Source of the DNA: a virus
Taxonomy: Duplodnaviria; Caudoviricetes
Length of the DNA stretch: 64,000 nucleotides
IMG/VR virus record: IMGVR_UViG_3300033066_001466
Coordinates: 10,720-74,719 of that record
Direction: 5' to 3' (one strand)
The notes under the pieces are model-generated. The model was given only the letters and a program-made list of their open reading frames with translations, was not told the origin of the DNA and made no database searches. Positions 1-64,000 of the stretch are shown here, piece after piece (the stretch's first letter is position 1; every line of letters starts with the position of its first letter). Position numbers and translations under genes: made by a program.

Positions 1-2
1 TG

Positions 3-836
3 GACCAAAACGGCGATAGTTGGCAAGAGTTTATGGTTTACCACGAAAAAGTTAAGATGTGGATGGAGAAAACTGGCGAAACCGACATATCTAAAAGCCC
101 TTGGTTTGGGGCTTGTGCAAACGACATAGATTGGGTCAATAGAGTTAAATTTCAAGGAGCGGCTCAAAAACATGTGTGTCATGGGATTAGTTCGACGATT
201 AACCTGCCTAACGATGTTACAAAAGAAAAAGTATCAGAAATTTACATTCAGGCTTGGAAGAGTAAGTTAAAAGGAATTACAGTTTATAGAGATGGCTGTA
301 GAACTGGAGTCTTGGTGGCTGATAAGAAGCCCGAAATTAGCTCACAGGATGCCATCAAACGACCTAAAGAGTTAGATTGTGATATCTATTATTATAATGG
401 AATGGGGGTTGTGGTGGGCCTTTTAGGAGGTTTACCATATGAAGTCTTCTTAATTAATGACTTTAAGCCCAAAAAACAACAAAAAACTGGCAAGATTTCC
501 CGAATTAAACAAAAACATTACAAGCTAACAGATGGTGACGAAACCCTATTAGAGAATGCAGAGGAACACTGCTCTCAAGAGCAAGAGGCTATGGCCCGAT
601 TAGCCTCATTGTCTTTAAGACATAATGTGACTTTAGATTATATTGTTACTCAACTCAGCAAAGTAAAAGGTTCTATGTTTGATAGTTGTAGGGCTATTTG
701 TAAAGCTTTAAAGAATTATTTGAAAGATGGCTCCACTATAAAATCCGAGAGATGTGATTCATGTGGTGGAAAAAATGTAGTTCATCTTGAGGGGTGTTTG
801 ACCTGCTCTGATTGCGGTATTTCTAAATGTGGTTAA
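3..836 (+). CDS. nrdJ: class II (B12-dependent) ribonucleotide reductase, C-terminal part; 5' end lies before the window
   Basis: Frame open from base 3. ISSTINLP and KGITVYRDGCR motifs, TSCPD-like region, terminal CxxC..CxxC Zn ribbon. Confidence 0.85.
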   Translation, partial: DQNGDSWQEFMVYHEKVKMWMEKTGETDISKSPWFGACANDIDWVNRVKFQGAAQKHVCHGISSTINLPNDVTKEKVSEIYIQAWKSKLKGITVYRDGCRTGVLVADKKPEISSQDAIKRPKELDCDIYYYNGMGVVVGLLGGLPYEVFLINDFKPKKQQKTGKISRIKQKHYKLTDGDETLLENAEEHCSQEQEAMARLASLSLRHNVTLDYIVTQLSKVKGSMFDSCRAICKALKNYLKDGSTIKSERCDSCGGKNVVHLEGCLTCSDCGISKCG

Positions 837-871
837 TTTTCCCTATTAACTTCTTTTGTGACATTCTCCAA

Positions 872-900
872 TTGACAGCTTCGCGAGTTCATGGTAGGAT
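872..900 (+). promoter_or_regulatory. sigma70-type promoter
   Basis: TTGACA-17nt-TAGGAT with TG extended -10, intergenic, 15 nt before ATG 916. Confidence 0.7.
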
Positions 901-915
901 TATAGTAGGTGACAA

Positions 916-1320
916 ATGACTTATCAGTTCAGATGTAATAAATGTAAATTTGACCAAGATAAAGAGTACTCATTTAAAGAGTTTGACCAGTTGAAGTCAG
1001 GCGAATTAGTCGATACTTGCTCAAAATGTGGTAAAAAAACTGAACGATTAATGGGAGGCGTCAACACTTTCGTATGGTTTTCAGACCCACGTACTTTAGG
1101 CTCTCTAGCCGACAGAAACGCTAAATACCGTATACCTCAAGTAGAAGCCGAAGAAGAGAAAAAACGGGAAGAGAAAATTAAAGCTGGCAAAAAAGTTCCT
1201 CCAAAGGAAATTGTTGTTCCTTGGGACGCTCCTGAACGACCAAAAGTTGATATGAAGGAAAGAAAAGAGAAGAAAAAAGAATTTATTGCCAAATATAAGA
1301 GACCAAAAAATGTCAAATGA
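916..1320 (+). CDS. FmdB-like zinc-ribbon protein
   Basis: MTYQFRCNKC...CSKCG..ERL pattern, followed by a basic tail. Confidence 0.7.
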   Translation: MTYQFRCNKCKFDQDKEYSFKEFDQLKSGELVDTCSKCGKKTERLMGGVNTFVWFSDPRTLGSLADRNAKYRIPQVEAEEEKKREEKIKAGKKVPPKEIVVPWDAPERPKVDMKERKEKKKEFIAKYKRPKNVK

Positions 1321-1606
1321 GATTGCAACTATTAATCACCCCAATGCCCCGCATTATGTCTTAGTCACTATGGATGTACGTTCATGCGAACTTAAAAATA
1401 CTGGCGAAATGGTTCCTGTTACTAAAAATAGACCATTTATTGTCAAAAAGAGGTTTAATAACCTAGAAGAAGCCAAAGTATTTGAGGCCGAAGGTATCAA
1501 GATGATGCTTGAATTAGAGCAAGAGCTAAAAGATGCTAAGTTTGATGACATAAAAGAAAATATACAGTTAAATATCCCCGAAAACGGAGAAAATAATGCG
1601 ACCTAA
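1310..1606 (+). CDS. hypothetical protein
   Basis: ORF tiles between neighbours; ATG 1310 preferred over TTG 1286. Confidence 0.6.
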   Translation: MSNEIATINHPNAPHYVLVTMDVRSCELKNTGEMVPVTKNRPFIVKKRFNNLEEAKVFEAEGIKMMLELEQELKDAKFDDIKENIQLNIPENGENNAT

Positions 1607-1997
1607 TCTAGATGAACTTGTGTTTAAAGCACCGCCCAAGAAAAAGGAAGGGTTTGCCCCAGAAAAATTAAGTAGAGTTACGGTTGCGTATACTTTTGAT
1701 GGGTTAGGTAACGAAAAGCCTGTTGACCCCGAAAGCTATGTCGCTTACGCTAAAGTAGATAAGATTAATGGTAGAGACCATCATTATGTCAAAGTTGCAA
1801 AAATGGGCGTAATGGCTGGACGACTTCCTAACCCAAAAGACCCAGATGATAGATATACCACAGGCCAAAAGGTTGGCGGAACACCCGTTTATGATTGGCA
1901 CCGTGTTAAGGCAGAAATTTTTAAAGAATATTTAAACTTCCTCAAGACTGGAGACAAGAAATGGCTAAACGCAGCACAAAGTCACCTAAGAAGCTAA
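1596..1997 (+). CDS. hypothetical protein
   Basis: 133-aa ORF with SD GGAG, overlapping its neighbours. Confidence 0.65.
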   Translation: MRPNLDELVFKAPPKKKEGFAPEKLSRVTVAYTFDGLGNEKPVDPESYVAYAKVDKINGRDHHYVKVAKMGVMAGRLPNPKDPDDRYTTGQKVGGTPVYDWHRVKAEIFKEYLNFLKTGDKKWLNAAQSHLRS

Positions 1998-2479
1998 CTA
2001 GGACTTGTAAGACCAAAGATACGCCACGGAATTTTAATGTGGCCGAAATTACATTTATTAAGGCTAATCCGAATATGACAGTAGAAGATTTGGCAGACGC
2101 TTTAAATGCTAGTGAAGGCGAAATTTACGCACTACGTGGCCAATATCCAGTAGTTCCTGCTCCTGAGCCAACAAACAAGATGATTTTCATCAAAGATAAT
2201 GCTGCGAATATGACGGTTAAACAAATGGCAGTCGCCCTTCATACGACCGAACAAGAGGTTGATGAGCTAATTAAAGGTTATAACACTGCTAATCGAGCTA
2301 TGATTCTTCAATCGTTTGTAGTTGGTAAGGACAAAAAACGTGGCACTGTTGTCGCTACAGAGGTAAGCAGCCAATTATCTGACACAAAAAATAGCATGAC
2401 TGGACCAGCTAGCGACGGATTCATTAAGCCGTTAAAAGAGGTGGATTTTATTTTTAAGACACGACCGGACGCAATCTAG
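1961..2479 (+). CDS. protein with two tandem HTH-like repeats
   Basis: FIKANPNMTVEDLADALNASEGEI repeated as FIKDNAANMTVKQMAVALHTTEQEV. Confidence 0.55.
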   Translation: MAKRSTKSPKKLTRTCKTKDTPRNFNVAEITFIKANPNMTVEDLADALNASEGEIYALRGQYPVVPAPEPTNKMIFIKDNAANMTVKQMAVALHTTEQEVDELIKGYNTANRAMILQSFVVGKDKKRGTVVATEVSSQLSDTKNSMTGPASDGFIKPLKEVDFIFKTRPDAI

Positions 2480-2499
2480 TCTCAAGGCCGACGGGCCAA
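2480..2499 (+). repeat. degenerate copy of the dispersed 21-bp gene-end repeat
   Basis: TCTCAAGGCCGACGGGCCAA directly after TAG; about 15/21 with one gap versus the copy at 62439. Confidence 0.4.
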
Positions 2500-2502
2500 G
2501 TT

Positions 2503-2530
2503 TTGACACAAAAGAGAATATCAGTATAGG
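2503..2530 (+). promoter_or_regulatory. possible sigma70 promoter
   Basis: TTGACA-16nt-TATAGG in an intergenic gap; -10 is imperfect. Confidence 0.4.
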
Positions 2531-2536
2531 TGATAA

Positions 2537-2605
2537 ATGACTAATTATTATGCCCCTTTTCGACGAGTAGCCCTGATAGATAACGAACAATATTGGATGA
2601 TGTAA
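2537..2605 (+). CDS. 22-aa small ORF / possible leader peptide (MTNYYAPFRRVALIDNEQYWMM)
   Basis: Leader AGGTGATAAATGACT nearly identical to that of gene 916; in frame with gene 2630. Confidence 0.4.
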   Translation: MTNYYAPFRRVALIDNEQYWMM

Positions 2606-2629
2606 TTATTAAAAAATCAAGCAATTAAA

Positions 2630-3136
2630 ATGTTAAAAATTAAAGATTCAGCCTACTTTAGTCGCCTCTATCATCACCACCTTGAAGCCAACTGGAAAGC
2701 CGTTCTTAGTAACGGCGAAATTGTTTATCAGGCCGATTATTTAACTGGCGACTCATGGCAACAATTACAAGATTACTGCCAAGAAAATAATCTCCAGTTA
2801 GAACATTTTGTGCTTGAATATCATGATAACGTTCTAAACATTTTGCCCCCAAAAGCTGAGGGATACTTCTTCCGAAGGGGCATTTTGTCCGAATTAATGT
2901 GTGAAGCTCTTGGCGATGGAAGTTCTACACCATTTCAGGGGAAACGCTCTAAAACTTTTATAATTGGATATTATGCCGGAGGATTATTGTATACCTACCA
3001 AGTTAAAGTGCCTGAATTAATCGTTATGTTTGGTGAAGAAGTAAGAGATAAAGACATGCAGATTAAGACTAAAGTGTGGGATAATAGGGCTTTGTTTATT
3101 CAGAAGGGCGAACATCGTGAACAAGAAAGTTTATGA
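2630..3136 (+). CDS. hypothetical protein
   Basis: 168-aa ORF. Confidence 0.65.
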   Translation: MLKIKDSAYFSRLYHHHLEANWKAVLSNGEIVYQADYLTGDSWQQLQDYCQENNLQLEHFVLEYHDNVLNILPPKAEGYFFRRGILSELMCEALGDGSSTPFQGKRSKTFIIGYYAGGLLYTYQVKVPELIVMFGEEVRDKDMQIKTKVWDNRALFIQKGEHREQESL

Positions 3137-3500
3137 TAGCAAATACACTGATAAGAAGGTCACTGCCGCCCAATTCTTAGCAGAAATGATGATTGTAAGA
3201 CTTGCCGCAAAAGAAAAAGTTAAGTTAGAAGAAAAATTCTGGAATAACCCCAAGTGGAGCAAGCAATTCAAATGGCAAATGACATTAGCTAACAACCTAT
3301 TAAAACTATATCCGGCTGGAAATATTATTCAGATTGTTTCAGGTAAAGACTTAGAGTGGGTTTTTTCATTAAACACTAAGGTTCTATTGAAGAAGATTGA
3401 AGCGATTGGCGTCTTGCAGACGTTAGAAGAAGAGCCTCCCAAAGTTGAGACCACTAGGAGAATTGATTGTAAAGGTCAGACATTATTTGATAAGATTTAG
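3117..3500 (+). CDS. hypothetical protein
   Basis: 127-aa ORF with overlapping start. Confidence 0.65.
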   Translation: MNKKVYDSKYTDKKVTAAQFLAEMMIVRLAAKEKVKLEEKFWNNPKWSKQFKWQMTLANNLLKLYPAGNIIQIVSGKDLEWVFSLNTKVLLKKIEAIGVLQTLEEEPPKVETTRRIDCKGQTLFDKI

Positions 3501-3505
3501 AGAGA

Positions 3506-3551
3506 CGGAGTATATACATGGTAGACCAATAGTTTTTATGGATTAACCATG
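3506..3551 (+). promoter_or_regulatory. putative phage late promoter CGGAGTATA plus hairpin covering the start codon
   Basis: CGGAGTATA at 3506-3514; CATGGT(3517-3522) pairs with ACCATG(3546-3551). Confidence 0.6.
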
Positions 3552-4385
3552 TCAAAATTAAGTGACCAACAAAAAATTGATTTAGTTCAAGAGTATACTA
3601 CACAAATAGTTACTGCTACAGATTTAGCTAATAAATATGGAGTTTCTTTAACATCTATTTCTAGCATTTTGAAAAATAGAGGAATAAAAAGAAGAATTCC
3701 ACGAAAATATCCATTTAATGAACAATATTTTGATGTTGTCGATAATGAAGATAAAGCATATATATTAGGATTTTTGTATGCGGATGGCTGTAATTATGAA
3801 AAAAGAGGCTCAATAATAGTAGCCTTACAAGAGACTGATGCTGAAATACTTAATCTTATAAAAGAAAAAATAGGTCTTAAAAAACCTCTTATGTTAAGAG
3901 ATAGGTCTAAAGACAAAGACTCAAATAAAAGGAAAAATCAATTAGCTTTAGAGATTTGCAGTAGACATTTTTCTAATTCTTTAGTACAATTAGGTTGTTT
4001 TCAAGCTAAGTCCTTAGTATTGAATTTTCCAACCAAAGAACAAGTACCAAGTCATCTTATGAGTCATTTTATGAGAGGGTATTTCGATGGTGATGCAAAT
4101 TTTCTCAAATATGAACATAAAGATAGAAATTGTCAAAACTATAAAATAAGTTTCGGGTCCAGTAACATATTTTGTAAATCTTTTGCTGATTTTATAAAGG
4201 AAAATTTTAATATTCATACATCAATTTATCATCCAAAAGACAAACATGAATTATATGACACAGTTATGATAAGTGGAAGGATTCAATGTAAAAAAGTTTT
4301 AGACTGGGTCTATAAAGACGCAACAATATACCTTAAAAGAAAATACGATAAATATCTAGAAATTTTCGGTGAACAAAATGGCTAA
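3549..4385 (+). CDS. free-standing LAGLIDADG homing endonuclease with N-terminal HTH
   Basis: AYILGFLYADGC and HFMRGYFDGD motifs; paralog of 21262..22296. Confidence 0.85.
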   Translation: MSKLSDQQKIDLVQEYTTQIVTATDLANKYGVSLTSISSILKNRGIKRRIPRKYPFNEQYFDVVDNEDKAYILGFLYADGCNYEKRGSIIVALQETDAEILNLIKEKIGLKKPLMLRDRSKDKDSNKRKNQLALEICSRHFSNSLVQLGCFQAKSLVLNFPTKEQVPSHLMSHFMRGYFDGDANFLKYEHKDRNCQNYKISFGSSNIFCKSFADFIKENFNIHTSIYHPKDKHELYDTVMISGRIQCKKVLDWVYKDATIYLKRKYDKYLEIFGEQNG

Positions 4386-5430
4386 AAAAAACAAAGAAGA
4401 CCTAGTTGAAATTCCTGAAGTCTCAAAAAATAATCTTAGTAGACTTCGTTCAATTCTTAAGACTAAGAAGTACGATAACGATATTCTTGTAGGCGGAAGC
4501 TCTCTGATTGATGACCCCCCAGAGCTTATCAGTATTAGTCCACGCATTGATTTACTTCTTAATGGGGGGATAACCTCTTCATCCTGGATAAATATCTTGG
4601 GTGCTGCGAAATTGGGTAAAAGTTCGATTTCTTTAAGAATGGCGGCACAAGCTCAAAAAAAAGGGTATTTTGTTTTATACGTAAATGCCGAGCACCGATT
4701 AAAGAAAATGAATCTAGAAGGAACTCATGGATTAATATATGATGACCCAGAAAAATTTATGATTCTTCAATCCTCTAGAGATAAAGTCCTTACAGGGCAA
4801 GATTTTCTAATTATTATAGAAGATATTCTCAAAAACTTCGATAAAGTAATTTGCATTATTGATTCTATTTCTTCTTTATCTCATCCTAAACAGGTAGAAG
4901 AAGGCACAGGAACTTATACGAGAGGTGGAATGGGAGTTTTGGTCTCTCAATTTATCAATAACTGTGCTCCATTAGTATGCCAAAGAAAACATATTATGAT
5001 AGTTATTCAGCAAATGTATAATAACACTGGGGGTTATGGAAAGACTAAGTTAGCTTCAGGTGGAACAAAAGTGACATATCAAGGCGATTGTATTTTAGAA
5101 GCGAAAAGTAAAACTGAGCTTAAAAGTGGAGAAAAGATTATTGGGCACAGTATAGAACTTTGCTGCGAATGTAGTAGTAATGGAACAATTCCGTTTACAA
5201 AAACAGATGCGTATATGAGATATGGATATGGAATAGACCCAGAATTAGAACTTGTAGAGATGGGAAAGGAATTTGGAGTTATTGAAGGAAGCGGATGGCT
5301 AAATTATAAAGACACAAAAATTCAAGGTTTAGCTAATTTTGCTGCCGAATTAAGGAAAAATAAAGAGCTTTACGAAAGTATTCAGTCTGATGTTAATAAG
5401 GCTATCGAAAGCTTAAGAGATGAGGCTTAA
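4378..5430 (+). CDS. recA: RecA/UvsX-like recombinase
   Basis: Walker A GAAKLGKS, YVNAEH, Walker B IIDSI, SGG..VTY motif, MRYGYGID. Confidence 0.9.
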   Translation: MAKKNKEDLVEIPEVSKNNLSRLRSILKTKKYDNDILVGGSSLIDDPPELISISPRIDLLLNGGITSSSWINILGAAKLGKSSISLRMAAQAQKKGYFVLYVNAEHRLKKMNLEGTHGLIYDDPEKFMILQSSRDKVLTGQDFLIIIEDILKNFDKVICIIDSISSLSHPKQVEEGTGTYTRGGMGVLVSQFINNCAPLVCQRKHIMIVIQQMYNNTGGYGKTKLASGGTKVTYQGDCILEAKSKTELKSGEKIIGHSIELCCECSSNGTIPFTKTDAYMRYGYGIDPELELVEMGKEFGVIEGSGWLNYKDTKIQGLANFAAELRKNKELYESIQSDVNKAIESLRDEA

Positions 5431-5838
5431 ATGAAATATAAAGGCACCGACCCGTCCGACAAAAGAGAATATCAATTAAAATTAAAAAAGGTTAATAATA
5501 AGTTTAAGTCAGAACTTCATCAGAAAGCTTACCAGATTATTAAGGAATTCTATCCGCTTTATCCAGTTTATGAAGAAACTAAGTTATGTGGAACTAAAAA
5601 TGACCTTTATATGGATATATTTATACCTAGTTTAGGACTAGCTGTAGAATGCCAAGGTCAACAACATTTTAAGTTCATTCCATTTTTCCATCAAAACATT
5701 GCAGGAATGGCCCGCGAAAGAATGAGAGATAAAGAAAAACGTCTTTGGTGCGAAATCAATGATATTACTCTAATAGAGTTAGCCTATAATGAGACGGAGG
5801 AAGTATGGCGGAACAAACTAGCGTTGCAGACAAAATAG
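5431..5838 (+). CDS. DUF559/Vsr-like PD-(D/E)XK endonuclease
   Basis: MDIFIP..LAVECQGQQHF...RDKEKRLWCE pattern. Confidence 0.65.
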   Translation: MKYKGTDPSDKREYQLKLKKVNNKFKSELHQKAYQIIKEFYPLYPVYEETKLCGTKNDLYMDIFIPSLGLAVECQGQQHFKFIPFFHQNIAGMARERMRDKEKRLWCEINDITLIELAYNETEEVWRNKLALQTK

Positions 5839-6299
5839 CTAAATTGGAGAAAAAGCTTGAAACTAGATTGGCCGAAAAAAAGTTATCTTTTAAAGCTGAA
5901 GATTCAGAAATAGATGAAATTTTTTCTTTGTGTGTTGAAGATTTGGGCAGATTGCCTCAACAAAAATTAGCTGAATATTCCTTCATTTTGTCACGATACA
6001 ATGTTTACTTAGCTAAAGAGCTTAATAAGGAACGCTCTGCACGAAACTGGGCCAAACGTAGTCTTGACTATATTGTGCTTCCTGTTTTGTCCAATTATCG
6101 TATTAATGGCTCATATATGTCAAATGATGAAGTACGAATTATAGCAATTAAAGATAATGATGTAGCTATTAAATTCCATGCGTATTTTGCCGAAAAAGAC
6201 CAAAATGTAGACTTGCTATCTGACCTATCTTATGATATAAGGAAGATGGCCGATTCGCTTACCGAAATTTCAAAATCTAAGAGGTATAACAATGGCTAA
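5805..6299 (+). CDS. hypothetical helical protein (possible recombination mediator, by position only)
   Basis: SD GGAGG; lies between recA and dnaB. Confidence 0.55.
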   Translation: MAEQTSVADKIAKLEKKLETRLAEKKLSFKAEDSEIDEIFSLCVEDLGRLPQQKLAEYSFILSRYNVYLAKELNKERSARNWAKRSLDYIVLPVLSNYRINGSYMSNDEVRIIAIKDNDVAIKFHAYFAEKDQNVDLLSDLSYDIRKMADSLTEISKSKRYNNG

Positions 6300-6681
6300 A
6301 AGAGGCCGACCCGCCAAAGTGGTAGAAAGTAATGAAGAAAAAGCTATTAAATTGATTACTGAGAATCCAGCAATTTTAGAAGCAGTTCTTAAGCTAACGC
6401 AGTCTAAAATAGCTCAACATCAAATTAATAAACGTGTCTATAAGCCCGATAAGCCCCAAGTTATGTTTGATGACCCCGCAATTGGCAAAGCTGAGGGAGA
6501 TTGGGATAAGAAAAGATATCCCAAGGGGAAATTTGTACCAAAAGAAAGATTTAAACCCGTAGAAAAGGTTTTGGTTCAATGTAATAAGTGCGGGAGAGCA
6601 GAATATGTCACGGGCGAAATATATGGGGACGAATTCAGTTACACATGCCTTAACTGCGCTCGACATAGGCAGTCAGATTGA
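6292..6681 (+). CDS. hypothetical protein with C-terminal Zn ribbon
   Basis: CNKC...CLNC. Confidence 0.6.
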   Translation: MAKRGRPAKVVESNEEKAIKLITENPAILEAVLKLTQSKIAQHQINKRVYKPDKPQVMFDDPAIGKAEGDWDKKRYPKGKFVPKERFKPVEKVLVQCNKCGRAEYVTGEIYGDEFSYTCLNCARHRQSD

Positions 6682-8089
6682 GAAACTGAAGGACGAAGCT
6701 GGGGAAAGTAGACTATTATCATCGGTTTTAAGACACGGTTTAGATGCTTATGTAGATATTGAAGGAATAGTTGTTGAAGACACGATGACTTGTGAACCAA
6801 CTCAGATACTTTGGAAGTGTCTAGTGGCTTTTTTTGATGTAGAAGAAGTAAAGCCTACCCTGTCTTCAATTCTTAAGTATTCTAAATCCTTAGGCTATGA
6901 CGTTTTTGACACTAAATCGGAGAAGGACTGGTTAATCTCCCTTTTTAATCTCCCCACCGAATTGCAGGATGCTAGAATATTGGGAGCAGAATTACGTAAG
7001 CTACAAGTAAAACGAGAATTGTATGGTCGCCTTGAGATAGCTGCTAACAAATTAATCGAAATTAATACCATAGAGCCGCTTTCAAAAATTATTTCATCGG
7101 TTGAAGAACCAATCGAAGAGTATTTGATGAAATTAGCATCTTCAGGCGACGAAGGAGAGTACCTTACTAAAGATGGAGATATTTATTTAGAGAATTTGTT
7201 TGCCAATCCAAATAGTGTCATTGGATTCAAAAGTGGTTATCCTAAATATGATGATTATATTGGTGGGGCTTTAGAGCCTGAAACAATGCATATTGTTATG
7301 GCAAGGCCCAAGGTGGGTAAGTCAAGTTTGGCCCTTAATATGGCAATAAATGTAGCCAAGCAAGGCTATCATTCTATAATTGCAGATATTGAAATGAGTA
7401 AGCGTAAGTGGCTTAACCGATTTTTATCTAACTTGACCAAGATTAATATCCGAAAATTCAAGAATTCAAACTTTTCTGAAGAAGAAAAAGACAAGATTAG
7501 CGATGCTTATAAGACTATTGCTAACTATCCTATTCTTTATTTGAATATTAATGGTAAGTCTCTTGAAGAGGCCTGTTTTTGCGTTAAAAGATTACTAAAT
7601 AAGAAGGTTGGTAAAAATTCCGCCGGAAAATACGATTGTTTGTTTCTGTATGACTACTTGAGAGTTAACGACACAGGAGATTTGTCTCATGATATCAAGG
7701 AATACCAAGCTTTAGGTTTTCAGGCCATTAAATTAAAGAACTTTACTATTCAGATGAAGATTCCTAGTGTGGCTTTTACTCAGCAGAGTCGTGAAGGCAA
7801 TGTTTCAGGCTCTGACAGAATTCTTTGGTTATGCGATAGTTTGGTTGAGTTTGCCAAAAAGACAGATGACGAAATAGCTGAGGATAGAGCGGCAGGCCTC
7901 AAGGGGTTCAACAGAAAAATGACACCAAGCGAAACAAGAGACGGCCCCGAAGTTGAAGATGGGTTATATCTAAATTATAGTTTTGATGGTGCAACCGCAA
8001 CGATTACTGAGGGGCCGACTAATGCCGAACTTCGCAACAAACAGCCAAAAATCCAAACAACAGAAGCAGATAAACAGACCGCTTTCTAG
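6605..8089 (+). CDS. dnaB: DnaB-like replicative helicase (true start probably near 6677-6686)
   Basis: Walker A ARPKVGKS, ADIEMS, Walker B FLYDYL, QQSREG...SGSDRI. Confidence 0.9.
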   Translation: MSRAKYMGTNSVTHALTALDIGSQIEKLKDEAGESRLLSSVLRHGLDAYVDIEGIVVEDTMTCEPTQILWKCLVAFFDVEEVKPTLSSILKYSKSLGYDVFDTKSEKDWLISLFNLPTELQDARILGAELRKLQVKRELYGRLEIAANKLIEINTIEPLSKIISSVEEPIEEYLMKLASSGDEGEYLTKDGDIYLENLFANPNSVIGFKSGYPKYDDYIGGALEPETMHIVMARPKVGKSSLALNMAINVAKQGYHSIIADIEMSKRKWLNRFLSNLTKINIRKFKNSNFSEEEKDKISDAYKTIANYPILYLNINGKSLEEACFCVKRLLNKKVGKNSAGKYDCLFLYDYLRVNDTGDLSHDIKEYQALGFQAIKLKNFTIQMKIPSVAFTQQSREGNVSGSDRILWLCDSLVEFAKKTDDEIAEDRAAGLKGFNRKMTPSETRDGPEVEDGLYLNYSFDGATATITEGPTNAELRNKQPKIQTTEADKQTAF

Positions 8090-9119
8090 CGGTCAAGATA
8101 ATCAGGCCTATCTTTATGGCCTAAATCTCGCCCTATGTAATAATTTTGACACAGTTCTTGATAGTCTTGGTATTGAAATGCAGTCATTTAATCGTTATAG
8201 AGCCTCAAAATGCCCAATCCATGATGGTGATAACCCTACTGCTTTAACCATTTATCCTGATTCTGAACCCTATGGATATTGGATTTGTAATACCAAAGGA
8301 TGTCATAAACACTTCACTAAGAATGCTATAGGCTTCATTTGGGGCGTCCTATCGGCCCGTAAAGGCTGGAATACCCATAATAGGCAGAAAACCCCCTTCG
8401 GCGAAATAGTCGAGCTTTGCAAGGGTCTGGTGGGCCATATTGAGATGCCTAAGATTGACCTTCGCGGCAAATTGTTGTCTGAGATTAGATTGCCTCGCGA
8501 AACAAAAAAGGGTGTAAGTAGGGATGTTATCCGAAATAAACTCAAAATCCCAGCAGAATACTTCTTAAGACCCGAAAATGGAGGATTCAAGGAAGAAACA
8601 CTAGACTTTTTTGATGTTGGTATACCTCATTCACCAAAACAAGAAATGTATAATCGTGTAATTATCCCTATTTACGATGAAAACTACATATATCTTGGCT
8701 GCCAGGGTCGCGCTCTCGATAACAATCCAATTCGCTGGAAAAATTCAGAAAGTCTTAATGGGCTACTTGGAGAAATTCTTTACAACTATCCGTTGGCTAA
8801 GTCGTCAATTCGTGATACAAAAGAAATTATATTGGTAGAAGGACCAAAAAGTGTTTGGCGATTAAATGAGGCCGGAATTCGTAATGTTGTTGGAATTCTT
8901 GGTAATTTTAAAAATGCCCAACAAATTAGCCTTGAAATGAGTGGAGCTTCTGTGATAAAATGTATGTTTGATAATGACCCTGCTGGGGAAGGATTTTATG
9001 AAACAGTACAGAAAAAGTGTAAACGACTCTTCCATGTTAGTAAAATTGAATATGGGGAGCCAAATAGTGACCCGGCCAACCTATCCGTAGAAGAAGTTAA
9101 GAGGATTTTCAACGTATGA
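8022..9119 (+). CDS. dnaG: DnaG-like primase
   Basis: CPIH...WICNTKGCH Zn finger, RVIIPI, GRAL, TOPRIM VEGP...FDNDPAG. Confidence 0.85.
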   Translation: MPNFATNSQKSKQQKQINRPLSSGQDNQAYLYGLNLALCNNFDTVLDSLGIEMQSFNRYRASKCPIHDGDNPTALTIYPDSEPYGYWICNTKGCHKHFTKNAIGFIWGVLSARKGWNTHNRQKTPFGEIVELCKGLVGHIEMPKIDLRGKLLSEIRLPRETKKGVSRDVIRNKLKIPAEYFLRPENGGFKEETLDFFDVGIPHSPKQEMYNRVIIPIYDENYIYLGCQGRALDNNPIRWKNSESLNGLLGEILYNYPLAKSSIRDTKEIILVEGPKSVWRLNEAGIRNVVGILGNFKNAQQISLEMSGASVIKCMFDNDPAGEGFYETVQKKCKRLFHVSKIEYGEPNSDPANLSVEEVKRIFNV

Positions 9120-9736
9120 TTATATATTTTGTAGGAAAAAAAGGTAGCGGTAAAAGCACTTGTTCTCAGTGGCTAATCGACAATCATAAATTCCAAAAAT
9201 TAAGTTTCGCCAAGCCTCTTAAGGACAGTATTGCTAACTTATATAAAATTGATGTTACTCTCTTGGGTGACTTATCCTACAAAGAAGGTAAATTAGCTCA
9301 GCCTTGGCCCTGGAACCAAGAAAAACTAGACCAATTATGTGCTTTCTTTTGTATCAAAATTGAAACCAAAGCTATAGATAGAGTTTTTGAGACTCCCAGA
9401 GAAGCCATGCAATATATTGGCACTGATATTTTAAGAACTTATGACCCGAATTTTCATATAAATAGAGCTATTCCAATTATTTCAAACTATATGGGTCTTG
9501 GTATAAACGTTTGTCTTGATGACGTTCGCTTTATTAATGAAGTCACAGAACTAGATAATATTGGTGGTATTGGAATTTATATCGAGAGGCCTGGACTACC
9601 ATCTAATAGTCATATTTCAGAAAATGAGCTTGAAAAATGCATGTTTACGAGATTGTTACTAAATAATGGCACAAAAGAAGAATTAATCGAAGATTTTAGA
9701 AGTATGCATTACAGACATATAACAAAAAAGGATTAA
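9116..9736 (+). CDS. deoxynucleoside monophosphate kinase (T4 gp1-like)
   Basis: GKKGSGKST P-loop, SFAKPLK, TPREAMQYIGT, DDVRFINE, SHISE. Confidence 0.85.
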   Translation: MIIYFVGKKGSGKSTCSQWLIDNHKFQKLSFAKPLKDSIANLYKIDVTLLGDLSYKEGKLAQPWPWNQEKLDQLCAFFCIKIETKAIDRVFETPREAMQYIGTDILRTYDPNFHINRAIPIISNYMGLGINVCLDDVRFINEVTELDNIGGIGIYIERPGLPSNSHISENELEKCMFTRLLLNNGTKEELIEDFRSMHYRHITKKD

Positions 9737-9996
9737 TGATGGCCGAAACTTATTATAAGCAATGTGAACTAGTGAAAAAAGATGGAGTCTCTACTCTTTA
9801 TCAAATCTCTTGGATTCCAGAAAAATTTGCTATTAAAGGCAAAGTCTTAAAACTTAAAGAGGGACAAAACTGGAATGACCATTGGATTGTGTCTACAGTG
9901 AATGATATTCGTCGATTAGAAAAACATCTTCCTGACCCGCATATTGATATTAAGAGACACAGGAAAAATACTGGCGATAGTTTACCGAAAGAATAG
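9736..9996 (+). CDS. hypothetical protein
   Basis: 86-aa coupled ORF. Confidence 0.6.
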   Translation: MMAETYYKQCELVKKDGVSTLYQISWIPEKFAIKGKVLKLKEGQNWNDHWIVSTVNDIRRLEKHLPDPHIDIKRHRKNTGDSLPKE

Positions 9997-9997
9997 T

Positions 9998-11053
9998 ATG
10001 TTGGTAACTCACTTAAGAAGTTCGATGTTAAGTTCGTTGGAATTTTGTCAACAAAAAGTTTTGATTTCCTACGTGATAGGAATTAGAGAGAAGGCCAATC
10101 CTCGCGCAGATATGGGTTCAGCGGTTCACAAATCGTTAGAATTACTTGCTCTTCGTAAATTTGCGGAACAAAAAAAAGAAAAAATCATTGAAAATGAAGC
10201 TTTAGATAGGCCTTATGATACAAAAGAAATATCAGTAGATAAAGCATTCTCCTTGGGGTGGGAACATCAAAGAAAAATATCCCCCGAATTTTCGCAATGG
10301 ACAGACGAAAAAGAAATAGATAAGTACCGAAAGATGTACAATTCCCTATTAAAGTATCAGGGGGGCATCTATAATCCGTTAAATCTTAACATTTATCAGC
10401 CAGAACAATTTTTTGAATTTGAGATTAAGAAACCGTGGGCCAAATACTCATACAATATTGCCGGAAAAGAACTGTCAGGATATCTTAAGCTTCGCGGCAC
10501 TGTAGATTTAATTATAATTAATGAGGATGGAAGCTATTCAAGTCTTGATTATAAGACGGGCAAACGTGTAAATTGGGCCAAAGGAGAATGGTACAAACCA
10601 AAAATTAAAGAATATAATGACCTCAAAAATGATAAACAACTAATATTATACTATTATTCTTTGGTTCAAATTTTAAAAACGTATGATATCAGTTCGATTA
10701 TTTATTATTTACAAGACGGTGGCCCCTATGAATTTGCTTTTGATGAATCAACTTATAAGTTAGCAGAAAGTATGATTCGAGACGAGTTTAAGAAAATAAA
10801 CGATATTCAGAAACCAACTCTTACTAAAAATTTAGGCAACTCCGCCGAAAATTTCTATAATAAAAGGAAATGCACTTGGTGCGACTATAATAAAATTCAA
10901 CCAAAAATTAGCACAAAGAAAACGGTATGTGAGTTTTTTAGGTCAGAAATTGTAGATTTGGGGATGCAAAAAGTTTTAGATAAGCATGTTAAGATAGAGA
11001 GTTTAGGAGCATATTCTGGAGGGGGGAGGGAGAAAATTGCAGAGGGTACATAG
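9998..11053 (+). CDS. PD-(D/E)XK exonuclease, Cas4/RecB-like
   Basis: GTVDL, LDYKTG, QLILY motifs; N-terminal Cys plus C-terminal CxxC..C, consistent with an Fe-S cluster. Confidence 0.8.
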   Translation: MLVTHLRSSMLSSLEFCQQKVLISYVIGIREKANPRADMGSAVHKSLELLALRKFAEQKKEKIIENEALDRPYDTKEISVDKAFSLGWEHQRKISPEFSQWTDEKEIDKYRKMYNSLLKYQGGIYNPLNLNIYQPEQFFEFEIKKPWAKYSYNIAGKELSGYLKLRGTVDLIIINEDGSYSSLDYKTGKRVNWAKGEWYKPKIKEYNDLKNDKQLILYYYSLVQILKTYDISSIIYYLQDGGPYEFAFDESTYKLAESMIRDEFKKINDIQKPTLTKNLGNSAENFYNKRKCTWCDYNKIQPKISTKKTVCEFFRSEIVDLGMQKVLDKHVKIESLGAYSGGGREKIAEGT

Positions 11054-11056
11054 AGT

Positions 11057-11085
11057 CGGAGTATATAGTCTCTATAGGAGACTAT
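11057..11085 (+). promoter_or_regulatory. putative late promoter CGGAGTATA with SD-sequestering hairpin
   Basis: ATAGTCTC(11065-72) pairs with GAGACTAT(11078-85), covering GGAG. Confidence 0.7.
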
Positions 11086-11086
11086 T

Positions 11087-11788
11087 ATGCGAAAAAAGAA
11101 ACCTGTTATTAGCGGTTGGCAAAAAGATTTTATCAGATTAGCTTTTCCATATCATTCTGCACAAGATATAGCTGATATTCTAGGTGTACAAAGACACATT
11201 GTTAGAGAATTTGCACAGCCTGAAAAATTACAAAAAGAATCTCCTTATCTTGAGAATGGAAGAAAAATAAATAAATTAACTGTTTTAGAATTATTACCGA
11301 CTAGAGGTAAAAAGAATTTATTATATAAATGTCAATGCGATTGTGGGAAAATAGTTAATGTTAGAAGCTCTTTAATTAAGAAGGGCGGAACTAAAGCTTG
11401 TAATAGATGTTATGGAAAACAGTCTAGAATAGATTCATACGCATATAAAGATACTAATAAAGCAGTTTGGTCAAGAATGATGTCACATGCTTATGAAAGA
11501 GGAATAGAATTTAATATCAAAATAGAAGATTTATATGAAATGTTAATAAAACAAGATAAAAAATGTAAATTCAGTGGTTTACCAATAAGTTTAGATTGTA
11601 ATTCTAATGGAGATAAAAGGACAGCATCTTTAGACAGAATAGATAAAAATAAACCATATGAAAAAGGAAATGTACAGTGGGTTCATAAAAAAATCAATTT
11701 CATGAAAAATTCACTATCTGACGAAGAATTTCTTGAGATGTGTAAACTTGTTGTAGAAAATCAGAATAAGGCCGAAAAAGACAAATAA
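11087..11788 (+). CDS. free-standing HNH-like homing endonuclease
   Basis: CQCDCGK, CKFSG, ASLDRID...GNVQWVHKKINFMK. Confidence 0.8.
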   Translation: MRKKKPVISGWQKDFIRLAFPYHSAQDIADILGVQRHIVREFAQPEKLQKESPYLENGRKINKLTVLELLPTRGKKNLLYKCQCDCGKIVNVRSSLIKKGGTKACNRCYGKQSRIDSYAYKDTNKAVWSRMMSHAYERGIEFNIKIEDLYEMLIKQDKKCKFSGLPISLDCNSNGDKRTASLDRIDKNKPYEKGNVQWVHKKINFMKNSLSDEEFLEMCKLVVENQNKAEKDK

Positions 11789-11793
11789 CGACA

Positions 11794-11822
11794 TTGACAG
11801 ACTTCGATAGTTATGTTATAGT
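11794..11822 (+). promoter_or_regulatory. sigma70-type promoter
   Basis: TTGACA-17nt-TATAGT with TG extended -10, upstream of dut. Confidence 0.7.
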
Positions 11823-11857
11823 GAGCTTTCAAATTACAGGATAAAGGAACGAAAGAA

Positions 11858-12478
11858 ATGAGCAAGATTATTCTTCCCGATGATATTAAACAAGCCGAAT
11901 CAGTATTTCAGCAACAAGCTGCCGAAGAAGAAGCTGGGCAAGAAATGATGATTGGTCTCGTAAATATGTGTACCCAAAACGTAATAGCGAGCCTGTTAAA
12001 TACTCCTTGTGGAATCGTTTATTATAACGATAAAGGGGAAGTTGTCGCAAAAGAAGATAGTATAGGGTTTGAGCCAGAAAGACAGAACGAAAGAGATTCG
12101 GGCTGGGACTTAAAAGCGGCAGAAGATTTCACCCTAAAGGCTGGCGAACGATATACAACTGGCCTTAAAATTGGCGTTTTGATGCCTATTCATATGGATA
12201 TGTTTATTTTGCCCCGAAGCGGATTAGCTAATAAGTTTGGAATTACAGTTGTTAACTCGCCTGGCCTAGTTGACCAATCGTTTTTGGGCTATGAATTGAA
12301 GGTTATTCTACTAAATACTGGTAATAAAGACTGGGTAGTTAAAAGAGGTGACAGAATCGCTCAAGGAAGATTCCAACTTCGAGGCTCTAATATGCTATTT
12401 AAGGAATTCAAGGGAGATTTGAAGGATTTACAAGATAAAGTCAGCAGGAAGGGTGGAATTGGAAGCTCTGGCATTTAA
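11858..12478 (+). CDS. dut: trimeric dUTPase
   Basis: SGWDLKA, PRSGLA, NSPGLVD, GDRIAQ, RKGGIGSSG motifs. Confidence 0.9.
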   Translation: MSKIILPDDIKQAESVFQQQAAEEEAGQEMMIGLVNMCTQNVIASLLNTPCGIVYYNDKGEVVAKEDSIGFEPERQNERDSGWDLKAAEDFTLKAGERYTTGLKIGVLMPIHMDMFILPRSGLANKFGITVVNSPGLVDQSFLGYELKVILLNTGNKDWVVKRGDRIAQGRFQLRGSNMLFKEFKGDLKDLQDKVSRKGGIGSSGI

Positions 12479-12491
12479 GAAAAAGAGGATT

Positions 12492-12521
12492 CGGCGTATA
12501 CCTATAATAGGAGGTATATGC
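12492..12521 (+). promoter_or_regulatory. putative late promoter CGGCGTATA with SD-sequestering hairpin
   Basis: GCGTATACCT(12494-503) pairs with AGGTATATGC(12512-21): 10 bp with one G-U, covering part of GGAGG. Confidence 0.7.
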
Positions 12522-12522
12522 T

Positions 12523-13212
12523 ATGTTTTTTAAGACGTTTTTAAATGAAGAGAAAACAAAAGAATTCTTTGGATATTATCCAGTTGGACTATCTAGAGGT
12601 TCAAATAAAAAAGTGGTGTGTGAATGCACCAGTTGTAAAAAATTAATTATAAGGTCATATAAAAATTATCATATGGACCATCAGTGTTCTGTAGTTAGAG
12701 ATGGTAAAAAAAGATGTTTTAAATGCTTAGAATGGAAAGAATTTAAATTTTTTAATAAAAACTCTACTCTATCTGGTAAAGTTTCAAAAATGTGTAAGGA
12801 ATGTTTTAGGAATTATAAGCCAGTAATAAAATATGAAGTTAGTAGGTCAACAAGATTGAGTTCTTCTCTTGATTCTGGAGATATAGAATTTTATCTAAAG
12901 AGAAGAATTCCATGTTTAAAGTCAAATGCTAAAAAAAAGAAACTTGAATATGATTTAGACTATGAGTACTTACTAACACTATGGAATAATCAGAAGGGAA
13001 TATGTTATTATACTGGACTAGAAATGAAAAATGATATGAAACAAAAAAAATATCAAGCTTGGAACTCTCCATCGTTAGATAAATTAAACCCAAGTAAAGG
13101 CTATACAAAAGGTAATGTAGTTTGGTGTATAAGCTCTGTTAACTCTTTTAAACAATCATTGACAGAAGAACAATTTCTAGAAATGCTTAAACAAATAGTA
13201 TGGAAACAATAG
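12523..13212 (+). CDS. free-standing HNH-like homing endonuclease
   Basis: CxxC pairs, CYYTG, SPSLDKLNPSKGYTKGNVVWC..VNSFK. Confidence 0.8.
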   Translation: MFFKTFLNEEKTKEFFGYYPVGLSRGSNKKVVCECTSCKKLIIRSYKNYHMDHQCSVVRDGKKRCFKCLEWKEFKFFNKNSTLSGKVSKMCKECFRNYKPVIKYEVSRSTRLSSSLDSGDIEFYLKRRIPCLKSNAKKKKLEYDLDYEYLLTLWNNQKGICYYTGLEMKNDMKQKKYQAWNSPSLDKLNPSKGYTKGNVVWCISSVNSFKQSLTEEQFLEMLKQIVWKQ

Positions 13213-13219
13213 GAATATC

Positions 13220-15082
13220 ATGTCTTGGGTCAATCTTCACTCTAAGTCTACAGGCTCCTTACTCTCTGGGGCCTTAACTATTGAAAATCTTGTAGCCCGA
13301 AATAAGACATTAGGCTACAAAAGTGTTTCCATAATGGACCACGGCTCAGTAAGTCTAGCCTATGAATTACAGTTGGAATGTAAAAAAGCTGGTCTAAAGC
13401 CAATTTTTGGTATTGAAGCATTCGTTTGTGAGCAAGATAGCCACATAATGGATGAGTCAAATAGGAAATTAACACGAATTGGAATTATATCCAAGAATTT
13501 GACGGGATGGAAGTCCTTATGTAAAGCTGTCAGTCAGAGCAATCGAAACCACTACAAAAAACCGAGACTTGCTCTCGATGAATGGGCTGCTTATGCCGAA
13601 AATAACTGGATTATCATTACTGGATGGCCTGGAACACAAGCTCATGGATTATCGCCAGTAGATTTAGCCACCCATTTAGATAGTTTAAAGGTTCTGTTTG
13701 GCCCCGAAAATGTATTTCTTGGCATTCAGGCTATCAGTGATACAAAAGAAAATATCAGTACGTTAAGAAAGACTGGCCAAAATACAAATACACCTTGCGT
13801 AGCCATTGCAGATAGTTATTATGGTGAATCTGAGGATAGCTCTGACCAACGAGTTCTTCTTTGCTCATTACTGAAAACATCTTTGACGAAGGTTCGGGCT
13901 TTTTTAGACACTGAAGAAGCTAAAGATATAGGAGTGGCTCGATTTTTTGAATCAAACTCTTATTATATTCCCGAATTATCAGAGATTGAGGAACTACATA
14001 AGGGTTATGAGGACGAAATTAAAAATGCTTTAGTAATTGATTCCCTCTGTGAAACGTACTCATTGAGCAATAATCCTATTCTGCCGGAATTTCAAGTTGG
14101 ACTAGACGCTTACGAAGAATTAACTAATCTTTGTAGGAAAGGATGGGCCGAATTACTCAATTTTAAGAAAAGCGACCCTCGCCACGACATTTATAGGGAT
14201 AGAATTAAGGAAGAATTAAGAGTTATTAAAGGGGCAAATCTATCTAATTATTTTTTGATTGTAGCCGATATATGTAAGTTTGCTAGAGATAATGGAATTT
14301 TAATGGGAGCAGCGCGTGGAAGTTCAGGTGGATGCTTAATTTCCTATTTAGCTGGAATAACCAAAATTGACCCAATTCCGTACAATTTGTTATTTGGTCG
14401 GTTTTTTGATGAATCTAGAAAAAATTCTTTGCCAGATATTGATTTAGATTTTCAGCCCTCAAAACGTGAAGAAGTAATTCAATATATTAAATCTAAGTAT
14501 GGCGAAGACTCAGTATGTAAGATTGCAACTTTTGGTAGATTACAAGGTCGTGGGGCTATTAAAGAAGTCTTACGTGTGCATGAGGCTTGCGATTTTTCAA
14601 CAATGAACGAAATAACCAAGTATATTCCTGACGAAGCAAAAATTGCAGACGAACTTCAAGAAATGTCAGAAGATGACCACGAAAATGCCAAAATTTTGTA
14701 TTGGGCCGTAACAAATAATGCTAAACAGTTAGCTCCTTGGGTGAAACTTGAAAAGGACGGCTCTTATTCGGGCGAACTAGGTAAGTATTTTGCCCAAGCT
14801 ATTAGAATGGAAGGTTTGTATCGTCAAATTGGTGAGCATGCTTCTGGAATTATTGTTACTCCAGGCAATGTTGATGATTATTGTCCTTTGATTAAATCTA
14901 AACGTGGGATTATTGCAGGCATGCCATATCCAGACCTTGAAGCTATGGGATTAGCAAAAATTGATATCCTTGGCGTTAATGTTTTAGATAAATTAAAAAT
15001 GATTTTATTAGCAGCAGAAACAGGCGACATTTATGGCGATATTGGAAATTGTGTCAACAACAACCCATCAAATATCATCTAA
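13220..15082 (+). CDS. dnaE: DNA polymerase III alpha, N-terminal subunit (PHP, palm, thumb)
   Basis: MDHG, GIEAF, ARGSSGG, PDIDLDF, HASG, KIDILG; stops before the fingers domain. Confidence 0.9.
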   Translation: MSWVNLHSKSTGSLLSGALTIENLVARNKTLGYKSVSIMDHGSVSLAYELQLECKKAGLKPIFGIEAFVCEQDSHIMDESNRKLTRIGIISKNLTGWKSLCKAVSQSNRNHYKKPRLALDEWAAYAENNWIIITGWPGTQAHGLSPVDLATHLDSLKVLFGPENVFLGIQAISDTKENISTLRKTGQNTNTPCVAIADSYYGESEDSSDQRVLLCSLLKTSLTKVRAFLDTEEAKDIGVARFFESNSYYIPELSEIEELHKGYEDEIKNALVIDSLCETYSLSNNPILPEFQVGLDAYEELTNLCRKGWAELLNFKKSDPRHDIYRDRIKEELRVIKGANLSNYFLIVADICKFARDNGILMGAARGSSGGCLISYLAGITKIDPIPYNLLFGRFFDESRKNSLPDIDLDFQPSKREEVIQYIKSKYGEDSVCKIATFGRLQGRGAIKEVLRVHEACDFSTMNEITKYIPDEAKIADELQEMSEDDHENAKILYWAVTNNAKQLAPWVKLEKDGSYSGELGKYFAQAIRMEGLYRQIGEHASGIIVTPGNVDDYCPLIKSKRGIIAGMPYPDLEAMGLAKIDILGVNVLDKLKMILLAAETGDIYGDIGNCVNNNPSNII

Positions 15083-15407
15083 ACGTATTTCTCAGATAAT
15101 GGCCTCATTAGCCATCTCAAATAATCTTTATAAAATAGTCGATAAACCAACAGAATTAGTATATGTGCATTGCGGCAAATTGTCAAAGATGAAAAAATTA
15201 GAAGACAACATAGGAAAGGTCTTCCAAATTGGTGAAAGTCGTGCTATAATCATGTATCCTTTACAATACTTCATCAATAAGGGCGAAAGTTATATTGGTG
15301 GATTTCTTTATAGTTTGGAGATAGCAAAAAATGTCATGGTGGAGCAAAAAAGATGGGAATACTCAAACGGATACATCATCAGTAGTCCTAAAAGAGTTAC
15401 AAACTAA
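15033..15407 (+). CDS. hypothetical protein
   Basis: 124-aa ORF between the DnaE halves. Confidence 0.5.
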   Translation: MAILEIVSTTTHQISSKRISQIMASLAISNNLYKIVDKPTELVYVHCGKLSKMKKLEDNIGKVFQIGESRAIIMYPLQYFINKGESYIGGFLYSLEIAKNVMVEQKRWEYSNGYIISSPKRVTN

Positions 15408-15684
15408 GTTTAGCGAATTAGAAGATAAGCATAAGAAGTTACGTAAGAAGTATAAAAAAGTAACAGAAAATCTTGATATTATCGACGAAGTCATTCATGG
15501 ATATCTAGAGGAACAAGCTGTTGCTAAATTCTTATTGTTTGCAATTGCTGTTAAATGCGGCGGAAAGTTAGAACTCTGTAACCATGATATTGAAACAGCT
15601 AAAAAATTAGAAGCAGAACATACATTAGATTTCGCCGAAGGCGAAGATTCGGTAATTTACTCTATTAAGAGATTGGAAAAATAA
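15331..15684 (+). CDS. hypothetical coiled-coil protein
   Basis: 117-aa ORF; stop overlaps the start of dnaQ. Confidence 0.55.
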   Translation: MSWWSKKDGNTQTDTSSVVLKELQTKFSELEDKHKKLRKKYKKVTENLDIIDEVIHGYLEEQAVAKFLLFAIAVKCGGKLELCNHDIETAKKLEAEHTLDFAEGEDSVIYSIKRLEK

Positions 15685-16334
15685 TGGCTAATATTGTAGT
15701 TTATGATTTAGAAACAACCGGAATTGATGCTACTAAAGTATTTCCTATTCAATTTGCAGCACTTCCTATTGATGGAGTTAATCTAAAAATTCGGGAAGAT
15801 AACGTTTTTAATCAAATGTGTAAACCTCCAGATTTTGATTACATGATTGATTTTACTGATAGTAATGCAGCCAGTAAACAAGGTCTATGGAAGTTTCATG
15901 CTGAACATAGAGGAGTTTCTGTAGAGCAAATAATTGAATTAGTACGAACATCTCCTCCTATGGAACTTGTTTTTGAGCAGTTTCAGCAATTTATTGCTCA
16001 ATTTAAAGTTAAGTCTCAAAATCCTGTTCTTGGAGGTTTTAATATTGCTAATTATGATAACGTTATTATTAATCGTCTCTTAAAAGGTAAAAAAGGCCCT
16101 TGGAATCCAATCTTTTATCTTGATGCTATGCAGATGTGTTATACATGGCTAAGGTCTGCCGAGCTAAAATCTCATAGTTTGGACAATTTGCGACAATACT
16201 TTGGTCTAAGTAAGGGTGGCCACGAAGCACTAAAGGACTGTAAAGACACAGCTATTATTCTGACCCGATTTCTTCAGTATCAGCAACAATTAGCTATTGG
16301 TAAGTCATATTTTGCTAATGCTTTCAAATGTTAG
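15684..16334 (+). CDS. dnaQ: DEDDh 3'-5' exonuclease (Pol III epsilon-like)
   Basis: YDLETTG, GFNIANYD, HEALKD. Confidence 0.85.
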   Translation: MANIVVYDLETTGIDATKVFPIQFAALPIDGVNLKIREDNVFNQMCKPPDFDYMIDFTDSNAASKQGLWKFHAEHRGVSVEQIIELVRTSPPMELVFEQFQQFIAQFKVKSQNPVLGGFNIANYDNVIINRLLKGKKGPWNPIFYLDAMQMCYTWLRSAELKSHSLDNLRQYFGLSKGGHEALKDCKDTAIILTRFLQYQQQLAIGKSYFANAFKC

Positions 16335-16343
16335 GACAAAGCT

Positions 16344-17990
16344 ATGTATAATACTTGGAAGATTGAGGGCGAAAACCTCATATACTCATGCGGGTGTACT
16401 TTTAAAATCCGCCAATTACGTGGCGATAATTTTCCTTTGATTCATATAGGAGACCCCTATAGAGATTGGAATGTAACTTGTGAATCTACTAACATGTTAC
16501 TTGGAGATGGTAGAACTTTAGGGGTATTTCAGTTAGAAAGCAAATTAGGTCAACACTGGTGTAAAGAAGTAAAGCCGGAAGAAATTAAACACGTAGCTGC
16601 TCTAATTGCTCTAATAAGACCCGGTTGTCTTGAATCGAAAGCAGAAGACGGTATTAGTATTACTCAGCGTTATGCTACATTCAAAAATAATGAAGAGCTA
16701 GCTACTCCTGATATTCCGGTTCTTAAAGATGTTTTGTATGATAATTATTACCAAATGATTTATCAAGAAGATGCTCTTAGAATAGCTAGAGAAATAGCTG
16801 GATTTACTCCTATTGAAGCTAATGCTCTTCGTAAAGGTATTGGTAAAAAACTGCCAGAAGTTATAGCTGGTCTTAAAACTACATTCTTAAATGGGTGTAA
16901 GAAGATTGGTAAGGTAAATGAACAAGAAGCTAATAAACTATTTGACAGTATTGAAAAATCACAAAGATACTCATTTTGCGCAGGACATTCCTATGGGTAC
17001 AGTAAATTAAGTCAGATTACAGCATACGCTAAAGCCCATTTTACAAACTATTTTTATACCGCATACCTAGAAGGTGCTGAAAATAAACAAGACCCACTAG
17101 AAGAACGTTATAAACTCATTCAAGATGCCAAATTCTTTGATATTAAAGTCACTAAGCCGGACTTGAAACTAAGTAAACCTTGGTTCTCTAGTCCAAGAAT
17201 AAAGTCTATACTTTTTGGTCTCAACTCTGTTAAATCCGTTGGCGACTCCACAATTAAACAAGTTAAAGACTTTTGTACAAAGGAAAGCAATCAGTGGTTA
17301 GATATCTTAGTAAATTGTCTGTACAAAATTAATGTGAAAGCAGCCCAAAATATCATTAAGGCTGGTATTATTGAGAATGGGATGACCCGAAAACGCCAAT
17401 TACATGAATTAAATATTTTATGCGAACTTACTGCTAAGGGTCAAATTGGATGGATATTCAATAACGTAAACAATTATAGTTCTTTAAAAGAACTTTTGGT
17501 CGGTATGAATAAACTCAAGAAAGAAGGTGGCGGCTTACATTCAGCTAAAGACATCCCAAAAATTCAAGGGATGATTGATATGCTAGATAAACCTTCCTAT
17601 TCTATGGAAGATAATCCAGAATGGATAGCATCTTGCGAAGAAGAGATTTTAGGGATTGCCCTAAGTGCTAGTTTGCTTGATAATGTAAGTTCAAATATTT
17701 GTAATACCACCTGTAAAGATTTAGTTTGCGGTAAAGCTAACCCAAATATGCTTGTTAAGTGCCAAATTGATAGAGTCGAAGAAAAGATTATTGGTAAAGG
17801 TAAAAATATAGGAAAGAAGTTTTTTAGGCTTGACTTAAGCGATAGTACCGGTATAATAAGTGGAGTTATGGTTTGGCCAGAAACATATGATAAGTGTGGA
17901 CATCTTTGTAAAGAAAGAAATACTATTGTTGCCAAAGTTTATAGAAGCAACAATGGAGGCTTAGCTATTAACGAATTATTCCAAATCTAA
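16344..17990 (+). CDS. dnaE: DNA polymerase III alpha, C-terminal subunit (fingers, HhH, OB fold)
   Basis: GVFQLES, ALIRPG, IYQED, LRKGIGKK, YSFCAGHS, GLNSVKSVG, EEEILG. Confidence 0.9.
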   Translation: MYNTWKIEGENLIYSCGCTFKIRQLRGDNFPLIHIGDPYRDWNVTCESTNMLLGDGRTLGVFQLESKLGQHWCKEVKPEEIKHVAALIALIRPGCLESKAEDGISITQRYATFKNNEELATPDIPVLKDVLYDNYYQMIYQEDALRIAREIAGFTPIEANALRKGIGKKLPEVIAGLKTTFLNGCKKIGKVNEQEANKLFDSIEKSQRYSFCAGHSYGYSKLSQITAYAKAHFTNYFYTAYLEGAENKQDPLEERYKLIQDAKFFDIKVTKPDLKLSKPWFSSPRIKSILFGLNSVKSVGDSTIKQVKDFCTKESNQWLDILVNCLYKINVKAAQNIIKAGIIENGMTRKRQLHELNILCELTAKGQIGWIFNNVNNYSSLKELLVGMNKLKKEGGGLHSAKDIPKIQGMIDMLDKPSYSMEDNPEWIASCEEEILGIALSASLLDNVSSNICNTTCKDLVCGKANPNMLVKCQIDRVEEKIIGKGKNIGKKFFRLDLSDSTGIISGVMVWPETYDKCGHLCKERNTIVAKVYRSNNGGLAINELFQI

Positions 17991-17998
17991 GGATAAAA

Positions 17999-19582
17999 GT
18001 GTCTAAAAAACGAATTCTTCTTTCTAGTGAAAACAGCTATCAAAATAGTGGTTATAGCGTAATGACTAGAGAGCTATTAACTAGATTGTACGCGACTGGA
18101 AAGTATGAGATTGCTGAACTAGGCACTAATGCTCGCCCAGAAGACGATAGAATTAATTATTTTCCTTGGAAAATTTATCCCGTAATTCCCGCAATGGAAG
18201 ATAAAGAAAGTTGGGGTTTATTTAATAGTAAACAAGAGGGACAATTTGGGGCATGGTGCTTTGAAAAAACGATTTTGGATTTTAAGCCAGACGTAGTACT
18301 TGATTTTAGAGACCCATATCATTGTACTTATGAACTATTAAGTCCTCTTCGAGAGTATTATAGTCATCTATTTATGCCCACTGTTGATGCTACACCCCAA
18401 ACAGATGAGTGGGCTAATCAATACACTATGTCCGACGGAATTTTATCTTATACAGAATTTGGTCGCAAAATCCTCCAAAAGACTTGTGGGGATAGCATTA
18501 ACTTTATGGGAGTTGCCAGTCCAGGTGCTAACTTTGAAGATTTAAAACCTTTGAACAAAAAAGAAATCAGGGTTAAATATGGACTACCGGAAGATGTTCT
18601 AATTTTAGGAATGGTGGCCCGAAATCAGATTAGAAAATTTTTCCCCGACCTTTTTGAGATGTTTAGGCGATTTATTGAAGTAGCTCCTAGAGAATTAGCC
18701 GACAAAACTTTCTTACATGTTCATACTGGTCATCCAGACGCTGGTTGGGATATGGGCCGAATTTTAAAAGAATACGGATTATCACATAAGGTCTACTTCA
18801 CTTATATTTGCCGAAGCTGTGCAGACATAAGAATTCATTTATGGAATGATTACGGCTTACCTTGCCGAAGATGTGGTAATAAAAGTGTATTCTTCACTAA
18901 CCCAGCTTTTGGATTAACTAGAGAGGGGCTATGTGAACTTTATAACCTTTACGACCTATATATTCAGTATGCGGGCCTAGAAGGATTTGGTGTGCCTGTA
19001 GTTGAAGCAGCGGCTTGCGGAATTCCAATTTGTACAGTTCCTTATTCTGGCATGGAAGATTTCGTTGAAAAGATTTTAGCTCATCCTGTTCCAATTGGTG
19101 GATTTAGTCCAGAAGTTCAAAGCCACCGGAAATGGGCTTACCCAAACAATGCTTTATTTGCCGAAGAATTGATTAAAATTTTAAACCGAGATTTAGTAAG
19201 CTGGGGCCAAAAAACTCGCGAAGCCTGCAAAGAACATTTTGATTGGGATAAGTCTGCAAAAGTATGGGAAAATGCAATTGATAACTTACCACCTGCAAAA
19301 CGCAAATGGACAGACCCAAAAAGAGACTTGACAGAACTTCCATTGTCTGACAATCTAGACGATTCAGCCTTTGTTAAGGAATGTTTTAAAAATTTAAGCT
19401 TTTGTGAGCATCTCACTAAAGGTTATCTTTACCATATTTTTATGAAAAACCTATATAACGGCAATATTCCTAATTCTAATCAAAATGGGCTTCCTCAACC
19501 ATTCAGTAGAGAAAACGTGATAAATGAATGTAGAGGACTAGGAAACGCTACAAGACATTGGGAGACTTTACGTTGTCAGTAA
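17999..19582 (+). CDS. GT-B (GT4-like) glycosyltransferase with CxxC insert
   Basis: SGY, GMVARNQIRK, EGFGVPVVEAAACGIP. Confidence 0.85.
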   Translation: MSKKRILLSSENSYQNSGYSVMTRELLTRLYATGKYEIAELGTNARPEDDRINYFPWKIYPVIPAMEDKESWGLFNSKQEGQFGAWCFEKTILDFKPDVVLDFRDPYHCTYELLSPLREYYSHLFMPTVDATPQTDEWANQYTMSDGILSYTEFGRKILQKTCGDSINFMGVASPGANFEDLKPLNKKEIRVKYGLPEDVLILGMVARNQIRKFFPDLFEMFRRFIEVAPRELADKTFLHVHTGHPDAGWDMGRILKEYGLSHKVYFTYICRSCADIRIHLWNDYGLPCRRCGNKSVFFTNPAFGLTREGLCELYNLYDLYIQYAGLEGFGVPVVEAAACGIPICTVPYSGMEDFVEKILAHPVPIGGFSPEVQSHRKWAYPNNALFAEELIKILNRDLVSWGQKTREACKEHFDWDKSAKVWENAIDNLPPAKRKWTDPKRDLTELPLSDNLDDSAFVKECFKNLSFCEHLTKGYLYHIFMKNLYNGNIPNSNQNGLPQPFSRENVINECRGLGNATRHWETLRCQ

Positions 19583-20556
19583 TCTATATTGCTCCATTTT
19601 TTGAGAATAATGCTCTTGGCGAGGCTTCTACAGCTTATGCTGGCCTTTTGTCTAAATATATGGATGTTACTTGTCGGCCAATTGGCGGCAAAGAAACAGA
19701 AAAACCTAATATCGTCGAACTTATGAAGAATAAGGGCGGTAATTACTTAGTTATTCATAGCAAGCCCGAAGATTTTTGCTGGAAAGCTGGCTTTAAGAAA
19801 GTCGTTGGTATTACTCACCTAAAAAGCCCTCTTATTGAAGAAACTGATTTTCAACAGAATTTTTCCCTAATGGACGAAGTCTATCATGATTCTTCCTTTA
19901 TTTTGCCTGGCACTAATAATATTAATCCCTTTTGTGACAAAAAAGAATATCAAGGTTTTGCACAGAAAACGGAGGAAAAAGACAAGACTAAGCCTTATAA
20001 GTTCTTAATCGTGGGCGAGCCTACTTGTTATGAAGAAATTTATATGGTTATTAGGGCTTATTGTGAGGAATTTCGGGGCGAAGAAAATGTAGATTTAACT
20101 CTTAAGACTAATCCTAAGTTTAATGTGGCTCAATTTTCAGAAAATATTAAGATTCTTCAGTCTCATATTAGAAAATACAATAATCCTGTTTATCCTCAAC
20201 TTAGTTTTAACAATGTATGGCATAATCGACAAGACCTATTAAAATTTTATGATGAATTTGATTGTGTTCTCAATTGTAATCTGCATAATAGCTGGAGTAA
20301 ACCATTTTTAGACTGCTTAATGCTCCAAAAACGGGGTATATCACTTATAGATGACACAGAAATTGTCGAAAAACAGTCCTATGGGCCATCTGAACATAAA
20401 GATTATCCAGTTGGAACCTCTCGTTCTTTTGTGACCAAAAATGTTAAGCAAATTTTGAGAGATACTTTTTCAGGTAAGAGAGTAAAAACTAGCCTAAACA
20501 TTGAAGATTTTACAGAAGAGAAGGTTTTAACGCAACTAATGGCGATTTTTTCATGA
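19558..20556 (+). CDS. divergent GT-B glycosyltransferase-like protein
   Basis: IRAYCEEF..EENVDLTLKT and DLLKFYDEFDC resemble phage GT4 C-terminal domains. Confidence 0.55.
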   Translation: MGDFTLSVIYIAPFFENNALGEASTAYAGLLSKYMDVTCRPIGGKETEKPNIVELMKNKGGNYLVIHSKPEDFCWKAGFKKVVGITHLKSPLIEETDFQQNFSLMDEVYHDSSFILPGTNNINPFCDKKEYQGFAQKTEEKDKTKPYKFLIVGEPTCYEEIYMVIRAYCEEFRGEENVDLTLKTNPKFNVAQFSENIKILQSHIRKYNNPVYPQLSFNNVWHNRQDLLKFYDEFDCVLNCNLHNSWSKPFLDCLMLQKRGISLIDDTEIVEKQSYGPSEHKDYPVGTSRSFVTKNVKQILRDTFSGKRVKTSLNIEDFTEEKVLTQLMAIFS

Positions 20557-21284
20557 GCCGGAAACCCCGACCAAAAAAACTTCCTAAAGCCAACGAACTA
20601 TATAAAGTCACAAATGAGCAAAATAATAAAATATTTATTACCCCAAAACTTGAAGCTAAAACTGAAAGCCAAAAAGAGTGTATCAGACTAATTAAAGAAA
20701 AAGACATTATTTTTATAGGTGGAGCAGCAGGAGTAGGAAAATCTTGGATAACAGTAGCATATGGGCTTTTGGCTGTTATTAGAGGCGAATTTGATAAATT
20801 AATTTTAGTAAGGCCAGCCGTTACAACTGAAGAAATCGGATTCCTCAGTGGTGACTTAGATGCTAAAACCTTGCCCTTTATGGAATCCGTTCTCTATATT
20901 GTTAATAAGTTCTTAACAAAAGAACAGTTTGCTGCTATGAAAAAAGAGGATAAGATAGAAATTAAGTCTATGGCTTACATTAGAGGTGTAACGTGTGACC
21001 GAGCTTTCATTGTGGTAGATGAAGCTCAAAATTTGAATCATAAAGCTATGAAGCTTATTGTAACAAGAATTGGAGAAGGAAGCAAGTTAGTAATTCAGGG
21101 AGATACAGAACAGAGTGATTTAAAATCTTATGAAAAAGGTTCTTTGGAGTCACATATTGAGTTATTTAGGGATTTTCATCCTAAGTTTGGCTCATTTCAA
21201 TTCAAAGAAGAAGACATTGTAAGAAATCCTTTAATTACAATATATCTCAACAGGTTGAAAAATGCAGAAAATAAAAACCAATAG
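20553..21284 (+). CDS. phoH: PhoH-family ATPase
   Basis: GAAGVGKS, RPAV, IGFLSG, YIRG, DEAQN, RIGEGSK, GDTEQSDL, DIVRNPL. Confidence 0.92.
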   Translation: MSRKPRPKKLPKANELYKVTNEQNNKIFITPKLEAKTESQKECIRLIKEKDIIFIGGAAGVGKSWITVAYGLLAVIRGEFDKLILVRPAVTTEEIGFLSGDLDAKTLPFMESVLYIVNKFLTKEQFAAMKKEDKIEIKSMAYIRGVTCDRAFIVVDEAQNLNHKAMKLIVTRIGEGSKLVIQGDTEQSDLKSYEKGSLESHIELFRDFHPKFGSFQFKEEDIVRNPLITIYLNRLKNAENKNQ

Positions 21285-22296
21285 TGGCCCTAAAAAACTT
21301 CCACAGAAAGAAATTATAGAAAAATACAAAATAGGCTTTAATAAAGCCGAAATAGCTAAAGAATATAACTCAACCAAACAGGCTATACACTATATATTAG
21401 TCAAGCATAAAATTTTAGTAAAAAACAAAAGAATTTACGAACACAAATTAACCTGTGAAGAAGAATCCGAGTTTCTAAGAAGGTATTTGAATAATCATGA
21501 ATCTGCCAAAAAACTTTGTAAAGAATTTAAAATTTCAGAACTAAATGGCTCTAAGTTTCTTAATAGAAATGGTATTTTTCCACAAAAACAAAAAAGAAGT
21601 TATAGAAAATATACGCTAAACGAACATTATTTTGATTCTATAGATACAGAAGATAAAGCTTATTTCCTTGGATTGTTATATGCAGATGGTTTTAATGGCG
21701 AAGATTCTGGAGAGATAGAGATTAGTTTAAAAGATAAAGATATTAAAATTTTAGAAAAAATGAACAATAGCATAGGTTCAAATAAGCCAATAAAATATAG
21801 AAGTATTACCAACAAAAATGGCTTGACAGGACGTTATGCTAGATTATGGATTCATAGTAAAATAATGTCAAAAAGATTAGCTGAATTAGGATGTTGGCAA
21901 AGAAAAAGTTTAACTTTAGAATTTCCAAAAAAAGAAACAATTCCAACTAAATTGATACCTCATTTTGTTAGGGGATTTTTTGATGGAAATGCATATATAT
22001 CAAAAGCTTATAAGGTATATTCTGCTGAAGTTATATCTACAGAGATGTTTTTAACTAAGCTTAGAGATATACTAACCGAAGAATTAGATATAAAAGGAAG
22101 TTTTCAAGCTCATCAAAATGGTAAAAATAAAATCTTAAAAATTGGTGGAACAATTCAAACTTTAAAATTTCTTGACTGGCTCTACAAAGATGCTACTATC
22201 TATTTAGATAGAAAATACGATAGATATCAAATGCTCAAAAAGGATAGACAGAAATATGCAGATTCAAGGAATTCACAGGTCTCTAGCGAAAAGTAA
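21262..22296 (+). CDS. free-standing LAGLIDADG homing endonuclease with two HTH-like N-terminal segments
   Basis: AYFLGLLYADGF and HFVRGFFDGN. Confidence 0.85.
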   Translation: MQKIKTNSGPKKLPQKEIIEKYKIGFNKAEIAKEYNSTKQAIHYILVKHKILVKNKRIYEHKLTCEEESEFLRRYLNNHESAKKLCKEFKISELNGSKFLNRNGIFPQKQKRSYRKYTLNEHYFDSIDTEDKAYFLGLLYADGFNGEDSGEIEISLKDKDIKILEKMNNSIGSNKPIKYRSITNKNGLTGRYARLWIHSKIMSKRLAELGCWQRKSLTLEFPKKETIPTKLIPHFVRGFFDGNAYISKAYKVYSAEVISTEMFLTKLRDILTEELDIKGSFQAHQNGKNKILKIGGTIQTLKFLDWLYKDATIYLDRKYDRYQMLKKDRQKYADSRNSQVSSEK

Positions 22297-23197
22297 GCCA
22301 AAACTCTTAACTCTCTATCAAGGTCATAGTTACTTAGCAATGCTGAGTGACTTTCAGACCTATTGTTGGGTTCATCCGCAGATTTGTGACGCTAGACATC
22401 CAATTAATATTCCAAATATGCTACAAGTTAGCGGTTGGGAACAGTTGGATTTTGACTTATGCGTAAACTTTTCGGGTGGAATTACTAAGAGAATTCTTAC
22501 AGATATAGCTAAAGCTCGCCATATAGATATAATTACCTACGAAATGGACTCCCCTATTGATATTGGGTCAGATTTAAAGTATAGGTTTACAGGCAAAAAT
22601 GGCTTATTTACAAGCGAATCTCATAAAAATGTAGTTCATGGTAATGGTGAAGTCATCTATCCGCCCATTCTTGGATTTGCTTGTCAAAACCCTATGATAC
22701 AAAGAAGATTATCAGTATGTACATATGGAGATAATTTAAAAGAAACTGAATCAACATCGCATTTTTCTGATTGGCATGAAATTATCAATACTTTGCCGGG
22801 CTGTCAGATTTTTGGTCATAACCCTAGATTAGGTACTTTTAACCCTGATTTAGGTCAATTAAATCAAATCCTAAACGACACTAAAATCTATTTAAATACT
22901 AAAACTGGCGGCTATTTCCCTTTAGATGTTCTTCAAGCAATGACTTGCGGATGCGTTGTTATAAGCTATAATTATCCAGGAATTGATGGACTTTTACCCA
23001 AGGAATTCATAGTTAAAAACAAGAAAGAGGCCAGAGCTTTAATCAGCGAATTAGTTACTAAGCCTCATCTTCTGCCTAGTTTGGGTGAAATTAATAGACA
23101 ATTAGCTGAAAAATTTAAATTTAATGGGCTTGCTGCTCATATTAATAAGGAATGGGAGAATATTTGTGAATTTGGCTATAAGCAGTACAGGGTTTAG
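22256..23197 (+). CDS. glycosyltransferase (GT-B, CgeB/GT4-like)
   Basis: KIYLNT...PLDVLQAMTCGCVVIS acceptor-side motif. Confidence 0.7.
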   Translation: MQIQGIHRSLAKSKPKLLTLYQGHSYLAMLSDFQTYCWVHPQICDARHPINIPNMLQVSGWEQLDFDLCVNFSGGITKRILTDIAKARHIDIITYEMDSPIDIGSDLKYRFTGKNGLFTSESHKNVVHGNGEVIYPPILGFACQNPMIQRRLSVCTYGDNLKETESTSHFSDWHEIINTLPGCQIFGHNPRLGTFNPDLGQLNQILNDTKIYLNTKTGGYFPLDVLQAMTCGCVVISYNYPGIDGLLPKEFIVKNKKEARALISELVTKPHLLPSLGEINRQLAEKFKFNGLAAHINKEWENICEFGYKQYRV

Positions 23198-23585
23198 CGA
23201 ACCAGGATATGCCTTTTTGGGCGTAAATAAAGATAATTTGGCTGAACTATCACTAGATAAAGTCGAATCTTTAGATAATCTAGTGGTTCATAGGGCTTTA
23301 CATTTAGTCGATTACAATAGGGTGTTAGAACTATTAAAAATTTACTATGATAAGCTAAAAACTGGAGGAACATTAATTCTTTACTGTATTGATGTTTACA
23401 AACTTTGTCATAAAGTTCATCGTCGCGAAATTGGAGAAGGTGATTTTAACAATTTTGTCTATGAAAATGGGCAAGTTAACTCAGTTTCGACCTTGTTCTT
23501 TCTTGATAATTGTGCTAAGATAGGCTTTAAGAAAATTGGAGCAGGTTTTGATGGGCTGTATGCTAAATTAGAGTTTATTAAATAG
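23124..23585 (+). CDS. degenerate class I SAM methyltransferase-like protein (start probably GTG 23166)
   Basis: LHLV..YYDKLKTGGTLIL and AKIGF resemble the MTase C-terminal half; GxG motif not clear. Confidence 0.45.
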   Translation: MGLLLILIRNGRIFVNLAISSTGFSEPGYAFLGVNKDNLAELSLDKVESLDNLVVHRALHLVDYNRVLELLKIYYDKLKTGGTLILYCIDVYKLCHKVHRREIGEGDFNNFVYENGQVNSVSTLFFLDNCAKIGFKKIGAGFDGLYAKLEFIK

Positions 23586-23596
23586 GAATCTAAATA

Positions 23597-24214
23597 ATGG
23601 ACTGTAAAGGATGTAAAAATCTACTAGATAACGAATGTAAGCTTGGTAAACATGAGCTATTAGGAGTCTTAAGAAATGACAATAGAGAAGTAATTCAATT
23701 AAACGAAACCTGCATTTTTAAGAACACAGTTCATGACTTTACTTTTGATATGGCTCATAAATTTGCTATGGCTAAAGTTGCGGTAGCTACTTATTTTATT
23801 ATTAGGAATGAAGACGATATTCAAGAATTATACAATTTGCTAGATAATGAAAAAAACTATGGCGAAACCAATCTTATTGGCCAATTTAACGTATTAAGCA
23901 CAATAGAATTATCCGTAAAACAAGTTGGTGAAATCTCTCTTAAGCTTGTAGCTCTCAACAAAAATCGCTTTTGGACATTTAAAATCCTTTACGAAGATAC
24001 TCCTGAACGATACATTATCAATAATTGTGAGTTGCCCTACTTTCTACATATCTTATCTGAATCTGACCTTGCTATGATTCAAAATTTTAAATATATATGC
24101 TTTTCGGGCAAGATTCCAAACGTTTATGGTAACATTATCTCAACAAAATGGTTCATTAATAAAGTCGAGGAAATAGAAGAAAATGCTGGCCTTCAAACCA
24201 AAAGTCTTGTTTAA
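23597..24214 (+). CDS. hypothetical protein, Cys-rich N-terminus
   Basis: CKGC..C..C, inside the GT cluster. Confidence 0.55.
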   Translation: MDCKGCKNLLDNECKLGKHELLGVLRNDNREVIQLNETCIFKNTVHDFTFDMAHKFAMAKVAVATYFIIRNEDDIQELYNLLDNEKNYGETNLIGQFNVLSTIELSVKQVGEISLKLVALNKNRFWTFKILYEDTPERYIINNCELPYFLHILSESDLAMIQNFKYICFSGKIPNVYGNIISTKWFINKVEEIEENAGLQTKSLV

Positions 24215-24809
24215 TCTGATATGCCGAAATGACGAGACTATCATTCAAGATTGCTTAGATAGTATTTTAAGCCAAGAAGGAATTCGGCCTTATCTTAATA
24301 TTTCCTGCCTTGATAGTAATGATACTACTTTCTTTTGGGCCAAATCCTATTGTAAAAGTCCATCGGTTTATGAACCGAATCAAGTCGTATCTGAACAAAT
24401 TACCGCATGCAGGACTCCAGATGAAAAATCTAGCTTAATAAATGGAGTTATAACTGGAAGAAGAGTTGAAGCTCAATACTATGTTTTTATGCATTGCCCA
24501 GGAATTTTAACAAAAAATTATAGTAAAAAATTAATCACTCTAATTAACGATGAAGTAATGGGTGGTTATACAGATGTGATTGATAGCGGTATTAAAATTT
24601 ACACACACTTAAATACTGATAGATGTATTAATATTGGCCCCTATTTATTGTTAAAGTCTTCTATTTCTGAACAGTATAATCACGAAGATATGAGAAGCTT
24701 TCTATCGGCTATTGTTAATATAGGAATTCTAGCTCATTTGCCTGAATTTCTCGCCGGAAATAATTGGATTAAATCATTGTCACAAAAGAAAATATCACTA
24801 TTATGTTAA
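24183..24809 (+). CDS. GT-A (GT2-like) glycosyltransferase
   Basis: CRNDETIIQDCLDSILSQ and DSNDTT N-terminal GT2 pattern. Confidence 0.6.
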   Translation: MLAFKPKVLFNLICRNDETIIQDCLDSILSQEGIRPYLNISCLDSNDTTFFWAKSYCKSPSVYEPNQVVSEQITACRTPDEKSSLINGVITGRRVEAQYYVFMHCPGILTKNYSKKLITLINDEVMGGYTDVIDSGIKIYTHLNTDRCINIGPYLLLKSSISEQYNHEDMRSFLSAIVNIGILAHLPEFLAGNNWIKSLSQKKISLLC

Positions 24810-25057
24810 ATACAAAAGACAAATTAGACTTATTTTATTGGGGCGAATTTTCACTAGAAAAGATGCTAATAATTAAAGAGTTGCCTGATTTACACATTTA
24901 TGGCGAAAAGAAATGGCCAACTCATCAATTTATTGGAACTATTCCTTACGACGAAACTTGTTTTTTAGGCCAATGCTATTCTAGAGCTTTAGCTTTTAAC
25001 GAAGAAGAATCTAATAAGTTTAAAGAATTAGGTCTGGAGGTAGTGTGCTTAAATTAG
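24803..25057 (+). CDS. hypothetical protein
   Basis: 84-aa coupled ORF. Confidence 0.55.
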   Translation: MLNTKDKLDLFYWGEFSLEKMLIIKELPDLHIYGEKKWPTHQFIGTIPYDETCFLGQCYSRALAFNEEESNKFKELGLEVVCLN

Positions 25058-25497
25058 GAGTTTTGCTAGATAATGTTTCGCCCAAAGAACTTAATCAAGA
25101 AGTGTTTCGTGTTTTGCGAACAGTCTATGAAAGAGATAAGCTAGTTTCGGCCAATATTTTTGCCAAGCATCTTAACTGGCCCTATACGGATGTTCCATAC
25201 GGAATTTTTAAATGGAATGATTATCAGAGTTTTGATGGAACTACAATAGTTACAAATCTTGAGTTATTATCTTTTGTTAAAGAAGTTCCTCATAATAATA
25301 AAATCATTTTATACTGTAATAGTTTTCCGTGGGTAGACTCAAATATTCCGGCAAAAACTGCTATTTCTCTCTTGACAGACCCAAAACTTAGTGTATACTG
25401 CAAGGTAGACTACATTAAAGATTTTTTAGAAACTCTCAATATTAAGTCTACTGTTTGTAGTTTTCAAGAATTAGTGGATAAAACGCTTTGGCCATAA
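25045..25497 (+). CDS. hypothetical protein (GT-cluster associated)
   Basis: GTG start with SD GGAGG; 150 aa. Confidence 0.6.
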   Translation: MLKLGVLLDNVSPKELNQEVFRVLRTVYERDKLVSANIFAKHLNWPYTDVPYGIFKWNDYQSFDGTTIVTNLELLSFVKEVPHNNKIILYCNSFPWVDSNIPAKTAISLLTDPKLSVYCKVDYIKDFLETLNIKSTVCSFQELVDKTLWP

Positions 25498-26210
25498 CAT
25501 TTGATTATAGTTTCATGATGAGACATCATACTGATGGTATGACAGTTGCCGCTTTAGCTAAAGAGGCTGGTGTTCATACTAATCAACTAAGAAGAGCTAT
25601 GATAAAAGCTGGGATTGAGATTAAGAGTAGAAGTGAATCTATGAGGGATAGTTTTGCGGCTGGTCATTCAGAAGTAAAAGGAGGATTCACGCTATCCGAA
25701 GAGCATAAAGACTCTATTTCAAAAGCTAATAAAGGTCGTGCTGCCGGATTAAGAAATACTACTAATAATGTATTTATGGATAAAAATAATAAAGATTGGA
25801 TTCACGGAAGAAGTGCTAAAGAAAACAGTAAAGCATCTAAAAAAGGCAGTAAATTTGAGAAAGTTATAGTTGACAAACTTATCGAGTTAGGTTATAATGT
25901 AGGAAACCAAGTCCGCTTAAACGATTACAAAATTGACATTTTTATTGCGGCCTATAATTTAGCTATTGAGATTGATGGAATTTCTCATAGAAAACCTGTT
26001 TTTGGGGCAGGCAAACTACAAGAAACTAGGGACAGGGATAAGGCTAAAGACGACGCAATGAAACAAAGAGGAATGTCAATAGTTAGGATTATGAATGACC
26101 AAAAAGGTGTTAGCAGATATAATACTAATTTGGTGATTAAATTCATCCTAGAAACCATTAAAATGCTAGAAACTACTAGCCACCTATATAGGGTTATCGA
26201 AGTACGATAG
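25488..26210 (+). CDS. HTH + NUMOD3 + DUF559/Vsr-like endonuclease (probable homing endonuclease)
   Basis: LSEEHKDSISKANKGR; YKIDIF...AIEIDGISH...RDKAKD. Confidence 0.7.
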   Translation: MAITFDYSFMMRHHTDGMTVAALAKEAGVHTNQLRRAMIKAGIEIKSRSESMRDSFAAGHSEVKGGFTLSEEHKDSISKANKGRAAGLRNTTNNVFMDKNNKDWIHGRSAKENSKASKKGSKFEKVIVDKLIELGYNVGNQVRLNDYKIDIFIAAYNLAIEIDGISHRKPVFGAGKLQETRDRDKAKDDAMKQRGMSIVRIMNDQKGVSRYNTNLVIKFILETIKMLETTSHLYRVIEVR

Positions 26211-26240
26211 TTAAATGCCAATTGAACCAAAGGAAAATAT

Positions 26241-26981
26241 ATGTTAACGATGGCAGAATTAAAGACAAGCTTTGAGGGTAATGAATGGGTGAATCCAGAA
26301 TGGACAGATTTAGTATTAGAACAATTGGCCGATAATGAAGTTTCGATTGACCAGAAAGGTAAGAAGTATCCGCGAGTTAGAGGGCTTCGTCGAATTGGTT
26401 CATTCTTATCTCAAGCTTATATTGTATGCGACAGTATTAGCTGTAACGAACAATATGCTGCTTGTAAAGCTGAAGCTTATATCTATGGTTATGGCGACCG
26501 CGGTTATACCGTAAAAGTTGCTAGTTCAATGGCTGAAGCAACCCCAACAAATGTTAACAATGAAATGATTGCTAAGCACCTACTAGCAACTGCTGAAAGC
26601 CGAGCCGAAGGACGATGTTGGACTAAAGTGCTTAAACTTAACTGTTTAACAGCCGAAGAAATGAGTTTAGGAGCAACTGAAACTACTAAACCTGACGCAG
26701 TCAAGGATATTGATGAAGAAAACGGCACCATTAATTCAATGCAAAGGAAAATGATTAATAAAAAATGCAAACTCTTAAATATTGATGCTAATAAATTTGC
26801 CGAGGACGTATGTAATACTAAAGATGAAAGCGGACAGTTACTATTTGACCCAAAAACTAATCTAGTTAAGGGCATATTATCAAAATTATTGGCTTCTAAA
26901 GTTATTGAACTACTTGGAAGAATTGAGCGGGCCGAAGATAAAGTTAAGCCCGAACTTGAGGGTTTTGTTACTTTAAACTAA
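26241..26981 (+). CDS. putative Rad52/Sak-like single-strand annealing protein
   Basis: ATAESRAEGR..KVL..LTAEEM resembles the AETRAxGRAL motif. Confidence 0.5.
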   Translation: MLTMAELKTSFEGNEWVNPEWTDLVLEQLADNEVSIDQKGKKYPRVRGLRRIGSFLSQAYIVCDSISCNEQYAACKAEAYIYGYGDRGYTVKVASSMAEATPTNVNNEMIAKHLLATAESRAEGRCWTKVLKLNCLTAEEMSLGATETTKPDAVKDIDEENGTINSMQRKMINKKCKLLNIDANKFAEDVCNTKDESGQLLFDPKTNLVKGILSKLLASKVIELLGRIERAEDKVKPELEGFVTLN

Positions 26982-26995
26982 TGTAGTTTTCTTTT

Positions 26996-27454
26996 GTGAA
27001 AGGTTTGATTATGGTACGTTTAAGTAAGAATGTTGGTGCTGGTGTTACAGCCTCTGTTGAGGGCGAAAGCTTTACCGAGGCTTTTGAGCAAATGGCTATG
27101 ATTGAAGAGTGTTATGAGGCTTGTCCACTTGAGCAGTCTAATGGCAGTTTCCGTCATCGTGTACGAGACGTTGAAAAGGATGGCAAAGAATATCGTTATT
27201 ACGAATTGATGGATATTGAGACTAAAGCTCGTCTAAGTTTGGGTCAATATGACCAAAAAGACAAAAAGGGTTTCCTATTTCCAAAGCGTAAAGCTTCTGC
27301 TGAAAAGGGTGGAGAATGGCTACCAAATCGCGGCTGGGAAGTTTGGGCACCTCAAAATGCCGCTAAGCCAGCACAAGAGAAGTCAAAGAGCGCTCCTACC
27401 AAAAAAAACACTAGTGCTAAAGTAGCAAATTCTGATGATGAGTTACCATTCTAG
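26996..27454 (+). CDS. putative single-stranded DNA-binding protein
   Basis: Aromatic/basic core, flexible linker, acidic C-terminus DDELPF. Confidence 0.5.
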   Translation: MKGLIMVRLSKNVGAGVTASVEGESFTEAFEQMAMIEECYEACPLEQSNGSFRHRVRDVEKDGKEYRYYELMDIETKARLSLGQYDQKDKKGFLFPKRKASAEKGGEWLPNRGWEVWAPQNAAKPAQEKSKSAPTKKNTSAKVANSDDELPF

Positions 27455-27475
27455 TAATTAAATAGGTACAAAAAT

Positions 27476-27493
27476 AGGGGCCATTTGGCCCCT
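27476..27493. terminator. bidirectional intrinsic terminator
   Basis: AGGGGCC-ATTT-GGCCCCT between convergent blocks, with A/T tracts on both sides. Confidence 0.75.
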
Positions 27494-27520
27494 TGCTTTG
27501 TTTAATAGGTTGACGACAGT

Positions 27521-27823
27521 TTAGGTAACTGGAAAATTTGGCCCAGGATTAGGTGGATTTACAGGAACTATAGGGTCAACTGGTGTTTTTGGGGCCAATA
27601 AACCATTAATAAAATTTTGTAGGTACTTAAGAACAAGGGCCACAATTGCTACAATAGCAGCAGTATTTGAACCTAAATCTAGATTTGCTAGATTGTTTGT
27701 CACATATGTGATAATTGCGGACAAAACAAAGATACCACCATTAATTAAGAAGTCCTTCCAAGTGGTAGTTGCTGCTGCCGGAACAGTTGCTGTTAGTGTT
27801 AGTGCTTTACCGAACTTATTCAT
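27521..27823 (-). CDS. holin-like membrane protein
   Basis: Two hydrophobic segments, Pro-rich tail, SD AGGAG, last gene of the late block. Confidence 0.5.
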   Translation of the reverse strand: MNKFGKALTLTATVPAAATTTWKDFLINGGIFVLSAIITYVTNNLANLDLGSNTAAIVAIVALVLKYLQNFINGLLAPKTPVDPIVPVNPPNPGPNFPVT

Positions 27824-27879
27824 TGAAATCTCCTATTGATACAAAGAAAAATATAGTGTATTTAAGTCAAGAAAAATTT

Positions 27880-28527
27880 TTAAGTATACTCACCCGAATA
27901 ATACAATGCAAACAATTTTGAGCCAATTGATGTTGGAGCGGCCCCAATAGCCACATACCAATCATGTCTAGTATCGCCAGTTCCACCATTTATAGGGTCA
28001 GCCCAAGAGGCAATCCCGCCTGAACCAGGGCTTGGAGTTAAACTTAATGTTGCCCCAGAACCACTGCATAATTGCCAAGTTGTATCGCCTTTGCCTGTAC
28101 TTCCGCTAAAAGCTTCAGAATTTAATCTGATAACTTCTGCCAAATAACAACTTACACCAGTCGGATTATTAGTTATAGCATTTCTGTCGTAAATATATAT
28201 CTTGTTATTACTTAGGTTAATTACTGAGGATTCTGTAACTCGAATATTGATAGGAGCGTGTTTGTTTTGAATACGAGTTAAACTAACAGAAGAAGCTCCA
28301 AAAGCTTGATGATAAAATTTAGTAAAGTCTGAACCATCTGGCTTAGTATTACTTACACCTTGTCCAGAAGCAGTTCCGACAGAATTAGTGATATAAGTGC
28401 TATCCTGAAAAGCTCCAACAGCCACAGAAGCCCCAAAAGTTGAACCATAAAAACCTAAACCGCTACCACTAGTTGTAATAGGGCTATATGTAGAATAATC
28501 ACTAATATAAAAGGTCGTTGTTGGCAT
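27880..28527 (-). CDS. putative virion structural protein
   Basis: Gly/Ser/Thr-rich; own late-promoter motif and SD GGAG. Confidence 0.55.
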   Translation of the reverse strand: MPTTTFYISDYSTYSPITTSGSGLGFYGSTFGASVAVGAFQDSTYITNSVGTASGQGVSNTKPDGSDFTKFYHQAFGASSVSLTRIQNKHAPINIRVTESSVINLSNNKIYIYDRNAITNNPTGVSCYLAEVIRLNSEAFSGSTGKGDTTWQLCSGSGATLSLTPSPGSGGIASWADPINGGTGDTRHDWYVAIGAAPTSIGSKLFALYYSGEYT

Positions 28528-28545
28528 TTAGGTCTCCATAAATAA

Positions 28546-28554
28546 TATACTCCG
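28546..28554 (-). promoter_or_regulatory. putative late promoter CGGAGTATA
   Basis: Intergenic, 18 nt before ATG 28527. Confidence 0.7.
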
Positions 28555-28555
28555 A

Positions 28556-28576
28556 ACTCAAACGCCGTTAGGCTTA
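28556..28576 (+). repeat. dispersed 21-bp repeat ACTCAAACGCCGTTAGGCTTA
   Basis: 20/21 to the copy at 47224 and 19/21 to the copy at 62439. Confidence 0.8.
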
Positions 28577-31500
28577 GCAGTTAGCAGAGATTATGATAAA
28601 ACGGTTAGATTGAGCATGGTAAGTTGCAGTTACTATTGTACCAGAACTTAATAAAGAATTATGAATATTATAGACAGGAATTGGAGTATCCATTTCTGCA
28701 TCATTTCTACCCATTAATCTCATTTGTCCAGATTGCCAAGTCGTTGAACCTATATCTTTGCCACTAATATCTACATTTAAAGTTCCATAAACGTGGGTAT
28801 GAGATGTCCAACAACCTCTAGCTTGGTCATATAATGGGTCAGAAGGTCCAGCTAACCATAATTGAGACTGTTGTCTGTCTTCATCACCCAAATTTCCACT
28901 ATCTGTTACCACAGAATTACATAAAAAGTTAAACCCATATCCAACTAATTGCATAGGAGTCTTTAGTCCTATACCTCTAATATTATCGTAAGTCCCCTGT
29001 GCATCATACTTTAGAGTATTATTTTGCCCATTATAACTTAATGCTCTGGCATCTTCAGTTAAAGTTTCACCCTTACTATAAAGCATTAAATCATTGTTAG
29101 AACGAAATGGATTCATACTATAAGAAGTGCCTATTAAGTCAATTTCCTGTAGTTGGTCTACTGGTAACTGATAAGCTGGCATATCATCTCGTTCAGAATT
29201 AGTAGTAAAAGGCCGGAAAATACTATTTACTGATGCCATACTAAAATTTTTGAAAGAGTTAGCGTCTCTTGTGTTGATGTTTGCTAAAGCCTCAGTAGGT
29301 GTCAGAAAGGCCATCTCATGATAGGCTGTATTGTTCTCATAGTTCCAGTTTCTGCCCGCTATAACCGTGTGAGGAGTTCTAGGGGACAAAGTAGGATGAA
29401 CCATATAGTTCTGGGTCGCAAAATTAATTAACGGCCCAACATTATTAAAGATTCTCTCATAATTACGCTTCGCTTCTTGTCGTAACCTATTAAGAGTTCG
29501 ACCAATTCTTTGTAATCTAGCCTCTTCCCGTTTTGCAAGACTTCCCATAATATTTGGGTCAAAAGAACGTAACCTATAATTTGTTACAAATCCGCCGTTT
29601 GCCCCTACAGAAACATCAATTGAACTAATATTTGAACCTGCATAATAAAGCTCTTCGCCCAAAGAATGGTTAGGCAAGCCTGGAAAAGACATACTTCCAA
29701 ATTCTGCGGCATAAGCTTGGGAAGAGACTTGGAACAACTTAGCGGTAGCCGCAAGAAACATTCCGGGATAGCCGCCAAATGACCAAGGATTTAAATTATT
29801 GTCTTGTTCTACATCTGTGTTGCCCGGAACTCCTGCTAAATACCAACTACCTCGACCGCTTATAGACCCACCATAAGTTTCAACCCTACTTCGTAAAGGA
29901 ATAGAAATATAAAGAGGAATTTTTGGACGAGATACTACTCCTATACCAATAGGGAAAACACCCATATTGTTTTTAACCATCTGTTTGATGGTATCTGTTG
30001 TAGAAGCGGGCGGATTACTTAAAAGAATATTTATCCAGTCCGTAATTTCGGCCATATATATGCTTTTCTTTGTTTCATATAATGGATTCGATAAATTAAC
30101 TATTACACAAGGAAAAGGCAATCTTTTAATATCTGTGCTTACTGAAGCCTGAACATAAATTCCATTAGTTTGAACAACAGTGTTTGTGTTAGTACATTGC
30201 TGGGGGTCAACATTATTATTAGTGTAAGTGGCAAAACTGCCAATTCTTCCAGGACTTGATTCTGCCCATAATCTAGTTGCGTCATTCATTCCAAGTAAAT
30301 CTTCGCCTATTCCTACATATCCACCTTCAGTATCTACAGTATAGTTATAAATATACTCGTAAGTTTCTATATCGAATCCCTCAATAATAAACGGAAGATA
30401 GACTAAATAAGAACGACCCATATACTGCTCGCCAGCCTGTTGAATCATCTGGTGAACACGTTTAATTTTTGCGTATTGGACGTTATCGGAACCTATCGTG
30501 CTATGCAAGAATTTAGTTATATCTTGATTCAGACTACTAAGCAGAGTTGGGGGACCAGCTTGAGTAAAATTACCAGATAGTAAGTCATTAATTGCTGTTC
30601 TATCATAGAATATTGGAATACCAAGTTGGGCTGCTAAAGCTGGTTTTTGTATAGAGATATAATTTAACCATGCTTGCTCTCCATACATAGCTACACGAAT
30701 TTCGCCGATTGTAGTTGAATATCCATAAGAACCAAGAATATCTGAACAAGTAGAAGCATTTATAGTAACAGAAGCTGTATCAGATAAGTCCGTACTATAT
30801 ATATAATTTCCATTAATATCGTTGCCCCAGTACGGATACATCGAAGCTTGATTAGCATGATAGAGATAGCTTACGTTTGAACCAATAAGAAGTTTACTGC
30901 TTGCAGCCCCATTTACAGCTTCCCAACCAGAATTAATAGATTTAGCTTGTTGGATACTATCCGCATATTCATTAATTGATTTTCTATTGTAAGCTAATTG
31001 GGCACGTCTGCTAATTGTGTGAACAGTAATAACGTTAGTATCAGTAACAGTAAAATAATAGTCTAATGAAGCGTCATTTGTCAATTGGTCGATAAATTGA
31101 ATTAAGCTTACTGAAGGGTTTCCTTGAATTTTGTAAAAAAGTGGCGGAATAGGAAGTCTAGATAAATCTAATGTAAAATAAGAATTTTTCCAACATAAAG
31201 GTCCGCCATATAAAGGAGCGGCTCCATCATTAACAATAGCATTAATAGCTCTTAAAATTAATTGCCAAGGCATCCCGCCATCATTTGATTGAGAATTTCC
31301 AAATCCAAGAACGTTTTCCCAATATCCAAAAGCATTAATTACATTAGGAACGGTATTGGTCTGTCCATAATAATTTGCAATTATAACTTTAGTCCCAGAT
31401 AATAATTCTCTAGCATCACTTAAAGTTACTGAATATACCGGATTTCCTGATTCATCTCTCTTTTTTAGGGTGTTTGTTATTAAGCCACGAAATCTAAAAC

Positions 31501-31684
31501 TTCCAGCCTGAAAAGTGTGTGTCTCGCCTACAGGAATTATACCATTATTTTCATAGATATATTCATCGCCAGCCCTTAAGTCGGGAACTAGTTCTACGTT
31601 CAAAGTTCCGGGAGAATTACCCCAAGCTTGTTGACTAGTAAAACTCTTAGTAGAGAGGCCTAAAAATTTAATTACTGAAGGCAT
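28574..31684 (-). CDS. tail tip / hub-like protein
   Basis: 1036 aa, beta-rich, downstream of the tape measure. Confidence 0.55.
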   Translation of the reverse strand: MPSVIKFLGLSTKSFTSQQAWGNSPGTLNVELVPDLRAGDEYIYENNGIIPVGETHTFQAGSFRFRGLITNTLKKRDESGNPVYSVTLSDARELLSGTKVIIANYYGQTNTVPNVINAFGYWENVLGFGNSQSNDGGMPWQLILRAINAIVNDGAAPLYGGPLCWKNSYFTLDLSRLPIPPLFYKIQGNPSVSLIQFIDQLTNDASLDYYFTVTDTNVITVHTISRRAQLAYNRKSINEYADSIQQAKSINSGWEAVNGAASSKLLIGSNVSYLYHANQASMYPYWGNDINGNYIYSTDLSDTASVTINASTCSDILGSYGYSTTIGEIRVAMYGEQAWLNYISIQKPALAAQLGIPIFYDRTAINDLLSGNFTQAGPPTLLSSLNQDITKFLHSTIGSDNVQYAKIKRVHQMIQQAGEQYMGRSYLVYLPFIIEGFDIETYEYIYNYTVDTEGGYVGIGEDLLGMNDATRLWAESSPGRIGSFATYTNNNVDPQQCTNTNTVVQTNGIYVQASVSTDIKRLPFPCVIVNLSNPLYETKKSIYMAEITDWINILLSNPPASTTDTIKQMVKNNMGVFPIGIGVVSRPKIPLYISIPLRSRVETYGGSISGRGSWYLAGVPGNTDVEQDNNLNPWSFGGYPGMFLAATAKLFQVSSQAYAAEFGSMSFPGLPNHSLGEELYYAGSNISSIDVSVGANGGFVTNYRLRSFDPNIMGSLAKREEARLQRIGRTLNRLRQEAKRNYERIFNNVGPLINFATQNYMVHPTLSPRTPHTVIAGRNWNYENNTAYHEMAFLTPTEALANINTRDANSFKNFSMASVNSIFRPFTTNSERDDMPAYQLPVDQLQEIDLIGTSYSMNPFRSNNDLMLYSKGETLTEDARALSYNGQNNTLKYDAQGTYDNIRGIGLKTPMQLVGYGFNFLCNSVVTDSGNLGDEDRQQSQLWLAGPSDPLYDQARGCWTSHTHVYGTLNVDISGKDIGSTTWQSGQMRLMGRNDAEMDTPIPVYNIHNSLLSSGTIVTATYHAQSNRFIIISANC

Positions 31685-31690
31685 ATTATC

Positions 31691-33256
31691 CTACGCATTT
31701 CTTTCATATTTATAAGCCACATTTCGACTATATCTTTGGGTGAGAGGCATCCAATTCTCATTATCTTGTGTTATAAACAAGTATCCTGCCGCATAATTAG
31801 TAGGAACCAGTCCACTTATCAATAAATCTACTTGAGTTCTAGGTTTTCTATTCATTAGAACTGTTATACTTGTTCCACTAGGGTCATAAGTTGGTGCCGG
31901 AAAAACGGCTTCATAAGAAATTTGTCGTGTAGGATTAGTAGTAGTATTAATATCCTGAAGTATGCCGCCAATAGCTCTATTTAGAATTACGTGTTCAGCA
32001 ATTACATCAACCCACCCACTAATATTATCGTCAATAACTGACAATGTCTCTGAAATGGCCCCACTAACTAACGTGTTTGGCCGGTTATTAAACTCACAAT
32101 TATATGTGATATTCCCTTTGATAAAATTATGGGTAACAGTTTGATTATTTGGGAATGGATTTAATTGAACACCAACATAAGATTGCGCTCTAGTGTATAA
32201 ATTTCCAGAGATTGTTGAATTCCAAGCCCCAGAAGCATTATTATATTTTACTAAGCCGCTTGAAGCTACCCAAGGGTCAGTCCCAACCCTAAAAGGCGAC
32301 ATCCCATTAATAGTTCCTTGAATTGAAACTGTTTTATATGGGTCAGTTGCAGACTGTTTAAGTTCAGCACTAAATTCTTCGGTATAATTTCCTGATGCTA
32401 AAGTCCAAGTTTCAGTAATAGCATAATTTCCCGCAAACTTGTCAATTGTATTACTTCTATAGTGATTATAGTTATTAAATTGGCCACTTACGTTACCAAA
32501 TCCACCACTATTAAAGAATAATTGATTGTAGTCTGCTCTAGCGTCAACGAAAGCCTTGGCGTTCTCCCATGCCTCCATTGTCACTCTTCCAATAGTATCC
32601 CACGTTCTATAACCTTTAGCAGAAACGGAATGACTACACTTAAAAACACCATAAATTTCGGGGTCAATTTCTATATTAAACGATTCACTACAATCCTCAA
32701 TATTATAAGAAGCAGCAATATCATAACCATCATACTTATCTAAATTGCCACTATCAGAGAACTTGGTATCTTCAGTTGGTACTATATCGGGAGAACCCGG
32801 TAACATAGCATCAGTTTCAAGACCAATCGTATATTTTGCGTATCTCCACCATTGGCCATCATCAACATGAAAGCTATTGGTTCTAAAATAGCACTTCATT
32901 GGAGGTTGTCCGTTCCAGGGCGTTATCTCCAATAAGCTACCATCTTTTGAGAATAAACTTCTTAAACCTTCAATTTTTAATCTTAAAGCATCTTGACCTG
33001 TATTTACAGTTCCCCCTATCGTATCTGCCGGATAGCTAAAAGTTCCGCTATTATTAAACAAAATAGAATTATCACCAGCATTAACTATATAGGGAGAACC
33101 CATAGTGTTAAGAATATAACCATTCAGGGTGAGATTAAATAAAGGTTTGACCTTTCTACCGTCGGGAAGACGCTTGTATGTTTTTTCAAACGTCAAAAAA
33201 GGCGCGGGTGAAATTTTAAATGAATCTCCACCATGTTGCGTAACAACTACTGGCAT
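31691..33256 (-). CDS. distal tail / virion structural protein
   Basis: 521 aa, beta-rich, in the tail module. Confidence 0.5.
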   Translation of the reverse strand: MPVVVTQHGGDSFKISPAPFLTFEKTYKRLPDGRKVKPLFNLTLNGYILNTMGSPYIVNAGDNSILFNNSGTFSYPADTIGGTVNTGQDALRLKIEGLRSLFSKDGSLLEITPWNGQPPMKCYFRTNSFHVDDGQWWRYAKYTIGLETDAMLPGSPDIVPTEDTKFSDSGNLDKYDGYDIAASYNIEDCSESFNIEIDPEIYGVFKCSHSVSAKGYRTWDTIGRVTMEAWENAKAFVDARADYNQLFFNSGGFGNVSGQFNNYNHYRSNTIDKFAGNYAITETWTLASGNYTEEFSAELKQSATDPYKTVSIQGTINGMSPFRVGTDPWVASSGLVKYNNASGAWNSTISGNLYTRAQSYVGVQLNPFPNNQTVTHNFIKGNITYNCEFNNRPNTLVSGAISETLSVIDDNISGWVDVIAEHVILNRAIGGILQDINTTTNPTRQISYEAVFPAPTYDPSGTSITVLMNRKPRTQVDLLISGLVPTNYAAGYLFITQDNENWMPLTQRYSRNVAYKYERNA

Positions 33257-33258
33257 TA

Positions 33259-33453
33259 TTAAGTATCCTTAAAGATGTTCAAATCTGGGCCTTTAGCTGT
33301 TGACACCTTAACCGTAGACTTAATTGAATCTACAGCCACTTGTGTGATATCATCAATAAAAGTTGGCCCGGAAATATCCGAAATATGATGAATAATCCAA
33401 GCCTTACAGTCTTCCATAAGCTTATTCTCGTCAAAATAAATTTTAATAGTCAT
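33259..33453 (-). CDS. hypothetical protein
   Basis: 64-aa ORF tiling between neighbours. Confidence 0.5.
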   Translation of the reverse strand: MTIKIYFDENKLMEDCKAWIIHHISDISGPTFIDDITQVAVDSIKSTVKVSTAKGPDLNIFKDT

Positions 33454-33455
33454 GA

Positions 33456-33692
33456 TTAAAGCTCTTTAGAGTTATCTTTTTGTTTATCAACCTTTTCTTC
33501 TTTTGGTTTCACATTTTTTGGAACTTCAGGAAATTTAATTGCAGCAATAGCCCTATCTACTAAATCCTTAACTCTTGGCTCAAGCTCTTTCCAAAAAGCT
33601 TCAATGTCAATCTGTACAACCATAGGTTGAGCAAATTCTGTTTGAACTGGTTCTACTACATTATTTTTTGTTACAATCTGGTCTGGTCGCAT
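33456..33692 (-). CDS. hypothetical protein
   Basis: 78 aa, SD AAGGA. Confidence 0.55.
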   Translation of the reverse strand: MRPDQIVTKNNVVEPVQTEFAQPMVVQIDIEAFWKELEPRVKDLVDRAIAAIKFPEVPKNVKPKEEKVDKQKDNSKEL

Positions 33693-33729
33693 TTTCGTTC
33701 CTTTTAATCGCCAATTAGTTATAAATTTC

Positions 33730-33750
33730 TAAGCTTGACGACGATTAAGT
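33730..33750 (-). repeat. dispersed 21-bp repeat, diverged copy ACTTAATCGTCGTCAAGCTTA
   Basis: 17/21 to the copy at 47224; 4 nt after a stop codon. Confidence 0.6.
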
Positions 33751-33754
33751 CAAA

Positions 33755-34930
33755 CTAGAATCCGGCCTCATATAAAAACATTCCACTATCAGGAAATCCC
33801 TTCACATACTTCATAGATAAATTCATATTTCCACTAATAGCTGTTGTATCCGCTTTCAAAAATAGATTAGTTATGCCCGAAATTGGAGTTGTTCCACCAC
33901 TAATATAGCAAGTGAAAGATAAATTCTCATTACGCTGTATATAAAGGGGAAATCCTGAACCAATCGGAGCATATCCATCATTAATTCCACTAGCGTTAAT
34001 ATAAAGATTTTGTCCACTTCCTATCCCTGTATAAGTAGAATACACCGTCAAATTCATTGCTTTACTAACTATATAGTCTGTATTTGATAAGTAAAGTGGA
34101 AAACCACTAGAAAGTCCATAACTTGCACTAGATTGTTGCATATATAGGGGCATTTGAAACTCAATTAAGTTTTGGCCCGAAATATACATATCAAAACCAG
34201 CAAAAAAAGCTCCTGCGATTCCACCTGAAGGGCAATACTCGGCCAATAAAGCCGACCCAACCTCATCAAGCAATACATTTCCGCCCTCATCCGTCAGATA
34301 ACATACTCCACTTCCAGCTTGAAAAGCTCCCATAGCTAGAGTCATACCCGAACTTAAAGAGTGTGCTGAACCTAAAATAAGGGAAAACCCGCTTCCTAAA
34401 GGTATAGGACTACCAAAACTAGTTTCCGCCGATAAAAATGTGGGATTTATAGGTAACGAATCATAAACTTTAAAATCCGATAAAACCCCCGGCGACTGAA
34501 AGGAGTTGGAACAAAAGAGAATATCACCACTTAAGTTAAGGGCAGAAATACCATTTGTATAGATAACTTCGTTATCCCTATATATAGATAATGAAAAATC
34601 TTTGTCCGCAAAAGTCTCTGGTCGGTAATATATGGCCCATTCTGTTTTATTAGAGGTAACAAAACGATTGTCCGGCTTAAAGAACTGAGCGTCTATCTTA
34701 ACATAGGGTAGTTGGCCCCCTTTTAGGCCGATTAAGCCCACAGAAAGATTATCTTGAGAAAAAATTTGACCACTAATACCACTAGATTGAAACGAATAAT
34801 AGGCTCCACTAGGTAAACTAATTGGGCCAAAAACTAACTTATCCCCACTAGCTCTTAAATCACTACCGTACTTGGTAGCACCATAGTTTCTTATCATTTG
34901 GCCAACGAAGTCAGGTATATGTACACGCAT
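33755..34930 (-). CDS. tail-associated structural protein
   Basis: Coupled to the tape measure; repeated (M/F)(P/N)L(Y/T/S) motifs. Confidence 0.5.
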   Translation of the reverse strand: MRVHIPDFVGQMIRNYGATKYGSDLRASGDKLVFGPISLPSGAYYSFQSSGISGQIFSQDNLSVGLIGLKGGQLPYVKIDAQFFKPDNRFVTSNKTEWAIYYRPETFADKDFSLSIYRDNEVIYTNGISALNLSGDILFCSNSFQSPGVLSDFKVYDSLPINPTFLSAETSFGSPIPLGSGFSLILGSAHSLSSGMTLAMGAFQAGSGVCYLTDEGGNVLLDEVGSALLAEYCPSGGIAGAFFAGFDMYISGQNLIEFQMPLYMQQSSASYGLSSGFPLYLSNTDYIVSKAMNLTVYSTYTGIGSGQNLYINASGINDGYAPIGSGFPLYIQRNENLSFTCYISGGTTPISGITNLFLKADTTAISGNMNLSMKYVKGFPDSGMFLYEAGF

Positions 34931-37900
34931 TTATGTGACTCTCCCCTGAGAATCTTGCCTGTCACTAGCTACCTTATTGGCATTTGGATTTATATTTGGG
35001 TCATATTTAATAGTGATATTGGATTCACGTAATTGCCCCCCAATAACTTCAATAGCTCGACTTACAGCCCCATTAGCAATAGTCCTCATGCTTGGTTCTA
35101 AGCTATTTAAAACATCAGCCCCATTAATGATAACTTCAACCTTTTGATTGATATTCATGTCGATAATACGAGGAATAGCTGCTAAAGCCTCAACTTGTTT
35201 GGCGAAATTCGTATTAAAAGCACTAAATACTTCACTAGCCCGATTAAATGAAGCTAAAAGGTCTATTTGTGGCTCTGGAACTGGTCTACCGCCCGGCTTA
35301 GGTTGAATACCTCCTGGTTGAGTTGGATTCCCTTCAGGAGCAGGTAAAGATAATCCTCCAAATATATTTAATTCTTTTTTGGGTAAAACTCTTCTTTGTT
35401 CGGGTAGACCTCCTTCTAGGATACGAATTTTTTCTCTAAGCTCTGCAACTTCAGCCAATATTAATTCTGGATTTCCACCATTCTTAAGAAGGTCAAGTGA
35501 CTCCTTAGATAGATTCTTAAATCGTGGGTCTAAACCTTTATTTGCACTAACTAAATCCGCTTGTGGCCCACTAACTCTTCCTCTTTTAATCAAAGCGGAT
35601 ATTTGTTTTGGGTCAACCCGATAAGCGGACTCTCCACTTAAGAATTTATCTTCTTCTGTTCCAATTGTTGGAGCTATACCAGTAGTGTAATCAGCTAAGC
35701 CTAATTTATCAAACACGCTCCTATCTTTTTTCTTTGCTTCATTACGTTTAAATTCATTCAGTGGGTCATCCTGAACAGATTTCTTTAAAGCAAATAATAC
35801 GCTATTTGTGGTTTTATCATCTAGCCCAAACTTATCTTTTAGATTTAAAGCTAATTGTTGAGAGCTTAATTTATTTTTATTTTCTTCAACATAGCTCTCT
35901 ATATCTTGAGATTGGGAGTCGGCGATACTATTTGCTTGTTTAAGTTCCGTCTGGGCTTTTCTTGAGGCTTCTATTTTAGAAATTTGTTTTTTTGCAGCAT
36001 CTACATCTACTCCAATTAATCCTTTAGCCCCCTTTTCTTTTTCTTCTAGTCCTGCTAACTGAATATTCTTAACAGCTTTTTCTGTATCGGTAGCCTTCTG
36101 TTGCAAAGCATCTACATATTTATCAATCTTGTTAAAGAATTCTTTGTTATTATCTACTAAAGTTTGTTTAAAATCTTCAGCAGTTTTAGTTAAATTTGTA
36201 GCAATAATACCAACTGCACCGCCAGCATTATTAACGCCATTTACTGCTCCTTCTGCTCCAGCTTGTTTTAAAATATCTCCAATTTTATCTTGTATTCCTT
36301 TTATATTCTTTTCATTACCACTTACATCAAGAGGGCTTCCCTTTAAAATATTTTTACTAAATTCGGCTATTAATTCTTTGTATATTTCTGGACCAGACAA
36401 ATCTTGTCTTTTCCCATCTATTGTTTTTGAAAAACGGCTAGGAATCTTTAAATCTTCTGGTAAGGATTTTAGAAAATCAGCACCTTGTTTGAATATAGCG
36501 TTTCCTAAACCAGGAATTCCATTGCTTAAACCAAGCTTATTAAAAGAAGTTGTTACATCTGAAGCTTTATTATCAATAACTATTTTAGCTGCCCTAGCAT
36601 CAATCTGTTTTTGTAAAAATTCTTGAGGATTCGCAGTCAATAAAGAGCCTGTAAAGCCCAATTTAGCATCTCTTTCGCTTCTTTGATTAGCTAAAGCTTG
36701 TTGAAGAATAGACAGCCGGTCTGATGTATTAGTTAATCGCTCCAAAGCCCTGTTAGCATCCGCTAGTTTTCTCTGATTTTCAAATAAAGCATCCCGAAAA
36801 GTCGTAACACCTTTTACTCCATCAGCTTCAACCTTAGCTTTTTCTCGAAGTACTTTTTCTTCGTCTTTTAGTTCACTAATTACGGCTCCAATAGCATTAG
36901 CGTTTTCGCCAATTCCGGCCTTGCCAAGTAGTCTATCTTGTATTTTATTAAAGTTTCTAAAAATAATAGATGGGTCAACCACTCTTCCGGGATTAATTCC
37001 GGCGTTTTCGAGATTAAAATCACGCTGAGAAGTTTGAAATTGAGTAGATAAAGCACTTTTTTGTTCAGCCAAATTATTTAGACGAGAACTAATCTCTAAT
37101 AAATGACGTAGTCCATCTTGATAAGCCCTATCTCTTTCTTCGAGATTCTTACCAATAGACTGTGCTGCCTTTAACATAGGCTCAAATTGCTGCTCAAATT
37201 CCTTGGCAAATTTTTCTGGGTCTTTCTTAAAATTCTCAAATAGCTCACTACTCTTTAAGCCTTGTAGCTTATCGGCCATTATATTGATAACTTTTTTATC
37301 AAATTGCTGACCAGTCTCTTGACCAATTTTATTAAAAGTAGATACAAAATCTCCTGACAAGTTATCGGAAGCTTGATTTCCAGGCTTAATGGTACGAGAT
37401 AAAACTTCTGGCAAATATTTTGAAATTTGGTCTACATTAGCAATTTTATTCGTAACTTCTCTAAAAGCTCCTCCTGATAATCCACCCAATCTAGACAAAT
37501 CTTCTTTGTCTATATTACCAAATTCTCCCGGCCTAAACGAAGCTCCAACATAACCTCCGCTTGTTATTACTTTTAGTTTCTCATCTAACTCTTTTACCTC
37601 TTGAGCAGCTTTATTAATAGCTTCTGAAAATGAAGTAGCAGAAGATATAGATTTATTGACTTCTACTGTGAAACGTAATTGGGCTTGTCTGCTAATCTCA
37701 TCAGTTTTTGCAGCTTCATATAGTCTGGTTGCCTCTTCCTTAATATTAGCTTTTGGCCGAAGAGTTTGAATATTTTTAGTTATCGCACCTAAATCTCCAC
37801 TTGTAATATCTAATGGTTGACCGTTCTTGGCCTGTTTTTTAATTTCCTCTTGCAAAACTTTACTGAGGTCACCCAATTTTAAACCAACAGATTTCTTGAA

Positions 37901-40900
37901 TTCGTCACTATTAGCTTTAATTAAATCGCCACCATTTTTTGTATCAAGAATAGCTTGAGCCAAAGCTCCCTTCTTAGCGTTGTCCAACTCTTTTGCAATA
38001 TCAGAAATTGAACCTGAGCCAGTAGCAAAAGCTTCTAAAGATTCATTTAAATGCTTTATAGAGTCATCAAGTTTTTCTCTAATAGTTGTTTTCTTTAAGT
38101 CTTCAGCAGCTTGAGCAGCCCCTTGAAACCAACCAACAATACCTCCAATAGCGGCTCCAATTAATGTCCCATATGGCCCTAAAGGAGTGGCTGACCCCAA
38201 TGCGGCCCCAATACTAGCTCCAATACTAGCTCCCCCTAATTTACCTTGACTGTCTTTATCGTAAGATTGAGTAGCTGCATACCCAAGAGCTAAAGGTGCT
38301 GCAACGCCAGCAAAAGAAGCAGCAGCATTAAAGAATCTACCTCTATTAAGAATAGAGTTAACGGCTCCCGATTGTTGATTAGAAACAGATTGACCTTTTG
38401 GGTCTACATAATTTATTTTGTCTTCTGTTAAAGTATAGTCATTTCCACCCGCAAATGAATTAACTAATTGTTGACGACCTTCTCTTCTAGCTAAATAAGT
38501 GTCTGCTCTTTCTCTTCTTTTTTGTAAAATAAAAGCTTGTTGTTCTTCTGGAGTAGAAGATGCTAAATAATCTTTGTTTTCATTAACAATATTTCTTACA
38601 AAACGAGATTTTGAACTTGCTCCTTCTAATAAATCATTAACTCTATTGGTAAATTCTTGGTCACCAATCCTTAATCTTAATCTATCTGGATTATATTGTT
38701 GTTGAGAATACGATACAATAGAAGCAGTTGGAGGAAATAACTGTTTTTGTTGGTCTTTTAACGCCTCTAATTTTTGATTGTTTATATTTGGATTAAGTAA
38801 AAATTCATTTGCTAAGTTAGAAATCGGCAAAACTCCTGCTTTTTTAGCAGCTTCAGCCTGTCTCTTCGCTGTTTCTAATCGAACAATTTCAGCTTGAAGT
38901 TCATTTTTTTCAGACTCTGTTCTTAGTTGTTTAAGTTTTTCTATGTGGGCTTTACTAGTGGCCTGAGTAGTAGAAAATTGGCCCAAAGAAAGAGACTCAG
39001 TAGATTGTGGGCCTAAAATACGTTGTCTATATTGAGATAATTGAGGACTTTGATAATCAGGAGCAAAATCTGGTATTTTTACATATCTTCCACTAGCCCC
39101 TCTTGGTCTTTCGACGCTCTGAACATCTGAAAACAATCCAGCATCTTTACTTAATTGAGTAGCCCTACTAACTGAACTCAAAATACTTTCTTGTGGTAAA
39201 AATCCATAAGATGAATCAGAATTATAAGGAGCTTTAGCTTCTCTTCTAGCTTTAATATTTTCTTCTTTTATTAATCTTCTTAATCTAGCTTCATTATCAA
39301 TATCAGACATCAATTCAAAAGGTTTATATCCAAGAGGATTAAATCCGCTGGCAAACCCTGGCAATTTTCCACTAATAAGTCCCGGAATAATATGAGAGTA
39401 CTTCTTGACTGATTCGGCAGGGATTACAGCTTCTCCACCCTCTAAAAGAGCGGGAATTCTGTCTCCATTACTTGGGCCAGCTATAATACCTCCAGCAGCA
39501 AATCCTTTTCTAGGAGGAGGTGGCTCATTAAGATTTCCACCAAAATTAGCAAAGGTTCTCTTAGTAAAAGTAGCTAGTGCCCCAGTTAATATATTTGAAC
39601 CAGCAATTAGACCTAAAAGAGGAATTAATGGACCAATAGCATCTAATAAACGAATCGCAGCTTTAGCAGAAGTCTCAAGGAAACTTATAAATTTATTAAA
39701 GCCTTCTGATTCGACCAATACGCGACCAATAGCTAAAAATTCTTCCTTAATCCTTACTAATTGATTTAAATAACTATCTTTCTTTTGTAGAGCTTGAATA
39801 TCCAAACTATCTTCGCCAGCTAAAGCTGTATTCATAGCCTGAGCCTGCAAAGTAGTTTCCCTTAAAAGTGGAATCACTCTAGAAAGCTGACGTAAACCAC
39901 CAATTTCCTCAACAATATTGCTAAATAAAGTACTGCCTGTTCCTAAATTACTTGTGCCTTTAGCGATTCTTTGGATAGCCTCAAATGGACCAACAAATTT
40001 TCCAGCTATGTCGGCCTGACCTAATTTTTGAGCTTCTTCGGCTGTGTAACGAAGCTTAATGCCGAGGTCATCTAAAAACTTAAGAGTGTCAGGGCGTTGT
40101 AGTCTACCAAAAATAGTTCGCAAACCAGTTGAAATAGCATCTGCGGATTCGCGAGTAGTAGCCCTAACAGAAGTAAACAAAGCTGCTAATTGATTTAAAT
40201 CTGCTCCAGCCGCTTTTGCTGCTCCACCAGTTTTCTGAACTGCTGTAATTAAATCTGAAGATTCAACTGCGTATTCACCAGCAACCGCATTTAAAGCACC
40301 TAATTGTTTTTCTAAACTGCCTGCGTCTTTACCAAACTGCTGAAAGATAGCAATAACACCTTCAGTAGTTTTCGCAATACTCTCGAAGTTAGGAGCTAAA
40401 TCTGTTTTGGCGAGAGCTTGTAGGGCCTGACCTGTTTCTTTAGTGCTTAAGCCTGCCTGTCTCAACACAGTGGCACTTTTAATAAGCTCGGCAGAACTTA
40501 CACCATAAGCCTTTGCGAGGTTTCCTACGTCATCTCCAAGCTTCTTAATAACATTATCAGCATCTCCCGATACCTGCTTTAGTTTAATTAACTCATCTTG
40601 AAATTTAATACCTTCGCTAATAGCTGTCTTAATTAGGGCGATACCACCTAGTAACCCAGTAGATGCAATAAAATAGGACGAGAATCGGCGAAATACGTTA
40701 TCTGTTTGTGCCCCAAGCTTTTGAAAATCACCAACTAATCCAGTGGCCTCTCTCCTAGTTATAGCAAGAGCCTTATTTAGTTCTTGAAGGTTAGCTGGCC
40801 TACTAATATCAAAAGTTAAGGCATTATTAGAGAATGTTTTCCGTAACTCGCCCTGAACTTGAGCCAAATTAGCGGCATCAGTTTTAACAATCAAGTTGGA

Positions 40901-40918
40901 ATAAATTGGGAGACTCAT
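34931..40918 (-). CDS. tail tape measure protein
   Basis: 1995 aa, Ala/Leu/Gln-rich helical, TP901-like core, FAAGG..DRIPALLEGGEAV motif; follows the chaperones. Confidence 0.9.
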   Translation of the reverse strand: MSLPIYSNLIVKTDAANLAQVQGELRKTFSNNALTFDISRPANLQELNKALAITRREATGLVGDFQKLGAQTDNVFRRFSSYFIASTGLLGGIALIKTAISEGIKFQDELIKLKQVSGDADNVIKKLGDDVGNLAKAYGVSSAELIKSATVLRQAGLSTKETGQALQALAKTDLAPNFESIAKTTEGVIAIFQQFGKDAGSLEKQLGALNAVAGEYAVESSDLITAVQKTGGAAKAAGADLNQLAALFTSVRATTRESADAISTGLRTIFGRLQRPDTLKFLDDLGIKLRYTAEEAQKLGQADIAGKFVGPFEAIQRIAKGTSNLGTGSTLFSNIVEEIGGLRQLSRVIPLLRETTLQAQAMNTALAGEDSLDIQALQKKDSYLNQLVRIKEEFLAIGRVLVESEGFNKFISFLETSAKAAIRLLDAIGPLIPLLGLIAGSNILTGALATFTKRTFANFGGNLNEPPPPRKGFAAGGIIAGPSNGDRIPALLEGGEAVIPAESVKKYSHIIPGLISGKLPGFASGFNPLGYKPFELMSDIDNEARLRRLIKEENIKARREAKAPYNSDSSYGFLPQESILSSVSRATQLSKDAGLFSDVQSVERPRGASGRYVKIPDFAPDYQSPQLSQYRQRILGPQSTESLSLGQFSTTQATSKAHIEKLKQLRTESEKNELQAEIVRLETAKRQAEAAKKAGVLPISNLANEFLLNPNINNQKLEALKDQQKQLFPPTASIVSYSQQQYNPDRLRLRIGDQEFTNRVNDLLEGASSKSRFVRNIVNENKDYLASSTPEEQQAFILQKRRERADTYLARREGRQQLVNSFAGGNDYTLTEDKINYVDPKGQSVSNQQSGAVNSILNRGRFFNAAASFAGVAAPLALGYAATQSYDKDSQGKLGGASIGASIGAALGSATPLGPYGTLIGAAIGGIVGWFQGAAQAAEDLKKTTIREKLDDSIKHLNESLEAFATGSGSISDIAKELDNAKKGALAQAILDTKNGGDLIKANSDEFKKSVGLKLGDLSKVLQEEIKKQAKNGQPLDITSGDLGAITKNIQTLRPKANIKEEATRLYEAAKTDEISRQAQLRFTVEVNKSISSATSFSEAINKAAQEVKELDEKLKVITSGGYVGASFRPGEFGNIDKEDLSRLGGLSGGAFREVTNKIANVDQISKYLPEVLSRTIKPGNQASDNLSGDFVSTFNKIGQETGQQFDKKVINIMADKLQGLKSSELFENFKKDPEKFAKEFEQQFEPMLKAAQSIGKNLEERDRAYQDGLRHLLEISSRLNNLAEQKSALSTQFQTSQRDFNLENAGINPGRVVDPSIIFRNFNKIQDRLLGKAGIGENANAIGAVISELKDEEKVLREKAKVEADGVKGVTTFRDALFENQRKLADANRALERLTNTSDRLSILQQALANQRSERDAKLGFTGSLLTANPQEFLQKQIDARAAKIVIDNKASDVTTSFNKLGLSNGIPGLGNAIFKQGADFLKSLPEDLKIPSRFSKTIDGKRQDLSGPEIYKELIAEFSKNILKGSPLDVSGNEKNIKGIQDKIGDILKQAGAEGAVNGVNNAGGAVGIIATNLTKTAEDFKQTLVDNNKEFFNKIDKYVDALQQKATDTEKAVKNIQLAGLEEKEKGAKGLIGVDVDAAKKQISKIEASRKAQTELKQANSIADSQSQDIESYVEENKNKLSSQQLALNLKDKFGLDDKTTNSVLFALKKSVQDDPLNEFKRNEAKKKDRSVFDKLGLADYTTGIAPTIGTEEDKFLSGESAYRVDPKQISALIKRGRVSGPQADLVSANKGLDPRFKNLSKESLDLLKNGGNPELILAEVAELREKIRILEGGLPEQRRVLPKKELNIFGGLSLPAPEGNPTQPGGIQPKPGGRPVPEPQIDLLASFNRASEVFSAFNTNFAKQVEALAAIPRIIDMNINQKVEVIINGADVLNSLEPSMRTIANGAVSRAIEVIGGQLRESNITIKYDPNINPNANKVASDRQDSQGRVT

Positions 40919-40929
40919 TGCACAGCCCT

Positions 40930-40958
40930 AAAAATAAAGGCCACTCATTTGAGCGGCC
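40930..40958 (-). terminator. intrinsic terminator just upstream of the tape measure gene
   Basis: GGCCGCTC-AAAT-GAGTGGCC followed by TTTATTTTT. Confidence 0.7.
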
Positions 40959-40990
40959 CAATTGTAACCTAAATTATCCTACTGCGTAGT

Positions 40991-41878
40991 CTATTTTGTT
41001 TCTGCCAAAGCTAACAAGTCTTTTTCTTTTATTTTAGCTAGCTCTGCTTCATATTTAGCTAATTCTTCTTTATACCCTTCATCTAAGATTGGGTTTCCCT
41101 CATTATCTAAAAATGGAACTGGTTTAATTAATTCTTTTGGCTTACTAAGTAGTTCACCATCTTCTCCTAATAGTTCACCATCCGAATTGATTGGATTTCC
41201 ATCTTTGTTAATAAATCGCCCTTCTTTATCAATAAAATTAAATCTCTTAAAGAATGCGTTTTCAGGATTGGTATCAGTACTTTTTTGATAATCACCCAAA
41301 ACTTTCATTTGGTATGACAGAAAAGCTCTAGTTACCACTACATATTTTTCAGCATTTTCTTCGGTTAAAACCGTTGAAGCATCAAAATCTTCATAGCTAC
41401 TAAAAACTCTCTCTCCACTATCTTTATACACCGTTGTAGCATATAGAAGGTAGTTTAGACGTTCGTTTTCAGAATAGCCCTCTACTGTGTTTTGTTGAGC
41501 TTCAGCAAATACTGTATTTAAACTAAGGATTTTAGCCCTTAATTCGATACATCTCATAGCCGCCCTAAACATCGTACCTTCACTTTTGTCAGTTGGTCCA
41601 CCAAGCTTAAAGGATTCGCGTTTTTTAGGATTAGTGAGGATATCCTCGTTCTTAGCAAGCTCTGCTCTTAAATCTCGTAATTCAGCAGCCTTTTTTTCAT
41701 CCCAAGATGATTCTTGCAAGAGTTTTGCTGCATCATTGGCTAATGGCAATTTATCCTGAAGGGCCTTCCAATAAGCCTTTGCCCGTATTTTAGTAGCTTC
41801 TTTGATTTCGGAAGCCTTTGGCTCGCGAACTAAAACTTCTTTTTCTACGCCACCAATCATTACTTTAAAAGATTCCAT
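40991..41878 (-). CDS. putative tail assembly chaperone
   Basis: Directly upstream of the tape measure gene; helical, with a DKEGRFINKDGNP-type repeat. Confidence 0.55.
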   Translation of the reverse strand: MESFKVMIGGVEKEVLVREPKASEIKEATKIRAKAYWKALQDKLPLANDAAKLLQESSWDEKKAAELRDLRAELAKNEDILTNPKKRESFKLGGPTDKSEGTMFRAAMRCIELRAKILSLNTVFAEAQQNTVEGYSENERLNYLLYATTVYKDSGERVFSSYEDFDASTVLTEENAEKYVVVTRAFLSYQMKVLGDYQKSTDTNPENAFFKRFNFIDKEGRFINKDGNPINSDGELLGEDGELLSKPKELIKPVPFLDNEGNPILDEGYKEELAKYEAELAKIKEKDLLALAETK

Positions 41879-41906
41879 ATCGCCTATTCCTTATTAAAAT
41901 ATTAAG

Positions 41907-42254
41907 TTATCGTGGTTTTACATCAAAGACGTAATTATAATTAATTTCGCCAGTTTCAGGGTCAATACGAGTGTTACAACTCGACTGACTCTTATAAGTA
42001 TTTTTTGTTACCGTAAATTTCCTAAATTCCCTGTCAATTACTCTACTTTGTTCATTACCACAGTCTAACACCGCATTTCGTGTTGGCAACCATAACCTTA
42101 AAAAATTCTTTTCGCTGTCAGTCAAAGTATATCTATCTTTATTATGGCCCCATAAATATCCAAAGCTTTTTTCAAATTGAGCTATAGCTCCAATAAACGT
42201 AGTTCGTATAGCCCGATTAACGTTAGAGTTTAAATTATCATTGTTTTTGTTCAT
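41907..42254 (-). CDS. hypothetical protein (tail module)
   Basis: 115 aa. Confidence 0.6.
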   Translation of the reverse strand: MNKNNDNLNSNVNRAIRTTFIGAIAQFEKSFGYLWGHNKDRYTLTDSEKNFLRLWLPTRNAVLDCGNEQSRVIDREFRKFTVTKNTYKSQSSCNTRIDPETGEINYNYVFDVKPR

Positions 42255-43210
42255 TTTACCCCAAATCCTTGTCCAAGAGATTGTTCAGTATGTTCGCTAA
42301 GTTTACCTTTATCTATCAAATTTTGTTTTGCTTTAATATAAGCCTTACCACCAGCATTATTAGCATTATAGACTACGTCATTCATTTTTGCCCCGCCCAT
42401 AATATAGACTTCTTGAGAACCAGCAACAGCCGATGAATGAATCTTACCTTCGACATAATTAACTGATTCAGATTTAGCTCCTTTTCTACTTTGTAAGATA
42501 TACCAACCATCTAATGCTAAATCATCCTCTATAATCCAATCAAAAGGTTTCTCTGAATGCTCTAATACGTTTTTATAGAAGCGATACCAATACATCAAAG
42601 TTGTTTGTTCGTCGGTTAATGGGTAATTTTGGAACAAAGAAGAAGTACATGTGTTTAAATTAAAGAAAGTATTTGAGCGGGCAATTTGACGAAAAATTGT
42701 CTCACTAATAGAGTTTTTTGATAACCACATCATAATAGATTCTAATTCACTATCCGATACGCTCTTCTTTATAGACTTACGTAGTAAATATCTTGATTTA
42801 ATCATTTCCGCTACGCCTTCGGCGGTAATACTATCCATGAAGTGAAGTTTTGATAATATAGATATAAGATTATTGTCTAAGTCTTCCAGTTTTTTTCTTA
42901 CAGACGAAGTCTGCTTTTTTTCTTTAAATATCTCATATAATTCTACCTTAGCATCCTCAATATCCTTACGTCCTTTTTCTAGTAATTCCTTATAATTAAA
43001 GGGTAATTTATATCTAAATAATTTAAGTTCAAACTCTTGGCTTGTTTTTGAAATACAACCGTCCTCTAAGCATTCGGCCAATACATCCTCATATAAGCAC
43101 TCAGCTAAATATTTGTGCTCATATTTGATAGGATTTATTATGTAAGTTTGGGCCGGTTTTGCTATAATTTTGCCGGACATTATCCTATAAAAGATTTTAT
43201 TATTTATCAT
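42251..43210 (-). CDS. hypothetical protein (possible second tail chaperone)
   Basis: 319 aa, between tail tube and tape measure. Confidence 0.55.
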   Translation of the reverse strand: MINNKIFYRIMSGKIIAKPAQTYIINPIKYEHKYLAECLYEDVLAECLEDGCISKTSQEFELKLFRYKLPFNYKELLEKGRKDIEDAKVELYEIFKEKKQTSSVRKKLEDLDNNLISILSKLHFMDSITAEGVAEMIKSRYLLRKSIKKSVSDSELESIMMWLSKNSISETIFRQIARSNTFFNLNTCTSSLFQNYPLTDEQTTLMYWYRFYKNVLEHSEKPFDWIIEDDLALDGWYILQSRKGAKSESVNYVEGKIHSSAVAGSQEVYIMGGAKMNDVVYNANNAGGKAYIKAKQNLIDKGKLSEHTEQSLGQGFGVK

Positions 43211-43382
43211 CTACTTCCTGTTTATCCTTATAAGTAATTGTCCCACCCATTTTAATTTCCTGAACTCATGTCACAACATGCTCCTCTTTAAATCCTGTAA
43301 AATTTTCACCAGGAGCAATTACAATTTGCTGCATATGAAAAGTTATTCTATTGCTAGGTGTGCTAACCTTTATTTTTTCCAT
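43200..43382 (-). pseudogene. 60-codon mini-paralog of the tail-tube N-terminus with one in-frame TGA (43266-43268)
   Basis: SNRITFHMQQIVIAPGENFTGFKEEHVVT*VQEIKMGG aligns to tube SNRVIFNAEQLLIAPGLNFTAFASGHVVHGAQSVGMNG. Confidence 0.75.
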
Positions 43383-43386
43383 ATAA

Positions 43387-43980
43387 CTAGGCCCATTTAT
43401 CCCAATATAGTGGTGACTCTTGTTTAGTTTGATTTCTTTGACAATTTGAAATTTCATGACACCACTGAATAAATTCTTCGTGTGGTTTATTACCTTTTGT
43501 AAATTGCAAATCCTTATGAATCCATTGAACATTTCCTTCGATATATCCTTTTGTACTATCAATTCTATCTAAAGATGCAGTTTGATTAATTCTATTTTTC
43601 TTATAACTTCTAGTAAATTGTAATGGTCTTCCAGAATAAGCACATTTTCCATTTTGTTTCTTAAATATATTATCAACGTATTCTAGACTTACTGCGAATT
43701 CCATATTTCTTTCCTTAATGGCTTTTCCTTTTATTCCATTATAATACCTGCAAGTTACACTTCCAAATGGGCAATATTCAACCATCCTACATTTAATACA
43801 CTGATTATTATTTCTACAATTTTCTGGAGTTTTTTGATAAATATTTTTACACTTTGGACATTTTACATTAACTAAACTTTTCCAATTAATTATTTTACTA
43901 GTTTTAGTTGTGACTTTTTCTGTCCATGCTTCCACAACTTCCCAACCATTAATAATTTGTCCAATTTTAAATTTTGTCAT
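43387..43980 (-). CDS. free-standing HNH-like homing endonuclease
   Basis: CPKC, CAYSG, ASLDRIDSTKGYIEGNVQWIHK; ATG 43980 has SD AAGGA (ORF track start 44007). Confidence 0.8.
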   Translation of the reverse strand: MTKFKIGQIINGWEVVEAWTEKVTTKTSKIINWKSLVNVKCPKCKNIYQKTPENCRNNNQCIKCRMVEYCPFGSVTCRYYNGIKGKAIKERNMEFAVSLEYVDNIFKKQNGKCAYSGRPLQFTRSYKKNRINQTASLDRIDSTKGYIEGNVQWIHKDLQFTKGNKPHEEFIQWCHEISNCQRNQTKQESPLYWDKWA

Positions 43981-43999
43981 TACCATATCCTTAAAATTA

Positions 44000-44016
44000 G
44001 GGGCCAAAATAGCCCC
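44000..44016 (-). terminator. possible terminator after the tail tube gene
   Basis: GGGGC-7nt-GCCCC then TAATTTT; short stem. Confidence 0.4.
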
Positions 44017-44054
44017 ATATAATCAAAGCATAATATATATTACAACCAAGTCAA

Positions 44055-45233
44055 TTAATTGTAATATGAGCCACTTCCAATTCCGCTTGTAATAGTGTAT
44101 CCATTTTGTCCAGCCCCGAAACGAGGGTCTGCGGGGTGAAGAACGGAAAAATTATTCTTATTGGTATAGGTATAAGTTACAGTCATATTGCTACCATCCG
44201 TGCCGCCCCCACCCACGCTAAAAGAAGTCAACCGATTTTTAGTACCAGTTGAAATTCTTGTACCATCTCGAAGAGCAACTCTGATGGATTCATTTCGAGT
44301 ATTTTCACCAGTCGAATACAAACCACCTTCAAGAGCTTCAATAAAGTCACCACTAACTGCCATAATCTCAATTTCAGTATTACAGTCGATGGTAGGATTA
44401 ACTGATTTTACATAGGGGAATTTACAGCCCAACTCGAAAATATCTTGACGAGTAATACCAGCAGTGAATTTAATCGACTGCATTTTGACTGTATAGTCAC
44501 AACCACTTACTCCCGCAGTAGAAACATTTTTACCATTAGAATCAATGCCAGGAATATTTCGTGGGAAAGTACTGCCAGAAGGATAAACTGGTAATCCGTT
44601 AGCATCATTACCAATAGAAGCAGTTACATAATCGAATAAAACATCTTCACGACGATTAATGCCCGAAGCAGCAGAAGGAGCGTCAGGAGTAGTGAAATTA
44701 GTGCCCGTGAAAAACCCAGTCAACATATTAAATGCTGAAGCTTCAGAAGCACGATAGGCCGAAGAATACCACTTACGAGTATTACCTACGAAAGATAGAG
44801 ATTCTCGGCTAGGGCCTTGAGTATTAATTTGATAAGAAAGATTGGTAGGATAGAAGCCGCTCATCAAGCAAGCAAAATCAGCAGTGCCTGAAGCATAAGC
44901 TTGAGTTTCTGGATAAATTGACATACCAAGATGACATCGTGCAGTAGACCGACCTAAAAGGTCAGGAGTAGAAGCGTCTTTAGTAGCTAAGTGCCAAGCT
45001 AAAGGATATCCGTCCAATACCTTATCTACAGAGACTGTGAAATCAGAAATTTCTTCCATCTGTTCATATGGAGTTGCCTGACCTAGCTCATAAATGCTAG
45101 TGATAGGAACGTTACCATTCATACCAACAGATTGAGCACCATGAACTACGTGACCACTAGCAAAAGCAGTGAAATTTAGGCCCGGAGCAATCAAAAGTTG
45201 TTCAGCATTAAAAATTACGCGATTAGATGCCAT
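44055..45233 (-). CDS. major tail (tube) protein
   Basis: Own late-promoter motif and SD GGAG; between neck genes and chaperones/tape measure; beta-rich; IYELGQ motif. Confidence 0.65.
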   Translation of the reverse strand: MASNRVIFNAEQLLIAPGLNFTAFASGHVVHGAQSVGMNGNVPITSIYELGQATPYEQMEEISDFTVSVDKVLDGYPLAWHLATKDASTPDLLGRSTARCHLGMSIYPETQAYASGTADFACLMSGFYPTNLSYQINTQGPSRESLSFVGNTRKWYSSAYRASEASAFNMLTGFFTGTNFTTPDAPSAASGINRREDVLFDYVTASIGNDANGLPVYPSGSTFPRNIPGIDSNGKNVSTAGVSGCDYTVKMQSIKFTAGITRQDIFELGCKFPYVKSVNPTIDCNTEIEIMAVSGDFIEALEGGLYSTGENTRNESIRVALRDGTRISTGTKNRLTSFSVGGGGTDGSNMTVTYTYTNKNNFSVLHPADPRFGAGQNGYTITSGIGSGSYYN

Positions 45234-45250
45234 CTATTAACTCCAAATAT

Positions 45251-45275
45251 GAGTGTACAATAAATATATACGCCG
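45251..45275 (-). promoter_or_regulatory. putative late promoter CGGCGTATA with downstream TGTACA
   Basis: Intergenic, upstream of the tube gene. Confidence 0.7.
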
Positions 45276-45306
45276 CCGATTAATAAATTGGTCTATAAAA
45301 GGCTAA

Positions 45307-46230
45307 TTAGACAGAGCATAATACTAGTCCAGCATTTCCATGAATTAAGCCTCTATAAACTGGAGGAGCAAACGGAATCTCTTTACCCTGTAAGTTATTA
45401 AAATAAATAGGTTTTACATTCCAAGGATACAAAGGTTGTAATTGTTCAAAAGTTTTAGCTCCACTTGCAAGAAATCCATAAGAATTAAAAGGTAAAGCGT
45501 TTGCAGTAATAACTGAATTAAAATCTACACCCAAAAATGAATGGTTATTTTGTGAACAAATAAGGTCAATGATAAGTCGTCTTTGGGCCGGATTTTCAGC
45601 AAAAACATAAAAGTTAATATCTGGATTATAGTTACTGCCACCACCAAGTTCATAAGGAGTAAAATTATTAGCACTAGTAACTTGGATTATTACGGCAGGA
45701 AGTTGAATTCTATGATTAGTTAAAGTCGCTCTTATACCAGAGCCTATTCCATCAGCATTAAAAGCATCATATTTATAGGTTTCTGTTATTAAGTCCCTAT
45801 ACCAAGCAGAATCCGAAGTGTCCCAATATATAGATTTTGGCGAAAACGAAGCTTTAACAGTAGAATTTACAGATACTGGATTATCAAATATAATTTGGCC
45901 ATTTTTATAGTTTACATTAAATCCAGTCCCAGAAAAGTTTCCATTTACATATACGCCTGTAGGAGTTATTCCAGTTCCACCCCAAACCCAATTTGTTCTA
46001 TAAGATTCCCAAGCTCTTGCTGTAGTGGTAGCTGGATATTGAGGAGAGTCTACAGGTTTAAGCTGACCTAAAGGTTGCCCATTCTGGATAGTATTAAAAG
46101 ATATATTTTGATAGCCACTCAATTTCATACAACCATAATCAAAAAACATAACCAGATTTCGCTCTAAATTAGTAGAGTGAGATATTTGATTAAGGCTAGT
46201 GAAATTCTTAAGCGTAAATGCCGGATTCAT
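45307..46230 (-). CDS. neck / tail-terminator-like protein
   Basis: LPAVII...YELGGG..DINFYVFAE pattern; directly upstream of the tube gene. Confidence 0.5.
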   Translation of the reverse strand: MNPAFTLKNFTSLNQISHSTNLERNLVMFFDYGCMKLSGYQNISFNTIQNGQPLGQLKPVDSPQYPATTTARAWESYRTNWVWGGTGITPTGVYVNGNFSGTGFNVNYKNGQIIFDNPVSVNSTVKASFSPKSIYWDTSDSAWYRDLITETYKYDAFNADGIGSGIRATLTNHRIQLPAVIIQVTSANNFTPYELGGGSNYNPDINFYVFAENPAQRRLIIDLICSQNNHSFLGVDFNSVITANALPFNSYGFLASGAKTFEQLQPLYPWNVKPIYFNNLQGKEIPFAPPVYRGLIHGNAGLVLCSV

Positions 46231-46238
46231 AATTCGTC

Positions 46239-46928
46239 CTATATTTTACTTATAAAGTATTTATCTATTAAGTCCGATATTTCTTCGTTCATATCTTCTG
46301 CGGCCCTTGTAATAAAATTATTATTTTTTGTGCCAGCAAATCGGGAGTCTACTGAAAATCTTTCCCCTTTAACCATAATAGCATGTTGAGTTCTTGATGG
46401 GTTATTGCCTTTTTCGCTATAATCATCATAAAAGACTTGGTATCCAATAATTACTGGCGAAGAACCACCCACTAGTAACCATTCTAACCAAGGAACTTCA
46501 GCATAATTACCTTTAGAATTTATAGAAACATATTTTCCGGCAGGAGAATTAACTATATTATCAATATTTTCTAACAAGGTTATTTTAATTCCAATTACAA
46601 AATCGTCACCAGTCTTTCGGTCATTTATAGTAACTTTAACTCCATCTATTACTAAATCTACTATTTCTCGCAATGCTGTAACTGCATCAGCTATGCCTTC
46701 CCAATCGCCGCCCAACTCTCCAAGCCCAAAGTCCAAATGAAGAGCACCTTGAGGAGAAACTAAAGAGCGATATTCTGAGGAAGTCCTAATTTTGGCCGCA
46801 AATTTTTGTTTAACTCCGGCAACAAACCTCGCCTCATTCTTCTGAAAAATATCTCTAAGCATTTTCTTGTGTTCTATAACAAGTTGCCGATTGAAGTCAG
46901 AAAAATCAAAAGCTAATGAAAATCGCAC
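46239..46928 (-). CDS. putative neck / tail-completion protein
   Basis: Position in the head-tail block. Confidence 0.45.
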   Translation of the reverse strand: MRFSLAFDFSDFNRQLVIEHKKMLRDIFQKNEARFVAGVKQKFAAKIRTSSEYRSLVSPQGALHLDFGLGELGGDWEGIADAVTALREIVDLVIDGVKVTINDRKTGDDFVIGIKITLLENIDNIVNSPAGKYVSINSKGNYAEVPWLEWLLVGGSSPVIIGYQVFYDDYSEKGNNPSRTQHAIMVKGERFSVDSRFAGTKNNNFITRAAEDMNEEISDLIDKYFISKI

Positions 46929-46988
46929 TTAAATTATGTCACAAAAAAGAATACAGTATATGTACATTATCTTTAGAACCCGAAGGCC

Positions 46989-47198
46989 TTATTTTATAAA
47001 AAAGCCTACGCCGAAAAATATTAGCAGCCAAAAAAGTGTAGATATTAAACCATAAGTCATTTGAATTAAGAATCCTATTCCCATAGTTACATCACTTCCT
47101 TGGCCCATATTCATATTATAGATATATATGGAGGATAATAGCCATCCTACCAAACAAACTAGACTAAGAATTAACATAAAACCTCCAATTTTGCCCAC
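46989..47198 (-). CDS. small two-TM membrane protein (accessory)
   Basis: Highly hydrophobic; SD GGAGG before the internal ATG (MLILS). Confidence 0.6.
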   Translation of the reverse strand: MGKIGGFMLILSLVCLVGWLLSSIYIYNMNMGQGSDVTMGIGFLIQMTYGLISTLFWLLIFFGVGFFIK

Positions 47199-47223
47199 TA
47201 TATTAATTTTTTGTATAATGCAT

Positions 47224-47244
47224 TAAGCCTAACGGCGATTGAGT
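47224..47244 (-). repeat. dispersed 21-bp repeat ACTCAATCGCCGTTAGGCTTA
   Basis: Abuts the stop codon at 47245; forms an AGCCTAA/TTAGGCT hairpin with the gene end. Confidence 0.8.
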
Positions 47245-47772
47245 TTAGGCTATTTGCTCCCACCAACAATTAAAATATCGCCCCTGAGCTATACTGTTTT
47301 TATCGCGAGGATACGACGCAAGTCTAAACTTCATAGGAACTACTGACGAAACTGGCATATCAAAAACCGCATATTCGGCCTTAATAACATTTAAAAAATC
47401 TTTCATATAACCGCGAGAATACACATACTGAAGTTCTTTTTTAAATTCTACCCCGATATTAGCATCTTTTTTGAATCGTTCTGAGACATTCTGTGGATTA
47501 AAAGTGCATAAAAGTTGAACATTTCCAGTTGTATGAATTTGAATAAATGAAGTGCCAGAACCAGCCAGAAAATCATTTTGAGACTCAAACGCTGTACTTC
47601 CATCCGACAAAAAGTTATTTCCCATATTACCAGGACCAATTGGAGCATCTGAACCTGAAATATAAGTTGGATAATATAACGTTACATTTTTAGCAAAATT
47701 ATCTATCATGAAATCTTGGCCAGAAATGAAGAAAGAATTAGCTCTGGCCACATTAGGGAAAATTAAAGCCAT
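47245..47772 (-). CDS. putative head-closure protein
   Basis: Position after the adaptor; RYFNCWW C-terminus. Confidence 0.45.
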   Translation of the reverse strand: MALIFPNVARANSFFISGQDFMIDNFAKNVTLYYPTYISGSDAPIGPGNMGNNFLSDGSTAFESQNDFLAGSGTSFIQIHTTGNVQLLCTFNPQNVSERFKKDANIGVEFKKELQYVYSRGYMKDFLNVIKAEYAVFDMPVSSVVPMKFRLASYPRDKNSIAQGRYFNCWWEQIA

Positions 47773-48305
47773 TAATATGTACTCCTTCCACCTCTACATA
47801 CTCCTCTACCATTTCCAAGATTAGTAGACCATCTATCTCCAAAAGCTGGAAAAGGACTAACAATAGCTTTACCAAAAATCCCATTACCTGATTCAAAATC
47901 AGTTTTGGCTTTTGTATAAGCAACGCACCAATTAATTTTAAGGGCTTCAATCTTACTAGCCCCAACGTCGCCAATCTTCATCGTAAAACCGTTATCGGTT
48001 AATTGCTGGATATCTTGTGAAGTAAGTTTGCTTACATCTGACCGCTCAATGAGACAGGCTGTCTTCAGAGCCGCCAAAGTCATGAAATCCTTATCTGCTG
48101 GGGCTGTAGCTGGGTCAGGCGTTATGGTCATTCCTACGATGTCTGCGGTATAGTCTACCGAGAAGTCCACCTCAAGTTGCATAAGATTAATAGCAGTAAT
48201 TATTTTTAATTGAAGGTCAGCATCACAAAAGGTGTAATCTGTAGGGTCAGTATCACCTGTCATGTTACGAACTAATGGGATTATATACTCGAATGCATCA
48301 GCCAT
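47772..48305 (-). CDS. putative head-tail adaptor
   Basis: First gene after the capsid; LVRNMTGD..YTFCDADL helical pattern. Confidence 0.5.
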   Translation of the reverse strand: MADAFEYIIPLVRNMTGDTDPTDYTFCDADLQLKIITAINLMQLEVDFSVDYTADIVGMTITPDPATAPADKDFMTLAALKTACLIERSDVSKLTSQDIQQLTDNGFTMKIGDVGASKIEALKINWCVAYTKAKTDFESGNGIFGKAIVSPFPAFGDRWSTNLGNGRGVCRGGRSTY

Positions 48306-48360
48306 TTTTAAACCTCTGGGTGTACATTAAGTATATTACCCGCGAACTATATAGAAACGA

Positions 48361-48383
48361 AAAAAGCCATCCGAAGATGGCTT
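48361..48383 (-). terminator. intrinsic terminator after the capsid gene
   Basis: AAGCCATC-TTCG-GATGGCTT then T tract (C-UUCG-G loop). Confidence 0.85.
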
Positions 48384-48403
48384 ATTAAGGTAACAATAAT
48401 TAC

Positions 48404-49408
48404 TTACAAACTGCCACCAAGTGCTCGCCTCGAATCCAAGACAGCAAACCCTTGCATGCTGCTACACCATACACCCTGTAGTCTCATACGTTCTTGGTCG
48501 TCAAACCGAACAGTAGCTTTTTCATTTACAGGCATTACGAAGGAGTCTTCAGCACTTAGGTCTAGACCAATTACTAGTTCTGAATCACCAGAAGCTAGTA
48601 AACCACCAAGGTTATTTAGGTAGTAGTCATTATATTCTTGGCCAACACCAAGTTCAAACAAGCCATGAAGAGCACAACCATAGATATCGCGTAGACCTTC
48701 ATCACTATTATAGATTTGGGTACGAATAGCATCAGGAATTAAATCAAGACCCCAGTTACGAACGTCTTCAAGACTTTCTAGGCTAAGGAACAAGTCAGTC
48801 ATGGTGCGATTATTAGTCACACTATTACCACCTGCATTACGTTTCATAACCAATTTCATAACGCTTACTAGACGTTTGGTGAACTGATTAGCAGAAGCAG
48901 TAGCATCATAAGCGATAATACCACGGTCAACGATAGCCATTAAGAGAGCGTGAAAAGCATCATCGTTTAGTTTCTTAACCATCATCTGTTCAAGACGGCT
49001 TTGGGCCTTACGTAGGAACTGAGGCCCAGCAACCTGTGGCATTCGGCGGTTCCAATCTAGGGAAGCACCAATTTCATAGGTAGGAACTTCGATATAATCA
49101 GCATATACAATCTTGCGAGGTAGTTCGCCTTGAGCAGGAATAGTATAGGCTACATAATCAGCTTCAGTACCAGGGACAACCCAGTCAAGCATATACATAG
49201 GCTTTACATTCATAGGATAGTCTTCGGATGTGAAGATATCACTATAAACATTACCACTTAGTAGAGTTTGGCGAAGGGGTTCCTGTAAAGCTTCAGCGTA
49301 GAAACTACGAGCTTGTTCAGCAACTGCCTTGTCTGGGCTAATAGTGTCCCGGAATGCCTGATAAGCTTCAGGGCTAATTTCTGTACGCTTTACTTTAGTT
49401 CGTGCCAT
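48404..49408 (-). CDS. major capsid protein (HK97-like, inferred)
   Basis: 334 aa after protease/scaffold and decoration genes, followed by a strong terminator; biased codon usage. Confidence 0.75.
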   Translation of the reverse strand: MARTKVKRTEISPEAYQAFRDTISPDKAVAEQARSFYAEALQEPLRQTLLSGNVYSDIFTSEDYPMNVKPMYMLDWVVPGTEADYVAYTIPAQGELPRKIVYADYIEVPTYEIGASLDWNRRMPQVAGPQFLRKAQSRLEQMMVKKLNDDAFHALLMAIVDRGIIAYDATASANQFTKRLVSVMKLVMKRNAGGNSVTNNRTMTDLFLSLESLEDVRNWGLDLIPDAIRTQIYNSDEGLRDIYGCALHGLFELGVGQEYNDYYLNNLGGLLASGDSELVIGLDLSAEDSFVMPVNEKATVRFDDQERMRLQGVWCSSMQGFAVLDSRRALGGSL

Positions 49409-49452
49409 TATTGAACACTCCTGATACTTTCAAAGTTTAATTAATTAGATTA

Positions 49453-49911
49453 TTATAGAGAGTCGATTGCAACGGTAGCAAAACCATTACCATCTTTAGC
49501 AGTTAGGAAACGACCAACTTGGGCATAACCTAATAGCTGAGTAGGAGACATATAGCCACCAGAGTGAATATAAGCTGGATTACCGGCTGTTGGAGTGCCA
49601 GAAATATAATTGGTGTTTACCCAACCGTGCTTGATAATCGAAATCTTAGAGCCAGTCTGAGCTTCGTTAGGATTAAAAGGATTCAACTTCTGACGGGTTA
49701 GGTCATAATTCTGAACCTTCGTTTCGCAAATACCTAGAGGAATAGCACCAGAAGCACTAGAGCCAACATAGGCATAACGATTAGCGTGCTCTAAAGCAGC
49801 ACCAGAATAAGTTCCAGTTGCAGCGATTACACACTGACCATCGTCAATAGTGCCAGAACTGAAATATGTGATGTGACGTTCGCAGCTATAATCGGTGTTC
49901 TTAATAGCCAT
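49453..49911 (-). CDS. capsid decoration / cement protein
   Basis: 152 aa, between scaffold and capsid; TPTAG..AY motif. Confidence 0.55.
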   Translation of the reverse strand: MAIKNTDYSCERHITYFSSGTIDDGQCVIAATGTYSGAALEHANRYAYVGSSASGAIPLGICETKVQNYDLTRQKLNPFNPNEAQTGSKISIIKHGWVNTNYISGTPTAGNPAYIHSGGYMSPTQLLGYAQVGRFLTAKDGNGFATVAIDSL

Positions 49912-50564
49912 TAGTTAGTCTCCGTGTTCTTGACCTTAGCGAAAACGCTTTTTACAGCATTGAGTTTAGTTTTGTTTTTGTTTTCAACTTCAACATTAGC
50001 GACAACAAGAGTCTTTTCAGATTTCTTGGCATCTTCTAATTTCTTAGCGGCTTCAGCTTTGTTTTGGTCTTCAACATCTTTAGCAGCCTTAGCTAGTTCA
50101 GCCTTTTGAGCTTCAGTAGTTTTATCTTTGGAGGCAGCGAAAGCCTTAGTATTATCTAGCCAAGCCTTGAAATTTTCGTCGGTTAGAGCAGCAACCACAA
50201 TGTAGTTCTTTTCTGCATCTGTATTGTCCATACCAAGGTTTTCCTTGATTAGACCAACTCGTTCAAGCTTTAGTTTTTCGGCTTTTGCTACGCTCAAATC
50301 TTTTTCAGTAGAAGCTACTTTAGTATTTGCTTCAGCTAAACTTTTGTTTGATTCGGCAAGCTTTTGCTCAAGAGCAACCTTTTCGTCAGTTACTTTCTTG
50401 ATAGATTCATTAGCGGAAGCTAGTTCAGCCTTAACTTTATCTGATTCAGTTTTAGCTGTTTCAACTTCGGTCTTAGTTTTAGCAAGCTCATCGGCAATTT
50501 TCTTTGCCTCAACAAGCTGCCCTTCTAGTTCCGTAATTTTTGCTTGTGCTTCTTCGAGTTTCAT
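49911..50564 (-). CDS. nested in-frame scaffolding protein (internal start)
   Basis: ATG 50564 with SD GGAG 8 nt upstream and CGGCGTATA at 50591-50599. Confidence 0.6.
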   Translation of the reverse strand: MKLEEAQAKITELEGQLVEAKKIADELAKTKTEVETAKTESDKVKAELASANESIKKVTDEKVALEQKLAESNKSLAEANTKVASTEKDLSVAKAEKLKLERVGLIKENLGMDNTDAEKNYIVVAALTDENFKAWLDNTKAFAASKDKTTEAQKAELAKAAKDVEDQNKAEAAKKLEDAKKSEKTLVVANVEVENKNKTKLNAVKSVFAKVKNTETN

Positions 50565-51440
50565 AATTTCTTCTCCGTTTACAATAGGTATATACGCCGA
50601 ATTAATTTCGGTTTCAAAAATATCTTCACTTTTTACATAATTTTGTGAAGCAAAAGCTAACGAATCTTTACTAAAAATAACAGAAGCTGGATTAGCAGGG
50701 TCATCAGTGATACCTTTACCCGTGAATACAATATCACGCATTAGCATACCAATTTTAGCCCCTTGATATTCTCCGCTTCCTTTAAAAGCTCGTAATTTTT
50801 TGGTTAAAAATGAACTCTTTGCATCTCTTTTAATAATTTCTTGTTTGCCATCAGCTTTCATAACCGCATAGTCAAAATCAGAAAAAATACATTCCATACT
50901 AACGCATAGTTCACCATCAATAATTTTATCATATACTTTTTGTATAGATGCTGAATATTCTTCGTTTAGCTTCTGATATGCTTTAATATTGTATTTATAA
51001 AAACTGTCTACTGTAAGCAAATGAAAAATATCTGGTATGTCCATATTGGGCTTACCATCAATTTCACTAGGAATTAAAGCAGGAGTTTCTTCGTCTGTGA
51101 TTGCAAATACACGATTTGTATGGCCAACTACTTTATCTGGCTTATGGTCAAGATTTGCTGGTTTATTAAGAGGAGTATATTTTGCTTTCCAAACTTCAAA
51201 TTTATCAAATACTTGGTCATTCTTATTCCAAACACCAGCCGTTACTAAAATGGCCGGATATTCATATAAAAAGTCGTCCTCAATTAATTTACCAACTACT
51301 CCGCTAACATTTTTTACCTTACCAACATAATTCTTGTTTGTGGCAAGTATTACTGGGATATTATAGGTAATGGATAAATTGGCCCCAAAATACTGTTCGA
51401 GACCATCGTCTATCTCAGTTTGATAGATAATAGGTTTCAT
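49911..51440 (-). CDS. prohead protease fused to coiled-coil scaffold
   Basis: NLDH..VVGH, VSMEC, DPANPAS, then about 215 aa of Ala/Lys/Glu coiled coil. Confidence 0.75.
   Translation of the reverse strand: MKPIIYQTEIDDGLEQYFGANLSITYNIPVILATNKNYVGKVKNVSGVVGKLIEDDFLYEYPAILVTAGVWNKNDQVFDKFEVWKAKYTPLNKPANLDHKPDKVVGHTNRVFAITDEETPALIPSEIDGKPNMDIPDIFHLLTVDSFYKYNIKAYQKLNEEYSASIQKVYDKIIDGELCVSMECIFSDFDYAVMKADGKQEIIKRDAKSSFLTKKLRAFKGSGEYQGAKIGMLMRDIVFTGKGITDDPANPASVIFSKDSLAFASQNYVKSEDIFETEINSAYIPIVNGEEIMKLEEAQAKITELEGQLVEAKKIADELAKTKTEVETAKTESDKVKAELASANESIKKVTDEKVALEQKLAESNKSLAEANTKVASTEKDLSVAKAEKLKLERVGLIKENLGMDNTDAEKNYIVVAALTDENFKAWLDNTKAFAASKDKTTEAQKAELAKAAKDVEDQNKAEAAKKLEDAKKSEKTLVVANVEVENKNKTKLNAVKSVFAKVKNTETN
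50591..50599 (-). promoter_or_regulatory. internal putative late promoter CGGCGTATA
   Basis: Exact motif 26 nt before the internal ATG. Confidence 0.6.
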
Positions 51441-51700
51441 TATTTAATCTTTTTAAATAAATCTTGAACCGGATTACTATTTTTATTTTTTGATGCATAA
51501 CAGCACCATGTTTGGGTATTTACTATACCAGTATCATCTATCGTTTGTCGCATAATATTTAAGTCGTATTCTTCCTCATTTGGAGAACACTTACACAATG
51601 AAACGTTACTTATATTTGGAACTTCTTTTCCATCCATAAGGATTTGTGCAGTTTTTTCTTCTGAATCGTAAGCAATTATAATTCTCATTGAATTAATCAT
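51440..51700 (-). CDS. hypothetical protein
   Basis: 86 aa, coupled to the protease gene. Confidence 0.6.
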   Translation of the reverse strand: MINSMRIIIAYDSEEKTAQILMDGKEVPNISNVSLCKCSPNEEEYDLNIMRQTIDDTGIVNTQTWCCYASKNKNSNPVQDLFKKIK

Positions 51701-51731
51701 CCTTATCTAACTATAGGTTTTCTAGTAAGAA

Positions 51732-51740
51732 TATACACCG
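51732..51740 (-). promoter_or_regulatory. putative late promoter CGGTGTATA (head operon)
   Basis: Intergenic. Confidence 0.7.
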
Positions 51741-51742
51741 AA

Positions 51743-51900
51743 ACCTAAAATCGAAGAACGGCGTGATTACTTCTTCAAATAAATTTGAAAACTTTTAGGC
51801 CTTCGCCAAAGACTGTAATCCCAGTCTCATAATATTTATACTTGCGTTCAAGTCTCTATTGATTGAGAGTCCACAATTACATTGATAAAGCAATTGCTTT
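51743..51900 (-). ncRNA. TnpB omega RNA, 3' part plus guide (5' end undetermined)
   Basis: Terminal hairpin TTCAAAT-TT-ATTTGAA, end AAGTAATCAC at 51763, predicted guide GCCGTTCTTCGATTTTAGGT. Confidence 0.5.
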
Positions 51901-52923
51901 AATGGAATTTCATTTAAAACACCACATCTTGAACAAGTTTTCGATGTATTTTGAGGCTCTACAAGTACAACTGTTTTGCCAGCACTTTCAGCCTTGCAAA
52001 CTGTTTTCTGTACTAATCTACCCCAACACGCATCTTCAATAGCTTTATTGATTTGACGAATTTCTTCTTTGGTCATCGTCTTTTTTTCTAATTTTTCAAA
52101 ACAAATAATATCATATTTTTTAACTAGCTCTAAAGATTGTTTATTTGTAAAATCTTCCCTAGAGTTCACCATTTTTTCGTAGACCAAACTAAGGGAGTGT
52201 CGATTTTTCTCTGTTTTATTATTAGAATATCGTCTTGAAAGTTTTTCAATAGATTTACCGAATTTCTTGATAAATCTAGGATTTTCAATAGTCTTTTTAT
52301 TAGAAAGAGTAGCTAAAACTCTAATCCCTAAATCTACACCAATCGTCTTATGAGTTTTCTTAATCTTTTTATTTACAGAAGAATCAGTTGTAATACAAAC
52401 AAAAAATTTATTAGATGAATTTTTAATAATAGAGAGCGACTTAACTTTTCCTAATAATAATTTATGAAATTTACATTTAATGTTTCCAATTTTGGAAAAG
52501 TCTATATGACCTTTACCTATTTTGAGTCCACCATTTATTTTATAGCCTAACTGTGTATATTTAAGAGACCTTAAACGGCCACTACCTTTAAATCGTGGAT
52601 ATTTGCTATGTTTAGCAAAAAACAAACTAAAAGCACAATCTACTTGCTCCTGTGTTTTTTGAGCAACTTGAGCATATGGTTCCTTAAACAATGGATTTTC
52701 TTGTTTCCAAAAGGTAAGCATCCTATTAAGAGTAAATAACGTAAGATTTATTTTAGCTTCTTTATAAGCGTTTATTTTAACTTCTAATGTTTTATTGTAG
52801 ATTTGTCTACAAATTTCCAAGTGATTAGCAATAATTTTTGCTTGTTTTTTTGTAGGATACAATCTATACTTATAAGATATCATACTAATATTATACGCCA
52901 CAGTGTATACGAAAAAATCTATA
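51763..52923 (-). mobile_element. non-autonomous IS200/IS605-family (IS1341-like) element, tnpB only
   Basis: Right end ...TCAC with hairpin; no tnpA; left end short and uncertain. Confidence 0.65.
51795..52901 (-). CDS. tnpB: RNA-guided endonuclease TnpB (start probably ATG 52883)
   Basis: YKYRLYPT HTH, GVDLGI, CFEKL, CSRCG..CNCG, RDLNASINI; D-E-D triad intact. Confidence 0.92.
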   Translation of the reverse strand: MAYNISMISYKYRLYPTKKQAKIIANHLEICRQIYNKTLEVKINAYKEAKINLTLFTLNRMLTFWKQENPLFKEPYAQVAQKTQEQVDCAFSLFFAKHSKYPRFKGSGRLRSLKYTQLGYKINGGLKIGKGHIDFSKIGNIKCKFHKLLLGKVKSLSIIKNSSNKFFVCITTDSSVNKKIKKTHKTIGVDLGIRVLATLSNKKTIENPRFIKKFGKSIEKLSRRYSNNKTEKNRHSLSLVYEKMVNSREDFTNKQSLELVKKYDIICFEKLEKKTMTKEEIRQINKAIEDACWGRLVQKTVCKAESAGKTVVLVEPQNTSKTCSRCGVLNEIPLKQLLYQCNCGLSINRDLNASINIMRLGLQSLAKA

Positions 52924-52928
52924 ATTGA

Positions 52929-54995
52929 TTAATTTTCGTATTTTTCTGTACAAATATCTCTTTGAAGCATTCTTTGCTCTTCAATGTTAGGCATTCTATT
53001 AAAATGAGTTACAGCCAAAGCAAATAATTCGCTGTATCTATTAGAGACTTCTTCGGGTAAAGTATGAGAAAGACCATTTAGATTAAGTTCTTCTATCTTT
53101 TCGCCGAATTTTGCATTATAGAGATAGCCAAAAACTTCTTTTTCTAGGTCTTCTGTGGCCGCAGTTGATAATTGACGGTAATTCTTTTTGCCCGAATTTT
53201 GCAAATATTTAGCCAATACTAATTCATGTATCTTTGATTGGGCGTTTGTATACCATAGATTAGCCATAGCTGAACGAGGCTTAACTGTACGCTTTTTTCG
53301 GCCATTACTATCTTTAGAGTTTTTAGGGCGACCTTGTCCGGGTTGACCTTTAGGCCTTTTGGCGGGAGCAGCTTTAGGTGAAGGACTAACAATCTTCATA
53401 ATTTGCTTGTCAGTCATTGAACTATCTACCCCAACATCGCTAGGTTTTACTATACCTTTGGTTAAAGCAATTTTATTTAGCTCAGCTTGATTATTTTGAT
53501 GGAATGGACCAGCTTTTGGTGGAATATCATTCTTGGCATTTTGTTGTCGATTTTGTTTCTTAACTCTGTAAGCCTCAATTTCTGGACTAGTATTAAATAA
53601 TCTACGAACTTCTTTTTCGGAAATAACGTTTCTATCACATAAATCACGAACTAAAGCCATCATCTGAGACTTATCAGTAATTGATATTTCGTCAAAAAAT
53701 GTTTCTGGTGGAACTCCAGGAAAACCCATAGCTTTATGAACTAATTTAAATTCTCCATTCCAAAAATCTTTAAGAATATTTCTTACATAATTCAATCGTT
53801 CGACCATTGTCTTTAGGCCAAAATAACTATTATTAAAACCACCATTGTCGTCTACGGTTCGAGGAACTCCTAACCCCTGATAAATAGCATTTAGTGGGGC
53901 ACGATACTTATCATTGTTAAGAAATTGCCATGCATCCTTAGAAAGTTCCTCTACGGAGATTGCTGCGTTCCAAATTACATCAGCAACGCCTCCGCTAGGA
54001 ATAGCTCCAAGAATATCAACCAGTTTTTCATAAGCTCCTTCGTCTGGAAAAATAGAAAATTCTTTATCTAGGTAGCCAATTTTCCATAAACGAATTCTAG
54101 ACGCAATACTATCTAAAGTAGTTTTGTCGGCCAGCCTTGTTTTATCATAATGAATAAGGTCATCAAAAATTGAAGCATGAACTGGTTCACCCCAAACTTC
54201 AAAATCATCCTTTTTATAATGATAAATAGAGGTATGGTATGGGTCTAATGGAATTTTATTATCGCCCGCACGTAAGGCTTTAGCAATATCGGGAGGAAAT
54301 TCTTTTATAAATTCTTCTCGTTGTTTTTTTGTCATCTTCTGAGCCATTTTTATTAATTCTTCAGGCATATCTACATAATAATTTAATTTGCCCAAAAATA
54401 AAGATATTCGCTCATTCGGCATAGTGATAGAAAGAGGATTTAAAAAGCTATATCCAATTGGAATTTCTGATTTTACATATTCTACTTCGGGAAAATCTTG
54501 GTCAGCAGCAAGACCTAAATTAATTTCTTTTAGTTGTTTTTTGGTAACTTTTGTAAAACTACGATGAATTGGAGTTACGCCCGCTTTGAATAAAAGTCTA
54601 GAAAACTGCTCATTTACTTGATAAGAACCCACTTTTTGAAGCCAATTCTTATAAAAATCTTCAATTATTTCACTTTTATGAGGCACTACCATACCATTTG
54701 CGGCGAATTCTGCCATCGTATCAAACGTGTTTTTAACGATAGGATTTGTCTTATAGTAACACATTCCCATCGCCATTAAACCTTTTGGCGTGGTTGGAAG
54801 TTGTTCTGACGGTCTGAACTGATAATAGGAATTTTCTGTAGATGTATTACGGACAGAAATATCAGAAACAATATTCCTATACTGCATAAAATCAGCTTGT
54901 GCGCGATTTCCTCTAAAAACTGGATTAGGAGTATTTTTTACGCTAGCATTTGCAAGCAGTTGTAAGTCTTTTTGCTTAGGTGCAATTTTGGGCAT
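52929..54995 (-). CDS. portal protein
   Basis: 688 aa directly after TerL; YYKTNPIV, FLNP, HYKKDDFEVWGEP pattern. Confidence 0.75.
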   Translation of the reverse strand: MPKIAPKQKDLQLLANASVKNTPNPVFRGNRAQADFMQYRNIVSDISVRNTSTENSYYQFRPSEQLPTTPKGLMAMGMCYYKTNPIVKNTFDTMAEFAANGMVVPHKSEIIEDFYKNWLQKVGSYQVNEQFSRLLFKAGVTPIHRSFTKVTKKQLKEINLGLAADQDFPEVEYVKSEIPIGYSFLNPLSITMPNERISLFLGKLNYYVDMPEELIKMAQKMTKKQREEFIKEFPPDIAKALRAGDNKIPLDPYHTSIYHYKKDDFEVWGEPVHASIFDDLIHYDKTRLADKTTLDSIASRIRLWKIGYLDKEFSIFPDEGAYEKLVDILGAIPSGGVADVIWNAAISVEELSKDAWQFLNNDKYRAPLNAIYQGLGVPRTVDDNGGFNNSYFGLKTMVERLNYVRNILKDFWNGEFKLVHKAMGFPGVPPETFFDEISITDKSQMMALVRDLCDRNVISEKEVRRLFNTSPEIEAYRVKKQNRQQNAKNDIPPKAGPFHQNNQAELNKIALTKGIVKPSDVGVDSSMTDKQIMKIVSPSPKAAPAKRPKGQPGQGRPKNSKDSNGRKKRTVKPRSAMANLWYTNAQSKIHELVLAKYLQNSGKKNYRQLSTAATEDLEKEVFGYLYNAKFGEKIEELNLNGLSHTLPEEVSNRYSELFALAVTHFNRMPNIEEQRMLQRDICTEKYEN

Positions 54996-55030
54996 TTTCT
55001 AATTCCTTTACATTTCAATCTCATAAAGAA

Positions 55031-55039
55031 TATACTCCG
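55031..55039 (-). promoter_or_regulatory. putative late promoter CGGAGTATA (portal)
   Basis: Intergenic. Confidence 0.7.
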
Positions 55040-55047
55040 ACCTAACT

Positions 55048-58000
55048 TTATCTATCGCCCTTTTTAACTAGTCCTACCTTAAAAGCATTTAATTTTCCAA
55101 TCATTGGATTACTACCATAAAACATGTTAGAACTTTGCTTATTATTTTTCTTTGTTAAAGCTTTGTCTGCCAAAACACCATGAATTAATTTGTCAGGAGT
55201 GGTATCACTTTCGCGACTTTTCGTCACTTCATTTGCAACCGCATTAGCAATTAACAAAGCAGAGTAACGGTCTTTTTTGAATTGGGTATTTTGAGCAGTT
55301 TGAGTTTCGCCCTTTTTAGTAGGCAAGCCCCATTTTTCACTTCCGGCCGGAGTTTGCGTACAAACAATACTAGTAAGTTCTTTTTTAAGTAATTCTATTT
55401 CATCATATATATAATCAATAGTATCTTCAACAGTTTCGCCTGCAAGTAACTTAACTTTTTCGTATTTTATGAATCCAGCATTTTTACCATCCAATTCTTC
55501 TTCTGCTACCATTGCATATGGGTCATACTGTGGAAACAAAAGATTTTTATTTTCTAAATCTCTCTTCATCGTATGATTCGCTGTTGATACCCATTGGTAA
55601 TCTTGGAATTTAATAAGTTTAATAATATGTGGCCCTACCATTATATCGGTATCTTTAATTTCTCCTGGAACTATAATTTCATAAACTGGATTCTCAAGTG
55701 TCTTCATTTCGTCAGCAATAGCTCGTCCGCCACCATCGGCATCCATACCAATTTGAATCACATTTTGGTTACCAAAAGCCTCCATAATTCTACGAATCTT
55801 TTTTGCGGCATACGAATAGAATCTCTTCTCAAGAGTTTTTGAATCGGCTTTATCTTTATTAAATTTCTTTCTGCTTGTTGTAAAACAGGCAATAACCCTT
55901 TTATGGCTTTTATAAACCTCTGTTACTACAATAGCAAAATTATCGCTTTCTGATGCGGGGTCAACACCTATTACATATTCTGCATCCTTTTTACCTCTTA
56001 AAGCAGGAGGAAATTGAATACCATTGATTCTTTCATTTGTTACACAGCTATCAATCAAAGACTTTTTAAAGAATCCAGCAGAATCATCAAGGAAAATACA
56101 ACCAAACTCAGAATTGAAAATATCAGATGAAGAAGTTGCTCTAGCACTAATTATGTCTGTTTCCGACATATAGCCTTTTGGTAACATATCGTATGGAACT
56201 CTAAACACACAGTAATGAGCAGGGTTCACATCCTTAAAATTCTCATAATCTTCTGGCATTAAAGCTTTTAATTTTTCCTCTTCTCCGCGAGCCTCAATAA
56301 TTGCCCTATACTTCTTAAAGTATTGACCTAAGTTTGAAAATGAGTAAGAACAAGTTCCGCCAATAATTTCTTGATTAAAAGACTCTTTAAAGTTAAGGCC
56401 CATTTTTGCAGGACTAATACCTAATTTCAAAGCGGCTTTCTTAGCCATTTCTATACGAACTTTCTCAGCAGGGTCATCAGAAACAACACCGAATCCACGA
56501 ACAACTCGTTCAAAAATATCTAAATCGTGAGAATCAAATTCGTCTGCAATAGTACAATTAGAACGAAAACCTCTAATCTTTTGGCCACCAACCCCAATAG
56601 GTAAAGCAGTAATTTCTGATTCACCAATTGTCATTGTAATTTTATCCATAGCGTATTTAACGCCATTTTCTTCGCCTCGTAGTCCCGTAAGACCAATGAT
56701 ATCACGAAGGACATCTGCCGAATGCCATACTTTTTCGCAAGCCTCCATAATCATTTTACTTTGTCGAAAACCTGAACCAACTACGATAATTTTAGAGCCT
56801 TGGTCAAGGAAAGCTTTGTAAACTGCATATAAACCAAAAAGATAAGTATTATGAGAAATAAAACCATTACTAACAAAAGAATGGTCTGTTTTTAAATGAA
56901 CGTCAAAAGTCTCACAAGAACCATTTGAAACTTCTGTTATGGTATCATAAAAATAATTTTTATTATATATTTCTTTTAAAAATTTCCAATCATTATCATT
57001 ACTTAATTCATTAGTTAATTCTAATATTTTATGTAACGTACTATATGATAAATCATAAGCTTTTAATCTATGTGGCGATAATAGCTGTCTTTTATAATTA
57101 TAACTATGAGACATAGGTTGTCTTATTTTTACATATTTATCTCTTAAAGAAAGTAATCTGTTCAATATTAATTCTTTAGGAATAACATCCTTGTTTGGAT
57201 TCTTTGTTTTTTGACATAGTTTTTCAAGTTTTTCTTGTTTTCTAGTTAAGCCAAATCCAATCTTTTCTTTAAATTTAACAGCATCATTAGACCCTATATA
57301 AAGATAATGGTAATCTGTGTTATATTTCTTATTATGTTTTTTAAATCTTCTTGACACAATCCCTAACTTTAATAACAAAATTTGTAAATTTTTAACGAGA
57401 TTTGATGACTTTGCACAAAACTCTAAATGTGATGATAAACAACATCCATCCGTATCAAATAGTCCTCTAATAAAAGCCTCTATCACTTCATTTGATGATT
57501 CATATATTAATGACGGAACATCTTTTTCAGCACAAATAGAAGAATTAAACTTGTATTTTGAAAGTAGTTCATCTCTGATTCTTTTTGAATACAATCTAAA
57601 TCCTATTTTATCAGACTTAACATCTACAAAAGATTTTCCAAAATATTTCAAAGAAAATTCCTTAGCTTTATCTGAAAGCTCTTTGTCTGCACTTGTAAAA
57701 ATGATACATTCTTGACTATAGCACCCATCTCCAATTATTAAGCCTAATAAATAAGCTTCATCCTCTTCTAAGCCAGAATTATTTTTATGGTCTATAGGGT
57801 TTCTATAAATAACTATTTTATCCCCAACTTTAACATCTTTAAGTTCTTTCCAAATTATCTGACCATCTCCAATAATTTTAACTGGATGGTCTAATGTGCC
57901 TTCTAAATCAAATCCATAATTTGTTTTTATCTTAGATGTGTCAGTTTCTCCATTTGACCAAGCATAATCTAATTCGGAATATCCATTAGCTCCTAAAATT

Positions 58001-58401
58001 TTAATATTATCATCTAAGTATCTAACTCTTTTTACATAGTCTTTAGGTAAAATATCTTTTATTTTTTGGACACCAAAATTTGTAACTATCAAAGTATCAC
58101 CAACGAGACACTTTCCAAATCCTCTTGATGCTATTACTAATGGTCTTGCATGATTATATAATTCTTTAACACAAAATCCTTGAAAAGGCATGATATTTTG
58201 GCCTAGAATATACTTACACGTAAAATAAGCATACGATGGGTCCATCACCATTCTAGCTAATTGAAGCTCAGGAGCATCTTTTCCCTTTAATGGATTTACT
58301 ATAGCTATATCTTTGATGCCATATTTAAGCCCTTGGTAAGCTTTAAGTTTTTCAGGATGATGGGCTTCCATATAAGCGTCTATATCACGACTTATTGACA
58401 T
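55048..58401 (-). CDS. terL: terminase large subunit with intein
   Basis: Walker A ASRGFGK|T, Walker B TIADEF, nuclease GVDPAS, KKDRYSAL. Confidence 0.92.
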   Translation of the reverse strand: MSISRDIDAYMEAHHPEKLKAYQGLKYGIKDIAIVNPLKGKDAPELQLARMVMDPSYAYFTCKYILGQNIMPFQGFCVKELYNHARPLVIASRGFGKCLVGDTLIVTNFGVQKIKDILPKDYVKRVRYLDDNIKILGANGYSELDYAWSNGETDTSKIKTNYGFDLEGTLDHPVKIIGDGQIIWKELKDVKVGDKIVIYRNPIDHKNNSGLEEDEAYLLGLIIGDGCYSQECIIFTSADKELSDKAKEFSLKYFGKSFVDVKSDKIGFRLYSKRIRDELLSKYKFNSSICAEKDVPSLIYESSNEVIEAFIRGLFDTDGCCLSSHLEFCAKSSNLVKNLQILLLKLGIVSRRFKKHNKKYNTDYHYLYIGSNDAVKFKEKIGFGLTRKQEKLEKLCQKTKNPNKDVIPKELILNRLLSLRDKYVKIRQPMSHSYNYKRQLLSPHRLKAYDLSYSTLHKILELTNELSNDNDWKFLKEIYNKNYFYDTITEVSNGSCETFDVHLKTDHSFVSNGFISHNTYLFGLYAVYKAFLDQGSKIIVVGSGFRQSKMIMEACEKVWHSADVLRDIIGLTGLRGEENGVKYAMDKITMTIGESEITALPIGVGGQKIRGFRSNCTIADEFDSHDLDIFERVVRGFGVVSDDPAEKVRIEMAKKAALKLGISPAKMGLNFKESFNQEIIGGTCSYSFSNLGQYFKKYRAIIEARGEEEKLKALMPEDYENFKDVNPAHYCVFRVPYDMLPKGYMSETDIISARATSSSDIFNSEFGCIFLDDSAGFFKKSLIDSCVTNERINGIQFPPALRGKKDAEYVIGVDPASESDNFAIVVTEVYKSHKRVIACFTTSRKKFNKDKADSKTLEKRFYSYAAKKIRRIMEAFGNQNVIQIGMDADGGGRAIADEMKTLENPVYEIIVPGEIKDTDIMVGPHIIKLIKFQDYQWVSTANHTMKRDLENKNLLFPQYDPYAMVAEEELDGKNAGFIKYEKVKLLAGETVEDTIDYIYDEIELLKKELTSIVCTQTPAGSEKWGLPTKKGETQTAQNTQFKKDRYSALLIANAVANEVTKSRESDTTPDKLIHGVLADKALTKKNNKQSSNMFYGSNPMIGKLNAFKVGLVKKGDR
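56848..58110 (-). mobile_element. 421-aa intein with LAGLIDADG endonuclease in the TerL Walker A
   Basis: Starts CLVGDT, contains TLDHP, LGLIIGDG and IRGLFDTDG, ends SHN before Thr. Confidence 0.92.
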
Positions 58402-58892
58402 TAAATTAAACCTTCACAACGAGCTACTTGTTTCATATAAAACATTGCTAACTCTTTACTAGAGCTTCCGGGGCCAGCATAAATTACCGGAATTTTTAAC
58501 TTAATAGTAAAGTAAGATAATTTTGACAATATATAATTTCCATTTGCTTTTAAACCATCCCAGTATCTTGACGGAATCCCACTTCCGTATGGAAAAGAAA
58601 TAACATCTTTAAGGTCAAATTGACATATAATAAAACGATACTTAAATGATTGAAGTCTGTCTAATTCGTCAGAAAAACGTTTCTCAAATAGATTATTATA
58701 TATTTCCCCAACACTGTGTTTTCTCTCAATTGTGAATGTTTGCTTTGGCAACTCTTTAATCATATAGTCGCCAGTTTCTATTGGGCACTGGATTGTGCCC
58801 AAACAGTATTCGTTAGGTTCAAATGTCCAAAAGTGTTTTTTCTCTTGGCCACTACGAAGAACTGTAAACTTATTCTTGGTCTTTGACATCAA
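58401..58892 (-). CDS. ERCC4-domain nuclease
   Basis: TGDY...IERKH motif. Confidence 0.8.
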   Translation of the reverse strand: MMSKTKNKFTVLRSGQEKKHFWTFEPNEYCLGTIQCPIETGDYMIKELPKQTFTIERKHSVGEIYNNLFEKRFSDELDRLQSFKYRFIICQFDLKDVISFPYGSGIPSRYWDGLKANGNYILSKLSYFTIKLKIPVIYAGPGSSSKELAMFYMKQVARCEGLI

Positions 58893-59910
58893 ATTTTACC
58901 ATCTCGTTAACTAAATCAATAAAGGAATATTTTGGTTTCCAACCTAATTCTTCTCTTATTGGCCTGCTATTTCCCTTAAGATAATCAACTTCTGCTGGAC
59001 GATATAAATTTTTATCAATGTTAACTAAACTAGTTATATCAATAAGTTCTGGTTTCACACAATACTTTTTAGATTCTTCAAAAGCTAGTTTTAAAAACTC
59101 TTCTACCGAATGGGTCTCCATATTGCTTATTACATAATCTTTTGGAGGAGCTTGCATTGTAAGATAAAAAGCTTCTACACAATCTTTTGCATGAGTCCAA
59201 TCTCGGTACGAGGAAGTGTTGCCCAAAGAAAGTAAAGGTATATCTTTGGCCGAAAAACCATTAATTTTATTATATTCGGGAGCAGACTCTTTATTAATTA
59301 AATTAACTATTTTACCAAGATATTTTGTAATTTTGCGAGTGACAAAATCTTCACCACGTTTTGGTGATTCATGATTAAAACATACATTAGAACGCACATT
59401 TAATTTATAACTTTTGCGGTAAATATCTACCATATTAAAAGCCGCTAATTTTGCCGCAGCATACGGGGAACAAACTTTCATACGTGTGTTAATAGATTGG
59501 AATCCGTCTGGGTCTACTTCTGAACCAAATTGTTCGCTTGAACTAGCATATAGATATTTAGTTTCGGGCGAATTATGTCGAATTGCTTCAAGAAAATAAA
59601 TGCAATTCATAGCTACAGATTCAAAAGCATGAATTGGTTCTTTAAAAGAAATTCCAACTTGACTCATACTAGCAAAATTATAACATTCATCCGGCTTTAA
59701 TTCACGAATTACATTACTAACATTAATACTGTCGGACACATCGCAATGAATTAATTCGATTTTATCTAAAATATGATTTATTCGCCAATAATTTGGGGCA
59801 GAACTTCGTCTAATAGTTCCATAAACCTTATATCCTTTTTCAAGAAGTAATTCCATCATATAGGAACCATCTTGACCTGTAGCTCCACACACTAAAGCTT
59901 TCTTTTGCAT
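58870..59910 (-). CDS. gmd: GDP-mannose 4,6-dehydratase
   Basis: GATGQDGSY, ASSSEQFG, SPYAAAK, FNHESPKRGEDFVTRKIT, RDWTHA. Confidence 0.93.
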   Translation of the reverse strand: MQKKALVCGATGQDGSYMMELLLEKGYKVYGTIRRSSAPNYWRINHILDKIELIHCDVSDSINVSNVIRELKPDECYNFASMSQVGISFKEPIHAFESVAMNCIYFLEAIRHNSPETKYLYASSSEQFGSEVDPDGFQSINTRMKVCSPYAAAKLAAFNMVDIYRKSYKLNVRSNVCFNHESPKRGEDFVTRKITKYLGKIVNLINKESAPEYNKINGFSAKDIPLLSLGNTSSYRDWTHAKDCVEAFYLTMQAPPKDYVISNMETHSVEEFLKLAFEESKKYCVKPELIDITSLVNIDKNLYRPAEVDYLKGNSRPIREELGWKPKYSFIDLVNEMVKFDVKDQE

Positions 59911-59922
59911 ACCATATCTCCT

Positions 59923-60765
59923 TTATTGAACCTTTCCAGATGTGAATGGTGTATCCAATGAATCATCTAAATATCTAACTGTCATAGAATATCTATCGGC
60001 TTCGGTTTCTGCCGCAAGCTTTTCTAATTCAGCATCTTCACCCATTCTAATACGTTGATTATCATCTTTCATTTGTCTCATAAGCCCAAGAAAAGTATTT
60101 TTATTACCTTCTTCTTTAGTTACTCTTTGTTTACGATTTGCTTTAAGTTCATCCGACATTTCTATATAAAGTTTTTGTTGCTTTTCATAAATTGCCATAT
60201 TAGCATTAATATAACCATAAGAGTCACCTCTGTACTCTCTAAATCTAGCTAACTTATTATTTCTTTCTTCATCACTTAAAGTTTCGTTTTCTAAGGTAGA
60301 CTTAATATCTTTTTCAGTTTCAGCAATTCTTTCCTCTAAATCCTTATTTCGACGCATCAACTTTCCCATAATCATATCTATTTTGATAATATGAAAAATC
60401 TGATTACGCTCACTAGGAACAATATCATCTTTAAATTGACCCACCCATTCCGAATACTTCTTTTCAAAGATTTTAATTTCTTTATCTGTCAATTCCCCCT
60501 TAAGTAATTCGTATTCGTGTCCTGCCCTTAAGTTATTTAATACTTCACTTGTAAAGATTCCAGTCTTACCAGTATCGTTAAGATAGTTCTCTATAAGAGT
60601 CGGATTACGTTCAAGCTTTTTGGCCATTTGAGCAATAGTAAGATTGCCCGAATTAGCTTTAATAAAAGCTTTTTCTTTAACCGTTAGTTTGCCTTGTTTA
60701 ACAGTTTTATTACCTGTAATCATTCTAGGTGGAAACGCTGATTCCGCCATCTTCTTTACTCCCAT
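59923..60765 (-). CDS. HTH + coiled-coil protein, candidate terminase small subunit
   Basis: N-terminal HTH-like segment; upstream of TerL. Confidence 0.45.
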   Translation of the reverse strand: MGVKKMAESAFPPRMITGNKTVKQGKLTVKEKAFIKANSGNLTIAQMAKKLERNPTLIENYLNDTGKTGIFTSEVLNNLRAGHEYELLKGELTDKEIKIFEKKYSEWVGQFKDDIVPSERNQIFHIIKIDMIMGKLMRRNKDLEERIAETEKDIKSTLENETLSDEERNNKLARFREYRGDSYGYINANMAIYEKQQKLYIEMSDELKANRKQRVTKEEGNKNTFLGLMRQMKDDNQRIRMGEDAELEKLAAETEADRYSMTVRYLDDSLDTPFTSGKVQ

Positions 60766-61372
60766 CAGAATTCAAAATTTTCCACTCTTCTTCGAGTTTA
60801 TCTAATCGGCACTTTTTAATTTTTTTGCCTTCTAACAATTCCTTAAAAGTTTCTTTGCTCTCATCAGAGAGTTTACTTTGGATATTTTCGGCTAAGTCCT
60901 TTTCATCTACATCAACAATATCCTTATTATCTCTTAGCAGAGTCTGTTCATAAAGAGGTTCACCCTTCATAGACATCAAACTCATTTTCATCTTATTTCG
61001 TTCATGATACTCTTTGTATTTTTCGCACTTTAGTTTGTTATCAAAAACCTGGCATCCCGACTGATTAACCTTCATATGTTCATCTCTGAAAATACATCTA
61101 CTACAAGGTTGTTCAGTTCTACGAAATTTATCTCTACTTAAACTAATAAAACGGTTAATTATACAGGTTCTTAAAAATCCACCCAATGGCCTTTTCTCAT
61201 CATACTTTCCAGAGTTTATTGCTTCTACAGCAAAAAGATATGCTTGTTGAGATAAGTCGCCATGAGTTTTGCTATAATATCCAAACGGACGTATACCCTT
61301 TAATAAACTTTTAATAGTAACATCCATAATCTTCAACATCTCTTCTTCGGTCATATTTTTAGGGATTAGCAT
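60725..61372 (-). CDS. phage sigma-factor-like protein
   Basis: Region-2-like DLSQQAYLFAVEA..YD..FLRTCIINRF; Cys insert; region 4 appears truncated. Confidence 0.65.
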   Translation of the reverse strand: MLIPKNMTEEEMLKIMDVTIKSLLKGIRPFGYYSKTHGDLSQQAYLFAVEAINSGKYDEKRPLGGFLRTCIINRFISLSRDKFRRTEQPCSRCIFRDEHMKVNQSGCQVFDNKLKCEKYKEYHERNKMKMSLMSMKGEPLYEQTLLRDNKDIVDVDEKDLAENIQSKLSDESKETFKELLEGKKIKKCRLDKLEEEWKILNSDGSKEDGGISVST

Positions 61373-61505
61373 TCAATACCTCTTGTTTTACTTCTAAAGT
61401 TCCACTACTAGGTGTAGTTTGTGATTTCAGAAGTTCCTCTAAATTAATCTCCACCAAATTTTCTTGCTCTAATTCTGCCGCAAATCCAACAAAGATTGGC
61501 TCCAT
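61359..61505 (-). CDS. small acidic hypothetical protein
   Basis: ATG 61505 with SD GGAG; coupled to the sigma-like gene. Confidence 0.5.
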   Translation of the reverse strand: MEPIFVGFAAELEQENLVEINLEELLKSQTTPSSGTLEVKQEVLNANP

Positions 61506-61529
61506 CTCTTGTCTCCAAACTAGTGTACT

Positions 61530-61594
61530 AATATATACCATATAAATATTTGATGTCAACTTAATTTTACAGAATACTCTATTATTATACACCT
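61530..61594 (-). promoter_or_regulatory. tandem promoters for the leftward operon
   Basis: TTGACA-18-TATATT (61559-61530) plus late-like AGGTGTATA (61594-61586). Confidence 0.55.
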
Positions 61595-61611
61595 TTTTGT
61601 TAAAATCAGCC

Positions 61612-61640
61612 TTGACTTATGGCCAAAAGTGTGGTAATTT
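61612..61640 (+). promoter_or_regulatory. sigma70-type promoter for rightward genes
   Basis: TTGACT-17-TAATTT with TG extension. Confidence 0.6.
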
Positions 61641-61656
61641 AAACCGTAAAAGACGT

Positions 61657-61893
61657 ATGATACAAAAAAGAATATACATACTAATGTGGCCGAAAATGCA
61701 TAATAGCAAGTCTTATCTGGGCGATAACGGTCGATTTTTTCTAGAAGAACAAACTGGCTTAATTAACTATGATATGTTAGATTATACTGAACATGGAAAA
61801 ATTCTTAAGGAATGTGCAAATAAGTTTATTATGGAAATTATAACTGCTCCATCTATTTATAATAAAATATTCTCAGTAAAAAAGATTACATAA
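61657..61893 (+). CDS. hypothetical protein
   Basis: ATG 61657 downstream of the promoter. Confidence 0.5.
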   Translation: MIQKRIYILMWPKMHNSKSYLGDNGRFFLEEQTGLINYDMLDYTEHGKILKECANKFIMEIITAPSIYNKIFSVKKIT

Positions 61894-62249
61894 TGAAACT
61901 CTGTATATTTGGTAGTCGCAATTTTGCCGATTACAAACTCCTGAAAGAAAAGGTTGACAAAATCCATCTTGAAACACCTATATCTGAAATAGTTTCCGGC
62001 AAAGCTAAAGGTGCCGATAGTTTGGGTGAAATTTGGGCCAAAGAAAATAATATTCCAATTAAAGAATTTCCGGCGGATTGGTTATTAGGTAAAAAAGCTG
62101 GCCCATTAAGAAATGAAGAAATGGCCCAATATTGTGATAAAGCTATAGGGTTTTCGGTTAATAATAGTAGGGGCACTGCTAATATGTGTGAGTGTTTGCA
62201 TAAATATGGAAAATTCGGATGGCTAGTAGAGGTAAACGATGAAGCTTAA
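61893..62249 (+). CDS. YspA/DUF2493-like SLOG family protein
   Basis: IFGSRNF, IVSGKAKGAD, FPADW..GKKAGPLRN, SRGTANM. Confidence 0.85.
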   Translation: MKLCIFGSRNFADYKLLKEKVDKIHLETPISEIVSGKAKGADSLGEIWAKENNIPIKEFPADWLLGKKAGPLRNEEMAQYCDKAIGFSVNNSRGTANMCECLHKYGKFGWLVEVNDEA

Positions 62250-62439
62250 ATTAATCACCAAAATCAAGAGAAAGGCACCTCTAGGCGAAGATTGTCATTT
62301 ACAACTTTTAGCGAATGGCGAACCAATTATTTCTGGCCCAGAGGATGAGGCTATGGCCGAAATGGAAAAATTTTATAAAATGCTCAAAAATACTAATGTG
62401 AATTGGGAACAAGAGAAAGGTCAAATTATCCATGAATGA
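62239..62439 (+). CDS. hypothetical protein
   Basis: 66 aa, SD GAGG. Confidence 0.55.
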   Translation: MKLKLITKIKRKAPLGEDCHLQLLANGEPIISGPEDEAMAEMEKFYKMLKNTNVNWEQEKGQIIHE

Positions 62440-63013
62440 CTCAAACGCCGTCGGGCTTATGGAATGCGGTTGCTCTCATGATAGAGATAGAAAATTAATT
62501 ATTAATCCAGATTGTGAGGCTAAATATATCGGAGGAAGTTCCTCTACTTCTTTTATGGACGACCATTATCTTTTAACTAATTATAAGTCCCATCCAAAAA
62601 ATCCAGAATTAAAATTCATTGATAACTGTGAATACAGATTAGATGGTAATAATAAATTCAAACTATATGACCCTAATGAAGGACTATCCGACACTTGGCG
62701 GGAATACGGCGAAGCCCAATTTTCGGGCCAAAAGCTTCTTGTATTTATCCATGAAGTCCTTAAAGCAGCCCAACGTGATGCAAAAAAGAATAATAGTACT
62801 ACACTTTTGTTTAAAGTATTAGAGGAATTGGGCGAATATGGGACGGCAAAAGCTGGCCATAAAGATGTAGAAGAAAGTCCATGTGAGGAATTAGTAGATA
62901 TTTTAATAACCGTTCTATCTCTATACTCTCTTGAGGGTGGCAGCATAGAACATCTCGGAGAATATGGAGCTAAAAAGCTCCGTAAGTATAATAGAAAGAT
63001 GGGGCACGAATGA
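62432..63013 (+). CDS. protein with C-terminal MazG-like NTP pyrophosphohydrolase domain
   Basis: KVLEELGE...EELVDILI. Confidence 0.7.
   Translation: MNDSNAVGLMECGCSHDRDRKLIINPDCEAKYIGGSSSTSFMDDHYLLTNYKSHPKNPELKFIDNCEYRLDGNNKFKLYDPNEGLSDTWREYGEAQFSGQKLLVFIHEVLKAAQRDAKKNNSTTLLFKVLEELGEYGTAKAGHKDVEESPCEELVDILITVLSLYSLEGGSIEHLGEYGAKKLRKYNRKMGHE
62439..62459 (+). repeat. dispersed 21-bp repeat ACTCAAACGCCGTCGGGCTTA
   Basis: 19/21 to the copy at 28556; between a TGA stop and ATG 62459. Confidence 0.75.
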
Positions 63014-63222
63014 AAATCCGGGGAATAGAAATGTTTCAAACCGCCAATATGGCATATAATTTAAGCATGCCAATCGGCCTTTTAATTAATGATTCAAAAG
63101 AAGATAATCTAATTGGGCGAATTAAAGATAGTATCAAGAATGGCGACAAGATTTATTTCGTTAGCACAAACGACGAAAGAATGAAAGCTACCCAAAAACT
63201 AATAGAGGAGAAATCATTATGA
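63010..63222 (+). CDS. hypothetical protein
   Basis: ATGA overlaps at both ends. Confidence 0.55.
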   Translation: MKIRGIEMFQTANMAYNLSMPIGLLINDSKEDNLIGRIKDSIKNGDKIYFVSTNDERMKATQKLIEEKSL

Positions 63223-63416
63223 GATTATTTTCGACTGCTCGCTCAATGATGCGAAAAGATAGAGGCTATACAGTTTATAGGAGAACTTCGGCCCATTCAT
63301 ATCCAATAACTCCTTCTGGTGATGGTTCGGCCCCTATTGATTGGTTAACTCTGATTAGTAGAATAGTAGCCTCTTCATTTATTATCTTCTTAATGATTAA
63401 GGTGGTTATTAGGTGA
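63219..63416 (+). CDS. small protein with C-terminal TM helix
   Basis: WLTLISRIVASSFIIFLMIKVVIR. Confidence 0.55.
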   Translation: MRLFSTARSMMRKDRGYTVYRRTSAHSYPITPSGDGSAPIDWLTLISRIVASSFIIFLMIKVVIR

Positions 63417-63424
63417 TTACGATA

Positions 63425-63520
63425 ATGAACTTAATTTTGTTTAATTGGCCCCTTTTGTTGGGAATCTCAATAGTACTACTGGTTTTTTGGATTCTAAATA
63501 TTTGTCGCAAAAGAAAGTAA
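63425..63520 (+). CDS. 31-aa single-TM protein, not in the ORF track
   Basis: MNLILFNWPLLLGISIVLLVFWILNICRKRK; SD AGGTG; fills the gap exactly. Confidence 0.6.
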   Translation: MNLILFNWPLLLGISIVLLVFWILNICRKRK

Positions 63521-63523
63521 TAT

Positions 63524-63979
63524 ATGGCCGAATTAAGGATTTTAGAATTTGATGAGTCTAATTATAAAGGTGGAATATTAGCCCGATTTTGCGGGGAAGA
63601 AACTGATAACAAAACTGCGTTCAAGCTTGGTAAACAAATGGTTGACCTTATGGTTGAAGCTAAAGGATTGGGGTTAGCCGCAAATCAAGTGGGCCATCTC
63701 GTCCAGCTAATGGTAATTAGTATTAAAGGAAAACCAGTAATTCTGTATAAACCTAAAATTATAAAGATTGGCCATGAAACCGCGATAGCTGAAGAAGGAT
63801 GTTTGAGTCTTCCCGGAATTTTTCGGGAAATTAGTAGGCCCACAGAAGTGAAATTTTCGGCAATAATTAATAAAGCTGGAAAGAGAAAGGACTTCGTCCT
63901 TAAAGATTTGGAAGCTAGAACTTTTTTTCACGAATTCTCTCATTTGAGCGGTACTACAATACTTGATGAAAGAGTATAG
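63524..63979 (+). CDS. def: peptide deformylase
   Basis: GLGLAANQVG, EGCLS, HEFSHL. Confidence 0.92.
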   Translation: MAELRILEFDESNYKGGILARFCGEETDNKTAFKLGKQMVDLMVEAKGLGLAANQVGHLVQLMVISIKGKPVILYKPKIIKIGHETAIAEEGCLSLPGIFREISRPTEVKFSAIINKAGKRKDFVLKDLEARTFFHEFSHLSGTTILDERV

Positions 63980-64000
63980 TCTGCCGCGATTAAAGGAGGT

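Follow-up and report, generated by a model that had tools for sequence, protein, structure and literature searches.

Small genes resembling the N-terminus of the tail tube protein in a group of tailed phages, with a truncated member next to an HNH endonuclease gene

The major tail proteins of the phages P74-26 (gp93), T5 (pb6) and SH-Ab15497 have in common a fold with two tandem tube domains, which is also that of P0002, the tube protein of the phage described here. As with the two-domain siphophage tubes, the gene of this protein lies upstream of a tape measure gene encoding approximately 2000 residues. However, no separate small gene for the tube N-terminus has been reported in P74-26, T5 or SH-Ab15497, unlike in the clade to which the present phage belongs, and in the part of the literature that was searched there is no description of a small gene copying the N-terminus of a tail tube protein. 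Truncated paralogues that act as dominant-negative regulators are known as microproteins, a concept that comes from plant and animal transcription factors. The proteins described below resemble them in being short and in being derived from that segment of a larger, self-assembling protein through which it interacts, the rest of which is missing. Microproteins are expected to form non-productive contacts with their parent, and the small phage proteins might do the same; in the present case, however, the parent is a structural component of the virion, and the copy found in the DNA under study is truncated.

In P74-26, the tube of which is the closest structural relative, the N-terminus of the tube protein is autoinhibitory, in that it blocks a socket in the monomers, and makes intra-ring contacts, and N-terminus and Loop1 have been proposed by the authors of that study to control polymerisation (PMC10034513). 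The tail tube is also the target of sensing by defence systems, such as DSR2 (PMC10981675) and Avs16, which contacts the inter-ring beta-hairpin of the tube (bioRxiv 10.64898/2026.01.04.697583). With the DSR2/DSAD1 and Avs16 systems the present case shares a small accessory phage protein related to the protein that a sensor detects, although DSAD1 is not a tube fragment. Finally, free-standing homing endonucleases of the T4 Seg/Mob type (e.g. SegB, PMC13096335) are intergenic and present or absent. It is the HNH gene adjoining the small gene, a putative homing endonuclease gene, and not the small gene itself, that is similar to them, and the likeness includes a break in identity at its site and the use of the same site in three lineages.

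The window, i.e. the whole stretch of 64,000 nucleotides that was analysed, belongs to an IMG/VR virus record of 74.7 kb, which by estimate is about half complete; the relatives are on contigs of up to 160-190 kb. The features of interest, among which the short frame is henceforth called the mini-gene, are arranged as follows:

42251..43210, minus strand: conserved gene for a 319-aa protein, located directly after the tube gene in relatives that lack the mini-gene
43203..43265, minus strand: open continuation of the mini-gene frame after the TGA, 21 codons, with no Cys/His tail
43266..43268, minus strand: in-frame TGA, codon 39 of the mini-gene, opposite Gly32 of the tube family
43269..43382, minus strand: mini-gene, predicted translated part, 38 codons from the ATG at 43382, homologous to tube residues 3-31
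43387..43986, minus strand: free-standing HNH endonuclease gene, probable ATG at 43986 behind AAGGAT
44000..44016, minus strand: terminator-like, G+C-rich hairpin 3' of the tube gene, then TAATTTT
44055..45233, minus strand: tail tube protein, 392 aa, two tandem tube domains, T5 pb6/P74-26 type; its residues 1-48 correspond to the mini-gene as its parent
45267..45275, minus strand: promoter-like motif CGGCGTATA, 34 nt before the tube ATG

The 392-residue protein has no Pfam or PHROG match. Its AlphaFold2 (AF2) model, built with 24 homologues and with a pLDDT of 80, superimposes on the tubes of P74-26 (8ed0_A; Z 20.5, r.m.s.d. 3.3 over 288 residues, model residues 6..374), T5 (pb6, 9iny_A; Z 18.5) and SH-Ab15497 (Z 17.4), with Foldseek E values between 2e-10 and 1e-8 for the three; in it, a single chain forms two tube domains in tandem, of the Hcp-like beta-sandwich type. 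Furthermore, the gene is found in a tail module, upstream of the tape measure: three genes downstream there is a 1995-aa ORF, the orthologues of which in the relatives L003, L005, L006 and L092 belong to PF10145 (tape measure). Because of the structural matches and of this context, the label of tail tube protein, which had been given to the gene in a preliminary description made from the letters of the window, is right.

The motif CGGNGTATA is found 10 times in the window, whereas 0.6 copies would be expected (the sites include 45267..45275, 50591..50599 and 55031..55039, minus strand), is kept approximately 34 nt before the tube ATG in L003, L005, L006, L088 and L092, and is probably a phage-specific promoter. 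None of the 10 copies precedes the HNH gene or the mini-gene. A hairpin equivalent to that at 44000..44016 is found 3' of the tube gene in most of the close-clade relatives in which the intergenic region was read, L090/L091 having none.

The preliminary description had drawn attention to a 60-codon frame with an internal TGA in the gap between the HNH gene and the ATG at 43210, and both its coordinates and its sequence are as reported there. When the TGA is read through, the resulting peptide (60 codons, 43382..43203) aligns without gaps with residues 3-42 of the tube protein, with 20 identities in 40 positions (BLASTP, E 3e-13); the 19 identities in 38 positions counted originally were found again on recount. 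The mini/tube pair was also recovered by a search of the whole virus record, and in a scan of all ORFs against the window it was the sole partial copy of a structural gene. Chance similarity, a concern of the preliminary description, is ruled out by these results. Comparison of the mini frame with the 5' end of the tube gene yields a saturated pS of 0.72-0.73 and a lower pN of 0.38-0.42, which indicates an old duplication held at the protein level, in keeping with the earlier remark that the similarity of the proteins exceeds that to be expected from a recent duplication of DNA. The read-through frame is closed by TAA TAA at 43202..43197, and its last 8 bases together with these stops overlap the start of the 319-aa gene. 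The 98-aa ORF listed in this region does mask the mini-gene: it shares the frame of the latter but opens further upstream, and crosses the 3' end of the HNH gene out of the HNH frame. Megablast of the region against GenBank phages gave no match.

The TGA faces a glycine, as had been noticed, and this residue (Gly32) is invariant in the tube family; beyond it, the frame is still tube-like for approximately nine residues. A misread GGA had been considered at 43266-43268, but the stop is real. Indeed, the near-identical contig L003, which comes from another assembly and has a tube protein that is 99% identical, contains an identical mini frame with the same TGA, and the stretch 42900..43384 shows zero differences in contigs of runs from two different studies; with the TGA present in independent assemblies, an assembly error is not the explanation. 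Furthermore, since TGA terminates 6 of the 57 long frames in the window, it is an ordinary stop with no sign of recoding, and recoding was discarded as an explanation on this ground.

The mini-gene belongs to a family, which is found in at least five related lineages in the slot between the tube hairpin and the 319-aa gene, the context of one member, P0127, not having been seen. The family was defined from the members in L006, L092, L100 and P0127. L006/L007 and L092/L093 have intact ORFs of 72 and 68 aa, respectively, at the same position as the window; that of L100, downstream of an HNH gene, is 78 aa long, or probably 74 from its second ATG; P0127, of 66 aa, emerged from a profile search of 1.84 billion proteins; and L003 has the same truncated copy as the window. 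The core of the preliminary description, i.e. that a small coding frame copying the tube N-terminus is conserved at the protein level, is supported, and it is extended by the intact orthologues of 66-78 aa, of which those with a known context are found at the same place.

The intact proteins start with M-x-S/P-K-R-I/V-x-F, with the same spacing from Met1 as in the tube, and continue with the pattern Q..[IV]AP..F..F...H. Eight residues (R, F, Q, A, P, F, F and H) are invariant in the family. Six of them, namely R, F, Q, A, P and the first of the two paired F residues, are found unchanged in the tubes of the close clade, the second F is placed under the T of the N-F-T of the tubes in a mixed alignment, and the H corresponds to N in the tubes of L006 and L092, the small proteins having a charged x-K/E-x-H where the tubes have S-G-H/N. 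Homology to the tube extends to about tube residue 48; there, at one common column, the intact members switch to a [YF]-C-x-C ... H/C tail, which is absent from the tubes and is possibly a small metal-binding knuckle. An AGGAT ribosome site is found after the hairpin and before the intact mini-genes, and in L092 and L100 the stop codon overlaps the ATG of the next gene (TAATG).

Searches for further members or for a known domain gave little. Pfam and PHROG scans of the mini proteins yielded nothing above noise, and in the ESM Atlas there were only clusters without a name and, at 0.88, weak leads to zinc ribbons; a word-based protein search with the 72-aa member matched only the member itself; scans with degenerate patterns from the mini alignment returned the L006 genome again from metagenome contigs and none from IMG/VR. 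The source of the Cys tail was sought in the other frames of the tube gene and in neighbouring genes, and nothing significant was found.

The mini-gene is absent from L005, L088, L090/91, L094, L095/96, L097, L098 and L008, as well as from about 75 more distant loci, and carriers are interleaved with non-carriers in the tube tree. It is, therefore, a dispensable, accessory gene, given that close relatives do without it. Outside the family, L020, the tube of which is 37% identical, has a 58-aa ORF (6131..6307) directly after the tube terminator, with its own ribosome site and without a Cys tail, which resembles the N-terminus of the L020 tube itself (E 5.7e-4) and is a second case of such a gene, apparently of independent origin.

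How strongly the mini frame is constrained was estimated from six pairs of mini-genes, in all of which pN (0.35-0.47) is lower than pS (0.44-0.80). The corresponding omega is roughly 0.5-0.7 and is only indicative, because the alignments are short (37-45 codons) and synonymous sites are near saturation; that of the tube N-terminus itself is 0.06-0.26. The dN/dS comparison proposed in the preliminary description shows pN below pS throughout but an omega that is not clearly below 1, and suggests a weak constraint, compatible with near-neutrality. In a simulation of neutral drift at that divergence, in which only substitutions were allowed, a 72-codon frame with its start survived in 1-5% of cases per lineage, and four lineages are intact. 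The simulation, the excess of pS over pN, the conserved motifs and the translation signals, taken together, favour a functional small protein in the intact lineages.

In the window copy none of the eight invariant residues has been lost; within the family it is the closest to the tube, and it lies at the family position between the hairpin and the 319-aa gene. Its frame is interrupted by the TGA instead of being open over 66-78 codons, the [YF]-C-x-C tail is missing, with no Cys in the read-through frame, and, as in L003, the start is displaced from the Met1 spacing of the tube (M-x-x-K/N-R), being 7 codons further upstream (M-E-K-I-K-V-S-T-P-S-N-R). On the basis of the N-terminal extension, of the stop and of the missing tail, it is a divergent, probably decaying member of the family, which looks degenerate rather than like a polished functional allele, although it might conceivably still serve as a functional arm peptide of 38 residues. 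Metatranscriptome contigs, from a single run, cover only 42900..43173, which is part of the 319-aa gene.

The neighbouring HNH protein matches PHROG 3322 (E 7e-22) and PHROG 3118 (HNH endonuclease, E 2e-12), with no Pfam match at 0.01, and its mechanically defined ORF extends to a TTG at 44007, inside the hairpin. The gene is inserted exactly at the ribosome site and start of the mini-gene, with the repeat ATATGG at both junctions. In L003, which is without it, a 60-nt spacer containing the hairpin and AAGGAT runs straight into the mini-gene ATG; in the window AAGGAT-ATGG now starts the HNH gene, which has in this way taken over the ribosome site of the mini-gene, and the mini-gene ATG follows 5 nt after the HNH stop. 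Runs X1 and X3 contain the forms with and without HNH together (joint 43384>44055 with 60 other letters), with an identical mini frame, so that near-identical genomes differ in whether the HNH gene occupies this site. Upstream, with the tube gene included, window and L003 share 94.3% identity (62 mostly third-position differences), and from the mini-gene ATG on they share 99.4%. Such a break at the HNH site is the pattern expected from co-conversion of the flank during homing, and the boundary of a mosaic is here clearly marked by what appears to be a homing-type insertion. A homologous HNH gene is found at the same site in L005, which has no mini-gene, and in L100, where it is 64% identical and precedes an intact mini-gene; in L003, L006/7 and L092/93 the mini-gene is present without any HNH. 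From the occurrence of each gene without the other and from the coexisting alleles it follows that the HNH gene is an independent newcomer, a putative mobile homing-type endonuclease that was inserted later and is unrelated to the mini-gene. The window contains three paralogous HNH genes (11087..11788, 12523..13212 and 43387..44007), with identities of 40% and 28-30% over about 90-100 residues.

The reading that is preferred here, tentatively and with a chance that is close to even without quite reaching it, is that the mini-genes are an accessory family, derived from duplicated tube codons of approximately 1-48, whose products mimic the tube N-terminal arm in trans, with a decaying copy in the window and an HNH gene that has nothing to do with them. 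The family would have been founded by duplication of the first 48 or so codons of the tube gene without the tube promoter. Acting in trans, the product would resemble the N-terminal arm and first strands of the tube and could dock on tube subunits or rings where the N-terminal segment of a neighbour normally sits, thereby restraining or capping tube polymerisation. Given the lack of a CGGNGTATA motif before the mini-gene and the terminator-like hairpin, its expression would come only from read-through of the hairpin, at a low level and below that of the tube. In the allele with HNH, the mobile gene has landed at the start of the mini-gene and deprived it of its ribosome site. Among the roles considered in the preliminary description, that of a mimic of the tube N-terminal arm appears the most plausible function.

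The structural offset to P74-26, in which model residue 6 corresponds to chain residue 1, would place the inter-ring Loop1 hairpin beyond the copied stretch, so that the mimic would extend over the N-arm and initial strands and no further. When the L006 tube (alignment A4) was co-folded with the mini family (alignment A5), the score was 0.00, which, controls not having been run, counts neither for nor against binding, and the AF2 model of the mini family alone has a pLDDT of 57 and no usable fold. A more specific version, possible but doubtful, sees in the small protein a microprotein made of the phage's own tube N-arm and a Cys/His knuckle, which would work in trans as a capper or brake, or as a decoy for a sensor, and would have arisen at least two times, in the clade of the window and in L020. 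In general terms, the small gene can be described as a truncated paralogue, of the microprotein kind, that adjoins a hot spot for homing endonucleases.

That the mini-gene is instead a dead relic in every lineage, i.e. a recombination scar or partial tandem duplication of the tube 5' end without function, in which open frames are due to chance or to the signals of the next gene, is rather unlikely, although several observations would suit it: the patchy distribution with sister lineages lacking the gene, an omega that stays near 0.5-0.7, the stop and missing tail of the window copy and a locus that is a hot spot of recombination and insertion. However, a relic would hardly have kept intact frames of 66-78 codons in four lineages at synonymous saturation, in view of the neutral survival simulated for each, nor would it be expected to preserve the spacing of the start, a ribosome site of its own, the overlap of stop and start, the eight invariant residues and a common C-x-C tail; L020 provides a second case that looks independent. 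The translation signals lend themselves also to a leader ORF, a translated spacer coupling ribosomes from the site near the hairpin to the 319-aa gene and largely indifferent to its amino-acid sequence, since the stop of the mini-gene overlaps or abuts the start of that gene in L092, L100 and the window read-through frame, and in mini-less relatives the 319-aa gene is immediately preceded by the same AGGAT site. It is improbable, as a mere spacer would not be expected to conserve eight residues of tube type, the spacing at the N-terminus and the arrangement of Cys residues when divergence has reached saturation; furthermore, in the window the TGA lies 55 nt before the next start and the 319-aa gene has an AGGAAG site of its own.

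The mini-gene could also display a tube epitope to a host sensor, such as DSR2 or an Avs16-type STAND protein, and occupy it without activating it. Tube-sensing defences of this kind do exist, and an accessory, patchy and fast-evolving gene in a moron-like slot after a terminator hairpin would suit such a role. Nonetheless, such a decoy is quite unlikely and a weaker alternative than the arm mimic, because the copied residues 1-48 probably do not include the long inter-ring hairpin and a fragment of the trigger might equally activate the sensor. Scarcely credible, finally, is a link to the HNH gene, with which the fragment would have arrived as a piece of a foreign tube gene or as a recoded decoy of the HNH target, both of which the preliminary description had entertained. 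The two genes adjoin in the window and in L100, and the break in identity between window and L003 falls exactly at the HNH site; yet the co-occurrence test that had been proposed reveals no linkage, with the mini-gene alone in L003, L006/7 and L092/93 and HNH alone in L005, and an identical mini frame is found in alleles with and without HNH within the same samples. Indeed, the 99.4% identity to L003 from the mini-gene ATG on, against 94.3% on the tube side, assigns the mini-gene to the resident segment and not to the incoming one.

If the intact members act on the tube, as the arm-mimic reading holds, they would represent a phage-encoded, self-derived regulator of tail tube polymerisation, of which no described example was found, and a peptide of approximately 45 residues would offer a simple means of studying what the tube N-terminus does; this segment is said to emerge from structural studies of P74-26, lambda and SPP1 as an element of assembly control. 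An action on host sensors would make them anti-defence decoys of a new type. For the annotation of the window, the frame is to be entered as a truncated member of the family, and the HNH gene as a separate, mobile insertion marking a break due to recombination.

Other mobile or duplicated genes were seen in the course of the analysis. In L004 (739..1869) and L088 (1176..2288) a LAGLIDADG-like gene, with a weak or faint Pfam match and absent from the window, follows a gene of 334 aa, probably that of the major capsid protein, as another slot for mobile endonucleases in the structural module. In the window, a transposase/TnpB-like gene (51795..52901; PHROG 506, E 4e-84) separates the portal gene (52929..54995) from the structural genes that come after it, and the genes at 3549..4385 and 21262..22296 form a paralogous pair, with 38% identity over about 270 residues.
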